Shown here in pieces: positions 1-36,042 of a stretch of 36,042 nucleotides of DNA (its first letter is position 1; each line of letters opens with the position of its first letter). Source of the stretch: a virus; the UHGV virus genome UHGV-0206538. One strand, written 5' to 3'. Both the position numbers and the translations under genes were made by a program. The notes under the pieces are model-generated. The model was given only the letters and a program-made list of their open reading frames with translations, did not search any database and was not told the origin of the DNA.

Positions 1-27
1 GTGCTATCCAAGAATAGGAGGGATAGT

Positions 28-1884
28 ATGGGTTATGATGGCTCGTTAAAATTTGATACGGAAATAAATGAATCCGGATTTAATTCCGGAATTTCTAAAC
101 TTGGTGGAATAGCCAAGAAAGGCGCAGGAGTGGCAGTTGCTGCGGTTGGCGCTGTGACGGCTGCGCTTGGAGCTGGTGTTGTAGCCGGAGTAAAATACAA
201 TGCATCCATAGAATCTTACCAGACATCATTTGAGGTTATGACTGGATCCGCGGAAAAGGCTGCGGAAGTAATCGACAAATTGAAGAAAGTAGGAGCAGAA
301 ACGCCGTTTGAGCTTCCGGATTTAGCAGATACCACACAGTTATTGATGAACTATGGCTTTAGCGCAGACGAAGCTATGGACAAAATGATGATGCTTGGTG
401 ATATTTCACAGGGCTCAGCGGAAAAGATGTCCAGAATTGCCACTGCTTACGGACAGATGTCATCCGCCGGAAAAGTGTCTCTGGAAGATGTCAAACAGAT
501 GATCGAAGCCGGATTTAACCCATTACAGGAGATTTCCGAGAGCACAGGGGAGTCGATGGCATCCTTGTATGACAGGATCAGTAAAGGGACAATCTCTGTG
601 GATGAGATTACCGCTTCCATGCAGAGAGCAACGTCTGAGGGTGGCAAGTATTTCCAAAGCATGGAGAAGCAAAGCCAGACTTTTAGCGGACTCATCTCAA
701 CTCTGAAAGACAATGCACAACAGCTCTTAGGCGAAGTTGTTAAACCTATATCTGATGGATTGACGGAATCGTTATTACCTGCGGCGATCAGTGCGATTGA
801 GCAGCTTACGCAAGGATTTGAAGAAAATGGTGTTTCTGGCATGATTCAGGCTGCCGGAAACATTGTAAATGGATTGATTACCGGAATAATGGAAAATGCT
901 CCATTTCTTATTTCTACCGGAATGGAGCTTCTGAGTCAGTTTTGGCTTGGAATTGCAACAGGACTTCCAGAATTGATTGTAAAAGGGTTTGAGATTGTAA
1001 CGCAGTTAGCTCTTGGAATCATGCAGAATTTGCCGCAGTTGGTTACCCAAGGTTCCGCAGCTATTACAAATTATGTAAGTGGACTCTTATCAGCGCTTCC
1101 ATCCGTGTTACAATCCGGCGTCCAGATGGTTTTACGCCTTGTGGATGGAATTATAAACAATTTGCCGGCTATCGTATCCGCTGCAGCTCAGGCGATAGCG
1201 CGGTTTGTAGCCAGCATCGCAAGTAATCTTCCACAGATTTTATCCACTGGAATTAAAATTATCGGAGAGTTAGCTTCTGGCTTGATTCGAGCTATACCAA
1301 ACCTTGTAGGTAAAATACCGCAAATCATTTCCTCTATCAAAAACGCATTTTTAAGTGTCGATTGGCTTAGCGTTGGAGTCAACATCATAAAGGGAATTGC
1401 ATCCGGTGTTGCTTCTGCAGCCGGACAGCTAGTAGATGCTGCTGTAAGTGCTGCTACAGACGCTCTGAATTGGGTCAAGAGCAAGCTTGGAATCCATTCC
1501 CCGTCCCGTGTATTTAGAGACCAAGTCGGAAAAAATATGGCTCTTGGTATTGGCGTAGGATTTAAAGACAATATTCCGTATAAAGATATGGAAAAACAGG
1601 CAAACAAGATGGTGTCTCGGATACAGGGAGCTGCTCTTGGAGTTACAACGTCTGCAAGCCCGACAGCAAGCGGATATGTCGCTTCCAGATCGGCGGTCAG
1701 AACGACAGATAATAACGAGCTACTCTACGCAGTAGATCGTCTATCCAGACTTGCCAACAGACCACTAGAGATTGTTAATAAAATTGACTCTGTAGAGACA
1801 TCCAGAGTACTTGCCACTCCGATGCAAAACCAGATTAAAAAGAATCAAGATTTTAAAAAGATGTTAGGAGGGGACAGAAATTGA
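28..1884 (+). CDS. Phage tail tape measure protein; true start is the ATG at 28 with AGGAGGG 5 nt upstream, and bases 1-27 are non-coding
   Basis: Ala/Gly-rich N-terminus. Long run of ~30-aa periodic hydrophobic repeats (…NLPQLVTQG…, …NLPAIVSAA…, …NLPQILSTG…). Sits immediately before Dit/Tal-like genes. Confidence 0.8.
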   Translation: MGYDGSLKFDTEINESGFNSGISKLGGIAKKGAGVAVAAVGAVTAALGAGVVAGVKYNASIESYQTSFEVMTGSAEKAAEVIDKLKKVGAETPFELPDLADTTQLLMNYGFSADEAMDKMMMLGDISQGSAEKMSRIATAYGQMSSAGKVSLEDVKQMIEAGFNPLQEISESTGESMASLYDRISKGTISVDEITASMQRATSEGGKYFQSMEKQSQTFSGLISTLKDNAQQLLGEVVKPISDGLTESLLPAAISAIEQLTQGFEENGVSGMIQAAGNIVNGLITGIMENAPFLISTGMELLSQFWLGIATGLPELIVKGFEIVTQLALGIMQNLPQLVTQGSAAITNYVSGLLSALPSVLQSGVQMVLRLVDGIINNLPAIVSAAAQAIARFVASIASNLPQILSTGIKIIGELASGLIRAIPNLVGKIPQIISSIKNAFLSVDWLSVGVNIIKGIASGVASAAGQLVDAAVSAATDALNWVKSKLGIHSPSRVFRDQVGKNMALGIGVGFKDNIPYKDMEKQANKMVSRIQGAALGVTTSASPTASGYVASRSAVRTTDNNELLYAVDRLSRLANRPLEIVNKIDSVETSRVLATPMQNQIKKNQDFKKMLGGDRN

Positions 1885-3350
1885 GCCTATCAGTTAAGTT
1901 TAACGACCAAGAACTCGGAAAGTATTTAAACGTGCTTTCTGGGTTCTCCCCATTTAGCGGGGTAGACCGTGAAACAGAACTTTTGGACGGCGCAGAATCG
2001 TGCAAAGGGGAAGATTACGGGTATACAACTTATAAGTCCAGAACGATAGAAATGCCGTTTGAGTTTGTTGGGGACATCGCAGAGAGCTATAATGCAATCC
2101 AGAAGATTTTGAATGTCGCAGAGCCAAAAAAACTTGTTTTTGGGAATTATCCAGACCGTTACTTTTATGCGATACCGGACGGAAGCCTTGATGTGACACA
2201 GGTTGCGATTTTTGGAAAAGGCACAATCACATGGCTAATCCCTGACGGGGTAGCATACTCCACCGCAGAATTCGACTTTTATGGAGTCCAACAGAGCGGC
2301 TACCAGACAATTACCATCCAAAACAACGGCACCGAATGGGCAGATGTGGACTACGAGATCACACACAATCATGAAAACGGATTTATCGGACTTGTGAGCC
2401 AGTACGGAGTGATCCAGCTAGGGAAAGAGGAAGAAGCAGACGGAGAGAATTACAAAGCGTCTGAAAACCTGTTTGATGGATACAGCCTGTTTCAAGATGA
2501 TCATGGAACCTCTTATCAGAATCCGGAAAACACCACACAGGGAACACTCGAAGTTAAGAATGTTGCCGGATATAACGTGATGGCATTAAAAGGTGGACAG
2601 GCAACATCCGGGTACTGGAACGGTGGAATGAAAACACTTACTATCCCAGTGGACAGCGAGGGCAGACGTGGGGCGAAGAACTTTTATTGCTACACCCAAC
2701 ACTGGTTTGAGACTGGCTTAATGGGACAGACAGGAGCACAGACCATTGCATTTCTGACAGGAGATAATAAGGTGATTTGCGCCATGTCTATTAACAAAAG
2801 TGATACGGTTGGAAACACAGCTCGTGTCGAGTGGTTTGCTCCCGGAAACACCTTAATCAGACGAGAAGAGTTCCAGCCGACAGCCTACGAGGGCAATCCG
2901 TTTAATCTTAAAATGGGATGCCACAACGACTTTCTAAAAGAGGGCGAAAAGCTGCGGATTTTTTGGTATGGGACCTACATGGAGCGAAATATACCGGAGA
3001 TCAAAGATATGGAATGTGAGAAGATACAGGTCTGGATTGGACAGTGGGGAGATCGGAATCTTTCGAACCAGTATGTTACGCACAATTATTTAAAAAGCAT
3101 CCGGTTCAGAAAGGACAATGTTGATAAGTATAAGGATGTGCCGAACCGGTATCGTGCCGGTGACGTGGTTTCTATAGATGGAGAGAGTACGAAAGTCTAT
3201 GTAAACGGGATGCCGGCAAAAGGAGATGAGATTAATGGATCAAATTATCCAAAAGTTCCACCCGGAACAACAGAAGTGCAGTTCTGCTATTCTTCCTTTT
3301 CATCTCCACCGCCGCATATCAAAGCAAAAATACGGGAGGTATACTTGTAA
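1881..3350 (+). CDS. Distal tail protein (Dit, siphovirus tail component), long form with inserted domain
   Basis: 489 aa, overlaps the tape-measure stop (ATGA-type coupling), followed by Tal-like gene; canonical siphovirus order. Confidence 0.55.
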   Translation: MSLSVKFNDQELGKYLNVLSGFSPFSGVDRETELLDGAESCKGEDYGYTTYKSRTIEMPFEFVGDIAESYNAIQKILNVAEPKKLVFGNYPDRYFYAIPDGSLDVTQVAIFGKGTITWLIPDGVAYSTAEFDFYGVQQSGYQTITIQNNGTEWADVDYEITHNHENGFIGLVSQYGVIQLGKEEEADGENYKASENLFDGYSLFQDDHGTSYQNPENTTQGTLEVKNVAGYNVMALKGGQATSGYWNGGMKTLTIPVDSEGRRGAKNFYCYTQHWFETGLMGQTGAQTIAFLTGDNKVICAMSINKSDTVGNTARVEWFAPGNTLIRREEFQPTAYEGNPFNLKMGCHNDFLKEGEKLRIFWYGTYMERNIPEIKDMECEKIQVWIGQWGDRNLSNQYVTHNYLKSIRFRKDNVDKYKDVPNRYRAGDVVSIDGESTKVYVNGMPAKGDEINGSNYPKVPPGTTEVQFCYSSFSSPPPHIKAKIREVYL

Positions 3351-5815
3351 TGGACAGCATTAGAATTGCGATTTTAAGTGCAAATAACACGCCTGTAGCG
3401 TTTATGGATAATGCGCATAAAAAATCCATGCACTACTGGGGAGACGAGCTGCACGAATACTTACAAGGTACGGCAAATACGTACACTTTTACGGTAAACG
3501 CAAAACATCCAGACGCAGAACATGTTACAGTCGGAAACAAGGTAGCCTTTACATACAAGGGTAAATCTTACTACTTAAATATTGTAAATACCGATCAGAC
3601 GGAGAAGATAATTACCGCTACGGCATGGTCTCTGTCATTTGAGCTTATAAACGAGGATGCTGGCGAATATAAAGCCGAAAAAGCAATGAGCTTTGCAGAG
3701 TACCTTACCGTATTTGACGCAGAGAGAACGCTGAAATTGGGGCTTAACGAGGTATCAGATAAACGGATCACCAATGAGTGGACAGGCACAACGTCTGTAT
3801 TAAAGAGGCTATTTTCTCTGGCTAACGTATTTTCGGCAGAAATCGAATTCGAGACAGTACTGAACAGAGACTACTCTTTAAAAGAGATTGTCCTAAATGT
3901 ATATCGAGAACACTCCGACACCAACAGCGGAGTCGGAGGATACCGGAATGACATCGTACTGAGGTACGGGAAAGGGATTGCCGGAATCCGTAAGACCACG
4001 GATGCAGAAAAGTTATATACATGCATCCAGCCGACCGGAAAGGACGGTCTGACAATCAATGGACTGGATAAAAAAGAATACGATGAGAATGGGAATATTG
4101 AGTACTTTACAGACGGCGCAATCATCCGGGCACCACAGGCAAGGGACCGGTTCCCATCCAATATCGTAAATAAGGCTGATGCTTATATCCTGATGCGAAA
4201 AGAGTACGATACAGACAGCAAGGACAAGCTCTATAGCATGGCACTATCTGACCTCAAGACAGCATCCGAACCAGTAGTGACCTACGAGGTGGATGGATAT
4301 TTTGACACCAACATCGGGGACACCGTGAGGATGCAGGATCAGGAGTGGACACCAGTGCTTTATCTACAGGCGAGAGTGTCCGAACAGGTGCGCAGTCTTA
4401 CAAATCCAAAGACAGCAAAGACGGTATTTACAAACTACAAAGAGCTGATGTCCGAAATATCCGACGATCTCATTAAGAGGATGCAGGACTTAATTAACAA
4501 AAACAAGGTCTACACCTGCTCAATTGCCACAAACAATGGGATTATCTTTAAAAACGGCATCGGCAGCACCACACTAACTGCCTACGCTTACAACAACGGT
4601 GTTGATGTGTCTGGAAATCTGGAAATCCGATGGAGTAAAGATGGGACAGAGTTTTATGTCGGTAGGAGCGTGACGGTTAATGCAGAGGATGTGGATGTTA
4701 AGGCGGTTTACTCATTTACGGCGTTTGAAAACGGCGTGCGTAGAGGATATTACGAGGTCACGATCACAAATGTGGAAGACGGGCAGGACGGTGTTGGAAT
4801 TAAGAGCGTTACAAAATATTACCTTGCGTCCGAAAGAAATACGGGTATTACGACATCCACTTATGGATGGACCACCACAATACAGACCATGACGGAGACA
4901 AAAAAATACCTGTGGAGTTACGAAACAATCGCCTACGCAGACGGAAATTCCACCAAGACAACTCCTGTGATTATCGGTGTGCGTGGGGATAACGGCGAGA
5001 CAGGGGATAGTGGTATTATTATATCCCCCACAGCGCCAGAAAACCCAAAGGTTGGACAGCTCTGGCAGACCGCAAGCGGAGAGCCGATTAAAAGATGGGA
5101 TGGAAGTAAATGGGTGATCTATTACATTTCTGTAGAGAATCTGAATGTAGAGACGCTAAGTGCGATTGCCGCAAACCTCGGAACTGTAACCGCTGGACTT
5201 ATAAAGAGTCTGGACGGACACTTTTTTATCCAAGTAAATACCGGAGAGATCTACTCTGAAGATGAAAACGGGATAAACAGCTCTGCAATAAGCAAGGGTG
5301 TATTTGCAGCGAATGGGATGGACAGCGGCAGACACACAAGCTTGTCTATATTCCCAACGCAGATTGCGCAGTATTTTGACGGAGCCACCATTTCAAACCT
5401 TGTTAATTTTAAACGGGACGGTATATTTGTTAAAAGCTCCGGATCATACGAAATGAACATATCTAAAGCAATAAATTATGACTCTGGAAAGATAAAAGGA
5501 CCATACGCCAGCACAAACTCATCCAACTATATACAGGCGGAGCTAAAAAGGAGAGGGTGCGTGGTTACATGTAAAATCACAGCGCTTATACAGTTCCCGA
5601 ATACAGGATCGCACGGGCCGTTTGATGAATTAAGGATCCCTATAGGATATCGACCAGCCGTAGACATAGTAGAGACGTACAGCGAATTGGTTGGTCCGTC
5701 AGTTATCGGGACTGGCAGATATTATATCTCAAAAGACGGAGGAATATCCATTGTAACTGGCAAGACAGACTACTGCGAACGCATAAAGACATTTACATGG
5801 ATCACGGATGACTAA
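3350..5815 (+). CDS. Tail-associated / minor structural protein (Tal-like, prophage tail endopeptidase-type N-terminus; C-terminal part is the probable receptor-binding region)
   Basis: 821 aa. N-terminal region resembles phage minor structural protein / tail endopeptidase family. It is the last tail gene before the lysis cassette. Confidence 0.5.
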   Translation: MDSIRIAILSANNTPVAFMDNAHKKSMHYWGDELHEYLQGTANTYTFTVNAKHPDAEHVTVGNKVAFTYKGKSYYLNIVNTDQTEKIITATAWSLSFELINEDAGEYKAEKAMSFAEYLTVFDAERTLKLGLNEVSDKRITNEWTGTTSVLKRLFSLANVFSAEIEFETVLNRDYSLKEIVLNVYREHSDTNSGVGGYRNDIVLRYGKGIAGIRKTTDAEKLYTCIQPTGKDGLTINGLDKKEYDENGNIEYFTDGAIIRAPQARDRFPSNIVNKADAYILMRKEYDTDSKDKLYSMALSDLKTASEPVVTYEVDGYFDTNIGDTVRMQDQEWTPVLYLQARVSEQVRSLTNPKTAKTVFTNYKELMSEISDDLIKRMQDLINKNKVYTCSIATNNGIIFKNGIGSTTLTAYAYNNGVDVSGNLEIRWSKDGTEFYVGRSVTVNAEDVDVKAVYSFTAFENGVRRGYYEVTITNVEDGQDGVGIKSVTKYYLASERNTGITTSTYGWTTTIQTMTETKKYLWSYETIAYADGNSTKTTPVIIGVRGDNGETGDSGIIISPTAPENPKVGQLWQTASGEPIKRWDGSKWVIYYISVENLNVETLSAIAANLGTVTAGLIKSLDGHFFIQVNTGEIYSEDENGINSSAISKGVFAANGMDSGRHTSLSIFPTQIAQYFDGATISNLVNFKRDGIFVKSSGSYEMNISKAINYDSGKIKGPYASTNSSNYIQAELKRRGCVVTCKITALIQFPNTGSHGPFDELRIPIGYRPAVDIVETYSELVGPSVIGTGRYYISKDGGISIVTGKTDYCERIKTFTWITDD

Positions 5816-5838
5816 AGGAGCGAATATGGAGATCAGAG

Positions 5839-5866
5839 CAAGACCGTGATGGTCTTATTTTTATAC
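5839..5866 (+). terminator. Rho-independent terminator after the tail operon
   Basis: AAGACC-gtgat-GGTCTT hairpin followed by ATTTTTAT. Confidence 0.45.
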
Positions 5867-5887
5867 TTAAAAAACCGGAGGGAAGAC

Positions 5888-6169
5888 ATGACAGAAAATG
5901 AAGTAGAAGTGAAACTTGCAGAGCATGGAAAAGAAATCGGCTCATTAAAGCATCGAATGAAAGAAGCAGAGGACGTTGTGAGCGTGGTACATCAATTAGC
6001 ACAGGAAATGGTGGGGTTGACCAAAGAGGTCGGCTTTATGAACCAGACGCTGGTGCAGTTAACCGCAAAAGTGACGCATCTGGAGCAGACACCAGCTAAG
6101 AGATGGGATGGGGTTGTTACCGCTCTCATTGGAGCTATTATCGGTGCAGTAGCAGCAATGCTTTTTTAA
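5888..6169 (+). CDS. xhlA: XhlA-family haemolysin-like lysis accessory protein (start moved to ATG 5888, RBS GGAGGG)
   Basis: MTENEVEVKLAEHGKEIGSLKHRMKEAEDV… coiled coil plus C-terminal TM helix (ALIGAIIGAVAAMLF), as in PBSX XhlA; located directly before the holin. Confidence 0.65.
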   Translation: MTENEVEVKLAEHGKEIGSLKHRMKEAEDVVSVVHQLAQEMVGLTKEVGFMNQTLVQLTAKVTHLEQTPAKRWDGVVTALIGAIIGAVAAMLF

Positions 6170-6182
6170 AGGAGGTAGAACC

Positions 6183-6431
6183 ATGAAAAAAATCAATTGG
6201 ATTGTAAGAATCAAAAACAAGGCATTCTGGGTGGCACTGATTCCGGCACTCTTGCTGTTGGTACAGGCTATTGCGGCAGTGTTTGGATTCGCGATCGATC
6301 TCGGAAACCTTGGAGACAAGTTGTTGACTGTAGTCAATGCGCTCTTTGCAGTACTGGCAATCCTTGGTGTAGTGGTAGACCCAACAACACCGGGAACAGG
6401 AGATTCAGATCGGGCGCTTACATATAAATAG
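6183..6431 (+). CDS. Holin, phage phi-LC3 family
   Basis: 82 aa. MKKINWIVRIKNKAFWVALIPALLLLVQ…VVDPTTPGTGDSDRALTY is the signature N- and C-terminus of phiLC3-type holins, with two TM segments. Strong RBS AAAGGAGG. Confidence 0.85.
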   Translation: MKKINWIVRIKNKAFWVALIPALLLLVQAIAAVFGFAIDLGNLGDKLLTVVNALFAVLAILGVVVDPTTPGTGDSDRALTYK

Positions 6432-6437
6432 ATTCTG

Positions 6438-6470
6438 GAGAGCTTGGAAACAGGCTCTCTTTTATTATGC
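6438..6470 (+). terminator. Hairpin plus T-tract after holin (probably a partial terminator)
   Basis: GAGAGC-ttggaaacag-GCTCTC followed by TTTTATTAT. Confidence 0.45.
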
Positions 6471-6484
6471 AAGGAGGTGAGAAC

Positions 6485-6571
6485 ATGAGCGAACAGAACG
6501 AATTTGGCAGAGTATCCGCAGAGGAACTGGAAAAGGTATTTGAGACAGAAGAACAGGAGGAACAGGAGTAA
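6485..6571 (+). CDS. Tiny acidic ORF (28 aa, MSEQNEFGRVSAEELEKVFETEEQEEQE) translationally coupled to the endolysin
   Basis: Excellent RBS AAGGAGGTGA 5 nt upstream; its TAA overlaps the ATG of the amidase (TAATG). Not in the ORF track because it is under 60 aa. Confidence 0.4.
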   Translation: MSEQNEFGRVSAEELEKVFETEEQEEQE

Positions 6572-7314
6572 TGAGTATCTGTAGAGGAATTGCCGGCAGG
6601 AGAGGGAAGAATCCTGTCGGTATTTTTATCCACAATGATGCAGGTGGCAATTCTCTGAATGCAGCTTATTGGGCTAATTCTTTAGCAAATGGTAGTCAGA
6701 ACAAAGAAAAAGGGTTCGCTCACGCATATTGCGGTAGCGATGGTGTTAGGCAGGTAGAGGATGACGCAAACTGTGCTTGGCATTGCGGAAATACAGACGG
6801 CAATATAAATTACCTGAGCATCGAAGTTTGTCAGAGTATGGGAGATTTGAACACATTTAAAGCAAATGAGGAGCGCGCTTTACAGTGGTGCGCTCAAAAG
6901 TGTAAGCAATATGGAATCACGCCTAATGAAAACACAATCCGATTGCATCAGGAAGTGTTTGCAACCGCTTGTCCGCACAGATCAGTGGAGATTCACGGCG
7001 GTGCAGCGCAGACAAAAGCCTATTTTATTAACCGTATCAAGGAGCTTATGAACGGAAACCAAAGCACAACGACAGATCAGGAAGGAGTAGAGGATATGCA
7101 GTGTATGTTTACAGTAGAGGGAAAAGGATGTGTTTATTGGATGCATGATGGAGTGGTTACAGCTTTAGCACACCCTGACGAGTTAAAAATCATTCAGCAG
7201 GTCTATAAGGATAACTTTGGGCATGATATGCCATGCTACAGTTGGGGCAAAAATGCACCATGGCATGTGAGACTGATGAACCCATTGTATCGTGAACCGG
7301 TTAAATCTATTTAA
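6571..7314 (+). CDS. Endolysin: N-acetylmuramoyl-L-alanine amidase (Amidase_2/PGRP fold) with an uncharacterised C-terminal domain
   Basis: GIFIHNDAG…AWHCG…IRLHQEVFATACPH pattern, consistent with the zinc ligand motifs of type-2 amidases. Downstream of holin. Confidence 0.8.
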   Translation: MSICRGIAGRRGKNPVGIFIHNDAGGNSLNAAYWANSLANGSQNKEKGFAHAYCGSDGVRQVEDDANCAWHCGNTDGNINYLSIEVCQSMGDLNTFKANEERALQWCAQKCKQYGITPNENTIRLHQEVFATACPHRSVEIHGGAAQTKAYFINRIKELMNGNQSTTTDQEGVEDMQCMFTVEGKGCVYWMHDGVVTALAHPDELKIIQQVYKDNFGHDMPCYSWGKNAPWHVRLMNPLYREPVKSI

Positions 7315-7319
7315 TAAAA

Positions 7320-7365
7320 ACCCCCTCGGAGATTAGCTCTCTGAGGGGAATAATATTATTTTCCA
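7320..7365 (+). terminator. Strong rho-independent terminator ending the lysis operon
   Basis: CCCCTCGGAGA-ttagc-TCTCTGAGGGG (11 bp stem with one G.U) followed by an AT-rich T-tract. Confidence 0.8.
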
Positions 7366-7386
7366 TCAAAATGTATTTTTAATAAA

Positions 7387-7414
7387 TTCAATTCAAACCC
7401 CTCTGTGCTATAAT
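7387..7414 (+). promoter_or_regulatory. Sigma-A-type promoter TTCAAT-16-TGcTATAAT (extended -10)
   Basis: Read directly; sits between the lysis terminator and the small ORF at 7445. Confidence 0.5.
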
Positions 7415-7444
7415 AATATATAGTCAATGCGAGGGGGAATAATC

Positions 7445-7624
7445 ATGGAATATCAGATCTACGAATCTTACGATACGTTTTTACTATATCAAGAGTTTTT
7501 GGAGATACCCGGTAATACTTTTAAATTCCGGCTGCCAGAAGGGATGATCCTGACAACCGAAATGATGCACACCTTTTTACGGGCGGCGTATATGAGTGTT
7601 GGACGGATGGATCTGCCGTCCTGA
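7445..7624 (+). CDS. Small hypothetical protein (59 aa) with its own promoter. Start moved to ATG 7445 (RBS GAGGGGG).
   Basis: MEYQIYESYDTFLLYQEFLEIPGNTFKFRLPEGMILTTEMMHTFLRAAYMSVGRMDLPS; no family recognised. Confidence 0.5.
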   Translation: MEYQIYESYDTFLLYQEFLEIPGNTFKFRLPEGMILTTEMMHTFLRAAYMSVGRMDLPS

Positions 7625-7639
7625 ATATTGTATCATTTA

Positions 7640-7689
7640 TTTTGTACTAATTATACTGCCCCAAATGGGGCTAAACACTTAGTACAAAA
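7640..7689. repeat. Perfect 11-bp inverted repeat TTTTGTACTAA…TTAGTACAAAA with a 28-bp spacer containing GCCCC-AAAT-GGGGC. Either the attP candidate for the adjacent serine recombinase or a bidirectional terminator.
   Basis: Read directly; ends 4 nt before the recombinase stop codon. Confidence 0.45.
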
Positions 7690-7693
7690 CAGA

Positions 7694-9094
7694 TTATAAA
7701 AAATCTACAGCTTTAATCGTATTGTCATCATTTAGGTAAATCTCCTGTATCGTGGATCTCCAAAAAGAACGCTTGTTTTCTGGAGACAGCGAATCATACA
7801 TCTGGCGAAAGTCAGTTTTTAATAATTCTTCTACATAATGCAGGTTTCTCGTCTCTTCTTCCTCGCAAAAAGCAGCAGAAGCGGAATATTCTCTCTCCAA
7901 TCTTTGGTACTCCTTATCGTAGTAATCGTAAGAGATCCGCCCCTTTTGAAATAACAAATTTAATCGTTCCATTTCTTTTCTAAGCTTTTTCGGATCTTTC
8001 GCTTTCTTTTGCTTTTTTAACTCTTCGCTGATCTGGTTGGTGCGAACCTTATACTTTTCGTACTCTCTTTCAAGATTTTCGAGCAGATATTTTTCGATAA
8101 GGTTCTGGCTTACCCTATGCCTATACGTGCAAATATGGTCTTTAAGCGCTCTATTGCAACGGTAGTAGCAGTATGTTCTTTTTTCTCCGGTTTTACGGTT
8201 GATAATTGATGAGCATCCGGTGCCAACTAATTTCTGTCCACATACAGGACAGCGCATCAAACCTGTAAATAGGTATACTCTGCCAGATGGTGTGCTTTTT
8301 ATATTTCTTTTCGAGATAGTTTGCATCTCATTCCATTCTTTTTCTGACAGGTAGGCGGGGCAATAAGGATACCCTCTGTACGTCCCCTTGTAAAATTCGC
8401 TCGATAACATTGTTCTCAACATTCCATAGCTAAAATCAATACCATAGACCTCTTGCATGTACCGGACAGCGCCCTTCTTGGAGTTATGATTTCTAAAATA
8501 TTCAAAAAAATCTTCCACCATGTGTTCTGTTTCCGAATCTTTAACCATGCATTTCTTCCCGTCCACGACACCTGTTTTATATCCAAAAGGCATATTTGCA
8601 TCTCCGAATATTAACTTCCTCTGTCTTATAGATGCTTCATTCACAAATTTAATTCGCTCGGATGTGGTGTCTACTTCATTTTGCCCGATCGACAGCACTA
8701 CATTTAACTGCAATCGTCCGTCTCTGGTCTCCATGTTTATTCCTGGCTCGGAAACCGAGATCCAACGCACTCCATGCTCATCAAGTACATCCTGGACCTT
8801 ATAGAAATCTGACAGATTTCGAAACCATCTGTCGAGTCTCCAGAAAATTATCACATCAATTTTATCCCTTTTTACGTCCTCTACAAGAGCGTGTATGGCT
8901 TTTCTTTTCTTCAATTCTTTTCTGGCAGTCTTTCCCTCGTCCGCATAGACACCTACTATAGACATATTGTTGTCTGTTGCGTATTGCTCCAGGCATTCTT
9001 TCTGTGCTTGCAGAGACTTGCCATGTACGCTCTGCTCAAATGTGGAGACGCGGATGTATATGGCACACCGCAGTATTTTTTCTGGCATTTGCAT
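7694..9094 (-). CDS. Large serine recombinase (phage integrase). True start is ATG at 9094 (RBS AAGGAGAG); the 534-aa track ORF carries a spurious N-terminal extension.
   Basis: N-terminal resolvase domain (…AIYIRVSTFEQ…, catalytic Ser in context). Recombinase domain. Zinc-ribbon CPVCGQKL…CYYRC. C-terminal coiled coil. Confidence 0.9.
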   Translation of the reverse strand: MQMPEKILRCAIYIRVSTFEQSVHGKSLQAQKECLEQYATDNNMSIVGVYADEGKTARKELKKRKAIHALVEDVKRDKIDVIIFWRLDRWFRNLSDFYKVQDVLDEHGVRWISVSEPGINMETRDGRLQLNVVLSIGQNEVDTTSERIKFVNEASIRQRKLIFGDANMPFGYKTGVVDGKKCMVKDSETEHMVEDFFEYFRNHNSKKGAVRYMQEVYGIDFSYGMLRTMLSSEFYKGTYRGYPYCPAYLSEKEWNEMQTISKRNIKSTPSGRVYLFTGLMRCPVCGQKLVGTGCSSIINRKTGEKRTYCYYRCNRALKDHICTYRHRVSQNLIEKYLLENLEREYEKYKVRTNQISEELKKQKKAKDPKKLRKEMERLNLLFQKGRISYDYYDKEYQRLEREYSASAAFCEEEETRNLHYVEELLKTDFRQMYDSLSPENKRSFWRSTIQEIYLNDDNTIKAVDFL

Positions 9095-9263
9095 CACTCT
9101 CCTTTTGTAAAATATATTTAAAATTGGTACAAAAATAACAGCCAGCGCAAAACATATGTTCCGCTTGCGTGACTGCCCCGAAGATGATACAATATTCGTG
9201 GATTTCAATCGCATATCTTCGGATATGTATACCGTCTCTGTTGGCGCAGGGGCGGTTTTTATT

Positions 9264-10295
9264 TTATTGTGGTGGATGGCAAATGCCGCACGGTTCATAA
9301 ACTCCGCGTACCTCAGACAGATGTTTTTCTATCTTAGATTTCAAAGTTCTGCATCCAGCACTATGATACTTTGCCCCAGTGTTTGTTATATACACGATAG
9401 GATCATCTTGGCTTTGCTGTGCAGCCTGCTCTTGTGCTGCTTGCGCTGCAGCTTGCTCTTGTGCAATCCTTTCTTGTTCAGCAGCCGCTGCCGCAGCCTG
9501 TTCTTGCTCAATACGCACCTGTTCAGCTGCTTGAGCTTCCTGTTCCAACCTAATCCGTTCTTCTTCCTCGGCTTTTATTCTCGCTTCTTCTTCCGGATCT
9601 ATAACGGTAATAGTTTTCGCACTGCTTTTAACTTCTCCATTCGCCGTAAAAAATAGTGATGCATTCCCAGAACCCGTAAATGTAATGACGGCTTTTCCGT
9701 CCTTATATTCGAGATCTGCGATATTATTTTCGGATAATTCCAAACTTTCGATTTTTGCGTCCGACGGGCTTGGAGTAATTTTTACCTCCGTTACATCTCC
9801 GATATTAAATTCTTCTTTCCCCCACTCTGCAGATATAGAGTTCAATTCAGATGGAGATCCAAGCCATATAAAGATAATTAGAGATGTTGCAAACACAATC
9901 GAGCATATCACAGTATTCCTGATCCTGTATGGCCGGAATTTTTTGGATACAACACAGTATATCAATACCGGTATGGCTGGTATCCATAAAAAAGAATACA
10001 CTACAAGTGCAATAGAGAGCATTATCAGCAAGGCAATAACACTAAGACATCCACCACCACTTTTATTCGATGCTTTACTCATTGTTTTCCCCTTGTTTTC
10101 TTTAGTTTTTCCGTTTTTGGTTTCTGTGTAATACAGTCCGCTCCCTGGAATTCCAAAGCTTTTTGTCCGTTTTCCGTCAGAATTAACAGTGTAGTGTATT
10201 CCTTTTCCGCCAAACGTGAAGCTATGGCTATTCTTGTTAAGATTAAACTTTATACCGGGAGCAATTTTAAAACTTTTTCTAAAACGAAATCCCAT
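9264..10295 (-). CDS. DUF4236-domain membrane protein with an extracytoplasmic beta-rich region, an Ala/Gln/Glu-rich coiled coil and a C-terminal Cys motif (…GAKYHSAGCRTL…EPCGICHP)
   Basis: N-terminus MGFRFRKSFKIAPGIKFNLNKNS…FGGKG matches DUF4236. Two to three TM helices. Low-complexity DNA repeats at 9420-9560. Confidence 0.6.
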   Translation of the reverse strand: MGFRFRKSFKIAPGIKFNLNKNSHSFTFGGKGIHYTVNSDGKRTKSFGIPGSGLYYTETKNGKTKENKGKTMSKASNKSGGGCLSVIALLIMLSIALVVYSFLWIPAIPVLIYCVVSKKFRPYRIRNTVICSIVFATSLIIFIWLGSPSELNSISAEWGKEEFNIGDVTEVKITPSPSDAKIESLELSENNIADLEYKDGKAVITFTGSGNASLFFTANGEVKSSAKTITVIDPEEEARIKAEEEERIRLEQEAQAAEQVRIEQEQAAAAAAEQERIAQEQAAAQAAQEQAAQQSQDDPIVYITNTGAKYHSAGCRTLKSKIEKHLSEVRGVYEPCGICHPPQ

Positions 10296-10428
10296 TCCTT
10301 TCTTAATTCACCTTCTTCTTCTCTCCTGTACTTTTCCCACAATTTATATATAAACGCCGAAGCGGTTATATCATTACCATTATTTACCTGTAGTTTCCAG
10401 TTTTGGAATATACTACAATAATTACATT

Positions 10429-10626
10429 ATGAAGATACTACTCGATAAGATCATGCACGATAAAAACCTATCTACTCGGCAAGTATCCATTGCAACTGGA
10501 ATATCAAAATCAACGATTAACCGCATTGCAAATGGTAAAATATCGCCGACAGCTGACACGCTGGAATTGCTTGCCAAGGACTTAAAAGTCCGAATTTCCG
10601 ACCTTATCGACTCTCCATATCAATAA
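10429..10626 (+). CDS. XRE-family helix-turn-helix transcriptional regulator (65 aa)
   Basis: …LSTRQVSIATGISKSTINRIANGKISPTADTLELLAKDL… is a classic HTH_3. No Shine-Dalgarno is visible, so possibly leaderless. Confidence 0.65.
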   Translation: MKILLDKIMHDKNLSTRQVSIATGISKSTINRIANGKISPTADTLELLAKDLKVRISDLIDSPYQ

Positions 10627-10731
10627 GTGTCCCACATCTGGGACGATTGTCCATTTTCGCGTAAGTTTCCCGAATTTTAACTGTTTATTTAATAGAGGGC
10701 AAAAACATTGCCACAAAATAACAGAACAAAT

Positions 10732-10793
10732 GTTCGAACAAAATATTGATTTTTGTTCCCTGAGATAGTATTATATGTTCAGGGATTTCGAAC
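10732..10793 (+). promoter_or_regulatory. Promoter TTGATT-17-TATTAT flanked by GTTCGAAC (10732-10739) and TTCGAAC (10787-10793) operator half-sites, plus a TCCCTGA/TCAGGGA inverted repeat around the -10
   Basis: Read directly; same TTCGAA motif family as in the repressor/cro intergenic region. Confidence 0.45.
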
Positions 10794-10823
10794 AAGTGTT
10801 TTTGCAGTTAGGGGGATCGCGAA

Positions 10824-10925
10824 ATGGATTACAAAAACAAGATTATCGAACTTATCAACGGTATAAGTAATACTGCAAAATTAGAGTATCTTTATTACGT
10901 GATAAGATCGTTTCTTAAAGGGTAG
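10824..10925 (+). CDS. Small ORF (33 aa, MDYKNKIIELINGISNTAKLEYLYYVIRSFLKG)
   Basis: RBS AGGGGGAT; driven by the operator-flanked promoter; convergent with the repressor gene. Confidence 0.3.
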   Translation: MDYKNKIIELINGISNTAKLEYLYYVIRSFLKG

Positions 10926-10945
10926 GCTATTGCTTACCCTTTTTA
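10916..10945. terminator. Bidirectional hairpin AAAGGGTA-ggctattgct-TACCCTTT between convergent genes
   Basis: Perfect 8-bp stem; T-run on + side (TTTT) and on - side. Confidence 0.45.
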
Positions 10946-11271
10946 GAAAGCGATTCGATAAGATGCTTTATGGCTTCCTTGTCGGATTCATCTAAAGAAT
11001 AGTAACAAGATATCATATTGATAATCTCTTGATCTTTCATTATTCGTCCAACTAATGTTCCACTTTCTTCTCTGGAATAATTTCCAAAAAAGTCGTTTGG
11101 TATCATTTCCAGCACTTCACATAATCTTTCTATAGTATCAGCGTCTGGTTTATTCTTATTATTTTCCCAATCGCTTATTGAATTATGTTTTGCACCTATT
11201 AAATTCGCAAGTTCTTTTTGAGTCATGTTTTTCTTTTTTCTGTATTCCTTTATTTTCTCTCCTAAACTCAT
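10927..11271 (-). CDS. CI-like phage repressor (XRE HTH plus a C-terminal oligomerisation/sensor domain). Start moved to ATG 11271 (RBS AAGGAGGA).
   Basis: MSLGEKIKEYRKKKNMTQKELANLIGAKHNSISDWENNKNKP… HTH_3. Divergent from the cro-like gene, with operators in between. Confidence 0.8.
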   Translation of the reverse strand: MSLGEKIKEYRKKKNMTQKELANLIGAKHNSISDWENNKNKPDADTIERLCEVLEMIPNDFFGNYSREESGTLVGRIMKDQEIINMISCYYSLDESDKEAIKHLIESLSKKGKQ

Positions 11272-11289
11272 TATGCTTCCTCCTTGCAT

Positions 11290-11430
11290 TTTCTATATTA
11301 ACACATAGAAATTATATTTTCAACAAAAAAAGTTCGAAAAAATCGAAATTTTAGTGTTGACATTCGAATATTTCGAAGTTATAATGAAATTAGTTCGAAC
11401 GAATCGAAAAATGAAAGAGGTGATTACGGA
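11290..11430. promoter_or_regulatory. Genetic-switch region. Rightward promoter TTGACA(11357-11362)-17-TATAAT(11380-11385). A leftward TTGAAA-17-TAATAT candidate. At least six TTCGAA / GTTCGAAC / TCGAA operator copies (11333, 11343, 11363, 11372, 11393, 11404).
   Basis: Read directly. Two TTCGAA copies lie in the spacer of the rightward promoter, the classic operator/promoter overlap. Confidence 0.75.
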
Positions 11431-11634
11431 ATGTGTGTAGGTGAAAGAATTAAAGCTTACATGGACGAAAAGGGAATTAAGCAGGTTTTTGTATCACGAA
11501 AAACAGGGATACCAAAAGAAAAACTTTGTTCATCATTAAATGGAAATAGGAAATTGCAATTTGAAGAATACGAGCTGATCTGTGGAGCGTTAGATGTAAA
11601 TACGGACAAGTTTATTAAACCGAAGAAATTGTAA
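11431..11634 (+). CDS. Cro-like XRE-family regulator (67 aa)
   Basis: HTH; RBS AAAGAGGTGA; first gene of the rightward early operon. Confidence 0.7.
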   Translation: MCVGERIKAYMDEKGIKQVFVSRKTGIPKEKLCSSLNGNRKLQFEEYELICGALDVNTDKFIKPKKL

Positions 11635-11645
11635 AGGAGAGCAAA

Positions 11646-12407
11646 ATGAACAATTTAACAGTATTTGAACAAAACGGTCAGCTACTCACCGACAGTAGAG
11701 AGGTAGCAATGATGGTAGGAAAAGACCATGCAAAACTCTTAAGAAATATAAGAGAGTATTGCAAACATTTGAACGAATCCAATTTTGGATTGGTTGATTT
11801 CTTCATCGAATCAGCTTACACGGATTCAAAGGGAGAAGTAAGACCATGTTACCTCTGCACAAAGAAAGGATGCGACATGATCGCCAACAAAATGACCGGA
11901 AAGAAAGGTGTCATTTTCACAGCTACATATATTGAAGCATTCGAGAAGATGAAAGACTTCATCGAAAAAGGGACGCAGTACGTAGGCATTCCGTTAAAAG
12001 AACAGGTGGAATCACTGGAAGTAGTAGCAAGCATGCTGAGAATGAACGATGCAAGCAAGTTGCTGATGCTGAAAGGCTTCTACGATTCTTACCATATTCC
12101 GACAGAGTTCTTGCCGAATTATGAGTTTAACGGCAATAGGGCAATGAAGTCACTCACAGCACTGCTGAAAGAAAATAATCTCGGAATCAGTGCGGTGCAG
12201 TTCAATAAGAAACTTTTATCTGCCGGAATCTTGGAAGAAAAGGAACGCCAGTCAAGTAAGGGAAGAGTAAAGAAGTTTAAATCACTGACAGAGAAAGGTT
12301 TGAAATACGGTGAAAATGCAGTCAGTCCTCATAATCAGAAAGAAGTGCAGCCGTTGTATTACAGTGACACGTTTAATGAACTGTTTGATATGGTGATGAC
12401 TAACTAG
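11646..12407 (+). CDS. rha: Phage regulatory protein Rha (antirepressor-type)
   Basis: MNNLTVFEQNGQLLTDSREVAMMVGKDHAKLLRNIREY… matches the Rha N-terminal domain. Confidence 0.8.
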   Translation: MNNLTVFEQNGQLLTDSREVAMMVGKDHAKLLRNIREYCKHLNESNFGLVDFFIESAYTDSKGEVRPCYLCTKKGCDMIANKMTGKKGVIFTATYIEAFEKMKDFIEKGTQYVGIPLKEQVESLEVVASMLRMNDASKLLMLKGFYDSYHIPTEFLPNYEFNGNRAMKSLTALLKENNLGISAVQFNKKLLSAGILEEKERQSSKGRVKKFKSLTEKGLKYGENAVSPHNQKEVQPLYYSDTFNELFDMVMTN

Positions 12408-12463
12408 GTCGTTCCAAGCCCGGAAGATGCAGAGGACAGAATATAAGGAAGGAGGAAAATGAT

Positions 12464-12667
12464 ATGTGGATTTCACGATGGTATTGGGAATCTCAAATAA
12501 GGCAGAGAGATGAGCTTGAAAGAAGAGTGAAGAGATTGGAACTTATTGTGTTGAAAGATGCGGAAAGCAAAATTGCCAACCTCAAAGATAAAGAGGTTGG
12601 CACGATAAAGAATGACGGAATATCAACTATTGAGGAAGTCGTTAATCAAAAATTTAACTCGGTTTGA
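12464..12667 (+). CDS. Small coiled-coil protein (67 aa)
   Basis: Very strong RBS AAGGAAGGAGGAAAA. The 3' end overlaps by 45 nt, convergently, with the minus-strand ORF at 12623. Confidence 0.5.
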   Translation: MWISRWYWESQIRQRDELERRVKRLELIVLKDAESKIANLKDKEVGTIKNDGISTIEEVVNQKFNSV

Positions 12668-13051
12668 TTTCTCTTCGACAAGATTGAATAAGCGAGTTAA
12701 TTGAATGTGATCATCAGTGATAGAGCTGTTTGTAATTTCGGTGGAGAAACGACTGCTATCATCCTGCATGCGTAAAGAAAATAGGCATTTATCTGGCGGA
12801 ATAGGACAAGGAATATTTTTATTATCGCGATAAGCGAGTAGCAGAATGTAACCATTTTTATATTTGGAAAAATAGCTGTAACGATTATCTAATTCGTGAA
12901 AGTCGTTAGAAGAATAAAACGGACAATTTTCTTCAATCGAAGTTGGCTTGTACAGATTATCCTTTTTGTCGATTACAGACCAATAAAGTTGTTCTGAATG
13001 TGTTTTCTCGAAAACTTTTTCGATAAATGTAGATATTTTTTCTCTTTCCAT
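12623..13051 (-). CDS. Hypothetical 142-aa soluble protein, distal gene of a minus-strand two-gene cassette
   Basis: No recognisable family. Opposite orientation to the surrounding early operon. Confidence 0.55.
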   Translation of the reverse strand: MEREKISTFIEKVFEKTHSEQLYWSVIDKKDNLYKPTSIEENCPFYSSNDFHELDNRYSYFSKYKNGYILLLAYRDNKNIPCPIPPDKCLFSLRMQDDSSRFSTEITNSSITDDHIQLTRLFNLVEEKSNRVKFLINDFLNS

Positions 13052-13055
13052 TTGT

Positions 13056-13442
13056 TTACTCCTTTTTATTTAAGCGTGCTATTAAAAAGTTGAGATCTTG
13101 CCGTATTTTTCTTTTGCTAGACTCGGTTATTTCGGATTTCAGAAGATGCAAACATCTATATAAATGGAATGAACAACGAATCGAAGATATTAACGAGTAT
13201 TTTATTTGAAATTCGTATATTTTGCTCTGCAATTTATCTTGGATGCTTAATGTAAACAATCCGTCGTCCCAAATGTTTTGCCGCAACGCAATGAGGGCAT
13301 AGAGCAACTCTTCTCGTTCATTTTTGTAAGATTCTCTCTGACTTTCGGCTTTTGCGTAAACTTTTTTCAGAATACCGATAGATAAGAAAAAGCTTATAAA
13401 TCCTAGGATGTCGCATATTCGACTAAAAGTAGTCCAAAACAT
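13056..13442 (-). CDS. Hypothetical 128-aa protein with an N-terminal transmembrane helix, proximal gene of the minus-strand cassette
   Basis: FWTTFSRICDILGFISFFLSIGIL TM segment followed by a helical cytoplasmic region. RBS AAAGGAGG. A 4-nt gap separates it from the downstream ORF. Confidence 0.55.
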   Translation of the reverse strand: MFWTTFSRICDILGFISFFLSIGILKKVYAKAESQRESYKNEREELLYALIALRQNIWDDGLFTLSIQDKLQSKIYEFQIKYSLISSIRCSFHLYRCLHLLKSEITESSKRKIRQDLNFLIARLNKKE

Positions 13443-13446
13443 AATT

Positions 13447-13497
13447 ATGGTAAACCTCCTTTAAATGGATTTTACCATGTTGCAACAAATAAAACAA
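13447..13497 (-). promoter_or_regulatory. Leftward promoter TTGTTT-17-TGgTAAAAT (extended -10) for the cassette, overlapped by the perfect inverted repeat ATGGTAAA(13447-13454)…TTTACCAT(13471-13478)
   Basis: Read directly on the minus strand; the repeat spans the -10 to RBS region. Confidence 0.45.
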
Positions 13498-13547
13498 TCC
13501 CGCCACGGAGGTTACGACGGCAATGAAAGAATAGGAGGTAAAAGGTA

Positions 13548-14321
13548 TTGAATGAATTATTTACAACCAACACAGACGGTAACGAACCAACCGTATCTGC
13601 CAGAGATCTTCATAAGGCTCTTGGGATCAGAAAAAGATTTTCCGAATGGTTCGAAAAGAATTCGCAAGGATTTATTGAGAATGAGGATTTCTCCAACCCG
13701 TACCTGAAAGTACGAGTTCAGATCGAGGGTGGAAGAGAAGTACAGAGAGAGGTTGAAGATTTTGATTTGTCAGTAGACATGGCAAAGCACATCTGCCTAA
13801 TGAGCAGAACTGACAAAGGGAGAGAATGCAGACAAAGATTAATTGACCTCGAGAAAGCATGGAACACACCGGAACAGGTAATGGCAAGAGCCTTAAAGAT
13901 GGCGGGAAAGACCATCGACAGCCTGAAAGACAGGTGTAAATTCCTCGGAGGACAGGTAGTGGAACAACAGAAGTTAATCGAGGAAATGACACCGAAAGCG
14001 AACTATGTTGACCATATTCTGGAATCAAAATCGTTGGTAGCGACTACGCAGATCGCAAAGGACTACGGAATGTCAGCGGTGCGATTTAACCGGATTCTGA
14101 ATGACATGAAAATTCAATACAAAGTCAATAAACAGTGGGTGCTCTACTCAAAATATCAGAATTGCGGCTATGTGCATAGTAAAACAATCGATATTACAAG
14201 GAGCAACGGAGATCCGGATGTAACAATGCAGACGCAGTGGACACAGAAAGGGCGCTTGTTTTTATACGAGGAGCTTAAGAAAAACGGCATCTATCCAGTA
14301 ATTGAGCAGAACGTAGCATAA
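13548..14321 (+). CDS. Phage antirepressor, AntA N-terminal domain plus KilAC C-terminal domain (TTG start)
   Basis: …TVSARDLHKALGIRKRFSEWFEKNSQGFIENEDF… (AntA) and …VATTQIAKDYGMSAVRFNRILNDMKIQ… (KilAC-like). Confidence 0.75.
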   Translation: MNELFTTNTDGNEPTVSARDLHKALGIRKRFSEWFEKNSQGFIENEDFSNPYLKVRVQIEGGREVQREVEDFDLSVDMAKHICLMSRTDKGRECRQRLIDLEKAWNTPEQVMARALKMAGKTIDSLKDRCKFLGGQVVEQQKLIEEMTPKANYVDHILESKSLVATTQIAKDYGMSAVRFNRILNDMKIQYKVNKQWVLYSKYQNCGYVHSKTIDITRSNGDPDVTMQTQWTQKGRLFLYEELKKNGIYPVIEQNVA

Positions 14322-14332
14322 GGAGGGTACAC

Positions 14333-14491
14333 ATGAGCGAGAAAGAGAAAGAAATCATCAGAAAAGTGGCGCAAGCACTGCCGGATATGTCGGACATGAA
14401 TAAAGGGTATTTTCTCGGCTTTGCGGAGGCTATGGCTTCGCAGAAGAGTCAGAAAAAGGAAGAAGAAAAGGAGGGAAAAGAGAATGCATAG
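14333..14491 (+). CDS. Small hypothetical protein (52 aa, MSEKEKEIIRKVAQALPDMSDMNKGYFLGFAEAMASQKSQKKEEEKEGKENA)
   Basis: RBS AAGGAGGG; overlaps next gene start by 8 nt. Confidence 0.4.
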   Translation: MSEKEKEIIRKVAQALPDMSDMNKGYFLGFAEAMASQKSQKKEEEKEGKENA

Positions 14492-14879
14492 CATCGTAAA
14501 AATCGACAATGGAGTAATTTTGGACGGAAAGAAACTCAACTGTGTAAGGGCTTACGAGCTAAAACAGGCAGAGGGAGAAGACTTAGCGGAGCTTTCGGTA
14601 AAAATGGATGTCCGTATTCGGGGTAAGGACGATAAGCCGTCCAATATCACAGTTGGAAGTATTGAGGCAGATCAACTGTCTGGACTTAGATATACGGATT
14701 TGCTCAGGGTGATGGAAAATGGAGCGTTATTTAAAGTGATCTATACAGAAGATGGAGTGTTGAAGAAAACCGATTTTATAAAAGGCAGTATTGAATCAAG
14801 AAACATCAAATGGCGCGGAAAAATCGTGAAAACGGTGAAAGTAGATCAAAGAGCCCTCGTAGTAGAATTGGAGGACTGA
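14484..14879 (+). CDS. Hypothetical protein (131 aa). Start at ATG 14484 (RBS AAGGAGGGAAAAG) rather than the track start at 14421.
   Basis: ORF track plus RBS. Confidence 0.5.
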   Translation: MHSIVKIDNGVILDGKKLNCVRAYELKQAEGEDLAELSVKMDVRIRGKDDKPSNITVGSIEADQLSGLRYTDLLRVMENGALFKVIYTEDGVLKKTDFIKGSIESRNIKWRGKIVKTVKVDQRALVVELED

Positions 14880-14880
14880 C

Positions 14881-15066
14881 ATGGAAATTGTAATAGCAAG
14901 CGTTATCTGCTCGATCATGGTTTCTGCTGTTACAAGCATTATTATTACAAGAAAATACATGAGCGTTACTCAAAACGAGGTAGATAGGATGCTCAACATG
15001 AGTATTAAACTTGTCGAGGATGTTGCAAAAATGATGGCTGATAGATTTGGAACAGACCAGAAATAA
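14881..15066 (+). CDS. Small membrane protein (61 aa)
   Basis: N-terminal TM helix; tightly packed after the previous gene. Confidence 0.4.
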   Translation: MEIVIASVICSIMVSAVTSIIITRKYMSVTQNEVDRMLNMSIKLVEDVAKMMADRFGTDQK

Positions 15067-15127
15067 GAGTGGATGGACAACATATCTCGGACAATCCATC
15101 CAGCATACATAGTAGAGAGGTGATTTT

Positions 15128-15241
15128 ATGAAGCCAGATATGGAAAAAATCATGCAAGTGTTGATATCTCTTATTGAAGAACAGGAACATGTGAAAATTG
15201 ATTACACACTCGAAAAGAGGACAGAAGAGGAAACCGCCTAG
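15128..15241 (+). CDS. Small ORF (37 aa, MKPDMEKIMQVLISLIEEQEHVKIDYTLEKRTEEETA)
   Basis: RBS AGAGAGGTGA 5 nt upstream. Confidence 0.3.
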   Translation: MKPDMEKIMQVLISLIEEQEHVKIDYTLEKRTEEETA

Positions 15242-15263
15242 GCGGTAGAAGGGAGGACAAGCT

Positions 15264-15449
15264 ATGAAAAGGCTAACAGTAAACAAGATCGAGAAATTTA
15301 TCCAGACACTGGAATCCACAGAAAGGTTTGGTTGGTATTCTGAGGAGCAAAAGTTGCACGCAATCGCCTGTTTAAACAATTACTGCAGGGAACTGGAGTA
15401 TCAAGGAAGAAAATCCGTGAAATTAAAGGAGGAAGAACATGGAAATTAA
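15264..15449 (+). CDS. Hypothetical protein (61 aa)
   Basis: RBS AAGGGAGGA; ORF track. Confidence 0.4.
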   Translation: MKRLTVNKIEKFIQTLESTERFGWYSEEQKLHAIACLNNYCRELEYQGRKSVKLKEEEHGN

Positions 15450-15627
15450 AGGAACTTATCATTGCCAGACTACTCAACAGCCCAACGCTTTAAACAGTTG
15501 GGATATCCGGTCAGTCTCCGTAGAGCTGCCAGAAGAAAAGGACAAGCCTTACTGGATCAGAGCTGGAGTGGCAGTGATCGGGTTTATCTTGGTGCTACTG
15601 GCGTGGTACCTGGTGTTTGGGTATTAA
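15439..15627 (+). CDS. Small membrane protein (62 aa, C-terminal TM helix)
   Basis: …AGVAVIGFILVLLAWYLVFGY; RBS AAAGGAGGAAG. Confidence 0.4.
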   Translation: MEIKGTYHCQTTQQPNALNSWDIRSVSVELPEEKDKPYWIRAGVAVIGFILVLLAWYLVFGY

Positions 15628-15712
15628 AAAAGAGTGCTGTCACAGGGCGGCAACCCTCGAGCACTCAGGCAAAAAATCAAGAATATATTAACAGATTTTA
15701 GGAGGATAAGCA

Positions 15713-15868
15713 ATGGAAAATAAAGAAATCCCTGTAAACAGAGAGGAATATTCCCGTCTTTGCAGGCTGGACGGAAAGATGGATGCACTGATCGGATATT
15801 TGGCATTAAAAAATGATTATGTGGAAGCGCAGATTGTGAAAGCAATTATTGGCATGGAGGACGAATGA
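15713..15868 (+). CDS. Small ORF (51 aa, MENKEIPVNREEYSRLCRLDGKMDALIGYLALKNDYVEAQIVKAIIGMEDE)
   Basis: RBS TAGGAGGATAAG; stop overlaps next start (ATGA). Confidence 0.35.
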   Translation: MENKEIPVNREEYSRLCRLDGKMDALIGYLALKNDYVEAQIVKAIIGMEDE

Positions 15869-16050
15869 TGTATGTAGGTATCGGACCGGAGAAAGACATG
15901 GTAGTAACGGATGACCAAGCATTTGATTACGCACTGGAGAGATGCTTGCATGGAACACCAGATGACCAAAAAGAATTTAAAGAAATGCTGGTGGAATGGT
16001 TTTACTCCGGGAGTTGGGTAAAGGAAGAAAGCGAGGAAACCTATGCTTAA
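15865..16050 (+). CDS. Hypothetical protein (61 aa)
   Basis: ORF track; coupled to flanking genes. Confidence 0.4.
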   Translation: MMYVGIGPEKDMVVTDDQAFDYALERCLHGTPDDQKEFKEMLVEWFYSGSWVKEESEETYA

Positions 16051-16663
16051 AAGCTATGAAGAAATGAGGAAAGTAGATGTAAAACCATACCTCGAAAAAA
16101 GAGATGGTATGGACTATTTAAACTGGGCAATGTGCATTGATTTATTACATAAAAATGGGGCTGAAAATGTTTATTTTACTCCGATTCCAGACCCAGAAAC
16201 AGGAAGTAGCCTAAGGATGACAAAAGCGGTGTTTAAAGATAAAAACGGAGTTGAAAATAGATGTTACGAGACCAGAATCCGTGTTGTGATAGATGATCAA
16301 GTGTACGAGATGCAAACACCTGTGATGAATGGGGCAAACCCTGTAAAAGACAACTCTATGAGTCAGCAAAGAGTCTGGAACAGCATGTGCAGGGCGTTTG
16401 TGAAGTGCGTAGCAATACATACCGGCTTAGGGTTCGATTTGTGGCTTAAAGAGGAATACAACAAGATGTATGCTCAAATACCGGAAACGGGGGAAAACAG
16501 AGCGTCTGAAGCGAAAATCAAGACTCTCAAGAATCTATGCGTATCTCACGGTATCAATCTTGAACGCTGGTTGAGAGAAAACAATAGGACTGAGCAGACA
16601 CTTACCGAGACAGAAGCTGCAACAATGTTAAGCACAATAAAAAGGACTTACGGTGATGATTGA
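16043..16663 (+). CDS. Rad52-like single-strand annealing protein (Sak / DUF1071 family)
   Basis: …YLNWAMCIDLL… and …EMQTPVMNGANP… resemble DUF1071 signature blocks. Located in the recombination module before NinB and RusA. Confidence 0.5.
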   Translation: MLKSYEEMRKVDVKPYLEKRDGMDYLNWAMCIDLLHKNGAENVYFTPIPDPETGSSLRMTKAVFKDKNGVENRCYETRIRVVIDDQVYEMQTPVMNGANPVKDNSMSQQRVWNSMCRAFVKCVAIHTGLGFDLWLKEEYNKMYAQIPETGENRASEAKIKTLKNLCVSHGINLERWLRENNRTEQTLTETEAATMLSTIKRTYGDD

Positions 16664-17202
16664 TGAAATTCACAGGAAAATTAAAAGGCCGTTTGATAGA
16701 TTGCCACACCATCCTATTCAAATCCGAAGAGGACTTCCGACAAGCCTATGATGAGTTGAAAGATTATGAGAAATTAACGCTTGAAATAAAGCCATACAGA
16801 GCAAAGAGAAGCCTTGACGCAAACTCTTACTTGTGGGTGTTACTCGATAAATTAGCGGAAAAGTTGGACATCACCAGGTGGCAAGCGTACCTAAATGAAT
16901 TGAAATCCCACGGTGCTTTTGAGTACATACCGCTCAGGGAAAAAGATATCTATCTGGCACAGTCAGTGTTCCGGATTGTGATAGATCGTGGAGCACAGGA
17001 AGTAAAAGATCTAAAAGGGAGAGCTGAAACATTACACACTCTGCAATGCTACAAAGGGTCAAGCAAGTATAACACCAAGGAAATGAGCAGACTCATCAAA
17101 GGCGTGTTGGAAGATTGCAGAGAGGTTGGAATACCAGATGCAGACCTTTTGACCCCAGATGAAAAAGAAGAGCTTAGACAAAAATGGGGGATTGAACTGT
17201 GA
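16660..17202 (+). CDS. NinB/Orf-family recombination mediator
   Basis: …KRSLDANSYLWVLLDKLAEK… resembles the lambda Orf RSLDQNRKLW motif. Confidence 0.5.
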   Translation: MMKFTGKLKGRLIDCHTILFKSEEDFRQAYDELKDYEKLTLEIKPYRAKRSLDANSYLWVLLDKLAEKLDITRWQAYLNELKSHGAFEYIPLREKDIYLAQSVFRIVIDRGAQEVKDLKGRAETLHTLQCYKGSSKYNTKEMSRLIKGVLEDCREVGIPDADLLTPDEKEELRQKWGIEL

Positions 17203-17579
17203 GTATTGATTACAGTGACATGGCATTCCCAAAGCCGAAGCGAAAGAAAAAGAAAAAAGGTCATCAAAGAGCATCCGGCAGACCAAAGAAGCTGTGGAGC
17301 ATATTTACAGAAGATATGGATCACTGCATGTACACCGGAGTTTACGGAGTGGAGAGGCATCATGTTTTTAGTCACACATCGAAAGAAATTGAACTTTCGG
17401 AGGACTACGGCTTCATTGCCCCGTTGAGACCAGACCTACATCCAAACGGAACGAAAGCGGGGAAGAATGCAGCGAAAGTTGACCGACACTTAAGAAAACG
17501 CTGCAAGGAGTATTATTTGCAGCACTATGGAACAGAAGAGCAGTTCCGACAAGAATTTCACTATGTTAGCAAAGGGTAA
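17199..17579 (+). CDS. Hypothetical protein with a basic N-terminus and a Cys/His-His motif (CMYTGVYGVERHHVF); possible HNH-like nuclease
   Basis: Motif only; no confident family. Confidence 0.3.
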   Translation: MSIDYSDMAFPKPKRKKKKKGHQRASGRPKKLWSIFTEDMDHCMYTGVYGVERHHVFSHTSKEIELSEDYGFIAPLRPDLHPNGTKAGKNAAKVDRHLRKRCKEYYLQHYGTEEQFRQEFHYVSKG

Positions 17580-17689
17580 CCTTTCGCTATAAATTGTAAC
17601 CCGTTCATGGCTGCACAGTACGTCACAAATACCTTAAGTAAGCCAGATTCATTGTCTCCCGGTAATTCCGGGAGCAGAAAGGAGAATAA

Positions 17690-18100
17690 ATGGTAATTAC
17701 AATTCCGGGCAAACCGGTTGGAAAAGCAAGACCGAGATTCCGCAGAGCCGGATTTAAAGTCATTACATATACGCCACCAGAAAATAAAAAGTACGAAAAG
17801 GAAGTTGCAAGGATTTACAAGCAGAGTATAGGCGTGCTTTACACGGACATCCCTCTGAGAGTCCGAATTTTAGCGAAATTTCCGATTCCAGAGAGCTGGT
17901 CTAAGAAGAATAAGGAGAAAGCTTTAAAAGGCGAAATAATGCCAAATAAAAAGCCAGACTTAGATAATATCGCAAAAATCATTTTGGATGGACTGAATGG
18001 AGTCGCATATACGGATGATAAGCAGGTGACCAGTATGGAAATCGAAAAAGTGTATTCTGATGAGCCTTGCGTGGTGGTCTATATTGCGGAGGATGAGTAA
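17690..18100 (+). CDS. rusA: RusA Holliday-junction resolvase
   Basis: GKPVGKARPRF…PESWSKKNKEKALKGEIMPNKKPDLDNIAKIILDGLNGVAYTDDKQV is the canonical RusA pattern. Confidence 0.85.
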   Translation: MVITIPGKPVGKARPRFRRAGFKVITYTPPENKKYEKEVARIYKQSIGVLYTDIPLRVRILAKFPIPESWSKKNKEKALKGEIMPNKKPDLDNIAKIILDGLNGVAYTDDKQVTSMEIEKVYSDEPCVVVYIAEDE

Positions 18101-18927
18101 TGGCAGAAGTGAAGTGGATAAAGATAGCAACGGATATCTTTGATGATGAAAAGATATTGCTGATAGAGGGTTTGCCAGATGCTTATGCAATTATAACAGT
18201 CTGGTTCAAGTTGTTATGTCTTGCCGGGAAGAAAAATAACGGTGGCGTATTCCTGATGAATGACAAGATTCCCTACACAGACAAGATGCTGGCTACAATC
18301 TTTAGAATGAATGAATCTACTGTAAAGTTGGCTTTGAATGCGTTTGAGCAATTCAAAATGATTGAGATAGTGGAGGGAATAATCACGATCCCGAACTGGA
18401 ACAAGCACCAGACATTGGATGCTTATGAACGAAAAAAGGAGCGTGACAGGCTGTACCAAGAGGAAAGAAGAGCCAAACAGAGAGCTTTGATTGAAAAATC
18501 GTCTGACAAGTCGTCTGAAAGAACGTCTTACGTCGCTGTTTCAGATATAGATAAAGAAGAAGATAAAGATATAGATAAAGAAAGAGATATAAGAGGTAAT
18601 AGAGTGGATTATCAGCAAATAGCTGATATGTATAATGCCACTTGCGTGTCATTCCCTCGCTTAACACGATTGTCTGAAAAAAGAAAACGGGCAATTAAAG
18701 CAAGATTAAGAAAATATTCCATTGATGACATTCAGAGAGTATTTGAGATAGCAGAAGAAAGTGACTTCCTAAAAGGCGAAAATAACCGGAATTGGTCAGC
18801 GGACTTTGATTGGATGATGAATGACACGAATATGGCGAAGATTCTGGATGGAAAATATGCAAACCGGAAGAGCACAGCATCGTCGAAAAAAGCAAAAGAT
18901 GAATGGAGCGAATTTTTAAATGAATAA
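18100..18927 (+). CDS. Phage replisome organiser (Phage_rep_org_N) with a conserved phage C-terminal domain (DnaD-like)
   Basis: MAEVKWIKIATDIFDDEKILLIEGLPDAYAIITVWFKLL… N-terminus; C-terminal …RLTRLSEKRKRAIKARLRKYSIDDIQRVFE…. Confidence 0.7.
   Translation: MAEVKWIKIATDIFDDEKILLIEGLPDAYAIITVWFKLLCLAGKKNNGGVFLMNDKIPYTDKMLATIFRMNESTVKLALNAFEQFKMIEIVEGIITIPNWNKHQTLDAYERKKERDRLYQEERRAKQRALIEKSSDKSSERTSYVAVSDIDKEEDKDIDKERDIRGNRVDYQQIADMYNATCVSFPRLTRLSEKRKRAIKARLRKYSIDDIQRVFEIAEESDFLKGENNRNWSADFDWMMNDTNMAKILDGKYANRKSTASSKKAKDEWSEFLNE
18544..18590. repeat. Iteron-like direct repeats GATATAGATAAAGAA (x2, 18544 and 18568) plus further AGATAAAG copies inside the replisome organiser gene; candidate origin of replication
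   Basis: Read directly; they encode an acidic DIDKEEDKDIDKERDI linker. Confidence 0.4.
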
Positions 18928-19252
18928 AAAAGAGTTTGCGACAATCGCAATGGGAATCCGCGGTGCATATCCAAAAGCGCAGATACTGGAGACGACAGAA
19001 GAAAAGGAGCTATGGTACGGAATGCTAAAGGATATGCCGTACATGGAAGTTGCTGGCAATTTAAAGAGACATATACAGCACAGCAAGTTCGTTCCAACCA
19101 TTGCGGAGTTAAGGAATGAGCATCGAAGGATGGATAACAATAATTTTAAGCGCAGGTACTACGATATGGACAATCTGGAAATGCAGTTACTAAATGCGCA
19201 AGAAAGGGCGTTAGAGGTTAAATATGGCACGGGAATTGAAACACAGCTTTAG
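18920..19252 (+). CDS. Hypothetical protein (110 aa)
   Basis: ORF track; overlaps the previous stop. Confidence 0.45.
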   Translation: MNKKEFATIAMGIRGAYPKAQILETTEEKELWYGMLKDMPYMEVAGNLKRHIQHSKFVPTIAELRNEHRRMDNNNFKRRYYDMDNLEMQLLNAQERALEVKYGTGIETQL

Positions 19253-19351
19253 CAGCCACAGAAAACAGTCCGCCGGATTCAAACCGGGCAACATGGCAGC
19301 GTTTATGTACGGCAGCACAAAGCGGAAGAGAAAGAACAGGGTGAGAGGAAA

Positions 19352-19618
19352 ATGAGTAGACAAGCACACTTTCTGGATCCGTACAAGTTCCAGATCGAAG
19401 AGATGGTAAAGCTCGGATGCACGGATGAGCATATCCATAAAGTCTTGCATGACATCCAGAAAATAGAATTCCCGAAAGAAACTCTTATCCGGTACATGGA
19501 TAAGACTGGGATTCGGAAGAGAAGAGCAGCGAAAAGATGGACGCGGAGCAAAGAGGTTGAGTGGGAAGAGCTTTGCAAGCAGTTGCGAGGAAATAAGAAG
19601 AAAATAAACGAAAAATAG
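19352..19618 (+). CDS. Hypothetical protein (88 aa), basic C-terminus; possible small HTH protein
   Basis: ORF track; RBS GAGAGGAAAA. Confidence 0.4.
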   Translation: MSRQAHFLDPYKFQIEEMVKLGCTDEHIHKVLHDIQKIEFPKETLIRYMDKTGIRKRRAAKRWTRSKEVEWEELCKQLRGNKKKINEK

Positions 19619-19668
19619 AAAGGAGCCAGCCTCCGGCCGGGGCAAGGGTATACCGGGCTTCTGAGAAA

Positions 19669-21030
19669 ATGGAAAATTTGATTATAGATTGCTTCGCCGG
19701 AGGAGGTGGAGCGAGTGTAGGAATAGAAATGGCACTTGGAAGACAAGTAGATATTGCGATCAATCACGATCCTGATGCGATTTTGATGCACAAGACAAAC
19801 CATCCGAAAACATTGCATCTAACAGAAGATATCTTCAAGGTGGATTTGAAGAAATATGTGAAAGGAAAGCGAGTTGCTTTAATGTGGGCGAGTCCTGATT
19901 GTACCAGCCACAGTAAGGCGAAAGGTGGGAAGCCGAGGGAAAAAGGACTTCGGATTTTGCCTTGGGCGGTATACAAACACGCAAAAGCAATTCTCCCAGA
20001 TGTGATTATTATGGAAAACGTGGAAGAGATTCAGCAGTGGGGACCTTTGGATGAAAACGGGCATCCGATTAAGGAACGGCGTGGGGAAGATTATGAGAAG
20101 TTCATTACGGCAATGAAGAGTCTTGGGTATATATTCGACTGCCGGGAGCTTATTGCGGCAGACTATGGCGCGCCTACCACGAGAAAGCGCTGGTATGCAA
20201 TTTTCAGGAGAGATGGAAAAGACATCGTGTGGCCAGAAAAGACAAATTTTAAATCCAGAGATCCGAAATGGCAGGAATGCGGGGCATATATCGATTGGTC
20301 TGATTTAGGGAAAACGATATTTGATAGACCGAAACCGTTGGCAGATGCAACGATGAAAAGGATTGCAAATGGAATCAGAAAATATGTAATAGACAATCCA
20401 TCTCCCTATATCGTGAGAAATAAAGATGCTGTTGCATTTATGATTCAGCACCACGGAGAAACAAAAATTGGAGAATCAAGAGGACAGTTGCTGACAGAAC
20501 CAATTAAAACAATCGACACGTCAAACAGGTACGGGCTGGTGACAGCTTTTATTACAAAATTTTATAAAAGTGGAATCGGACAGGGATGCAACGAACCTTT
20601 ACACACAATCACAACATCACCTGGACATTTTGGATTGATATCTGCGTTTTTAATTAAGTATTACGGAACTGGCGGAGGGCAAGAACTTTCAAATCCGCTT
20701 GCAACGATTACTACAAAAGATCGTTTCGGACTGGTAAATGTGATCCTGGATATCAAAGGCGAAAAGTATGTCCTGAAGGATATTTTCCTGAGAATGTTAA
20801 AACCGGAAGAACTTAAATTAATGCAGGGATTTCCGGAGGATTACATTATTGACAGGGATTACAAATACAGGAGATATCCGATCGCAAAACAAGTGGCTAG
20901 AATCGGAAACAGTGTAGTGCCAATCATGGCACAGAAACTGGTAGAAGCAAACTGCCCGTATTTAAAAATCGGGAATAGGGTGCCGAACATAGAAATATAC
21001 GAGGATGAGCAGCAAATTAGGTTTGCGTAG
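19669..21030 (+). CDS. DNA (cytosine-5)-methyltransferase, phage orphan type
   Basis: Motif I DCFAGGGGAS, motif IV-like ASPDCTSHSKA (PC), motif VI IMENVEEI (ENV). C-terminal region with three tandem ~30-aa repeats (FGLV.AF..K.Y…PL.TITT). Confidence 0.8.
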   Translation: MENLIIDCFAGGGGASVGIEMALGRQVDIAINHDPDAILMHKTNHPKTLHLTEDIFKVDLKKYVKGKRVALMWASPDCTSHSKAKGGKPREKGLRILPWAVYKHAKAILPDVIIMENVEEIQQWGPLDENGHPIKERRGEDYEKFITAMKSLGYIFDCRELIAADYGAPTTRKRWYAIFRRDGKDIVWPEKTNFKSRDPKWQECGAYIDWSDLGKTIFDRPKPLADATMKRIANGIRKYVIDNPSPYIVRNKDAVAFMIQHHGETKIGESRGQLLTEPIKTIDTSNRYGLVTAFITKFYKSGIGQGCNEPLHTITTSPGHFGLISAFLIKYYGTGGGQELSNPLATITTKDRFGLVNVILDIKGEKYVLKDIFLRMLKPEELKLMQGFPEDYIIDRDYKYRRYPIAKQVARIGNSVVPIMAQKLVEANCPYLKIGNRVPNIEIYEDEQQIRFA

Positions 21031-21045
21031 TAGGAGGAATGACTA

Positions 21046-21456
21046 ATGCCAAAAACAGAAGAAACATGGATGGACGGGATCACAACGGAAATGATGGAGC
21101 ATATCTGCGACAACCTGTGTAAGTATCCAGGTCAGCTAAGTGAAATGGAACTGGACGATAAATGCGCAGAGTGCAAGATGGGACGGTTTGTGTGCGATAT
21201 TTTGAACCAGTATAACAAGGTGAATGATTTTACAAACAGCCGGTGTGCGAAGCTGTTGGAGCAGATGCATGAGATGAAAGAGCGTGATACGGCGAAGAAA
21301 CCAGAAGAAGTAGACTATGAATTAGGTTATTTCGTTTGCCCAAGCTGCAGAGAGTCAATATGTTTTATTGATGGACATGCAGAAGAGCACGAATGCTGTC
21401 TGAAGTGCGGCCAGAGATTAGATTGGAGCGAGGAATATCATGATGGGAAGATGTAA
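21046..21456 (+). CDS. Cysteine-rich hypothetical protein (multiple CxxC pairs, likely zinc-binding)
   Basis: CDNLC…CAEC…CPSC…CLKC motifs. Confidence 0.45.
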   Translation: MPKTEETWMDGITTEMMEHICDNLCKYPGQLSEMELDDKCAECKMGRFVCDILNQYNKVNDFTNSRCAKLLEQMHEMKERDTAKKPEEVDYELGYFVCPSCRESICFIDGHAEEHECCLKCGQRLDWSEEYHDGKM

Positions 21457-21589
21457 ATTAACAAGTATATGCGGACACGATTATTGCTGCATAGAATGTC
21501 CGGACAACGATATTTGTAATATACAGTGTGCAGATGAGGACATGTATGAGTATTGTGTGGAGTGTCCGGAATATGAGGAGGTGGAATAG
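21440..21589 (+). CDS. Small cysteine-rich ORF (49 aa, MMGRCKLTSICGHDYCCIECPDNDICNIQCADEDMYEYCVECPEYEEVE)
   Basis: RBS GAGGAA. Its end supplies the GGAGGTGGAATAG RBS and stop immediately before ATG 21590. Not in the ORF track. Confidence 0.35.
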   Translation: MMGRCKLTSICGHDYCCIECPDNDICNIQCADEDMYEYCVECPEYEEVE

Positions 21590-22033
21590 ATGAGAGAAGT
21601 TCTTTTCAAAGCAAAGAGAAAAGACAATGGTGAATGGGTGGAAGGGTATGTTGTTGCATATCCTTCTGGAAAAGTGGAAATACACAAAATTAGCAAAGAA
21701 TTACCAGATATATTACTAAAATGCGAGATTGCTCCAAGTACTTTATGCCAGTACACCGGACTTACCGACAAAAACGATAAGAAGATCTGGGAGAATGATA
21801 TTCTCAGATATAGTTATGACTATGATGGAAGTCCGTTTTTAAAAGATGGCGAAGAGATAAAATATCGTGTAGGTGCTGTGTTTTGGAGCGAATGGAGGGG
21901 ATCATGGGCAGTATGTGGACGAGGAAATAAAAAATGCACCAATAACGATGTTTTTAAATATAATCGGAATCCAAATAGAACGGAAGTTATCGGAAACATT
22001 TTTGACAATCCAGAGCTGTTGGAGGTGGAGTGA
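21590..22033 (+). CDS. YopX-family phage protein
   Basis: …QYTGLTDKNDKKIWENDIL… and …EVIGNIFDNPELL are YopX signature blocks. Confidence 0.75.
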   Translation: MREVLFKAKRKDNGEWVEGYVVAYPSGKVEIHKISKELPDILLKCEIAPSTLCQYTGLTDKNDKKIWENDILRYSYDYDGSPFLKDGEEIKYRVGAVFWSEWRGSWAVCGRGNKKCTNNDVFKYNRNPNRTEVIGNIFDNPELLEVE

Positions 22034-22221
22034 TGAACGTATTAGAGAAAATCATAGAAGAAATCGAATCCATGAAAAATGACGCCTACGAAACCTTGAA
22101 GGAAGAAAAGCGAAAACACGGAGCGAGCAAAACAGCGAAAGAGCTGGAAAGCTATATTTATGGGCTGACTTGTGCAGCAGATGTCGTAGAGAAGTATGTG
22201 GATAAGGAGGATACGGAATGA
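22030..22221 (+). CDS. Hypothetical protein (63 aa)
   Basis: The N-terminus MNVLEKIIEE is repeated at the start of the next gene. Confidence 0.4.
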   Translation: MMNVLEKIIEEIESMKNDAYETLKEEKRKHGASKTAKELESYIYGLTCAADVVEKYVDKEDTE

Positions 22222-22688
22222 ACGTACTAGAGAAGATTTTGGAAGAAAAAGAAATTGTAGCGATCAAAGAACTAATAGAAGAAAATGAAAAATGCTTTAA
22301 TCAATGCGAAGGTGCTTGCTTTGACGTGGAAGATGGTATATGCAATTGCGATGATGGCGTGATAGTGCAAGCAATTCGTAAAATGAAGAAGTATTTAGAG
22401 TTGGCCAAGGACACAAATGTCCCTAGTAAAAACGGTTGGATTCCGGTAAGTGAGAAATTGCCGGAAGATGATGATATGAGATTCTATATGTGTATTGTCG
22501 AAAATCACGAAGAGGATTTGCCGATGTTCTGCCAGTATGATGGAGAATATGGATTTGGATTTTGGCATGATATTTACGATTCGGAAAGTTTAGGATTCGT
22601 TGATACGGAGTTTAATACAAATGATGAATTGGGGTATGAAAAGGTTGTAGCATGGCAGCCACTTCCAGAACCATACAAGGAGGAATAA
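22218..22688 (+). CDS. DUF551-domain phage protein with an N-terminal Cys-rich segment
   Basis: C-terminal …NGWIPVSEKLPE…VVAWQPLPEPYKEE matches the DUF551 hallmark. Confidence 0.55.
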   Translation: MNVLEKILEEKEIVAIKELIEENEKCFNQCEGACFDVEDGICNCDDGVIVQAIRKMKKYLELAKDTNVPSKNGWIPVSEKLPEDDDMRFYMCIVENHEEDLPMFCQYDGEYGFGFWHDIYDSESLGFVDTEFNTNDELGYEKVVAWQPLPEPYKEE

Positions 22689-22689
22689 C

Positions 22690-22881
22690 ATGGACATTTT
22701 AATCACAATCGCATTCCTAGCCCTGTATTACATCCTGGGGCTTGGAACAGTGATTGCCCTAAAGACAGGATTGGAAGAGGATGTAAAACTAGAAGGTGCG
22801 GATTACCTGATGGCTGCGGGATTCCCGATACTGCTATTTGTGGTGTTTTTGGATTGGATTGTGCGAAAGATAGTGAGGTAG
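22690..22881 (+). CDS. Small membrane protein (63 aa, two TM helices)
   Basis: Hydrophobic profile; RBS AAGGAGG. Confidence 0.4.
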   Translation: MDILITIAFLALYYILGLGTVIALKTGLEEDVKLEGADYLMAAGFPILLFVVFLDWIVRKIVR

Positions 22882-22886
22882 AAAAT

Positions 22887-23486
22887 ATGAGAAAATTTAA
22901 CTGGGACGAATTTAAAAATAAAGACAATAAGAATGTGGTGCATTGTAAGACTGAGGAAGAAGCGAAAGATTTTTGCAAGAGAATGCATGAGCATGGGATG
23001 AAGTGGAGAGATGGAGAGAGTTATTTAGAATGTACAGAATATGGAAAACATCTCAGTGAAACATGCTATACAGGATATGGTGAGTTCGCAAGTTACGATT
23101 TTTACAAGGAACGCGAATACAAAATTTTAGAATGGAGCGATTACATGAACAAAGAATTTACCAAGGTAGATTTAAAAAGCGGAATGGTGGTCGAATATAA
23201 TGATAACTATTTCGGGAAAAGACTTGTTGTAGGCGGCTTTTTGATTGGCGAAGATGGATATTCGGATTTGGGAGACTATAACGAAAACTTAAAAAATGTG
23301 GCAAGCGGTTTGGAAATAGTTAGGGTATATAAGATTAAATGCATGGAAAAAATTAGCAGTATCATGCATGATGACAACCTCGAACTCATCTGGGAGCGAA
23401 AAAAACTAAAGAAAATGACCGTGGAAGAAATGCGGATGAAGCTGGAAGAGTTGACCGGAGAGGAAATTGAGGTGGTACAGGAATGA
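22887..23486 (+). CDS. Hypothetical protein (about 199 aa; start moved to ATG 22887)
   Basis: ORF track; RBS GTGAGGTAG. Confidence 0.45.
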   Translation: MRKFNWDEFKNKDNKNVVHCKTEEEAKDFCKRMHEHGMKWRDGESYLECTEYGKHLSETCYTGYGEFASYDFYKEREYKILEWSDYMNKEFTKVDLKSGMVVEYNDNYFGKRLVVGGFLIGEDGYSDLGDYNENLKNVASGLEIVRVYKIKCMEKISSIMHDDNLELIWERKKLKKMTVEEMRMKLEELTGEEIEVVQE

Positions 23487-23752
23487 CAAGAGAGAGCATG
23501 AAACGTAGAAAGGAGACAGCAGGAGTTATCCGAAAGATTGAAGCGTACACTATGGCAACGAGGAAGCCCTGTGAAACGGCTTTAAAGCAAAAGGGGCATA
23601 AAGCCTTTGCCTGCGACTTTAAAGGCGGCGAGAGGGCGAATAAGGACGCTGTGGAGTACATAGCAGAGAAATACAACATAAAAGAGCCAATTCCTGGAGG
23701 TGATAGAGTTGGACAAGAAAACACTGAAAAAGTACAAACCAAACAAAGATAG
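23483..23752 (+). CDS. Hypothetical protein (89 aa)
   Basis: ORF track. Confidence 0.4.
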   Translation: MTRESMKRRKETAGVIRKIEAYTMATRKPCETALKQKGHKAFACDFKGGERANKDAVEYIAEKYNIKEPIPGGDRVGQENTEKVQTKQR

Positions 23753-24122
23753 ACTTATCCGGATTGAGAACCAGATACAAGAACTCTGTGAACGAGAGTC
23801 AACTGTGGTCATGGGGAAAGTAACTGGATCCAGCGCAGATTTTCCGTACACCGAAGTGAGAACATCTGTACAAATGTATGATCCTTACGAGGAAGAGAAT
23901 ATAAGACGTCAGATCAGAAGAAAAGAAGCGGACAGGCTGCGGATTCTGAAAGAGCAAAAAGAAGTCGAGGACTACATAAATGGGATTGATGATCCGGAGA
24001 TTAAGGAGATATTCGAGTTGCACTATCTTGAGGGGAAAACCCAGCAAAAAGTCGCAGATGAAATTGGATATACCCAGGCGCGAGTATCGCAGATTATAAG
24101 CGCACAGCTTAAAGATTTATAG
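23700..24122 (+). CDS. Putative late-gene transcriptional activator with a sigma-70 region-4-like HTH (ArpU/RinA-like position). The start may be TTG 23709 (RBS GGAGG 8 nt upstream) rather than GTG 23700.
   Basis: C-terminal …EIFELHYLEGKTQQKVADEIGYTQARVSQIISAQLKDL; last regulatory gene before the packaging module. Confidence 0.45.
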   Translation: MIELDKKTLKKYKPNKDRLIRIENQIQELCERESTVVMGKVTGSSADFPYTEVRTSVQMYDPYEEENIRRQIRRKEADRLRILKEQKEVEDYINGIDDPEIKEIFELHYLEGKTQQKVADEIGYTQARVSQIISAQLKDL

Positions 24123-24200
24123 CATTTATATTTTACTTATGCTATAATTATTCTAGAACGATTGTATATTGTTCTAAAACAATCTTTCCAAACATTCGGA

Positions 24201-24241
24201 ACACCGCCGGACTTTCCCTTTCTCGTCTGGCGGTGTTTTTA
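24201..24241 (+). terminator. Rho-independent terminator closing the early/middle operon
   Basis: ACACCGCCGGAC…GTCTGGCGGTGT stem (one mismatch) followed by TTTTT. Confidence 0.65.
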
Positions 24242-24242
24242 T

Positions 24243-24288
24243 GCCGTGGCAAATGTAGGGCAGACAGGTTCGACTCCTGTACACGGCT
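24243..24288 (+). ncRNA. tRNA-like minihelix: a T-arm (ACAGG-TTCGACT-CCTGT) with a pseudo-acceptor stem (GCCGTGG / ACACGGC) but no D or anticodon arms
   Basis: Read directly. The T-loop has the canonical T-Psi-C-G-A pattern. Only 14 nt separate the 5' acceptor strand from the T-arm. Confidence 0.35.
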
Positions 24289-24487
24289 TTGTGATGTAAG
24301 GTTTGCGGCTTACCAGCTGGGGGTTGCTGTAGGGAGTGCACACCGGCTTTACATCACAAATGGTACCAAAACGCAGATATCCGCAGATCTGCAAAACAAA
24401 CAAAAATAGATTCAGCAATCTATATTTAGTGTAATCAGCGTACCCGAGTGCGGATAGGGTAAAGGATGTCAATAAAAGGCATCCTAC

Positions 24488-24560
24488 GGGTGTATAGCTC
24501 AGTTGGCAGAGCAATCGGCTGTTAACCGATGTGTCGCAGGTTCGAGTCCTGCTATACCCG
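24488..24560 (+). tRNA. tRNA-Asn (anticodon GTT), 73 nt, CCA not encoded
   Basis: Manual fold: acceptor GGGTGTA/TATACCC, D-stem GCTC/GAGC, anticodon stem ATCGG/CCGAT with loop CTGTTAA, T-stem GCAGG/CCTGC with loop TTCGAGT, discriminator G. Confidence 0.85.
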
Positions 24561-24721
24561 TTGTGGACTACTGCAAGGTTCCTCCTTTTTCTTATAAATT
24601 TTGATTGTGTATTTGGTTATTTTGGTTTTTGTTGGCATTTGCAATCCTTTCGAGCAGTAGTCCTAAATTCTTGGCATCCAGAGATGGGTGCTTTTATTAT
24701 GTTTTAAAGGTGGTGAGTCGG

Positions 24722-25189
24722 ATGGCGAAAGGTAAATATCAGGAATGGCTAGAGCCGGAAGGCTTGCTAAAGATAGAGGGATGGGCGAGAGATGGTCTGA
24801 CGGACGAGCAGATTGCAGATAATATCGGGATTTCCAGAAGCACATTAAATACCTGGAAAGACAAGTATTCGGACATTTCGGACACCCTAAAAAGAGGGAA
24901 AGAGGTCGTTGATCGTCAAGTTGAGAATGCTCTGTTAAAACGTGCGCTCGGATATGAGTACACGGAAACAACCAGGGAATACATACCGGAACTTGATGAG
25001 ATGAAAACTACGAAAAAGGTCACAAAGCAAGTAGTACCAGACACAACAGCCCAGATCTTTTGGTTAAAGAACCGGAAACCGGACAAATGGAGAGATAAGC
25101 AGGAATACGAGGATAGAACAGCAATTGAAAAGCTGGATGAAATCTTGAAAGGATTGCATGACAATGCAGCTAAGCAAAAAACAGAATGA
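24722..25189 (+). CDS. terS: Terminase small subunit (start moved to ATG 24722, RBS AAAGGTGGTGA)
   Basis: …EWLEPEGLLKIEGWARDGLTDEQIADNIGISRSTLNTWKDKY… is a typical TerS HTH; overlaps the large subunit start. Confidence 0.75.
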   Translation: MAKGKYQEWLEPEGLLKIEGWARDGLTDEQIADNIGISRSTLNTWKDKYSDISDTLKRGKEVVDRQVENALLKRALGYEYTETTREYIPELDEMKTTKKVTKQVVPDTTAQIFWLKNRKPDKWRDKQEYEDRTAIEKLDEILKGLHDNAAKQKTE

Positions 25190-26492
25190 ATACATCATAA
25201 ACGCAACTCATAGATGGAATATCAAGTCCGGAGCGGTTCGTTCTGGAAAGTCTTTTGTTGATACCGCTTATATCGTCCCGAAAAGAATCCGAGAGAGAGA
25301 TGGACTCCCTGGCTTAAATGTAATCATGGGTGTCTCCAAAGAATCCATAGAGCGAAACGTACTCCAACCGATGAGGGAAATCTATACCAGTGATCTAATC
25401 GGGAACATTAACAACCGCAATGTGGCAAGAGTATGCGGAGAGGATGTCTATTGTCTCGGAGCGGAAAAGGTCAGCCAAGTCGCAAAGATACAGGGAGCAT
25501 CCATTAAGTACTGCTACGGAGATGAGATAGCAAAATGGAACAAAGAGGTGTTCCAGATGCTGAAATCCCGTCTCGATAAGACGTACTCCTGTTTTGATGG
25601 AGCTTGCAACCCAGAACATCCGACACACTGGCTCAAAGAGTTCATCGACAATGTAGAGCTGGACATCTATCTCCAAAAGTACACGATATTTGATAATCCA
25701 TTTCTGGATCCAGAATTTGTTAAGCAACTCTGCAAGGAATATGAGGGTACAATCTATTATGACCGCCTCATCCTTGGCTTATGGAAACGAGCAGATGGAG
25801 CGATTTATAAGCGGTTTGCTGACAATCCAGAAGCGTTCAAATGCGAAATCGTGGATGAGTTCTCGCAGGAATCAGAGCATAAGCAATTCCGAAAAGAGGA
25901 TATCACATCAATCGAGATTGGCTTGGACTTTGGTGGTAATCAATCTGGTCACTCATTCGTTGCCAGAGGATATACGGACAACTACAGAGACGTGATTGCT
26001 TTAAAATCCAGAAGAGTCATGGCTAAGGATGAAAACGAGGACATCGACAGTAATCGACTGAACAAGCTGTTCTGCGAGTTTGTACAAGAAGTGATAGATG
26101 ATTACTCTGTGTGCGTGAAGAGTGGAGACTATGTACAGTATTGTAACGTAGAGTCCGTATTCTGGGACAATGCAGAAACCGTCCTTGGTAATTCTATCCG
26201 CAATGCCGTGGAAAAGGAATTTCCGTGGATAGCTGTCAAACCAGCAAAGAAAAGACCTATAAACGACAGAATCAGATGCACCGTCAAGCTCATGGGGGCT
26301 GGGCGGTTTTTTATTACAAAAGACTGCGAATCTCTGCAAACTGCTTTTTCGGATGCAGTTTGGGACAAAGAAGCTGTCGGGAAAGATGAGCGTTTGGATG
26401 ACGGCAGCACTGACATTGACAGCTTGGATGCGTTCGAATACACAATCGAACGTGACATGAAATACCTAATCGAAGAGGTGGAAGATGTTTGA
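25158..26492 (+). CDS. terL: Terminase large subunit (PBSX/Terminase_6 type)
   Basis: Walker A GAVRSGKS near the N-terminus, 444 aa, followed by portal. Confidence 0.8.
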   Translation: MTMQLSKKQNEYIINATHRWNIKSGAVRSGKSFVDTAYIVPKRIRERDGLPGLNVIMGVSKESIERNVLQPMREIYTSDLIGNINNRNVARVCGEDVYCLGAEKVSQVAKIQGASIKYCYGDEIAKWNKEVFQMLKSRLDKTYSCFDGACNPEHPTHWLKEFIDNVELDIYLQKYTIFDNPFLDPEFVKQLCKEYEGTIYYDRLILGLWKRADGAIYKRFADNPEAFKCEIVDEFSQESEHKQFRKEDITSIEIGLDFGGNQSGHSFVARGYTDNYRDVIALKSRRVMAKDENEDIDSNRLNKLFCEFVQEVIDDYSVCVKSGDYVQYCNVESVFWDNAETVLGNSIRNAVEKEFPWIAVKPAKKRPINDRIRCTVKLMGAGRFFITKDCESLQTAFSDAVWDKEAVGKDERLDDGSTDIDSLDAFEYTIERDMKYLIEEVEDV

Positions 26493-27837
26493 TGGAATTA
26501 AGAAACTATGGAAAGGAATCATGAGGATGTTTGGGTACACGACATTAAAACAGATCATCGGCAAAGATATCGCACTATCCAACGACATGATAGATGCAAT
26601 CAACAGATGGAGACAGATGTTAAATGGTGATGCAGATTGGATTTCTGACAGCATTGTTTCCCTCGGGATTGAAGATGGAATCTGCCGAGAGTTTGCGGAC
26701 TGTGCACTGGTTGAAATGGAAACCAGTGTAACAAATGAACGTCTGAACAAGATTTATCAGAAGAATATCGTGAGTCTGAATGAAAACCTGCAGGAAGGGC
26801 TTGCGCTTGGGTCATTCGTTCTTAAGCCACTGGGAGAATCGGCTGCTGAATTTATTTCAGCCGACAAGATCATACCGATCAGCTTTGGGGATGATGGAAA
26901 GCCAAATGATATTGCATTTCTGACCGTAAAAAAGGTTGGGGACGCTGATTATTTCACAAGGCTTGAACGGCACTATTTCATTGACGGGAATCTGACTATA
27001 GAAAACAAGTGTTTCCACTCTCAGACAGCGAATGATATCGGTCTTCCATGCAGCCTAGAAGCGGTGGAAGAATGGGAGAATATCCTACCTGGACCGATTA
27101 CCTATCCCGGCATGAACCGTATGGACTTTGGATATTATCGCAATCCAATTAAAAATAAAATAGATGGTTCCGCCTGCGGAGTGTCGGTGTACGAGTCTGC
27201 AGTTACACTGATCCGGAAAGCGGATACACAGGGGGCAAGGCTTGACTGGGAATACGAATCGGGCGAGCGTGCTATCCATGTGGATAATAGAGCGCTTAAG
27301 CAAGACAAGGCAACCGGAAAACTTGGACTACCGAAACTTAAAAACAAACTGTACCGGGGAATGAATCTGGATGCTGGAAAGGATCAGGAACTCCTGAAAG
27401 AGTATTCCCCAGAAATGCGAGATGAAGCCTTTAAACGTGGATTGGAAGAGTATAAGCGTGAAATTGAATTTTCCGTAGGTCTTGCTTATGGAGACCTGTC
27501 AGATGCGCAGGAAGTAGCGAAAACAGCCACGGAAATTAAAGCATCAAAGAACCGGAAGTACAACCGAGTAACGGCAATCCAGAACAATCTATGTGATTGC
27601 TTGGAAGACTTCGCCGCAGGGCTTGCATTCTACAACAGCATGCTTAATTCGGGATATGAGTTCTCTTGCAAGTTTAATGACTCTATTCTGACCGATGAGG
27701 AAACAGAACGCCAGCAGGACAGGCAAGATGTGAGTATGGGCGTGATGTCGCACTTGGAATACCGCATGAAATGGTACAACGAGGATGAAGCCACAGCAAA
27801 GAAGATGTTGCCAGAGCAGAATCAAGTTATGGAGTAG
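26485..27837 (+). CDS. Portal protein (SPP1 gp6-like)
   Basis: 450 aa, directly after terL and before the Mu-F-like minor head protein. Confidence 0.7.
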   Translation: MFDGIKKLWKGIMRMFGYTTLKQIIGKDIALSNDMIDAINRWRQMLNGDADWISDSIVSLGIEDGICREFADCALVEMETSVTNERLNKIYQKNIVSLNENLQEGLALGSFVLKPLGESAAEFISADKIIPISFGDDGKPNDIAFLTVKKVGDADYFTRLERHYFIDGNLTIENKCFHSQTANDIGLPCSLEAVEEWENILPGPITYPGMNRMDFGYYRNPIKNKIDGSACGVSVYESAVTLIRKADTQGARLDWEYESGERAIHVDNRALKQDKATGKLGLPKLKNKLYRGMNLDAGKDQELLKEYSPEMRDEAFKRGLEEYKREIEFSVGLAYGDLSDAQEVAKTATEIKASKNRKYNRVTAIQNNLCDCLEDFAAGLAFYNSMLNSGYEFSCKFNDSILTDEETERQQDRQDVSMGVMSHLEYRMKWYNEDEATAKKMLPEQNQVME

Positions 27838-27846
27838 GTGATCTGA

Positions 27847-29028
27847 TTGAAAGAAGATTACAAGAAGCAGCTATCCGGTCAGATTGAAAAGCATTTTCTG
27901 GATTTGGAGCAGATGATTTTGGAGGACATTGTTCGCAGAATTAAAAAAGCCGGAAAAATCACAAGCACGGCAGACTGGCAGATTAACCGGTTGCAGATCA
28001 TCGGGTACTCTTCTGAGGACATCGAAAAGTTGGTAAAAACCACGCTGAACCTGTCATATCCGGAAGTGTTTGAACTGTATGACAAGGTTATCGATTGGGA
28101 ATATGTCCGCAACAAAGACATATACGAACAGGTCAATGCGGAATATATCCCCTACGAGGATAATAAGGAGTTGCAACAGCTTACAGACGGCTTTATCCAG
28201 CAGAGCAATGATGATCTGCGGAACGTCACAAAGTCCATGGGATTTTATGTGGATTACGGCGGCAGGCTTGTTATAACTCCATTATCCGACATCTACCAAG
28301 GATATCTTGATAAGGCTATCACAGGCGTTGTTTACGGAGCATTTGATTACAATACCATGATTCGCAAGGTGGTTACTCAGCTCACAAACAGCGGACTCAG
28401 GAGCATTGATTATGCTTCTGGGTGGCATAGCAGGGTAGACGTGGCGGCAAGTAGAGCGGTTATGACGGGAGCATCACAGCTTACTGGGAAAATCACGGAA
28501 ATGAACGCCGAGAAGTTAGGAACAGAACATTTTGAGATTGCGTGGCACGCCGGAGCGAGACCATCACACGCCGTCTGGCAAGGCAAGGTGTGGAGCAAGA
28601 AAGAACTTGTTACGGTATGCGGTCTTGGAACGGTCACTGGATTGCTTGGAGCAAACTGTTACCATGAGTATTATCCTTTTGTAAAGGGCGTGTCAGAGCG
28701 GAATTGGTCTGATTCTTGGCTTGCAGAGCAAAACCGCAAGGAAAGTATACCTAAGACATTTGACGGCAAGGAATACACCTTATACGAAGCCAGACAGCAA
28801 CAGCGTAAAATGGAAACAGCAATGAGGGCGCAGAGGGAAAAAGCTGTGCTATTAAAACAGGGTGGTGCTGACCCAGATGATGTGATGCTTGCAAAAGCAA
28901 AGTATCAAGGACAACTCGGAGAATACACCAGATTTTGTAAGAAAATGGGGCTGCATCAAGAGCGTGAGCGCATCTATTACGATATGCGCGGCAGAGTGGC
29001 ACCTGTACCAAAACGATTTAGGAGGTAG
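27847..29028 (+). CDS. Minor head / head morphogenesis protein (SPP1 gp7, Mu F-like); TTG start
   Basis: 393 aa after portal; the conserved central region typical of this family. Confidence 0.6.
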   Translation: MKEDYKKQLSGQIEKHFLDLEQMILEDIVRRIKKAGKITSTADWQINRLQIIGYSSEDIEKLVKTTLNLSYPEVFELYDKVIDWEYVRNKDIYEQVNAEYIPYEDNKELQQLTDGFIQQSNDDLRNVTKSMGFYVDYGGRLVITPLSDIYQGYLDKAITGVVYGAFDYNTMIRKVVTQLTNSGLRSIDYASGWHSRVDVAASRAVMTGASQLTGKITEMNAEKLGTEHFEIAWHAGARPSHAVWQGKVWSKKELVTVCGLGTVTGLLGANCYHEYYPFVKGVSERNWSDSWLAEQNRKESIPKTFDGKEYTLYEARQQQRKMETAMRAQREKAVLLKQGGADPDDVMLAKAKYQGQLGEYTRFCKKMGLHQERERIYYDMRGRVAPVPKRFRR

Positions 29029-29031
29029 AAA

Positions 29032-29313
29032 ATGAGTAAAGTAAAAGTAATCAGACAGCCAACAGCGGAAGCAACATTGATTTTTGAATTTGAGACAGCG
29101 TCATCAGAATTTCTGGTCAAGAATTTCACGGACGGCGATATCTACGCATCTCTGGAAAGGGACGCGACAAAAGAACAAAGTGTACTGATTCCGGCGCAGA
29201 CTGCACAGCGATTGCAGTACGGTTCTTACGGCGGTGGAAAGAGCAACCTCGTCCAAATCATCCCCACAGCAACCAGTGAAAAAGGAGTGGAAGTACAATG
29301 CTTAAAATGGTAG
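29032..29313 (+). CDS. Hypothetical protein (93 aa)
   Basis: ORF track; RBS AGGAGGTAGAAA. Confidence 0.45.
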   Translation: MSKVKVIRQPTAEATLIFEFETASSEFLVKNFTDGDIYASLERDATKEQSVLIPAQTAQRLQYGSYGGGKSNLVQIIPTATSEKGVEVQCLKW

Positions 29314-30878
29314 ATGGAACAGGAATCATAGGAGTGGATATGGTATGCCCTCTAGGAGTCTCCACTCCACAGCCACCTAATTATGACAGGGTAGAGTTAG
29401 AGGGTACAGGAATGTTGGTACTGCCGAACAGCTTGGATGCGCCGCTTGAGAGGTTGGAGCTTGGTGGAAAGACGGCAGGAAAGAAAGAAGTGATTCAAGT
29501 GGGGGAATTTGAACAAGGGACGATTACAGCTCATGCTGGCACTAACTACGATTCTAATTATCGAGTACGAACAAAAAATTATATAAATCTCACATCTGGG
29601 ACATATGAAGTCACATGCACTGGTGCGAAACTGGGGAATGCCGTTTTTTATTCAGTGGAAAACAAGTTTGAAAAAATGTTGTCCGAAACTCATATCCCAC
29701 TTCCAATCAAATTCACTTTGACAGAAAATAAATTGGTAAGAGTATTGTTTTCCAATAGCGAATCAATACCAATTGCACCTACCGATATAAAAAATGCAAT
29801 ATTGGAAGCAGATGTATCACCAGAACATCCACAAGATATTGTAAACTCTGGGAAGTGGAATGAGGAAACGCGGAAGTATGAAGTTGATGTGAAAATTACT
29901 GGGAAGAATTTGTTTGATATCGAAAAAGCGAAAGCAAGTGGTGGGAACCTTTGTACTGCAAAACGTGAGAATAATATCGTAAAAATTACAGCAATTGAAA
30001 CAGTTACTTCGAAACGTGCATATGCGATAGTATCAGGTGGTGGTATATGCTTAAAAGCCGGAAAAACTTATTTTCTAAATGGGAGAAAAGTCGGGACATC
30101 TAATATGACGCCTATGTTCGCTTTTTTTAAAGAAAAAAACATTGGAGAGCTACTAAAGATAGGTAACTTTTATACCCCAAACGAAGATATATACATTGAT
30201 ATTGGAATATATTTAGTTGGAAATGCAATTGGAACGGGTGATACGCTTGAGATAACTGACATAATTGTGTGCGAAGGGAAAGACGCTGCACAATATCAAC
30301 CATACACCGAACAAACCCTCACCCTCACATCCGACCGCCCTCTCACAAAATGGGACAGACTGGTAGAACAGGGTGGAGAGATTGGGTGGTTGTATAACAC
30401 CGATAAATATATAGTAACCGGACAAGAATCATTTGAAACTAAACCTTCGTACGTGATGGAAGAAACCGTAGATTTTGCATTTATGAATAATAAGCAAAGC
30501 GGTATCAGAAAAGCGGCAGATAATTTCTGTAACAGATTGACTTATGTAGATTCTGTTTGGAGTAAGCATGATGTAGGATTCGGAATAAGTGGAGTAGAAG
30601 TGCATATTAGGCTACCACTAGAAGCTATTGGCGCATCCAGTAGCGATGAAAGTGCTGTTATTAAAACCAAGTTTTCGGAATATTTGAAGAAGAAATATGA
30701 TGGAGGTGGTCCATTTGTATTTTATCACAAATCCAAAACCACCGAATTCATCCCCCTCCCACAATCCGAGCAGAACGCTATCCGAGCCTTAAAAACCTAC
30801 TACCCTACCACAGTCATCACAGCGGATGGCGGGGAACTTGACCCAGATATTAAAGTAACATACCGAAAGGAGATATGA
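29298..30878 (+). CDS. Large hypothetical protein (526 aa) inside the head module, with an AT-rich (~33% GC) central segment
   Basis: ORF track; no recognisable family. Composition shift at about 29640-30290 seen directly. Confidence 0.5.
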   Translation: MLKMVDGTGIIGVDMVCPLGVSTPQPPNYDRVELEGTGMLVLPNSLDAPLERLELGGKTAGKKEVIQVGEFEQGTITAHAGTNYDSNYRVRTKNYINLTSGTYEVTCTGAKLGNAVFYSVENKFEKMLSETHIPLPIKFTLTENKLVRVLFSNSESIPIAPTDIKNAILEADVSPEHPQDIVNSGKWNEETRKYEVDVKITGKNLFDIEKAKASGGNLCTAKRENNIVKITAIETVTSKRAYAIVSGGGICLKAGKTYFLNGRKVGTSNMTPMFAFFKEKNIGELLKIGNFYTPNEDIYIDIGIYLVGNAIGTGDTLEITDIIVCEGKDAAQYQPYTEQTLTLTSDRPLTKWDRLVEQGGEIGWLYNTDKYIVTGQESFETKPSYVMEETVDFAFMNNKQSGIRKAADNFCNRLTYVDSVWSKHDVGFGISGVEVHIRLPLEAIGASSSDESAVIKTKFSEYLKKKYDGGGPFVFYHKSKTTEFIPLPQSEQNAIRALKTYYPTTVITADGGELDPDIKVTYRKEI

Positions 30879-30879
30879 T

Positions 30880-31167
30880 ATGAACTACGCAAAAATCATG
30901 GAAAACGGAACTGTGAGAATCAGCTCCATCAAGAAAGAGGGCTACAAACCACTCAAGGAAGAGAAACCAGAGGGATTTAGTAACCTTGTCTTTGTCGGAT
31001 ACACAGAGACAGAAGAGAATGTAATCAAAGAATACGAAGCAGTGGATGACGGAATGAGCGCCTATGGGAAATTACAGAACGACCTGAAAGCAACACAGGC
31101 GGCACAGGAAGTCACAGATCAGGCGGTGCAGGAGTTAATTCTTGCAACAATGAAAATGGGGGTGTAA
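30880..31167 (+). CDS. Hypothetical protein (95 aa)
   Basis: ORF track; start 1 nt after previous stop. Confidence 0.45.
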   Translation: MNYAKIMENGTVRISSIKKEGYKPLKEEKPEGFSNLVFVGYTETEENVIKEYEAVDDGMSAYGKLQNDLKATQAAQEVTDQAVQELILATMKMGV

Positions 31168-31169
31168 GT

Positions 31170-31265
31170 TATGGCACAGTTTTTAGCAAACAGAATCAAA
31201 GGTGGACACTTGACAATTGATGATGTACCAGAGAGCTTAAAAGAACAGGTACAGGCGTTACTGTA
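31170..31265 (+). CDS. Small ORF (31 aa, MAQFLANRIKGGHLTIDDVPESLKEQVQALL)
   Basis: RBS GGGGTGTAAG; not in the ORF track. Confidence 0.3.
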
Positions 31266-31273
31266 AAATCGAA

Positions 31274-31330
31274 TAAGTAAGGCATTAGCACATAGAGATA
31301 TGTGTTATTTTTATGCCTTTTTGGTCAGTA
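31274..31330 (+). terminator. Compound hairpin (GGCAT…ATGCC with inner CACAT…ATGTG) followed by TTTTT
   Basis: Read directly. Confidence 0.4.
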
Positions 31331-31407
31331 GATGAGACCTTAAACAGTCAATTCGTGGTGGATGGTTACACACCTAAAAATAACCTAATGCGAAAGGAGA
31401 TCGAAAC

Positions 31408-31959
31408 ATGAAAACAGAATTTTTAAAAGGACTCGGATTGGAACAGGATGTTATTGATAAGATCATGGCAGAGAACGGGAAAGACATTGCCGCTGAAAAG
31501 GCAAAGACAACCAAAGCAGAGGGTGAGCGTGACAATTACAAGAGTCAGCTTGAGACTGCAACGGAATCTTTAGAGAAATTTAAAGATGTTGACCCAACAG
31601 CTATGCAGGGCGAGATTGATAAACTGAATCAGCAGTTGAAAGACAAAGATGCCGAGTATGCCGCAAAAGAAGCGGATCGCATCTTTTCCGACACGATCAA
31701 AGAAGCGATCAAGACAGCCGGCGGTCGCAACGAAAAAGCGGTCATGGCTATGCTTGATATGGATGCTTTGAAAGAATCGAAAAACCAGTCTGAGGACATC
31801 AAAAAAGCATTGGAAACCGTAAAGGAGTCTGATGCTTATTTATTTGGTTCTAATGAACCATTCATGAACGCAGTCGGAGCAACAGGAGGCGGTGCCGATG
31901 TTGGTGGAGATAATCTGTCAGCAATCAGAGCGGCTATGGGACTTCCGGCAGAAAAATAA
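31408..31959 (+). CDS. Capsid scaffolding protein
   Basis: 183 aa, highly charged and helical, immediately upstream of the major capsid gene. Confidence 0.65.
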   Translation: MKTEFLKGLGLEQDVIDKIMAENGKDIAAEKAKTTKAEGERDNYKSQLETATESLEKFKDVDPTAMQGEIDKLNQQLKDKDAEYAAKEADRIFSDTIKEAIKTAGGRNEKAVMAMLDMDALKESKNQSEDIKKALETVKESDAYLFGSNEPFMNAVGATGGGADVGGDNLSAIRAAMGLPAEK

Positions 31960-31986
31960 TTTTTAGAAAGAAAGAGGTAAAAAGAT

Positions 31987-32844
31987 ATGGCAAATACAAT
32001 TGCATTAAGAAAAGCATATTCTACTATGCTTGATGAGGTTTATAAACTGGCATCCCTTACAGCCGTATTAGACGGTCCAAACGAACTTGTAAAAGAGGGT
32101 GCAAACGCAAATGAAATTTTGATTCCGAAAATGACGATGTCCGGTCTTGCAAATTACAATAAGCAGACAGGATATGTTGCAGGCGACGTGACACTTGAGT
32201 ACGAGACTAAGAAATGTACTTATGATCGAGGCCGTATGTTCACCGTGGACGCTATGGACAATATCGAGTCTGCAGGTGTTGCCTTCGGACGTCTTTCCGG
32301 AGAATTTTTGAGAACACAGGTTGTTCCGGAGCTTGACGCTTGGAGACTTGCATCTTATGCAGGATACGCACCATCTACTAATAAAGTGGCAGCAGCGATT
32401 GCAGATGCGAAAGCCGGAATTGCGGCAATTAGAAAAGGCAAGACTGCTATTAAAAATGCGGAGGCAAAGCCGGAAACCTGTTATCTGTATATCTCTGCCG
32501 CACTCAAAGGGGATATTGATGACCTTGATACAACGGCATCCAAGAAAGTTCTGGAAGGCTGGGCTGGAGTGATTGAAGTTCCTGAGGGAAGATTTTTCGA
32601 CAAAGTCACGTTGACAGCATCTGGAGCCGGCGGCTTTACAACAACAGGCGGTAAGAAGATTGATTTCTTGATTGTTGACAAGAATGCAGTAATCCAGAAT
32701 CAGAAGCACACTGTATCTAAGATCATCACACCGGATCAGAACCAGGATGCAGATGCTTGGAAGTTCGGATATCGTACCGTAGGTATCGCAGAGGCGAAAG
32801 ATAATAAGAAAGTGGCTATCTATGTACATACTGCAGCGGAGTAG
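31987..32844 (+). CDS. Major capsid protein
   Basis: 285 aa after scaffold; strong RBS; position and size. Confidence 0.65.
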   Translation: MANTIALRKAYSTMLDEVYKLASLTAVLDGPNELVKEGANANEILIPKMTMSGLANYNKQTGYVAGDVTLEYETKKCTYDRGRMFTVDAMDNIESAGVAFGRLSGEFLRTQVVPELDAWRLASYAGYAPSTNKVAAAIADAKAGIAAIRKGKTAIKNAEAKPETCYLYISAALKGDIDDLDTTASKKVLEGWAGVIEVPEGRFFDKVTLTASGAGGFTTTGGKKIDFLIVDKNAVIQNQKHTVSKIITPDQNQDADAWKFGYRTVGIAEAKDNKKVAIYVHTAAE

Positions 32845-32862
32845 AAATAGGAGTTGATGTAA

Positions 32863-33243
32863 ATGAACTTGTATGCGGATTATACATTTTACGTCTCTGA
32901 ATATAGGGGAAATTTAACAGATGAAGAATTTGATAAATCTGTTATTCCAGCATCAGCCCATGTCCGGAGGATTACCTTCGGGCGCGCTGATGACAATATG
33001 GAAATGGAAGAAGTAAAGCTTGCCACCTGCTCTGTCTGTGATTTGATTGCCAATGATGAAAAGGTCAGAAGCAAGCACTCTGGACGTGCGGTCACATCCG
33101 AAAACACGGATGGATACTCTGTCAGCTACGAAAGCGGAGGAAGCGGGGGAACAGCAGATGAACTGCTTGGCAGAAAGATATTTGACACATTGGAACTCTA
33201 TCTTATGCCGACCGGACTCTTGTATATGGGGGTAGAATCATGA
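32863..33243 (+). CDS. Head-tail connector protein (gp6-like), by position
   Basis: 126 aa, first gene after the capsid. Confidence 0.4.
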   Translation: MNLYADYTFYVSEYRGNLTDEEFDKSVIPASAHVRRITFGRADDNMEMEEVKLATCSVCDLIANDEKVRSKHSGRAVTSENTDGYSVSYESGGSGGTADELLGRKIFDTLELYLMPTGLLYMGVES

Positions 33244-33575
33244 TAACCAACACAGATGCAACACTGTACAGCCGGAAATACAACTCGGAAACCAGACTGG
33301 ATGAGTGGGAGCGAACGTATATCCCAGAGGTATGGTGGTACAAAAACGAAAAGTCGCAGATCACGACAGATGGGTTAAAGCAAGCAGACACCTACACAGT
33401 CAGAATCCCGGATACGAGCGTGGAAATTAAGAAAGACGATTACCTTGTAAAAGGCGATTGCAAGGTTGACATGCAGACGATTAAGGACTTGGACGGACTG
33501 GACAAGACTAGAATTACATCTGCAAACTACAATACTTTTGGCGGCAACCCGCATATTAAGGTGGTGGGAGTGTAG
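33240..33575 (+). CDS. Head-tail joining / head closure protein, by position
   Basis: 111 aa, overlapping starts and stops. Confidence 0.35.
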   Translation: MITNTDATLYSRKYNSETRLDEWERTYIPEVWWYKNEKSQITTDGLKQADTYTVRIPDTSVEIKKDDYLVKGDCKVDMQTIKDLDGLDKTRITSANYNTFGGNPHIKVVGV

Positions 33576-33964
33576 TGGCAAAAGGAAAGAAAAAATTCCA
33601 GATTGAGACACCGAGAGGTGTAATTTATACGCAAGCAACAAAAGGCGGAAAAGTGACGGCAAGACTTGACTGGAATCCCAGCTTTAAGCCAAGTATGGAA
33701 TCCGGTTTTGCAAACGCACAGTCTTTCGTGGACTCTGAATGCATCCGGCGTATGAACCCGGAGACTCCAAGACGGACAAGAGTACTTGTTAAGTCAGCAA
33801 CCCTTGGCACCGTAATTGGAAGTGGTGAGATCAACCAGATTGCACCTTATGCACGTAGACAGTATTACGAGCACAAGGAAAAATCACGATGGTTTGAGCG
33901 CATGAAAAATCGTCACAAAGACTCTATCCTGAAAGGAGCGGCGAAGTATGTCAAATCTCATTGA
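33575..33964 (+). CDS. Minor capsid / neck protein (Minor_capsid_2-like)
   Basis: …APYARRQYYEHKEK… resembles the siphophage minor capsid family. Confidence 0.4.
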   Translation: MAKGKKKFQIETPRGVIYTQATKGGKVTARLDWNPSFKPSMESGFANAQSFVDSECIRRMNPETPRRTRVLVKSATLGTVIGSGEINQIAPYARRQYYEHKEKSRWFERMKNRHKDSILKGAAKYVKSH

Positions 33965-34367
33965 CAGCGTCAGATCATACATTCTCACATGTCCGTTTTT
34001 AAGTGATGGACGTGTAAATGTGGATTATATCGGAACGGATATGGGGTACTCTGTTGACCCTCTCCCATGCGACCCGATCATGCAGAGATACATGGACGGT
34101 GGGGCAAAGAAGCAGTTCCAATTCGCATTTACAAGCCAAGAAGAGTATGACCAAGACGCACGAATTAACATTGAAAACAGTGGATTTTTCCAGAGCTTCG
34201 AAGAGTGGTTGGAACAGCAGAGTTTCAATGACAACCTCCCAAAACTCGAAGAAAAGAAGAACCCAATATCAATCGAAACTTTAAACAGCGGTTACTTGTA
34301 CGATATCAACGAGGAAAAAGCTAAGTATCGTATTGAGTGCCGCTTAATTTATACACAGGAGGTATAA
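33948..34367 (+). CDS. Minor capsid / tail completion protein, by position
   Basis: 139 aa between neck genes and the major tail protein. Confidence 0.35.
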   Translation: MSNLIDSVRSYILTCPFLSDGRVNVDYIGTDMGYSVDPLPCDPIMQRYMDGGAKKQFQFAFTSQEEYDQDARINIENSGFFQSFEEWLEQQSFNDNLPKLEEKKNPISIETLNSGYLYDINEEKAKYRIECRLIYTQEV

Positions 34368-34369
34368 GT

Positions 34370-34894
34370 ATGTCAGGAACAGCACCAAAATTAGTAGGCA
34401 GACATTTGCGTGTGGCATTCATGAACACGGATGCAACGGGCGGCTCTCCGAAATTTGAAAGAATGACCAATTTTACCGCAATGACAAACGGGAAAAACCC
34501 GAAAGAGTATTCCAGACAGTACGTGGATGAAAGCACCGAGAGATCAGATGTAGTTGGATATGCTCCGGCTACAGAGTACTCTTTTGATATGTATGCAGGG
34601 AATCCTGTACATGAGCGCATTGCGGCAATCCATGATGGAGAGAAAGTTGCGGATGATGCACATGTGGAAGTGGTCACGGTGGATTTTTACAAAAAGAACA
34701 CGAAAGGTGATAAGTGCTACGCCACGAAAAGGACTTACGCAGTTATCCCAGATTCCGACGGAGATGGAACGGACGCATTGGTTTATAACGGATCACTGAA
34801 AGCTGTATCCGAAATCGAGGAAGGATATGTTACAGAGGTGGATATTACATCCAAGACAGTTACTTACGCCAAGGGAGATTACATGGGGGAGTAG
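34370..34894 (+). CDS. Major tail protein (start moved to ATG 34370, RBS AGGAGG)
   Basis: About 175 aa, followed by the chaperone pair and the tape measure. Confidence 0.65.
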   Translation: MSGTAPKLVGRHLRVAFMNTDATGGSPKFERMTNFTAMTNGKNPKEYSRQYVDESTERSDVVGYAPATEYSFDMYAGNPVHERIAAIHDGEKVADDAHVEVVTVDFYKKNTKGDKCYATKRTYAVIPDSDGDGTDALVYNGSLKAVSEIEEGYVTEVDITSKTVTYAKGDYMGE

Positions 34895-34949
34895 CTGCCG
34901 CCGATTTTAAGGCGGTAAAAAATACGAGAAAGAATAGGAGAGTGAGCCA

Positions 34950-35312
34950 ATGAGCCAGTGGAAATTTAATAATTTCGAAACAGACATCGATTTTACAGAC
35001 GCAGATTTTATGGAGAAATTCGAGGGATGCTACGAAAAAATGGTTGAGGAATCCGAAAAAGTACCGAAAGTTGGAAAAGTATCCGAGATCACGAGAGCGC
35101 AATGTAAAGTTTTTGATGATTTTTATGATCGATTATTCGGAAACGGAACGAGTGGGAAAATGTTTCTCGGCAAGAATAGCATGGACATGAGAGTTAAAGC
35201 AGCCAATTCTTTGTTTGATCTCCGGAACAGCGAGCAGTCCAGATATAACAGCATGGTTAACAAGTATGCACCAAACAGGAAGGCGAGGAGAGGGGCGAGA
35301 AAGAACCGATGA
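34950..35312 (+). CDS. Putative tail assembly chaperone (gpG-like), basic C-terminus
   Basis: Position between major tail protein and tape measure. Confidence 0.4.
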   Translation: MSQWKFNNFETDIDFTDADFMEKFEGCYEKMVEESEKVPKVGKVSEITRAQCKVFDDFYDRLFGNGTSGKMFLGKNSMDMRVKAANSLFDLRNSEQSRYNSMVNKYAPNRKARRGARKNR

Positions 35313-35863
35313 ACCTCTTCTATGAACCACTCCCGACATCGGTAATTGTAAATGGAAAGCCTGTGAGAATCAGAACCGATTTTCGGGACTATATCTCTCT
35401 TCTGGATATGCTAAAAGATAAAGATGTTAAGTCTGTGGATAAGCTGTTGATTTTGAGTGAGTATTTTCTCGACGATGTCGAAATATCGCAGCCTGCAATT
35501 GACGCATTATGCGACTTTATGAGTGCTGATTTTTCAGATGGAGAAGCCAGTCAAACCGGAACAGTGAGGCAGAAGAATCTTTTTTCCTTTTCCATCGATT
35601 ATCCCTATATATTATCAGCATTTTTGCGCGATTACGGGATTGACTTGATTGATATTAAATATCTGCATTGGTGGAAATTCCGGATGCTTTTTGATGGATT
35701 ATCCGAGGATAACGAAATAAAGAAAAGAATCATGTACAGAGGAATTGATCTGAGCGAAGTTAAAGACCCGGAAGAGAAAAAGAGAATCCAGAAAATTAAA
35801 AAACTGATCGAGTTAAAACAGGAAGAATTGACTGATTTTGAAATCGGTGACGCTTTTATGTAG
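35309..35863 (+). CDS. Tail assembly chaperone-like protein (Gp15-like family)
   Basis: 184 aa with its own ATG overlapping the previous stop (ATGA). Confidence 0.4.
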   Translation: MNLFYEPLPTSVIVNGKPVRIRTDFRDYISLLDMLKDKDVKSVDKLLILSEYFLDDVEISQPAIDALCDFMSADFSDGEASQTGTVRQKNLFSFSIDYPYILSAFLRDYGIDLIDIKYLHWWKFRMLFDGLSEDNEIKKRIMYRGIDLSEVKDPEEKKRIQKIKKLIELKQEELTDFEIGDAFM

Positions 35864-35869
35864 GTGGAT

Positions 35870-36017
35870 CATGAAAAAAGAACCAATATTAGTCCGAGAT
35901 TGGATTAGATGCCCTGTGTGCGGCTGCAAGCTTGCTATTGCAGACAATACAGCCAAAAGCCACGGTATCTACGTAAAATGTCGGACTTGCAAGAAAGAAA
36001 TAGAAATTAAGAAATAA
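35870..36017 (+). CDS. Small cysteine-rich zinc-ribbon protein (Cys-rich KTR-like, 49 aa)
   Basis: MKKEPILVRDWIRCPVCGCKL…KCRTCKKEIEIKK has two CxxC pairs; RBS TAGGTGGA. Confidence 0.4.
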
Positions 36018-36042
36018 AGCACTTAAGTGAGCCTATGAGCCT

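Follow-up and report, generated by a model that had tools for sequence, protein, structure and literature searches.

Coliphage 186 Tum and the Salmonella Gifsy and Fels-2 antirepressors are the products of LexA-repressed genes; these proteins inactivate a non-cleavable repressor and so couple induction to the SOS response. In the Bacillus arbitrium phages phi106, Wbeta, and BMBtp14 (AimX, AimC, AimL), inactivation of the repressor by a small protein has been shown experimentally; the active agent is a peptide, not an antisense RNA, and close homologues of AimC and AimL outside arbitrium systems are very few (Kabel et al., bioRxiv 10.1101/2025.11.23.689978). The consensus binding site of Firmicute LexA is GAAC-N4-GTTC, or GAAC-N4-GTTT in Clostridia (PMC4234289, PMC4951493), and the recA and lexA operators of C. 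difficile, GAACAAATGTTT, bound LexA in SPR assays (PMC4234289).

The DNA analyzed here (UHGV virus genome UHGV-0206538, 36,042 nt, referred to as the window) belongs to a temperate phage of Ruminococcus (Mediterraneibacter) gnavus. It shares 97% identity with RG-TP1, a phage recovered after exposure to mitomycin C (PMC13435783). The Lachnospiraceae, R. gnavus among them, are abundant in the gut and have been associated with inflammatory bowel disease. DNA-damaging drugs induce their prophages although the repressors have no cleavage domain; LexA and operators are unmentioned in the published papers on these R. gnavus phages. We consider it likely, from sequence and comparison, that the two promoters of the immunity region answer to different regulators, one being part of a phage repressor/Cro switch and the other being held by LexA and driving a 33-aa open reading frame (ORF33) that would encode an antirepressor.

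With AimX-AimC-AimL the locus shares a short HTH repressor (80–140 aa) that has a helical C-terminal domain, here a putative oligomerization domain, and no autocleavage domain, a divergent cro-like gene, and, next to the 3′ end of the repressor gene, a tiny ORF (29–80 aa) read from the other strand. In the phi106 family, too, a LexA site closely precedes the small ORF, and in both systems the small-ORF sequences co-vary with the repressor; the likeness is one of layout and, as proposed here, of mechanism. Unlike the Bacillus phages, this phage has no upstream AimR/AimP signaling pair, and its host is a member of the Lachnospiraceae (class Clostridia). With LexA boxes placed around an autonomous sigma-70-type promoter and no AimR/AimP, DNA damage would be the sole input.

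The Gram-negative LexA-controlled antirepressors (Tum, Gifsy, Fels-2; PMC3121763) are alike in the proposed SOS-coupled inactivation of a non-cleavable repressor, but they are larger proteins of unrelated sequence, their genes are distant from the immunity region, and their LexA box is of the CTGT-N8-ACAG type. The SinR/SinI pair of Bacillus subtilis is similar in setting a small helical antagonist against an HTH repressor, SinR being about 111 aa long with a helical C-terminal domain that serves oligomerization; SinI, however, resembles the C-terminal domain of SinR in sequence, a resemblance that ORF33 does not have, and it is not LexA-controlled and serves a chromosomal developmental switch rather than a phage. 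The CI-Cro regions of lambda, P22, and 434 have in common with this locus the divergent genes and the three spaced palindromic operators, which overlap a strong rightward promoter and border on the promoter of the repressor gene. In contrast to those phages, the operators described below are 15 bp long with 5-bp half-sites, and the repressor is without the S24/RecA-dependent autocleavage domain, so that induction is presumably indirect.

Repressor, Cro, and their operators

The CI-like repressor (114 aa; 10927–11271, minus strand; Shine-Dalgarno sequence AAGGAGGAA ahead of the ATG at 11271) has an HTH_3 domain at its N terminus, followed by a linker and a C-terminal domain made of helices. HTH_3 is the only Pfam family matched (8.9e-15). 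The S24 autocleavage domain is absent by Pfam and in the AF2 model, which has HTH helices at 3–61, a disordered stretch at 62–72, and a short helical C-terminal domain (helices 73–113) instead. The HTH matches P22 C2 and 434-type domains, and the best full-length Foldseek match to the model is SinR (1b0n_A, 115 columns), a weak match with TM 0.52–0.58 and rmsd 8 Å. Divergent from the repressor gene is the gene for a Cro-like HTH protein of 67 aa (11431–11634, plus strand; Pfam HTH_26 at 7.7e-5; PHROG transcriptional regulators). Divergent HTH repressor and cro genes, an intergenic control region, and multiple palindromic operators over the lytic promoter are the features of a lambda-like CI/Cro switch. 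The sequence-only reading had proposed such a switch, with repeated operators on a strong rightward promoter, and architecture, conservation, and heteroimmune replacement all agree with it.

The rightward early promoter (PR-like; 11357–11385, plus strand), driving cro and a Rha-type gene, is formed by TTGACA (11357–11362) and TATAAT (11380–11385) around a 17-nt spacer and matches the consensus at 12 of 12 positions; as had been described, its spacer contains TTCGAA, at 11363 and 11372. Four further copies had been counted in its flanks. Two of these are indeed TTCGAA (11333 and 11394), and the two at 11342 and 11403 read ATCGAA. The operator unit is the 15-bp palindrome TTCGA-N5-TCGAA rather than the hexamer. 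Operator O1 (TTCGAAAAAATCGAA, 11333–11347), an exact copy, precedes, by 9 nt, the −35 of the candidate promoter for leftward transcription of the repressor gene (PRM-like; 11295–11323, minus strand; TTGAAA-17-TAATAT with TG, 9/12, from a consensus scan only); O2 (TTCGAATATTTCGAA, 11363–11377), a perfect palindrome, takes up the space between the −35 and −10 of the rightward promoter; and O3 (TTCGAACGAATCGAA, 11394–11408) is directly downstream of that −10, spanning about +2 to +16 of the transcript. The three sites, to which no strand is assigned, start 30 and 31 bp apart.

Three exact copies of TTCGA-N5-TCGAA occur in 36 kb, all within 11333–11408, where shuffles give an expectation of 0.02. 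The comparison with chance that had been proposed for TTCGAA came out differently for number and for arrangement: there is no over-representation over the whole window (13 copies, 14.5 expected), and there is strong clustering, with four copies in 100 bp and six in 700 bp, reached by none of 2000 dinucleotide shuffles. The window contains the palindrome GTTCGAAC at just two places, one at each promoter (11393–11400 and 10732–10739), and a simple count over its whole length shows no significant enrichment here either. With simple counts unenriched, the signal of operators and boxes lies in clustering, position, and conservation.

The consensus TTCGA-N5-TCGAA was also obtained from the sites in 35 distinct intergenic regions of phages that share the recognition helix, the sixth base being unconserved. 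Equivalent positions carry it in phages with a repressor of only about 50% identity that has retained the recognition helix AKHNS[IV]SDWE; the O2 position reads TTCGAAAAGTTCGAA in this family, O3 is kept in close relatives and has a counterpart in the same family, and O1-equivalent sites are present in relatives. The hexamers of the rightward promoter are kept even in heteroimmune phiRg507T2_2, with TTCAATTTGATTGAA at the O2 position. A heteroimmune sister phage has TTCAA-N5-TTGAA in place of TTCGA-N5-TCGAA, and every one of the heteroimmune types B, C1, C2, and C3 has a palindrome peculiar to it, in two to three copies in the same region. The operators of immunity types A and B differ by one base per half-site, a distinction with which published immunity data are in agreement, a type-A lysogen being immune to type-A phages and sensitive to a type-B phage (PMC10072058, Table 2). 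Comparison thus shows the operators together with their specificity class: by their recurrence in relatives sharing the recognition helix, and by the other palindrome in the heteroimmune sister phage, O1–O3 are real operators. The CI-like repressor would bind all three; O2 in the promoter spacer and O3 right after it would keep the rightward promoter and cro off, O1 would adjoin the repressor's own candidate promoter, and the three-turn spacing would suit cooperative binding via the helical C-terminal domain.

The ORF33 promoter and its LexA-type boxes

The second promoter, TTGATT-17-TATTAT (10746–10774, plus strand; consensus scan), lies upstream of the 33-aa ORF exactly where it had been placed. 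Beside it are the two TTCGAA copies, GTTCGAAC (10732–10739) and TTCGAAC (10787–10793), which had been noticed as a return of the palindrome and its half-site; they are correct in position, and the role of operators given to them does not hold. Judged by place and conservation, they are the ends of two LexA (Cheo) boxes, not operators of the CI-like repressor. Box 1 (aGAACAAATGTTCg, 10723–10736; core GAACAAATGTTC, 10724–10735) is an exact GAAC-N4-GTTC, matches CGAAC-N4-GTTCG at 13 of 14 positions, and has a core identical to the C. difficile recA/lexA operators (PMC4234289). It ends 10 nt before the −35, and its right end followed by AAC makes up GTTCGAAC. Box 2 (cGAACAAGTGTTTt, 10789–10802; core GAACAAGTGTTT, 10790–10801) is an exact GAAC-N4-GTTT that starts 15 nt past the −10 and covers about +8 to +20 in the transcript of ORF33; TT plus the left end of the box gives TTCGAAC. 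Both boxes (no strand assigned) fit GAAC-N4-GTTY, the consensus of C. difficile and Firmicute LexA and presumably that of M. gnavus LexA as well.

Among 37 loci the promoter is changed at the −10 in two (TATTAT to TATTGT…, read as TATTATG) and at the −35 in two (TTGCTT), the spacer being more variable. Box 1 keeps the form GAAC-N4-GTTC in all 37, with one change in the 4-nt spacer in two of them, and box 2 appears in relatives as GAACAAGTGTTT or GAACATGTGTTT, the box form being preserved. In two surveys of viral contigs, a box was present within 150 nt upstream of ORF33 homologues in 52 of 59 and 78 of 95 distinct regions, for a background of 0.31 boxes per kb; no box accompanied any of the 32 pattern matches that fell by chance within long ORFs. 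Boxes were found in at least four unrelated small-ORF promoter sequences, usually right behind the −10, and in the other promoter classes they start 3–13 nt after it. The simple count of GAAC-N4-GTTY in the window (5 matches, 2.2 expected) is no significant excess. A further LexA-like box stands at 9150–9161, at the integrase promoter. Of about 30 family members in cultured and MAG genomes, only about 9 had the strict box and several had no convergent repressor, so the small-ORF family is not exclusively bound to this layout. Conservation and association with the small ORF show the boxes to be of LexA type, and host LexA would be the protein that binds them.

According to the sequence-only reading, the CI-like repressor recognizes TTCGAA(C) at both promoters and shuts off the 33-aa ORF together with cro. 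The hexamer is present at both, six of the 13 window copies fall inside 700 bp, and the two occurrences of GTTCGAAC are divided between the promoters, but each copy at the second promoter is a lone hexamer, lacking a second half-site at the spacing of the TTCGA-N5-TCGAA operator. That promoter and both its TTCGAA copies are, moreover, essentially invariant in the 37 loci, which have five different repressor DNA-binding domains, and so stay unaltered where the repressors have four other domains and other operators. In phages with the same recognition helix and another small-ORF promoter, TTCGAA and the operator were each found in none of 41 distinct upstream regions, and GAAC-N4-GTTY in 37. Control of both promoters by one repressor is therefore highly improbable; a hexamer common to two promoters can stem from two unrelated binding sites, which is a caution for motif reading in general. 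A weak operator at 10778–10792 (TTCAGGGATTTCGAA) was also considered and set aside. It has two mismatches in 10 core positions, and sites that degenerate occur at chance frequency (33 in the window, 22 expected), so that it is no evidence of an operator. Recognition of the GAAC-N4-GTTC boxes by a phage-encoded protein instead of host LexA, for example by the neighboring 65-aa XRE protein (10429–10626, plus strand), would draw on the position of the XRE gene, 100 bp upstream in the same orientation, and on its presence in many loci with this promoter. Promoter and both boxes are nevertheless intact in phiRM10, phiRg507T2_2, and phiRg507T2_3, which have no XRE gene; the box also stands ahead of the small ORF in unrelated promoter contexts and other phage groups, it is the Firmicute LexA consensus, and the putative promoter of the XRE gene carries a different palindrome, TTCCAGTTTTGGAA. 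We give this possibility hardly any credence, and LexA is retained as the probable regulator of the ORF33 promoter.

The dyad TCCCTGA … TCAGGGA around the −10 (10757–10785, no strand; arms 10757–10763 and 10779–10785) had been offered as the site of the XRE protein. It is real in the window and unconserved: in relatives its left arm is CCACTGA, CGCCTGA, CCAATGA, or TCACCGA with no compensating change, and one arm changes uncompensated in loci with an XRE gene at 90–95% identity. With the promoter also intact where the XRE gene is absent, the dyad finds no support as a site of the XRE protein. The dyad was rejected as a conserved operator on these grounds, and also as an RNA structure, the fold of the 5′ leader being unremarkable (z = −1.3). 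Roughly estimated, the chance expectation of a 7-bp inverted repeat in a 100-bp stretch is about 10%.

ORF33, its family, and the proposed induction circuit

ORF33 (MDYKNKIIELINGISNTAKLEYLYYVIRSFLKG, 33 aa; 10824–10925, plus strand; Shine-Dalgarno sequence AGGGGGA at 10810–10816) is predicted to form a single helix. It converges with the repressor gene, the two stop codons being 1 nt apart, and between the genes is an inverted repeat, AAAGGGTAGGC/GCTTACCCTTT, followed by T residues (10917–10947); this hairpin (RNA fold −25.3 kcal/mol, z = −6.5) is probably a terminator. ORF33 has no Pfam match, its PHROG matches are weak and all of unknown function, and it is without similarity to any antirepressor family annotated in Pfam or PHROGs; an exhaustive search of representative proteins, which has little power at 33 aa, returned four matches. 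A SinI-like mimicry of the repressor C-terminal domain was rejected, hhalign of the family against these domains giving a probability of 0.9%.

The family of ORF33 (31–39 aa, start MDYKK-IIE…) is common in Lachnospiraceae prophages and came to 22 and 47 distinct sequences in two surveys. Its members were tail-to-tail with short HTH repressors without cleavage domain in 99 of 107 cases, and its dozens of divergent sequences have a common hydrophobic pattern. ORF33 types correspond one-to-one with types of repressor C-terminal domain, and one ORF33 type may accompany several DNA-binding domains. In a mirror-tree comparison ORF33 correlated with the C-terminal domain at r = 0.88 and with the more distant DNA-binding domain at r = 0.80, a difference so small that it is indecisive between coupling and linkage; the genes being adjacent, their co-variation could be mere physical linkage.

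The best reading of ORF33 is that of a LexA-controlled small antirepressor, like AimX/AimC of the Bacillus phages. The repressor is non-cleavable (no S24) in a phage that is damage-inducible, as judged from its 97% identical relative RG-TP1 (PMC13435783); lacking an autocleavage domain, it would sense DNA damage indirectly. In the lysogen, host LexA on the flanking boxes would hold the promoter at 10746–10774 off. Upon DNA damage LexA would be cleaved, the ORF33 promoter would fire, and the ORF33 protein, most likely bound to the putative oligomerization domain at the C terminus of the repressor, would inactivate it. The 33-residue protein is thus probably the repressor-inactivating trigger, although we infer both its antirepressor activity and its contact with the C-terminal domain.

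Were the boxes LexA sites and ORF33 no antirepressor, its transcription might act on the repressor gene as convergent antisense or by transcriptional interference, or its product might have another SOS role (cell-division inhibition, toxin, help in excision). Genes lying tail-to-tail with stop codons 1 nt apart would suit interference, but a strong hairpin separates them, and ORF33 is conserved as a protein, with its hydrophobic pattern shared by dozens of divergent sequences; in the Bacillus analogue, too, the active agent is a peptide and not an antisense RNA. Another SOS role would be in line with those genomic family members that have no adjacent repressor and with the want of homology to known antirepressors, and is at odds with the one-to-one pairing of ORF33 and C-terminal-domain types. 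Taken together these roles are unlikely, and the small antirepressor remains our preferred reading of ORF33.

A broader proposal is that ORF33 is the founder of a large unannotated family of helical proteins of 31–39 aa, LexA-gated mini-antirepressors each matched to the variable C-terminal oligomerization domain of its own repressor; the family would then be the arbitrium-free counterpart of AimX/AimC and the main DNA-damage induction route of Lachnospiraceae prophages. For this we judge the case evenly balanced. The ORF33 gene is missing from most GenBank annotations. The circuit proposed here, from LexA box to 33-aa protein to repressor C-terminal domain, is testable, and it would offer an engineering handle for making non-inducible or heteroimmune phages.

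Repressor/cro operators and immunity types

The window covers all or nearly all of the genome of a temperate Ruminococcus (Mediterraneibacter) gnavus siphovirus. Over the 1.4 kb around the finding it is 97% identical to phage RG-TP1 (genome 36,030 bp; window, 36,042 bp) and about 95% identical to phiRg507T2_3, phiRgIBDN1, phiRM10, and phiRg519T2. Genes are, in order, a serine integrase (7694-9298, minus strand), a DUF4236 membrane protein (9264-10295, minus), a 65-aa XRE protein (10429-10626, plus), a 33-aa ORF (ORF33; 10824-10925, plus), an HTH_3 repressor of 114 aa (10927-11271, minus), a Cro-like HTH protein of 67 aa (11431-11634, plus), and a Rha-type regulator (11646-12407, plus), beyond which lies an AntA/KilAC antirepressor-type gene. 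A tRNA-Asn (GTT) gene is located within the phage genome at 24487-24561.

All motifs named in the sequence-only reading were found in the window at the coordinates it gave, and its lambda-like repressor/cro switch is borne out by an operator array at a perfect promoter, with a palindrome kept together with the recognition helix. The repeated unit is the 15-bp palindrome TTCGA-N5-TCGAA rather than the hexamer TTCGAA; of the four flanking hexamer copies described, two are TTCGAA and the other two ATCGAA. The palindrome occurs three times, against 0.02 expected from dinucleotide shuffles, as O1 (11333-11347), O2 (11363-11377), and O3 (11394-11408), spaced by 30 and 31 bp. O2 fills the 17-nt spacer of the perfect TTGACA-17-TATAAT promoter, O3 lies directly 3' of its -10, and O1 lies upstream of a candidate leftward promoter (TTGAAA-17-TAATAT with TG), 9 nt from its -35. 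TTCGAA is not enriched over the whole window (13 copies vs. 14.5 expected); its clustering is far beyond chance, 4 copies in 100 bp and 6 in 700 bp being reached in 0 of 2000 dinucleotide shuffles. IMG/VR phages with repressors only about 50% identical, in which the recognition helix AKHNS[IV]SDWE is kept, carry the same palindrome in the same places. Sites from 35 distinct intergenic regions of this class gave the consensus TTCGA-N5-TCGAA with a sixth base that is frequently T, which means that the unit recognised is not the hexamer. Judged by its sequence, the region is a genuine operator array, and an ordinary one, belonging to a well-known kind of system.

The sister phage phiRg507T2_2 (immunity type B; the window is type A) has another repressor and cro between identical flanks, and TTCAA-N5-TTGAA at the same promoter positions. 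Type A and B operators thus differ by one base per half-site (window 11333-11408 vs. 3577-3745 of the phiRg507T2_2 locus L083). Three more repressor DNA-binding types go with GAGTT-N4-AACTC, TTGTT-N4-AACAA, and GCTT-N3-AAGC. Published spot tests agree with the difference between types A and B: a phiRg507T2/3 lysogen (type A) blocks two type-A phages, not type-B phiRg507T2/2 (PMC10072058, Table 2). The one-way cross-resistance in these tests, with the type-B lysogen resistant to phiRg507T2/3 and sensitive to phiRg519T2 (PMC10072058), is not explained by repressor specificity alone.

LexA-type boxes at the ORF33 promoter

The sequence-only reading had one repressor probably controlling both the promoter with this array and the second promoter, that of ORF33 (TTGATT-17-TATTAT, 10746-10774). 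This fails both ways, because the promoter ignores repressor type and because of the result of the converse test. A search probe that left out the TTCGAA copies recovered 32 viral loci, or 36 related loci with four GenBank phages, across which the spacer and upstream flank vary; the -35, the -10, and both blocks with TTCGAA are all but unchanged. In these loci ORF33 and the repressor C-terminal domain each come in three types, and the repressor DNA-binding domain in five, each of the five with its own operator; none of the five types' operators was found in the shared promoter. Conversely, among phages with the window's recognition helix but a different small-ORF promoter, neither TTCGAA (0/41) nor the operator (0/41) was found in the 41 distinct regions upstream of the small ORF.

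Both TTCGAA copies are ends of exact matches to GAAC-N4-GTTY, the LexA (Cheo) box of Firmicutes (PMC4951493): the upstream copy forms the right end of box 1 (aGAACAAATGTTCg, 10723-10736), the downstream copy the left end of box 2 (cGAACAAGTGTTTt, 10789-10802). The -35 begins 10 nt after box 1, and box 2 spans about +8 to +20. The core GAACAAATGTT is shared with the operators of C. difficile lexA and recA, to which LexA bound in surface plasmon resonance (PMC4234289).

ORF33 homologues in the retrieved loci amount to 22 distinct sequences, and at least one box lies within 150 nt in 52 of their 59 distinct upstream regions (background, 0.31 boxes per kb); among these 52 are no fewer than four unrelated promoter sequences with a box directly after the -10 (e.g., TGGTATAATAGCAAAAACGAACTAATGTTCGG, GGGTATAATGAAATAAAAGAGAACAAATGTTCTT). 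A box-blind scan of IMG/VR with the coding pattern MDYKK-x-II[EK] gave at least 120 loci. Among those listed, all 115 usable matches are short ORFs (31-39 aa in 114 cases, the other cut off at 19 aa; 47 distinct sequences), and the box is present in 78 of 95 distinct upstream regions. In species-representative genomes, true members came from Lachnospiraceae and related Clostridia (Blautia, Acetatifactor, Mediterraneibacter, Coprococcus); the strict box was found in only some 9 of roughly 30 members, and at 0 of 32 chance pattern matches inside long ORFs of unrelated phyla; several members were without a neighbouring repressor. As far as such searches can tell, the mini-protein family is widespread in Lachnospiraceae prophages.

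ORF33, its partner repressor, and a possible SOS circuit

A good Shine-Dalgarno sequence, AGGGGGA, precedes the ORF33 ATG by 7 nt. The ORF stops 1 nt short of the convergent repressor gene's stop codon, with a strong hairpin between the two genes (-25.3 kcal/mol, z = -6.5). On viral contigs, 99 of 107 family members face a convergent ORF of 90 codons or more whose end is no more than about 80 nt away; an HTH domain is present in 104 of 105 distinct convergent ORFs, pooled from all retrieved loci. No S24 domain was found in the 114-aa repressor. Its AF2 model (pLDDT 85) consists of an HTH of five helices, a disordered linker (62-72), and C-terminal helices (73-113); over the full length, the structure that matches it best is that of SinR in the SinR/SinI complex. 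For ORF33 by itself a single helix is predicted; it gave no Pfam match, no PHROG match of assigned function, and no similarity in sequence to the repressor C-terminal domain. RG-TP1 alone has it annotated, as a hypothetical protein; in the R. gnavus phages MT980837, MT980838, MT980840, and MT980841 the ORF is 97% conserved and annotated in none.

Exactly one small-ORF cluster occurs per repressor C-terminal-domain cluster, up to four DNA-binding-domain clusters occur with one small-ORF cluster, and one C-terminal-domain type is fused to three different DNA-binding domains. Recombination joints at the ORF33 start codon (10824) and the repressor inter-domain junction (about 11060-11100), seen in loci L085-L116, flank ORF33 and the C-terminal domain, which therefore move as a unit of about 250 bp. 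The co-variation fits a specific protein-protein contact and equally fits tight physical linkage; it is only suggestive, since the distance-matrix correlations of ORF33 differ only slightly (0.88 with the C-terminal domain vs. 0.80 with the DNA-binding domain).

In a lysogen, O1-O3 would be occupied by the repressor and the two boxes by LexA; DNA damage would remove LexA and allow ORF33 to be made, which would neutralise the repressor, probably at its oligomerisation domain, and free the consensus rightward promoter. What we infer here is that LexA binds, that ORF33 is an antirepressor, and where it makes contact. This LexA-gated mechanism is the leading reading because of two reports. Mitomycin C treatment yielded RG-TP1 (PMC13435783), whose repressor cannot cleave itself. 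AimX, a 29-aa ORF of Bacillus arbitrium phages, was shown experimentally to be an antirepressor; a LexA site closely precedes aimX, which is found where the gene for AimC ends, on the opposite strand; AimC is a short non-cleavable HTH repressor whose gene adjoins the cro-like AimL, and AimX binds the C-terminal domain of AimC and blocks oligomerisation, the peptide being active and the antisense RNA not (2025 preprint, bioRxiv 10.1101/2025.11.23.689978). The window shares this layout but is without AimR/AimP genes. LexA-controlled antirepressors, and small antagonists targeting the repressor C-terminal domain, are already known. The second promoter seems to feed the SOS signal into the switch by way of an unannotated mini-protein family, and is more interesting than the sequence-only reading held, for another reason. 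Two published papers on R. gnavus phages make no mention of LexA or of operators.

A small-protein subfamily, MDYKKKIIELLEKADHDQTYTIFRFVCSFLGIK, was seen in Blautia and other Lachnospiraceae genomes (L238, L243, L271, L274, L288) with neither a convergent HTH repressor nor a LexA box; the small-protein family thus occurs in one or more other genomic contexts. In one branch of the repressor family at 50% identity the small ORF is missing (L012, 2840-3913): its place is taken by an ORF of 81 aa and a KilAC-type antirepressor gene of 251 aa, convergent on the repressor, and the stretch examined showed no LexA box.

Sites near the integrase and XRE genes

A third LexA-type box, GAACATATGTTT, lies on the minus strand at 9150-9161. 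The likely start of the serine integrase is an ATG near 9091-9097, preceded by AAAGGAGAG, and the box is some 55-65 nt upstream of it. The box is kept in 8 related loci, one variant (GAACATCAGTTC) having a changed spacer and right arm with the box form intact, so integrase expression may be SOS-controlled too.

The TCCCTGA/TCAGGGA dyad around the second promoter's -10, proposed as a possible site of the XRE protein, is present in the window. In relatives the left arm reads CCACTGA, CGCCTGA, CCAATGA, or TCACCGA with no compensating change, including loci whose XRE gene is 90-95% identical, and the promoter is intact in phages without that gene; the related loci compared gave no support for the XRE protein acting there. 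The XRE gene lies in a variable region between integrase and immunity module and is absent from phiRM10-type phages. A palindrome, TTCCAGTTTTGGAA (10395-10408), overlaps the putative XRE-gene promoter, with a -10-like TATACT at 10409-10414, and may be the operator of the 65-aa XRE protein itself.

Follow-up and report, generated by a model that had tools for sequence, protein, structure and literature searches.

The DNA analysed is UHGV virus genome UHGV-0206538, a stretch of 36,042 nucleotides (hereafter the window) from a temperate phage of Mediterraneibacter (Ruminococcus) gnavus. It contains a cassette of two genes, one for a membrane protein (TM) and one for a soluble partner (S), which converges with a coiled-coil gene of the early lytic operon (CC; Table 1). 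The coordinates and lengths that a preliminary description of this DNA had given for the three ORFs all match our ORF call, and the 45-nt overlap that it noted between CC and the 3' end of S is seen at 12623-12667. It had also placed the cassette against + strand surroundings and between two antirepressor genes, and both points hold, since the long ORFs lie on the + strand from 11431 to the window end and Pfam assigns the flanking genes to Rha (PF09669, E 2e-24) and to AntA/ANT (PF08346, PF03374). The ORFs are more than chance, as they are kept in many loci and all three genes are under purifying selection (dN/dS of 0.12 for TM, 0.31 for S and 0.27 for CC). Absent from that description were the lysogeny genes directly upstream, which lie on the - strand. 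The integrase, the DUF4236 protein and the repressor are thus co-oriented with the cassette, and between the repressor and the cassette stand CC, Rha and cro, all on the opposite strand.

Table 1. Features of the cassette and its surroundings, in window coordinates.
Feature	Position	Strand	Details
Integrase	7694-9298	-	Lysogeny gene upstream of the cassette
DUF4236 protein	9264-10295	-	Lysogeny side, upstream
Repressor	10927-11289	-	Lysogeny gene upstream
Block swapped relative to Ruminococcus phage RG-TP1	12402-13486		CC, S, TM and core promoter; blastn
Coiled-coil gene CC	12464-12667	+	67 aa; member of the early lytic operon, convergent with the cassette; ORF call
Intrinsic terminator	12562-12602	-	10-bp stem UGCCAACCUC/GAGGUUGGCA, 9-nt loop, then AUUUUGCUUUCC; antisense inside CC
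Soluble-partner gene S	12623-13051	-	142 aa; start 4 nt past the TM stop codon; own AAGGAG ribosome-binding site at 13059-13067
Membrane-protein gene TM	13056-13442	-	128 aa; ORF call
TM ribosome-binding site	13455-13462	-	AAAGGAGG; 12 nt ahead of the ATG
Extended -10 element	13469-13477	-	TGGTAAAAT; TGnTAAA(A/G)T kept in the window, L003, L007, L011, L015, L068 and L069
-35 element	13492-13497	-	TTGTTT, read from sequence; TTG and the 17-nt spacer kept in L003, L007, L011, L015 and L068

The promoter attributed to the cassette is present in full, with TTGTTT, a 17-nt spacer and TGGTAAAAT at 13497-13469. TTGnnn-17-TGnTAAA(A/G)T recurs ahead of the TM gene in five diverged loci that cannot otherwise be aligned upstream, and in the distant locus L068; with the distant L069, which keeps at least the TGATAAAAT element, the promoter is conserved in seven diverged loci. 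The -35 has only three of the six consensus bases, which explains why the site is not listed by the consensus promoter scan. As read from its sequence, the cassette promoter is of the extended -10 type, is the cassette's own and does not depend on the phage operons. The three repressor operators (TTCGAAnnnnnTCGAA) are confined to the cI-cro region, and the cassette promoter contains none of them. A palindrome in the promoter spacer (TGTTGCAACA) was considered as an operator and rejected, as it occurs in a single copy in the window, is not kept in L003, L007, L011 or L015 and bears no relation to any of the three operators of the repressor. A strong ribosome-binding site had been noted; the ribosome-binding sites are present, but the TM site in the window stands farther from its start codon than the 6-9 nt of its relatives.

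An intrinsic terminator (fold z -2.76), overlooked in the preliminary description, lies downstream of S. It was missed by the terminator scan because its loop exceeds the 8-nt limit. A hairpin followed by a T-tract stands approximately 20 nt past the S stop codon in 27 of 27 distinct downstream sequences, among them those of L068, where a convergent gene is present that is not homologous to CC, and of L090, whose hairpin lies at another position. RNAalifold returned 10 pairs, four of them with compensatory changes. As no U-tract follows the hairpin on the + strand, the terminator should halt the cassette transcript only. From the geometry of the locus, a lambda PRE-like transcript that reads on through cro and the repressor had seemed possible, but the conserved terminator speaks against this. 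Wherever a locus has a close homolog of the cassette and sufficient sequence, CC adjoins it. In 13 viral loci CC is present although the cassette is not, and some of these loci then carry other backward-facing genes. The C-terminal TIEEIINQ of CC, which mirrors the conserved C-terminus of S via in-phase antisense codons, is lacking from the L011 and L029 types. CC had been proposed as a possible antisense or antitoxin-like partner, but these observations show that it is no dedicated partner of the antitoxin-like kind, and the 13 cassette-free loci rule it out as an obligate partner of TM-S. The clearest link between CC and the cassette is that CC carries the cassette terminator on its antisense strand.

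The sole hydrophobic segment of TM peaks at 1.77 over residues 7-25 (19-residue Kyte-Doolittle), in agreement with the single N-terminal helix described for this protein, and visual inspection of its N-terminal sequence revealed no lipobox. Its AlphaFold model, built from a six-sequence alignment, has a pLDDT of 85 with helices at residues 2-58, 65-82, 88-102 and 107-125, and predicts an N-terminal membrane helix (approximately residues 5-25) followed by a cytoplasmic four-helix bundle with a cytoplasmic part of approximately 100 aa. The residues past the membrane helix are rich in K/R and, by the positive-inside rule, the bundle most likely faces the cytoplasm. All TM homologs are 128 aa long and share 57-97% identity with the window protein, and an Asp within the membrane helix is invariant across a 16-sequence alignment of close relatives. 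A putative zinc site (C-x2-H-x3-C-x-H) is kept in close relatives but its cysteines are gone in the distant L068 and L069, so it is no feature of the TM family.

The partner S is soluble, as had been stated (hydropathy peak of 0.13 in the same 19-residue analysis), and no signal peptide was found in it; both TM and S are therefore predicted to reside on the cytoplasmic side. Its model is that of an alpha/beta protein, for which no fold matched convincingly. The two genes, 4 nt apart, are translationally coupled. S evolves faster than TM, mostly in surface loops: proteins from diverged loci share 57-65% identity with the window protein for TM and 31-44% for S, and the corresponding identities to L011 are 71-77% and 40-64%. 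No obvious set of catalytic residues was seen in either protein.

Neither cassette protein could be placed in a family in the preliminary description, and our searches of Pfam, PHROGs, NCBIfam and PADLOC likewise gave no matches. S had no Pfam match at E up to 1, with no consistent match among 86 family members, and no family match was obtained for CC. The suggested check against defence catalogues, made with PADLOC-DB v2 (5027 models), did not link any component to a known system model, with no match for the window proteins, none for 16 TM relatives and only scattered, inconsistent single matches for 86 S relatives. Profiles of TM and S retrieved nothing from PDB sequences, Foldseek against viral models gave only two uncharacterised gut siphovirus proteins, and a tblastn search of 50,697 GenBank phage records with S, TM and CC as queries gave zero matches. 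No HTH, RHH or AbrB domain was found in S, TM or CC.

The TM-S pair is present at approximately 45 loci, in Lachnospiraceae prophages with unrelated backbones. A metagenome scan was run with the TM alignment, and the two genes stand side by side in every sufficiently long locus, whether found through S, TM or CC; this adjacency extends to distant members (E 1e-15 and 1e-9). The four matches in reference genomes, all on Lachnospiraceae or Clostridia contigs, each have the three-gene layout, and all loci with examined flanks lie in prophage immunity regions. Variable positions across prophages had been anticipated, but the pair directly follows the cro-proximal small gene in every locus, and in every context examined it comes directly after cro and CC, points towards the early promoter and has the same orientation as the repressor. 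The next co-oriented gene is an XRE-type repressor in 17 of 22 distinct contexts, and the repressors beside the cassette include short XRE, ImmR-like (with M78 peptidases) and LexA-like S24 types. In metagenome assemblies, S is frameshifted beside an intact TM in L006 (by a change in an A-run), and TM is frameshifted, stopped or split beside an intact S in L010, L031 and L008; some of these four cases may be assembly errors. One apparent TM gene without S (L075) was discarded as an assembly chimera, as it carries the Nextera-adaptor peptide MCIRDR.

Comparison by blastn with Ruminococcus phage RG-TP1 shows 96% identity up to 12401 and from 13487 on, with gp48 and gp49 in between. RG-TP1 and phiRg519T2 both lack the cassette block though their repressor-cro-Rha region is 95-96% identical, which makes the cassette accessory. 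Conversely, the block occurs in unrelated backbones such as L003, L011-L015 and L068, and in L021, also of unrelated backbone, the sequence in common with the window is limited to 12461-13528 (94% identity). At approximately 33%, the GC content of the cassette is lower than that of the genes on either side (40-45%). The earlier view of a counter-oriented two-gene unit with its own promoter and of undescribed families is thus strengthened by the conserved terminator, the low GC content and the absence from near-identical phages. A moron, as Hendrix and colleagues use the term, is an autonomous promoter-gene-terminator unit between the genes of a phage operon, with deviant base composition and present or absent in near-identical phages. 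Judged by its anatomy (autonomous promoter, terminator, presence/absence and atypical composition), the cassette is a classical moron, although it differs from those of Hendrix in being antisense to its host operon and in having its terminator embedded in the coding sequence of a convergent neighbour.

Our preferred reading, which we hold tentatively and rate somewhat short of an even chance, is that the cassette acts as a lysogen-expressed exclusion or abortive-infection moron, like RexAB in its working but not homologous to it, a function that we infer. With the early lytic promoter repressed in the lysogen, the cassette would be transcribed freely, and TM and S would form a sensor-effector pair at the inner membrane face. 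This pair might stop a superinfecting phage as its DNA enters or directly afterwards; alternatively, it might sense an infection cue upon which the anchored TM would disturb the membrane, resulting in an abortive infection functionally like that of lambda RexAB or mycobacteriophage Sbash gp30/31. Once the prophage is induced, the consensus early promoter would drive strong transcription head-on across the whole cassette and so silence it, and the prophage would avoid self-exclusion. In favour of this reading count the purifying selection, which marks TM and S as real genes, the autonomy of the unit and its accessory nature, its co-orientation with the repressor and integrase, the lack of a repressor operator in its promoter, the obligate pairing of TM and S, the combination of a conserved TM (effector) with a variable S (partner), both predicted on the cytoplasmic side, and the existence of precedents of like shape (Sbash gp30/31, RexAB, Butters gp30/31, PdpSau and AbiP). 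Comparable membrane effectors that are known usually have two or more helices, and the single helix of TM counts against the reading, as do the lack of a match to any PADLOC model, the weak -35 and, in the window, the long distance between ribosome-binding site and start codon, the fact that membrane topology and TM-S contact are predictions only, and the fixed place beside cro and the repressor, which would also be expected of lysis-lysogeny circuitry.

The precedents resemble the cassette to different degrees. Exclusion proteins of the Sie2009 and Ltp types, from lactococcal and streptococcal temperate phages, are small, membrane-associated, patchily distributed and expressed from the prophage in lysogenic orientation; they are encoded by single genes between integrase and repressor, and their functional part lies outside the cell or in the membrane. 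The cassette shares with them the small membrane protein, the lysogenic orientation and the patchy distribution, but has two genes, lies past cro on the lytic side, and encodes two products that are both predicted to face the cytoplasm. Closer in layout are lambda RexA/RexB and the gp30/gp31 pairs of mycobacteriophages Sbash and Butters, adjacent genes for a soluble and a small membrane protein in or beside the immunity region, which are accessory and patchy and whose expression in lysogens has been proposed or shown (PMC6426596, PMC7542560). The cassette likewise consists of two adjacent accessory prophage genes for such proteins, but without sequence or domain homology to these pairs; moreover, their membrane protein has four helices, whereas TM has one and a cytoplasmic bundle, the gene order is reversed in the cassette, with the membrane gene first, and its host is a gut Firmicute. 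RexAB is furthermore co-transcribed with the repressor, whereas the cassette has its own promoter and terminator. In co-transcription, in helix number and in the DUF4747 of RexA, which S lacks, the cassette departs from the rexAB-like arrangement proposed earlier, and the likeness is only loose. PdpSau of S. aureus prophages and AbiP of Lactococcus are abortive-infection proteins of Firmicutes with an N-terminal membrane anchor, and PdpSau depolarises the membrane upon infection (PMC10127798). Like TM, they are encoded by accessory genes of mobile elements and combine a single N-terminal helix with a cytoplasmic C-terminal domain. They are, however, the products of single genes, with an OB-fold nucleic-acid-binding domain of approximately 250-280 aa, whereas TM pairs a four-helix bundle with an obligate soluble partner, and no sequence similarity of the cassette to PdpSau or AbiP was detected.

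The cassette might alternatively be a part of the lysis-lysogeny switch, its constitutive head-on transcription and/or its proteins dampening the early lytic operon (Ant, replication) and so stabilising lysogeny, or TM relaying an envelope signal to induction. The invariant place of the pair agrees with this, as does its location in the window between two antirepressor-type genes. The promoter scan found no + strand promoter between the cassette and Ant, so that early transcripts must cross the cassette head-on, which also fits such a role. We nonetheless consider it unlikely, because the 96% identical repressor-cro-Rha set works in RG-TP1 and phiRg519T2 without the cassette, and because the cassette also occurs with the unrelated repressor types listed above, which makes a specific contact of its proteins with the switch unlikely. 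In addition, the conserved terminator would end the transcript before cro and the repressor, and two well-conserved proteins would be needless for interference alone.

Moron anatomy would be equally fitting for lysogenic conversion other than phage defence, in which the pair would alter envelope physiology, stress tolerance, division or sporulation of the host to the benefit of the lysogen in the gut. TM and S matched no defence model, seem non-enzymatic and are predicted at the membrane, all of which is consistent with such a role; however, the family appears restricted to the immunity regions of prophages, and the faster evolution of S would be more typical of an arms race than of a housekeeping interaction, and we regard this explanation as rather improbable. 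The least credible of the alternatives, which we would give only a slight chance, is a toxin-antitoxin or addiction pair in which TM would be a holin-like toxin restrained by S, by the CC protein or by the antisense transcript of CC. A small membrane protein with a tightly coupled partner, the convergent 3' overlap with CC and the invariant Asp in the membrane helix of the 16 close TM relatives would all suit a toxin. Against this, either gene is found disrupted alone (although some cases may be assembly errors), none of the proteins has an antitoxin domain of the DNA-binding type, CC exists without the cassette and its overlapping tail is dispensable, and the cassette transcript ends within CC, leaving a short antisense overlap.

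An exclusion function of the TM-S pair would plausibly be new to phage defence. To our knowledge, very few anti-phage functions have been demonstrated experimentally in the dominant gut Firmicutes. Studies of phages of R. gnavus, which has been linked to inflammatory bowel disease, report resistance and cross-immunity beyond what repressors, CRISPR and known systems account for (PMC10072058, PMC13435783). At just 0.9 kb, conserved and with a defined promoter and terminator, the cassette is easily cloned and tested against existing R. gnavus phage collections, and if it excludes phages it would add a new pair of protein families to the defence catalogue and be relevant to phage-based manipulation of R. 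gnavus. A bolder and somewhat less probable proposal is that TM-S founds an exclusion/Abi family, non-homologous to any described and widespread in human-gut Lachnospiraceae, in which the fast-evolving sensor S would gate the single-pass effector TM, head-on transcription would silence the pair during the phage's own lytic cycle, and CC would serve as a landing pad for backward cargo by means of its one-directional antisense terminator. Whatever the function of the cassette, a terminator hidden antisense in an early gene that is itself conserved points to a way for backward-facing cargo to enter a lytic operon without breaking it.

The counter-oriented gene pair encoding a 128-aa membrane protein (TM) and a 142-aa soluble protein (S) is a conserved, autonomous and accessory two-gene unit in lysogenic orientation. 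It encodes a helical protein anchored by a single membrane pass, together with a soluble partner that evolves faster. The window belongs to a temperate siphovirus that infects Mediterraneibacter (Ruminococcus) gnavus, and its repressor-cro-Rha region shares 95-96% identity with the Ruminococcus phages RG-TP1 and phiRg519T2. Re-reading returned exactly the ORF coordinates of the preliminary description, with 4 nt between the TM stop codon and the S start and an overlap of 45 nt between S and the convergent gene for a 67-aa coiled-coil protein (CC), and the reported flanking genes were borne out by matches to PF09669 (Rha) and to PF08346 and PF03374 (AntA/KilAC). That description rightly saw the counter-orientation of the pair but left out the integrase, the DUF4236 gene and the repressor just upstream, which are on the minus strand, and the cassette is therefore co-oriented with the lysogeny genes. 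Between the DUF4236 gene and the repressor, the opposite strand carries a gene for a 65-aa HTH protein (MKILLDKIMHDKNLSTRQVS...; 10429-10626, +). Close homologs occupy the equivalent place in two unrelated phages (L003 and L011), and the protein may serve as an additional regulator of the lysogeny genes.

Features of the cassette and the adjoining lysogeny genes in the window
Feature	Coordinates	Strand	Description
Integrase	7694-9298	-	lysogeny gene, just upstream
DUF4236 protein	9264-10295	-	lysogeny gene, just upstream
Repressor	10927-11289	-	lysogeny gene, just upstream
CC gene	12464-12667	+	ORF, 67 aa
Terminator	12574-12602	-	10-bp GC-rich hairpin, then AUUUUGCUUUCC; about 20 nt past the S stop; z -2.76
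S gene	12623-13051	-	ORF, 142 aa
TM gene	13056-13442	-	ORF, 128 aa
Extended -10	13477-13469	-	TGGTAAAAT; cassette promoter, 17-nt spacer after the -35
-35	13497-13492	-	TTGTTT; cassette promoter, read from sequence

Wherever a locus offers enough sequence, TM and S lie side by side, irrespective of whether S, TM or CC led to it; upstream of the distant S members (E 1e-15 and 1e-9) there is likewise a homolog of TM (E 1e-30). A metagenome contig (L075) was rejected as a case of TM without S, since the junction between its truncated membrane gene and a manganese-catalase-like gene (3982-4650) encodes MCIRDR, a translated Nextera adaptor sequence, and marks it as an assembly chimera. The hosts belong to the Lachnospiraceae, with M. 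gnavus, Blautia glucerasea, Oliverpabstia and uncultured members represented. In position the unit is constant: it comes directly after the cro-proximal small gene, converges on the early operon and points the same way as the integrase and the repressor. In 17 of 22 distinct contexts an XRE-type HTH repressor is the next co-oriented gene of 100 aa or more, and two of these repressors have an S24 peptidase domain. The phages bearing it differ in replication modules and integrase types.

The promoter elements proposed earlier are present and their arrangement recurs in diverged loci, with TTGnnn-17-TGnTAAA(A/G)T upstream of TM in the window, L003, L007, L011 and L015; in the last three, the DNA on either side does not align with that of the window. 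The distant L068 keeps this arrangement and L069 the extended -10. A consensus scan did not list the promoter because its -35 is weak, and missed the terminator because the loop is 9 nt. Hairpin and T-tract occur in all 27 distinct downstream sequences examined, at a different position in L090 and, in L068, kept although the convergent gene is unrelated; RNAalifold gave 10 pairs, 4 with compensatory changes. The hairpin lies inside the CC gene, spanning the codons for ANLKDKEVG, and N/V and S/A covariation among CC proteins mirrors its stem. No U-tract follows it on the plus strand, so transcription of the cassette should end there and early lytic transcription should read through. Three TTCGAAnnnnnTCGAA repressor operators, all 15-bp inverted repeats (TTCGAAAAAATCGAA, TTCGAATATTTCGAA and TTCGAACGAATCGAA), are located at 11333-11408 in the repressor-cro intergenic region, where they bracket an early promoter of perfect consensus (TTGACA-17-TATAAT, 11357-11385), the middle operator sitting within its spacer; none was found near the cassette.

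CC is a genuine and conserved early gene, and its core reads WIPKWYWExQxRxxxELERRVKRLEL..L.DAxNKIASL. In 13 viral loci a CC homolog is present but TM-S is not, and some of these have other backward-facing genes just downstream (L042 1975-2340, L052 3421-4029 and L045 3001-3357, the first two with a predicted membrane segment), and the antisense hairpin and T-tract are kept in most of the CC-only loci examined (L045, L046, L052-L054), so that the position behaves as a general slot for backward cargo. The CC tail (TIEEIINQ...) is the antisense-phase reading of the codons for the strongly conserved S C-terminus (LIDDFLNS) and is absent from L011 and L029, where CC ends earlier. We therefore read CC as the left border of the slot and the source of a one-directional terminator rather than as the antitoxin-like partner suggested earlier, although a protein-level link to the cassette may exist. 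In L068 the convergent gene (2074-2391, -) is not a CC homolog; its 105-aa product has a hydrophobic segment at the N-terminal end and a C-terminus (NEFIDDFLKS) that resembles the one of S, the genes lying tail to tail, which could reflect a shared docking motif or an inverted duplication.

Homology between RG-TP1 and the window ends at 12401 and restarts at 13487, and the block is replaced by gp48 and gp49 in RG-TP1 and by gp26-gp28 in phiRg519T2, each set including a backward-facing gene. An unrelated backbone (L021) has only 12461-13528 in common with the window (94%). Identities within the block are mosaic: CC is 99% and S and TM are 89% identical to L003, whereas the values against L021 are 82% and 96-97%. 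With a GC content of about 0.33, the cassette is poorer in GC than Rha and Ant (0.40-0.45). A hairpin (13500-13520, minus strand, CCGTCGTAACCTCCGTGGCGG) immediately upstream of the -35 falls within a short segment (13487-13559) common to the window and RG-TP1, and in RG-TP1 that spot is taken by a different gene in backward orientation, gp49; the right border of the slot, -35 region included, may thus be common to different cargos. The annotation of gp49 (L001 4442-4699, 85 aa) as a 3-hydroxyacyl-CoA dehydrogenase is implausible for its length and looks like an artefact.

TM and S could not be placed in any family earlier, and Pfam, PHROGs, PADLOC and NCBIfam gave nothing credible for them or for CC (marginal hits only, best E 0.017). 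Word-based searches with the window proteins returned close relatives only; S from L007, a divergent locus with all three genes, opened a larger family when used as query. A profile search of 1.84 billion representatives gave 127 clusters, nearly all of them stand-alone proteins of about 105-160 aa, the remainder being shorter fragments and two long repeat proteins with weak local matches. Neither 86 S relatives nor the TM relatives had a consistent Pfam or PADLOC match, or any match to PDB sequences. Pairwise dN/dS has a median of 0.12 in TM, 0.31 in S and 0.27 in CC, and all three are therefore protein-coding. Hydropathy agrees with the single helix and soluble partner described before, TM having one hydrophobic segment (Kyte-Doolittle 19-residue maximum 1.77, residues 7-25) and S none in the same window size, nor a signal peptide. 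Among 16 aligned close relatives, TM has an invariant Asp within the membrane segment and a Lys/Arg-rich stretch C-terminal to it, from which the positive-inside rule predicts that its bundle should face the cytoplasm, where S should also reside. Across the broad S family T17, W24, S59, L71, L93, Q96, L118, R120 and L121 are nearly invariant and suggest no catalytic site.

The original observation was thus real and is now better defined than from sequence reading alone: the unit is an undescribed, fairly widespread prophage moron, absent from two R. gnavus phage papers that note unexplained resistance and cross-immunity (PMC10072058, PMC13435783). We tentatively favour defence or exclusion, at slightly under an even chance. 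Since the early promoter facing it is repressed in a lysogen and its own promoter lacks an operator, the unit would be active there, and head-on transcription would silence it after induction; TM and S might act jointly at the inner membrane face to counter incoming phages, either by preventing their entry or through an insult to the membrane that infection sets off. In function, the closest models are lambda RexAB and Sbash gp30/31 (PMC6426596), Butters gp30/31 (PMC7542560), and two proteins with an N-terminal anchor, PdpSau and AbiP (PMC10127798). The unit departs from the RexAB family itself in every feature that could be compared, as S lacks the DUF4747 domain, TM has one helix rather than four and the unit is transcribed separately.

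An accessory brake within the lysis-lysogeny switch would suit the fixed position, but near-identical switches do without the unit, it accompanies repressors of unrelated types and ends in a terminator of its own, and we consider this role unlikely. Lysogenic conversion unrelated to defence seems to us quite improbable. A toxin-antitoxin or addiction pair seems very unlikely to us. The idea is weakened by the lack of a DNA-binding antitoxin and by copies in which one gene alone is disrupted, although some of these may be assembly errors: S is frameshifted at an A-run in L006 (8001-8425), and TM is frameshifted in L010 (224-612), carries an in-frame stop in L031 (3564-3950) and lies in two oppositely oriented pieces about 5 kb apart in L008 (8001-8177 and 13295-13501), separated by Uma2, DUF8426, M78 peptidase and HTH genes and an IS with rve transposase. 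The unit is a good and easily testable candidate for defence, a function proposed by analogy.

On their lysogeny side, between repressor and integrase, several related prophages carry other probable accessory or defence cargo, including a SNIPE/T5orf172 protein (L068 3692-5071), a DUF3800 protein (L015 7801-8487) and an adjacent pair of 62-aa and 136-aa genes that is HicA/HicB-like by eye (L017, about 7418-8036).

Follow-up and report, generated by a model that had tools for sequence, protein, structure and literature searches.

A previously undescribed mosaic non-coding leader cassette of Ruminococcus gnavus phages carries, ahead of a canonical tRNA gene, a 45-nt mini-tRNA that represents the top half of a former tRNA. 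Comparison of its sequence across relatives indicates that this element is a real, tRNA-derived RNA module of the + strand that is under selection. It was found in a window of 36,042 nucleotides (UHGV virus genome UHGV-0206538), the circularly permuted genome of a temperate siphophage of ~36 kb, which in this region shares ~91% identity with the Ruminococcus (Mediterraneibacter) gnavus phages RG-TP1 and phiRM10. The cassette lies between a RinA/Ltr-type regulator and the terminase genes (Table 1), where a predicted structured non-coding leader of ~570 nt would run from promoter to terS in the order promoter, T1, mini-tRNA, module B, module C, tRNA, module D with T2, and terS. A search of the R. 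gnavus phage literature returned no paper describing the region; two R. gnavus phage papers merely count tRNA genes.

Table 1. Positions of the cassette modules and neighbouring genes in the window.
Feature	Position	Strand	Remarks
Serine recombinase integrase	7694-9298	-	15 kb from the element
RinA/Ltr-type late regulator	23700-24122		Sigma70_r4, weak DUF1492
Direct repeats, 2 x ATTTATA	24115, 24124	+	9 nt apart, just after the RinA-like stop codon (24120-24122)
Extended -10, TGcTATAAT	24140-24148	+	putative Ltr/RinA-dependent late promoter
Leader RNA (predicted)	24154-24242	+	5' hairpin 24154-24176, CU-rich single strand, hairpin T1
T1	24202-24212 / 24225-24235	+	CU-rich loop TTTCCCTTTCTC; U-tract 24236-24240; ends 2 nt before the minihelix
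Mini-tRNA (slot A, allele A1)	24243-24287	+	45 nt; discriminator-like T 24288; from sequence and covariation
Acceptor stem	24243-24248 / 24282-24287	+	6 bp; GCCGTGG from 24243, ACACGGC 24281-24287
Mismatch between acceptor and T stem	G24249 / A24281	+	
Connector	24250-24263	+	14 nt with GG; replaces D arm, anticodon arm and variable loop
T stem	24264-24268 / 24276-24280	+	5 bp, ACAGG / CCTGT
T loop	24269-24275	+	TTCGACT
Module B (allele B1)	24288-24367	+	three-way junction, from comparative pairing
P1	24288-24301 / 24347-24360	+	
P2	24305-24311 / 24321-24327	+	7 bp; loop palindrome CAGCTG 24314-24319
P3	24330-24333 / 24343-24345	+	short; loop GAGTGCACA 24334-24342
GGTACC	24362-24367	+	end of module B
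Module C	24368-24487	+	four hairpins, A-rich linkers, nearly invariant
H1	24373-24392	+	GCAGAT (24373) / ATCTGC (24387)
H2	24406-24423	+	TAGATT (24407) / AATCTA (24417)
H3	24441-24461	+	TACCC / GGGTA
H4	24463-24485	+	AGGATG (24463) / CATCCT (24480); ends 2 nt before tRNA-Asn
tRNA-Asn(GTT)	24488-24560	+	ARAGORN; Rfam 70.2 bits; no CCA encoded; TTG next
Module D	24565-24700	+	conserved long-range stem, variable U-rich interior with CCUCC motif
Module D stem	24565-24574 / 24654-24663	+	GGACTACTGC / GCAGTAGTCC
T2	24673-24692	+	terminator-like hairpin, GAGA loop, then U-tract; ~22-30 nt before the terS start
terS (small terminase subunit)	24722-25189		gp3-like HTH
terL (large terminase subunit)	25158-26492		Terminase_6N

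The same intergenic cassette was present in 8 GenBank phages and ~150 IMG/VR contigs, where it formed a mosaic of repeats/promoter, leader-T1, slot A (the position of the mini-tRNA), B, C, canonical tRNA, D-T2 and first late gene. Its neighbours changed far more freely: the rinA allele of the window could be detected in just 37 of 100 loci, and the terS/terL of the window in just 29 of 105. In phiRgIBDN1 the cassette was kept although terS and terL, bIL285-like there as against the gp3-like terS with Terminase_6N of the window, are unrelated and the RinA is hardly similar. Cassette conservation was at least 94% in phages whose terS/terL showed no similarity to those of the window. The cassette travels independently of the regulator and packaging genes.

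In the window, the mini-tRNA stems amount to 6 + 5 bp plus one mismatch, giving, as in tRNA, a stack of acceptor stem on T stem (5 bp) with a TTCRANN loop. The first-pass annotation had described here a T arm with a TTCGACT loop and an acceptor-like stem without D or anticodon arms, and had likened it to the 3' half of a tRNA; both statements were borne out, the arms being derived from a tRNA. The GG in the connector could close the elbow, and since the D stem and the whole anticodon arm are lost, the mini-tRNA cannot decode. The relaxed tRNA and Rfam searches that had been proposed as a check did call tRNA-Asn, but left the minihelix uncalled: ARAGORN at 100, 70 and 50% thresholds and in mitochondrial mode never called it a tRNA, and RF00005 (gathering threshold 29 bits) gave no match to 24243-24288 at E <= 10; the one Rfam match there, to tRNA-Sec, reached 17.8 bits where the threshold is 47. 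On these grounds a decoding tRNA was rejected.

A tRNA-like element filled slot A in all 116 loci that could be judged, and at least three unrelated alleles were found there, comprising the A1 minihelix of the window type (27 loci), the A2 minihelix (44), the cloverleaf-like A3 (36) and A3' (9). Their acceptor sequences differed completely (GCCGTG versus GCGGAGT). A2 retains a typical D-loop string, TCAGTTGGGA, and genuine tRNAs, Companilactobacillus tRNA-Thr among them, match it in acceptor and T arm, indicating that the minihelices arose from tRNA by internal deletion. A3 is a 73-nt element annotated in GenBank as tRNA-Ala(CGC) in four phiRg phages; it scored below threshold with the Rfam tRNA model (best match tRNA-Sec, 28.3 bits against a threshold of 47), has an 8-bp acceptor with G-1:C73 and no G3:U70 alanine identity pair, and its anticodon loop positions 32 and 38 can form a Watson-Crick pair. 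A3' carries GGTATCG as the loop of its anticodon domain, and ARAGORN made no call. Judged by sequence, slot A never holds a convincing decoder. Mismatched variants also occur, with a C-A pair in the minihelix of locus L048 and an A-C pair in the D stem of L034-type A3.

Among 18 distinct A1/A2 minihelices, 99.5% of stem cells were paired. Three pairs had changed on both sides and every other recurrent change produced G-U, giving 17 G-U cells against 1 A-C cell; about nine in ten inferred one-sided stem substitution events led to G-U and not to a mismatch, where ~50% was expected. Pairing fell to 29-57% in slid registers, and none of 500 column shuffles matched the observed pairing, a result to be read with the relatedness of the sequences in mind, which are close kin, so that part of the conservation is recent common descent and shuffle controls overstate significance. 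The GGTTCGA of the T arm and the connector GG were invariant in these 18 minihelices, and the TTCGA of the T loop was kept in every slot A allele while T-loop positions 59-60 varied, as they do in real tRNAs. This pattern of pairing and invariance indicates selection on the half made up of acceptor, T arm and elbow, with the anticodon half dispensable. Conservation of the structure in related phages had been named beforehand as a test on which the element might fail, and pairing was kept across the relatives.

That the element is instead a hitchhiking relic, a functionless and decaying tRNA pseudogene preserved inside a recently spread recombining cassette, seems unlikely to us. Its derivation from a tRNA by internal deletion is clear, the neighbouring sequences are 85-98% identical and so leave little time for decay, and the mismatches in L048 and L034-type A3 would suit a relic; but the bias of one-sided changes towards G-U, the doubly changed pairs and a T-loop core that never varies beside variable positions 59-60 speak against decay. 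The top half is likewise kept by all of the unrelated alleles and the element was lost from 0 of 116 loci, although B, leader type, tRNA identity and both flanking genes were freely exchanged around it.

Folding of 24243-24486 gave -77.1 kcal/mol for the + strand (z = -3.07, with 0 of 200 shuffles as good) and -65.3 kcal/mol for the - strand (z = -1.95). The ratio of G-U to A-C cells was 17:1 in the minihelix, 83:6 in module B, 140:5 in module C and 28:10 in module D, an asymmetry that is typical of + strand RNA but of neither duplex DNA nor a transcript from the - strand. The option of a phage sRNA or tRNA-like RNA raised by the first-pass annotation therefore holds in the sense of a tRNA-derived element specific to the transcribed strand and selected for RNA pairing.

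The same asymmetry bears on two other options of that annotation, a cos/pac recognition region and an att core left by a tyrosine-integrase module. A site acting at the DNA level, whether for terminase recognition or as an attP/att-core remnant, would fit the position just upstream of terS and the many inverted repeats and palindromes, but we regard it as extremely improbable. Helices that tolerate G-U and not A-C are an RNA feature, and the cassette is conserved with terminases unrelated to those of the window, which argues against cos/pac. Over 244 nt, 6 palindromic hexamers were counted (mean 2.6), and as ~5% of same-size windows reach 6, this enrichment was set aside as a marginal signal of a DNA site. 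As to att, the integrase is a serine recombinase located far from the element, slot A holds unrelated alleles, and the host comparison that had been suggested, run on the genome contigs of a species-representative collection, turned up the 3' half in tRNAs from other taxa and in a single Lachnospiraceae MAG prophage but in no tRNA of M. gnavus.

Upstream of the mini-tRNA, 9-nt-spaced direct repeats specific to each rinA allele follow immediately after the regulator stop codon, with a promoter next. Locus L001 has three copies of TTGTCC at 9-nt spacing, and L020 has two copies of TGTTCTAAA followed by the promoter TTGACA-17-TGgTATACT (11/12 matches). The promoter assigned in the window is a prediction whose layout fits the definition of the Ltr/RinA late-promoter region (PMC3753634). 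For Ltr/RinA activators and the terS promoter, the same layout has been shown experimentally, with the remainder of the intergenic region conserved across different regulators (PMC3753634; PMC3152322).

The leader/T1 type of the window was kept in 105 of 117 loci, and the remaining loci had two other hairpin-plus-U-tract types, always 2-4 nt before slot A. A weak, sub-threshold LhrC-like match was obtained for the leader. The hairpin and U-tract that had been taken for an early-operon terminator do exist, but are better read as a leader element downstream of the promoter. In sequence T1 looks like an efficient intrinsic terminator standing between the promoter and the mini-tRNA, and read-through therefore has to be assumed. 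Throughout the cassette, tRNAs and tRNA-like elements alike are preceded at 2-7 nt by the end of a hairpin (T1 or H4) and followed at 3-4 nt by the start of a long-range stem (B-P1 or D).

Module B, which follows the mini-tRNA directly, contains the perfect 12-bp inverted repeat TTTGTGATGTAA / TTACATCACAAA reported earlier at 24288-24299 / 24349-24360, and the CGGCTTT noted ahead of both arms was likewise seen, at 24284 and 24344. The GTAAG/CTTAC hairpin proposed inside this repeat fared differently: both sequences are present (24296 and 24309), but this hairpin and the 12-bp stem are in competition, and it is P2 and P3, not GTAAG/CTTAC, that are conserved inside the repeat. At least six B alleles were distinguished. 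In alleles B1, B2 and B5, P1 was 96.7% paired with many G-U pairs, P2 and P3 covaried, and the P2 stem sequences were entirely different between alleles, while the loops of P2 and P3 held the invariant palindromes CAGCUG and GAGUGCACA. The equivalent loop of allele B4 carries AAGCGCGC, and B3 and B3' differ by two compensatory pairs. With their 5' purines, these loop palindromes are the same 6-nt palindromes as those of the two natural HIV-1 dimerisation loops. B-P1 can pair up to the mini-tRNA discriminator through weak A-U pairs at 24288-24290. Module B was nearly deleted in two loci (L192 and L195), where A and C were kept.

In module C, the three further hairpins listed earlier before the tRNA were all recovered, and a fourth (TACCC/GGGTA), absent from that list, was added. 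Identity was at least 98% in most columns across 97 distinct sequences, though exact patterns from module C and A2 had been used to gather the loci, so that both pieces look more conserved than they are. The module shows almost no covariation; its recurrent polymorphisms (24377, 24442, 24445, 24466 and 24470) are all G-U compatible on the + strand, and the H2 variants from a second scan retain pairing.

The slot of the canonical tRNA is occupied in relatives by Asn, by Ile(TAT) or, in L192 and L195, by an unclassified tRNA-like sequence, to the eye a Trp(CCA).

The contiguity of A, B and C, which are all + strand RNA structures and travel together, allows a reading in which the minihelix is the uncut 5' tRNA-like domain of one ~245-nt RNA, possibly using the palindromic apical loops in B to pair with itself or a partner, and loosely analogous to ROOL/GOLLD. 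Covariation of P2 and P3 around invariant loop palindromes and the near-invariance of C would suit such an RNA. We nevertheless consider it decidedly unlikely, as neither ROOL, GOLLD nor any further Rfam family gave a match, palindromic hexamers were mildly enriched only, B was almost deleted in L192 and L195, and the UU after the discriminator resembles an RNase Z site.

The reading we prefer, at a little less than an even chance, is that the mini-tRNA may serve host RNase P and RNase Z as a handle for cleaving the late-operon leader into pieces capped by hairpins. RNase P, RNase Z and the CCA-adding enzyme all accept minihelices made of acceptor and T arm alone. Bacterial RNase P prefers U-1; precursors without CCA are cleaved by Bacillus RNase Z 3' of the discriminator, with a preference for U74. 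As read from its sequence, the element carries the features predicted for an RNase P/RNase Z substrate, namely ~12 stacked pairs, U-1, no CCA and U after the discriminator. T24242 stands at position -1 of the mini-tRNA, and U occupies this position in every allele and leader type; CCA is encoded in neither the mini-tRNA nor tRNA-Asn, UU follows both discriminators, and T24288 is followed by TT, likewise in all alleles. From the lack of CCA, the UU, the U-1 and the flanking hairpins and stems, we infer cleavage by host tRNA-processing enzymes.

RNase P would then cut between U24242 and G24243 and before G24488, and RNase Z after the discriminators T24288 and G24560. Five pieces would result: a leader RNA ending in T1, the mini-tRNA, a B-C RNA of ~200 nt (24289-24487), tRNA-Asn, and a late mRNA starting from stem D. 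All but the mini-tRNA and tRNA-Asn would have a stable hairpin at their start or end. A processing handle would explain why any tRNA-shaped element fits slot A and why the anticodon arm could be lost. Several points weigh against it. Pairing of B-P1 as far as the discriminator might hinder RNase Z, and a cut by RNase P at tRNA-Asn alone would be enough to part leader and mRNA, which makes it hard to see why a second handle should be needed. The near-invariance of C and the diversification of B with kept palindromic loops are also left unexplained by a handle, and the released RNAs may therefore have functions of their own.

One such function would belong to the mini-tRNA itself, which, once excised and CCA-tailed, could accumulate late and titrate a host factor recognising the acceptor end, the T arm or the elbow, for instance an aminoacyl-tRNA synthetase, the CCA-adding enzyme, or a tRNA-targeting abortive-infection toxin (nucleotidyltransferase, pyrophosphokinase or acceptor-stem nuclease). 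Preservation of the top half in 116 of 116 loci with a dispensable anticodon arm would agree with this, as would the retention of A even where B was deleted, and several A alleles could reflect an arms race. The cassette is moreover common to phages of the same host group with unrelated structural modules, as a host-directed function predicts. Acceptors that are wholly different between alleles argue against mimicry of one host tRNA, however, and as no sequence feature separates an effector from a passive processing handle, we hold titration to be improbable. A wider version, in which the mini-tRNA as a top-half-mimic effector and a self-associating B-C RNA together form a non-coding host-directed moron in the late leader, is more doubtful still.

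Other identities were examined and rejected. A primer for reverse transcription, an option of the first-pass annotation, was dropped because a comparison of the ten early ORFs (16043-22688) with PHROGs revealed no reverse transcriptase, nor tRNA-repair genes. A tmRNA was discounted on the pair C3-G70 in place of G3:U70 and on the absence of a tmRNA call by ARAGORN at default settings. At the 50% threshold ARAGORN returned a lone permuted tmRNA call, implausible since it overlaps tRNA-Asn. For module B as an HDV-like/theta ribozyme, the descriptor matched 0 of 51 B alleles while recovering the positive control drz-Mtgn-1, and HDV-type Rfam families had no matches in the window or in the alleles of relatives. 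After tRNA-Asn, the theta descriptor gave a single all-wobble match that is not credible. Rfam searches at E <= 10 with four allele combinations found no ROOL, GOLLD, Y RNA, T-box or other relevant family, and in the whole window only tRNA and GP20-b passed the Rfam gathering score. Coding was excluded as well: the ORF at 24233-24409 (58 aa) and the RG-TP1 hypothetical protein are spurious, since both overlap modules in which the indels between alleles have lengths not divisible by three.

The usual view of phage "tRNA genes" is that of decoders serving codon usage or anti-defence. A slot that is always non-decoding and yet conserved in shape points to the use of tRNA architecture as a pure module of RNA processing or RNA mimicry, and the "tRNA-Ala" annotation in four published R. 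gnavus phages is corrected accordingly. The ~570-nt structured leader between the RinA/Ltr promoter and terS is now defined and is mobile independently of both neighbours, in a cassette family widespread among gut phages. Any action of the released RNAs on the host would add new non-coding factors to the biology of a gut bacterium of clinical relevance.

Among known systems, the regions controlled by Ltr/RinA activators (PMC3152322; PMC3753634) share with the cassette a regulator upstream, allele-specific repeats after its stop codon and terS downstream, whereas the papers on these regions that we searched describe no ~570-nt leader with tRNA, tRNA-like and hairpin modules. Theta (minimal HDV-like) ribozymes sit directly 3' of gut-phage tRNAs (PMC10879173), and module B is similarly a structured element of gut phages starting at a tRNA-like 3' end, where a ribozyme would make RNase Z unnecessary for forming that end. 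It differs in being a nested three-way junction and not a double pseudoknot, with neither the G1/P1-P2 topology nor the J4/2 cytosine fitted. ROOL and GOLLD, large RNAs of Firmicute phages often found near tRNAs, resemble the cassette in phage and tRNA setting and in dense structure, but the element has no covariance-model match to them, is much smaller and has another architecture. The tRNA-like domain of tmRNA likewise does without an anticodon arm and joins an acceptor stem and T arm to a D-loop analogue; unlike tmRNA, the mini-tRNA has no G3:U70, tag region or pseudoknots.

Closest to the proposed role as a handle are the tRNA-like RNase P/RNase Z signals in non-tRNA transcripts, exemplified by MALAT1 mascRNA and mitochondrial tRNA punctuation, with the RNase P-processed C4 antisense RNA of phages P1/P7 and the stable RNAs of the T4 tRNA cluster as further examples. 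They have in common with the mini-tRNA a tRNA shape inside a longer transcript and acceptor/T-arm geometry that is kept, the role proposed here being that of a cutting site whose cuts would set the bounds of the neighbouring RNAs. Unlike those signals, the mini-tRNA, whose cleavage is predicted, has dispensed with the anticodon arm and D stem in favour of a 14-nt connector, and it stands beside a genuine tRNA in the late-operon leader of a Firmicute phage. In lambdoid Stx phages, the ileZ-argN-argO tRNA genes lie in the late-operon leader downstream of PR'/tR', so that in both cases tRNA genes are found between late regulator, promoter and terminator on one side and the first late genes on the other. 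The Stx phage tRNAs are canonical decoders, whereas in the cassette described here one slot is always non-decoding and modules B, C and D are interleaved.

Two reading frames have been drawn across the terminator, the minihelix and the junction RNA (module B): one is an ORF of 58 aa in the window, the other XPO97280.1, a "hypothetical protein" annotated in the related phage RG-TP1. Because indels between alleles are not multiples of three, both were rejected as almost certainly spurious. On the minus strand H1, the first hairpin of the downstream module C, is followed by TTTTGG and scores as terminator-like; an A-to-G polymorphism at 24377 gives a G-U pair on the plus strand only, so a minus-strand role for H1 is unlikely.

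Judged by its sequence, the leader that precedes the minihelix resembles an independent small RNA. Its 5' hairpin sits at the predicted transcription start, CUUUCC lies in a CU-rich single-stranded stretch, and its terminator hairpin has a 12-nt loop, UUUCCCUUUCUC; an Rfam search returned a weak LhrC-like match below threshold (23 bits). A putative RNase P cut at 24242/24243 would leave this RNA with a 3' end nearly identical to that produced by termination at T1, the leader's hairpin and U-tract.

In module B, GC-rich palindromes of 6 nt with purines directly 5' occupy the apical loops, namely AC-CAGCUG-G and GA-GUGCAC-A, and AA-GCGCGC in allele B4. In HIV-1, the two natural dimerisation loops have GUGCAC and GCGCGC as their palindromes. 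Further downstream lie GGTACC and then a 10-nt palindrome, GCAGATCTGC; palindromes are only marginally enriched in the window (6 per 244 nt, where the mean is 2.6). In two IMG/VR contigs (L192 and L195), module B is cut down to ~18 nt, while the A2 allele of the minihelix and module C are retained, hairpin H2 differs in loop and stem with its pairing intact, and the sequence in the tRNA slot reads by eye as tRNA-Trp(CCA).

Each allele of rinA, the RinA/Ltr-type late regulator gene, is followed just before the promoter by its own set of direct repeats spaced by 9 nt, which are probable allele-specific RinA/Ltr binding sites. On the 3' side of tRNA-Asn, the arms of a conserved long-range stem of 10 bp flank a variable, U-rich stretch; this holds the motif CCUCCUUU, complementary to the first late gene's Shine-Dalgarno region. 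Closer to terS, a GAGA-looped, terminator-like hairpin and its U-tract overlap a promoter-like match (TTGGCA-18-TATTAT) 22 nt upstream of the terS start. Elsewhere in the window, a GP20-b RNA motif (Rfam 48.6 bits vs a gathering score of 36.2) was found directly 5' of an ORF in the head-gene region.

Coordinates of the features (in the window unless a related phage genome or contig, L-number, is named)
Feature	Coordinates	Detail
Leader	24154-24242	
Palindromes	24314-24319, 24336-24341, 24362-24367, 24383-24392; L010 module B	
Direct repeats after rinA allele	L001 1429-1457	TTGTCC x3
Direct repeats after rinA allele	L020 4715-4732	TGTTCTAAA x2
Direct repeats after rinA allele	24115-24130	ATTTATA x2
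58-aa ORF	24233-24409 (+)	
XPO97280.1	L004 1477-1620	
H1, minus-strand reading	24372-24393 (-)	
Region after tRNA-Asn (stem to U-tract)	24565-24700	
Long-range stem	24565-24574 / 24654-24663	
Terminator-like hairpin	24673-24692	
GP20-b motif	31323-31387 (+)	
ORF after GP20-b	31408-31959	
Annotated tRNA-Ala(CGC)	L001 1567-1639	MT980840 (GenBank)
Annotated tRNA-Ala(CGC)	L005 1567-1639	MT980837 (GenBank)
Annotated tRNA-Ala(CGC)	L006 1568-1640	MT980838 (GenBank)
Annotated tRNA-Ala(CGC)	L007 1565-1637	MT980836 (GenBank)

In four published R. gnavus phages the annotation of a tRNA-Ala(CGC) is doubtful. The element did not pass the Rfam tRNA model, the top match being tRNA-Sec at 28.3 bits (threshold 47), and its pair 3-70 is G3-C70, not G3:U70. 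The anticodon loop is able to shrink to 5 nt by closing; in a sister allele this loop reads GGTATCG. Its acceptor of 8 bp with G-1:C73 resembles that of tRNA-His.
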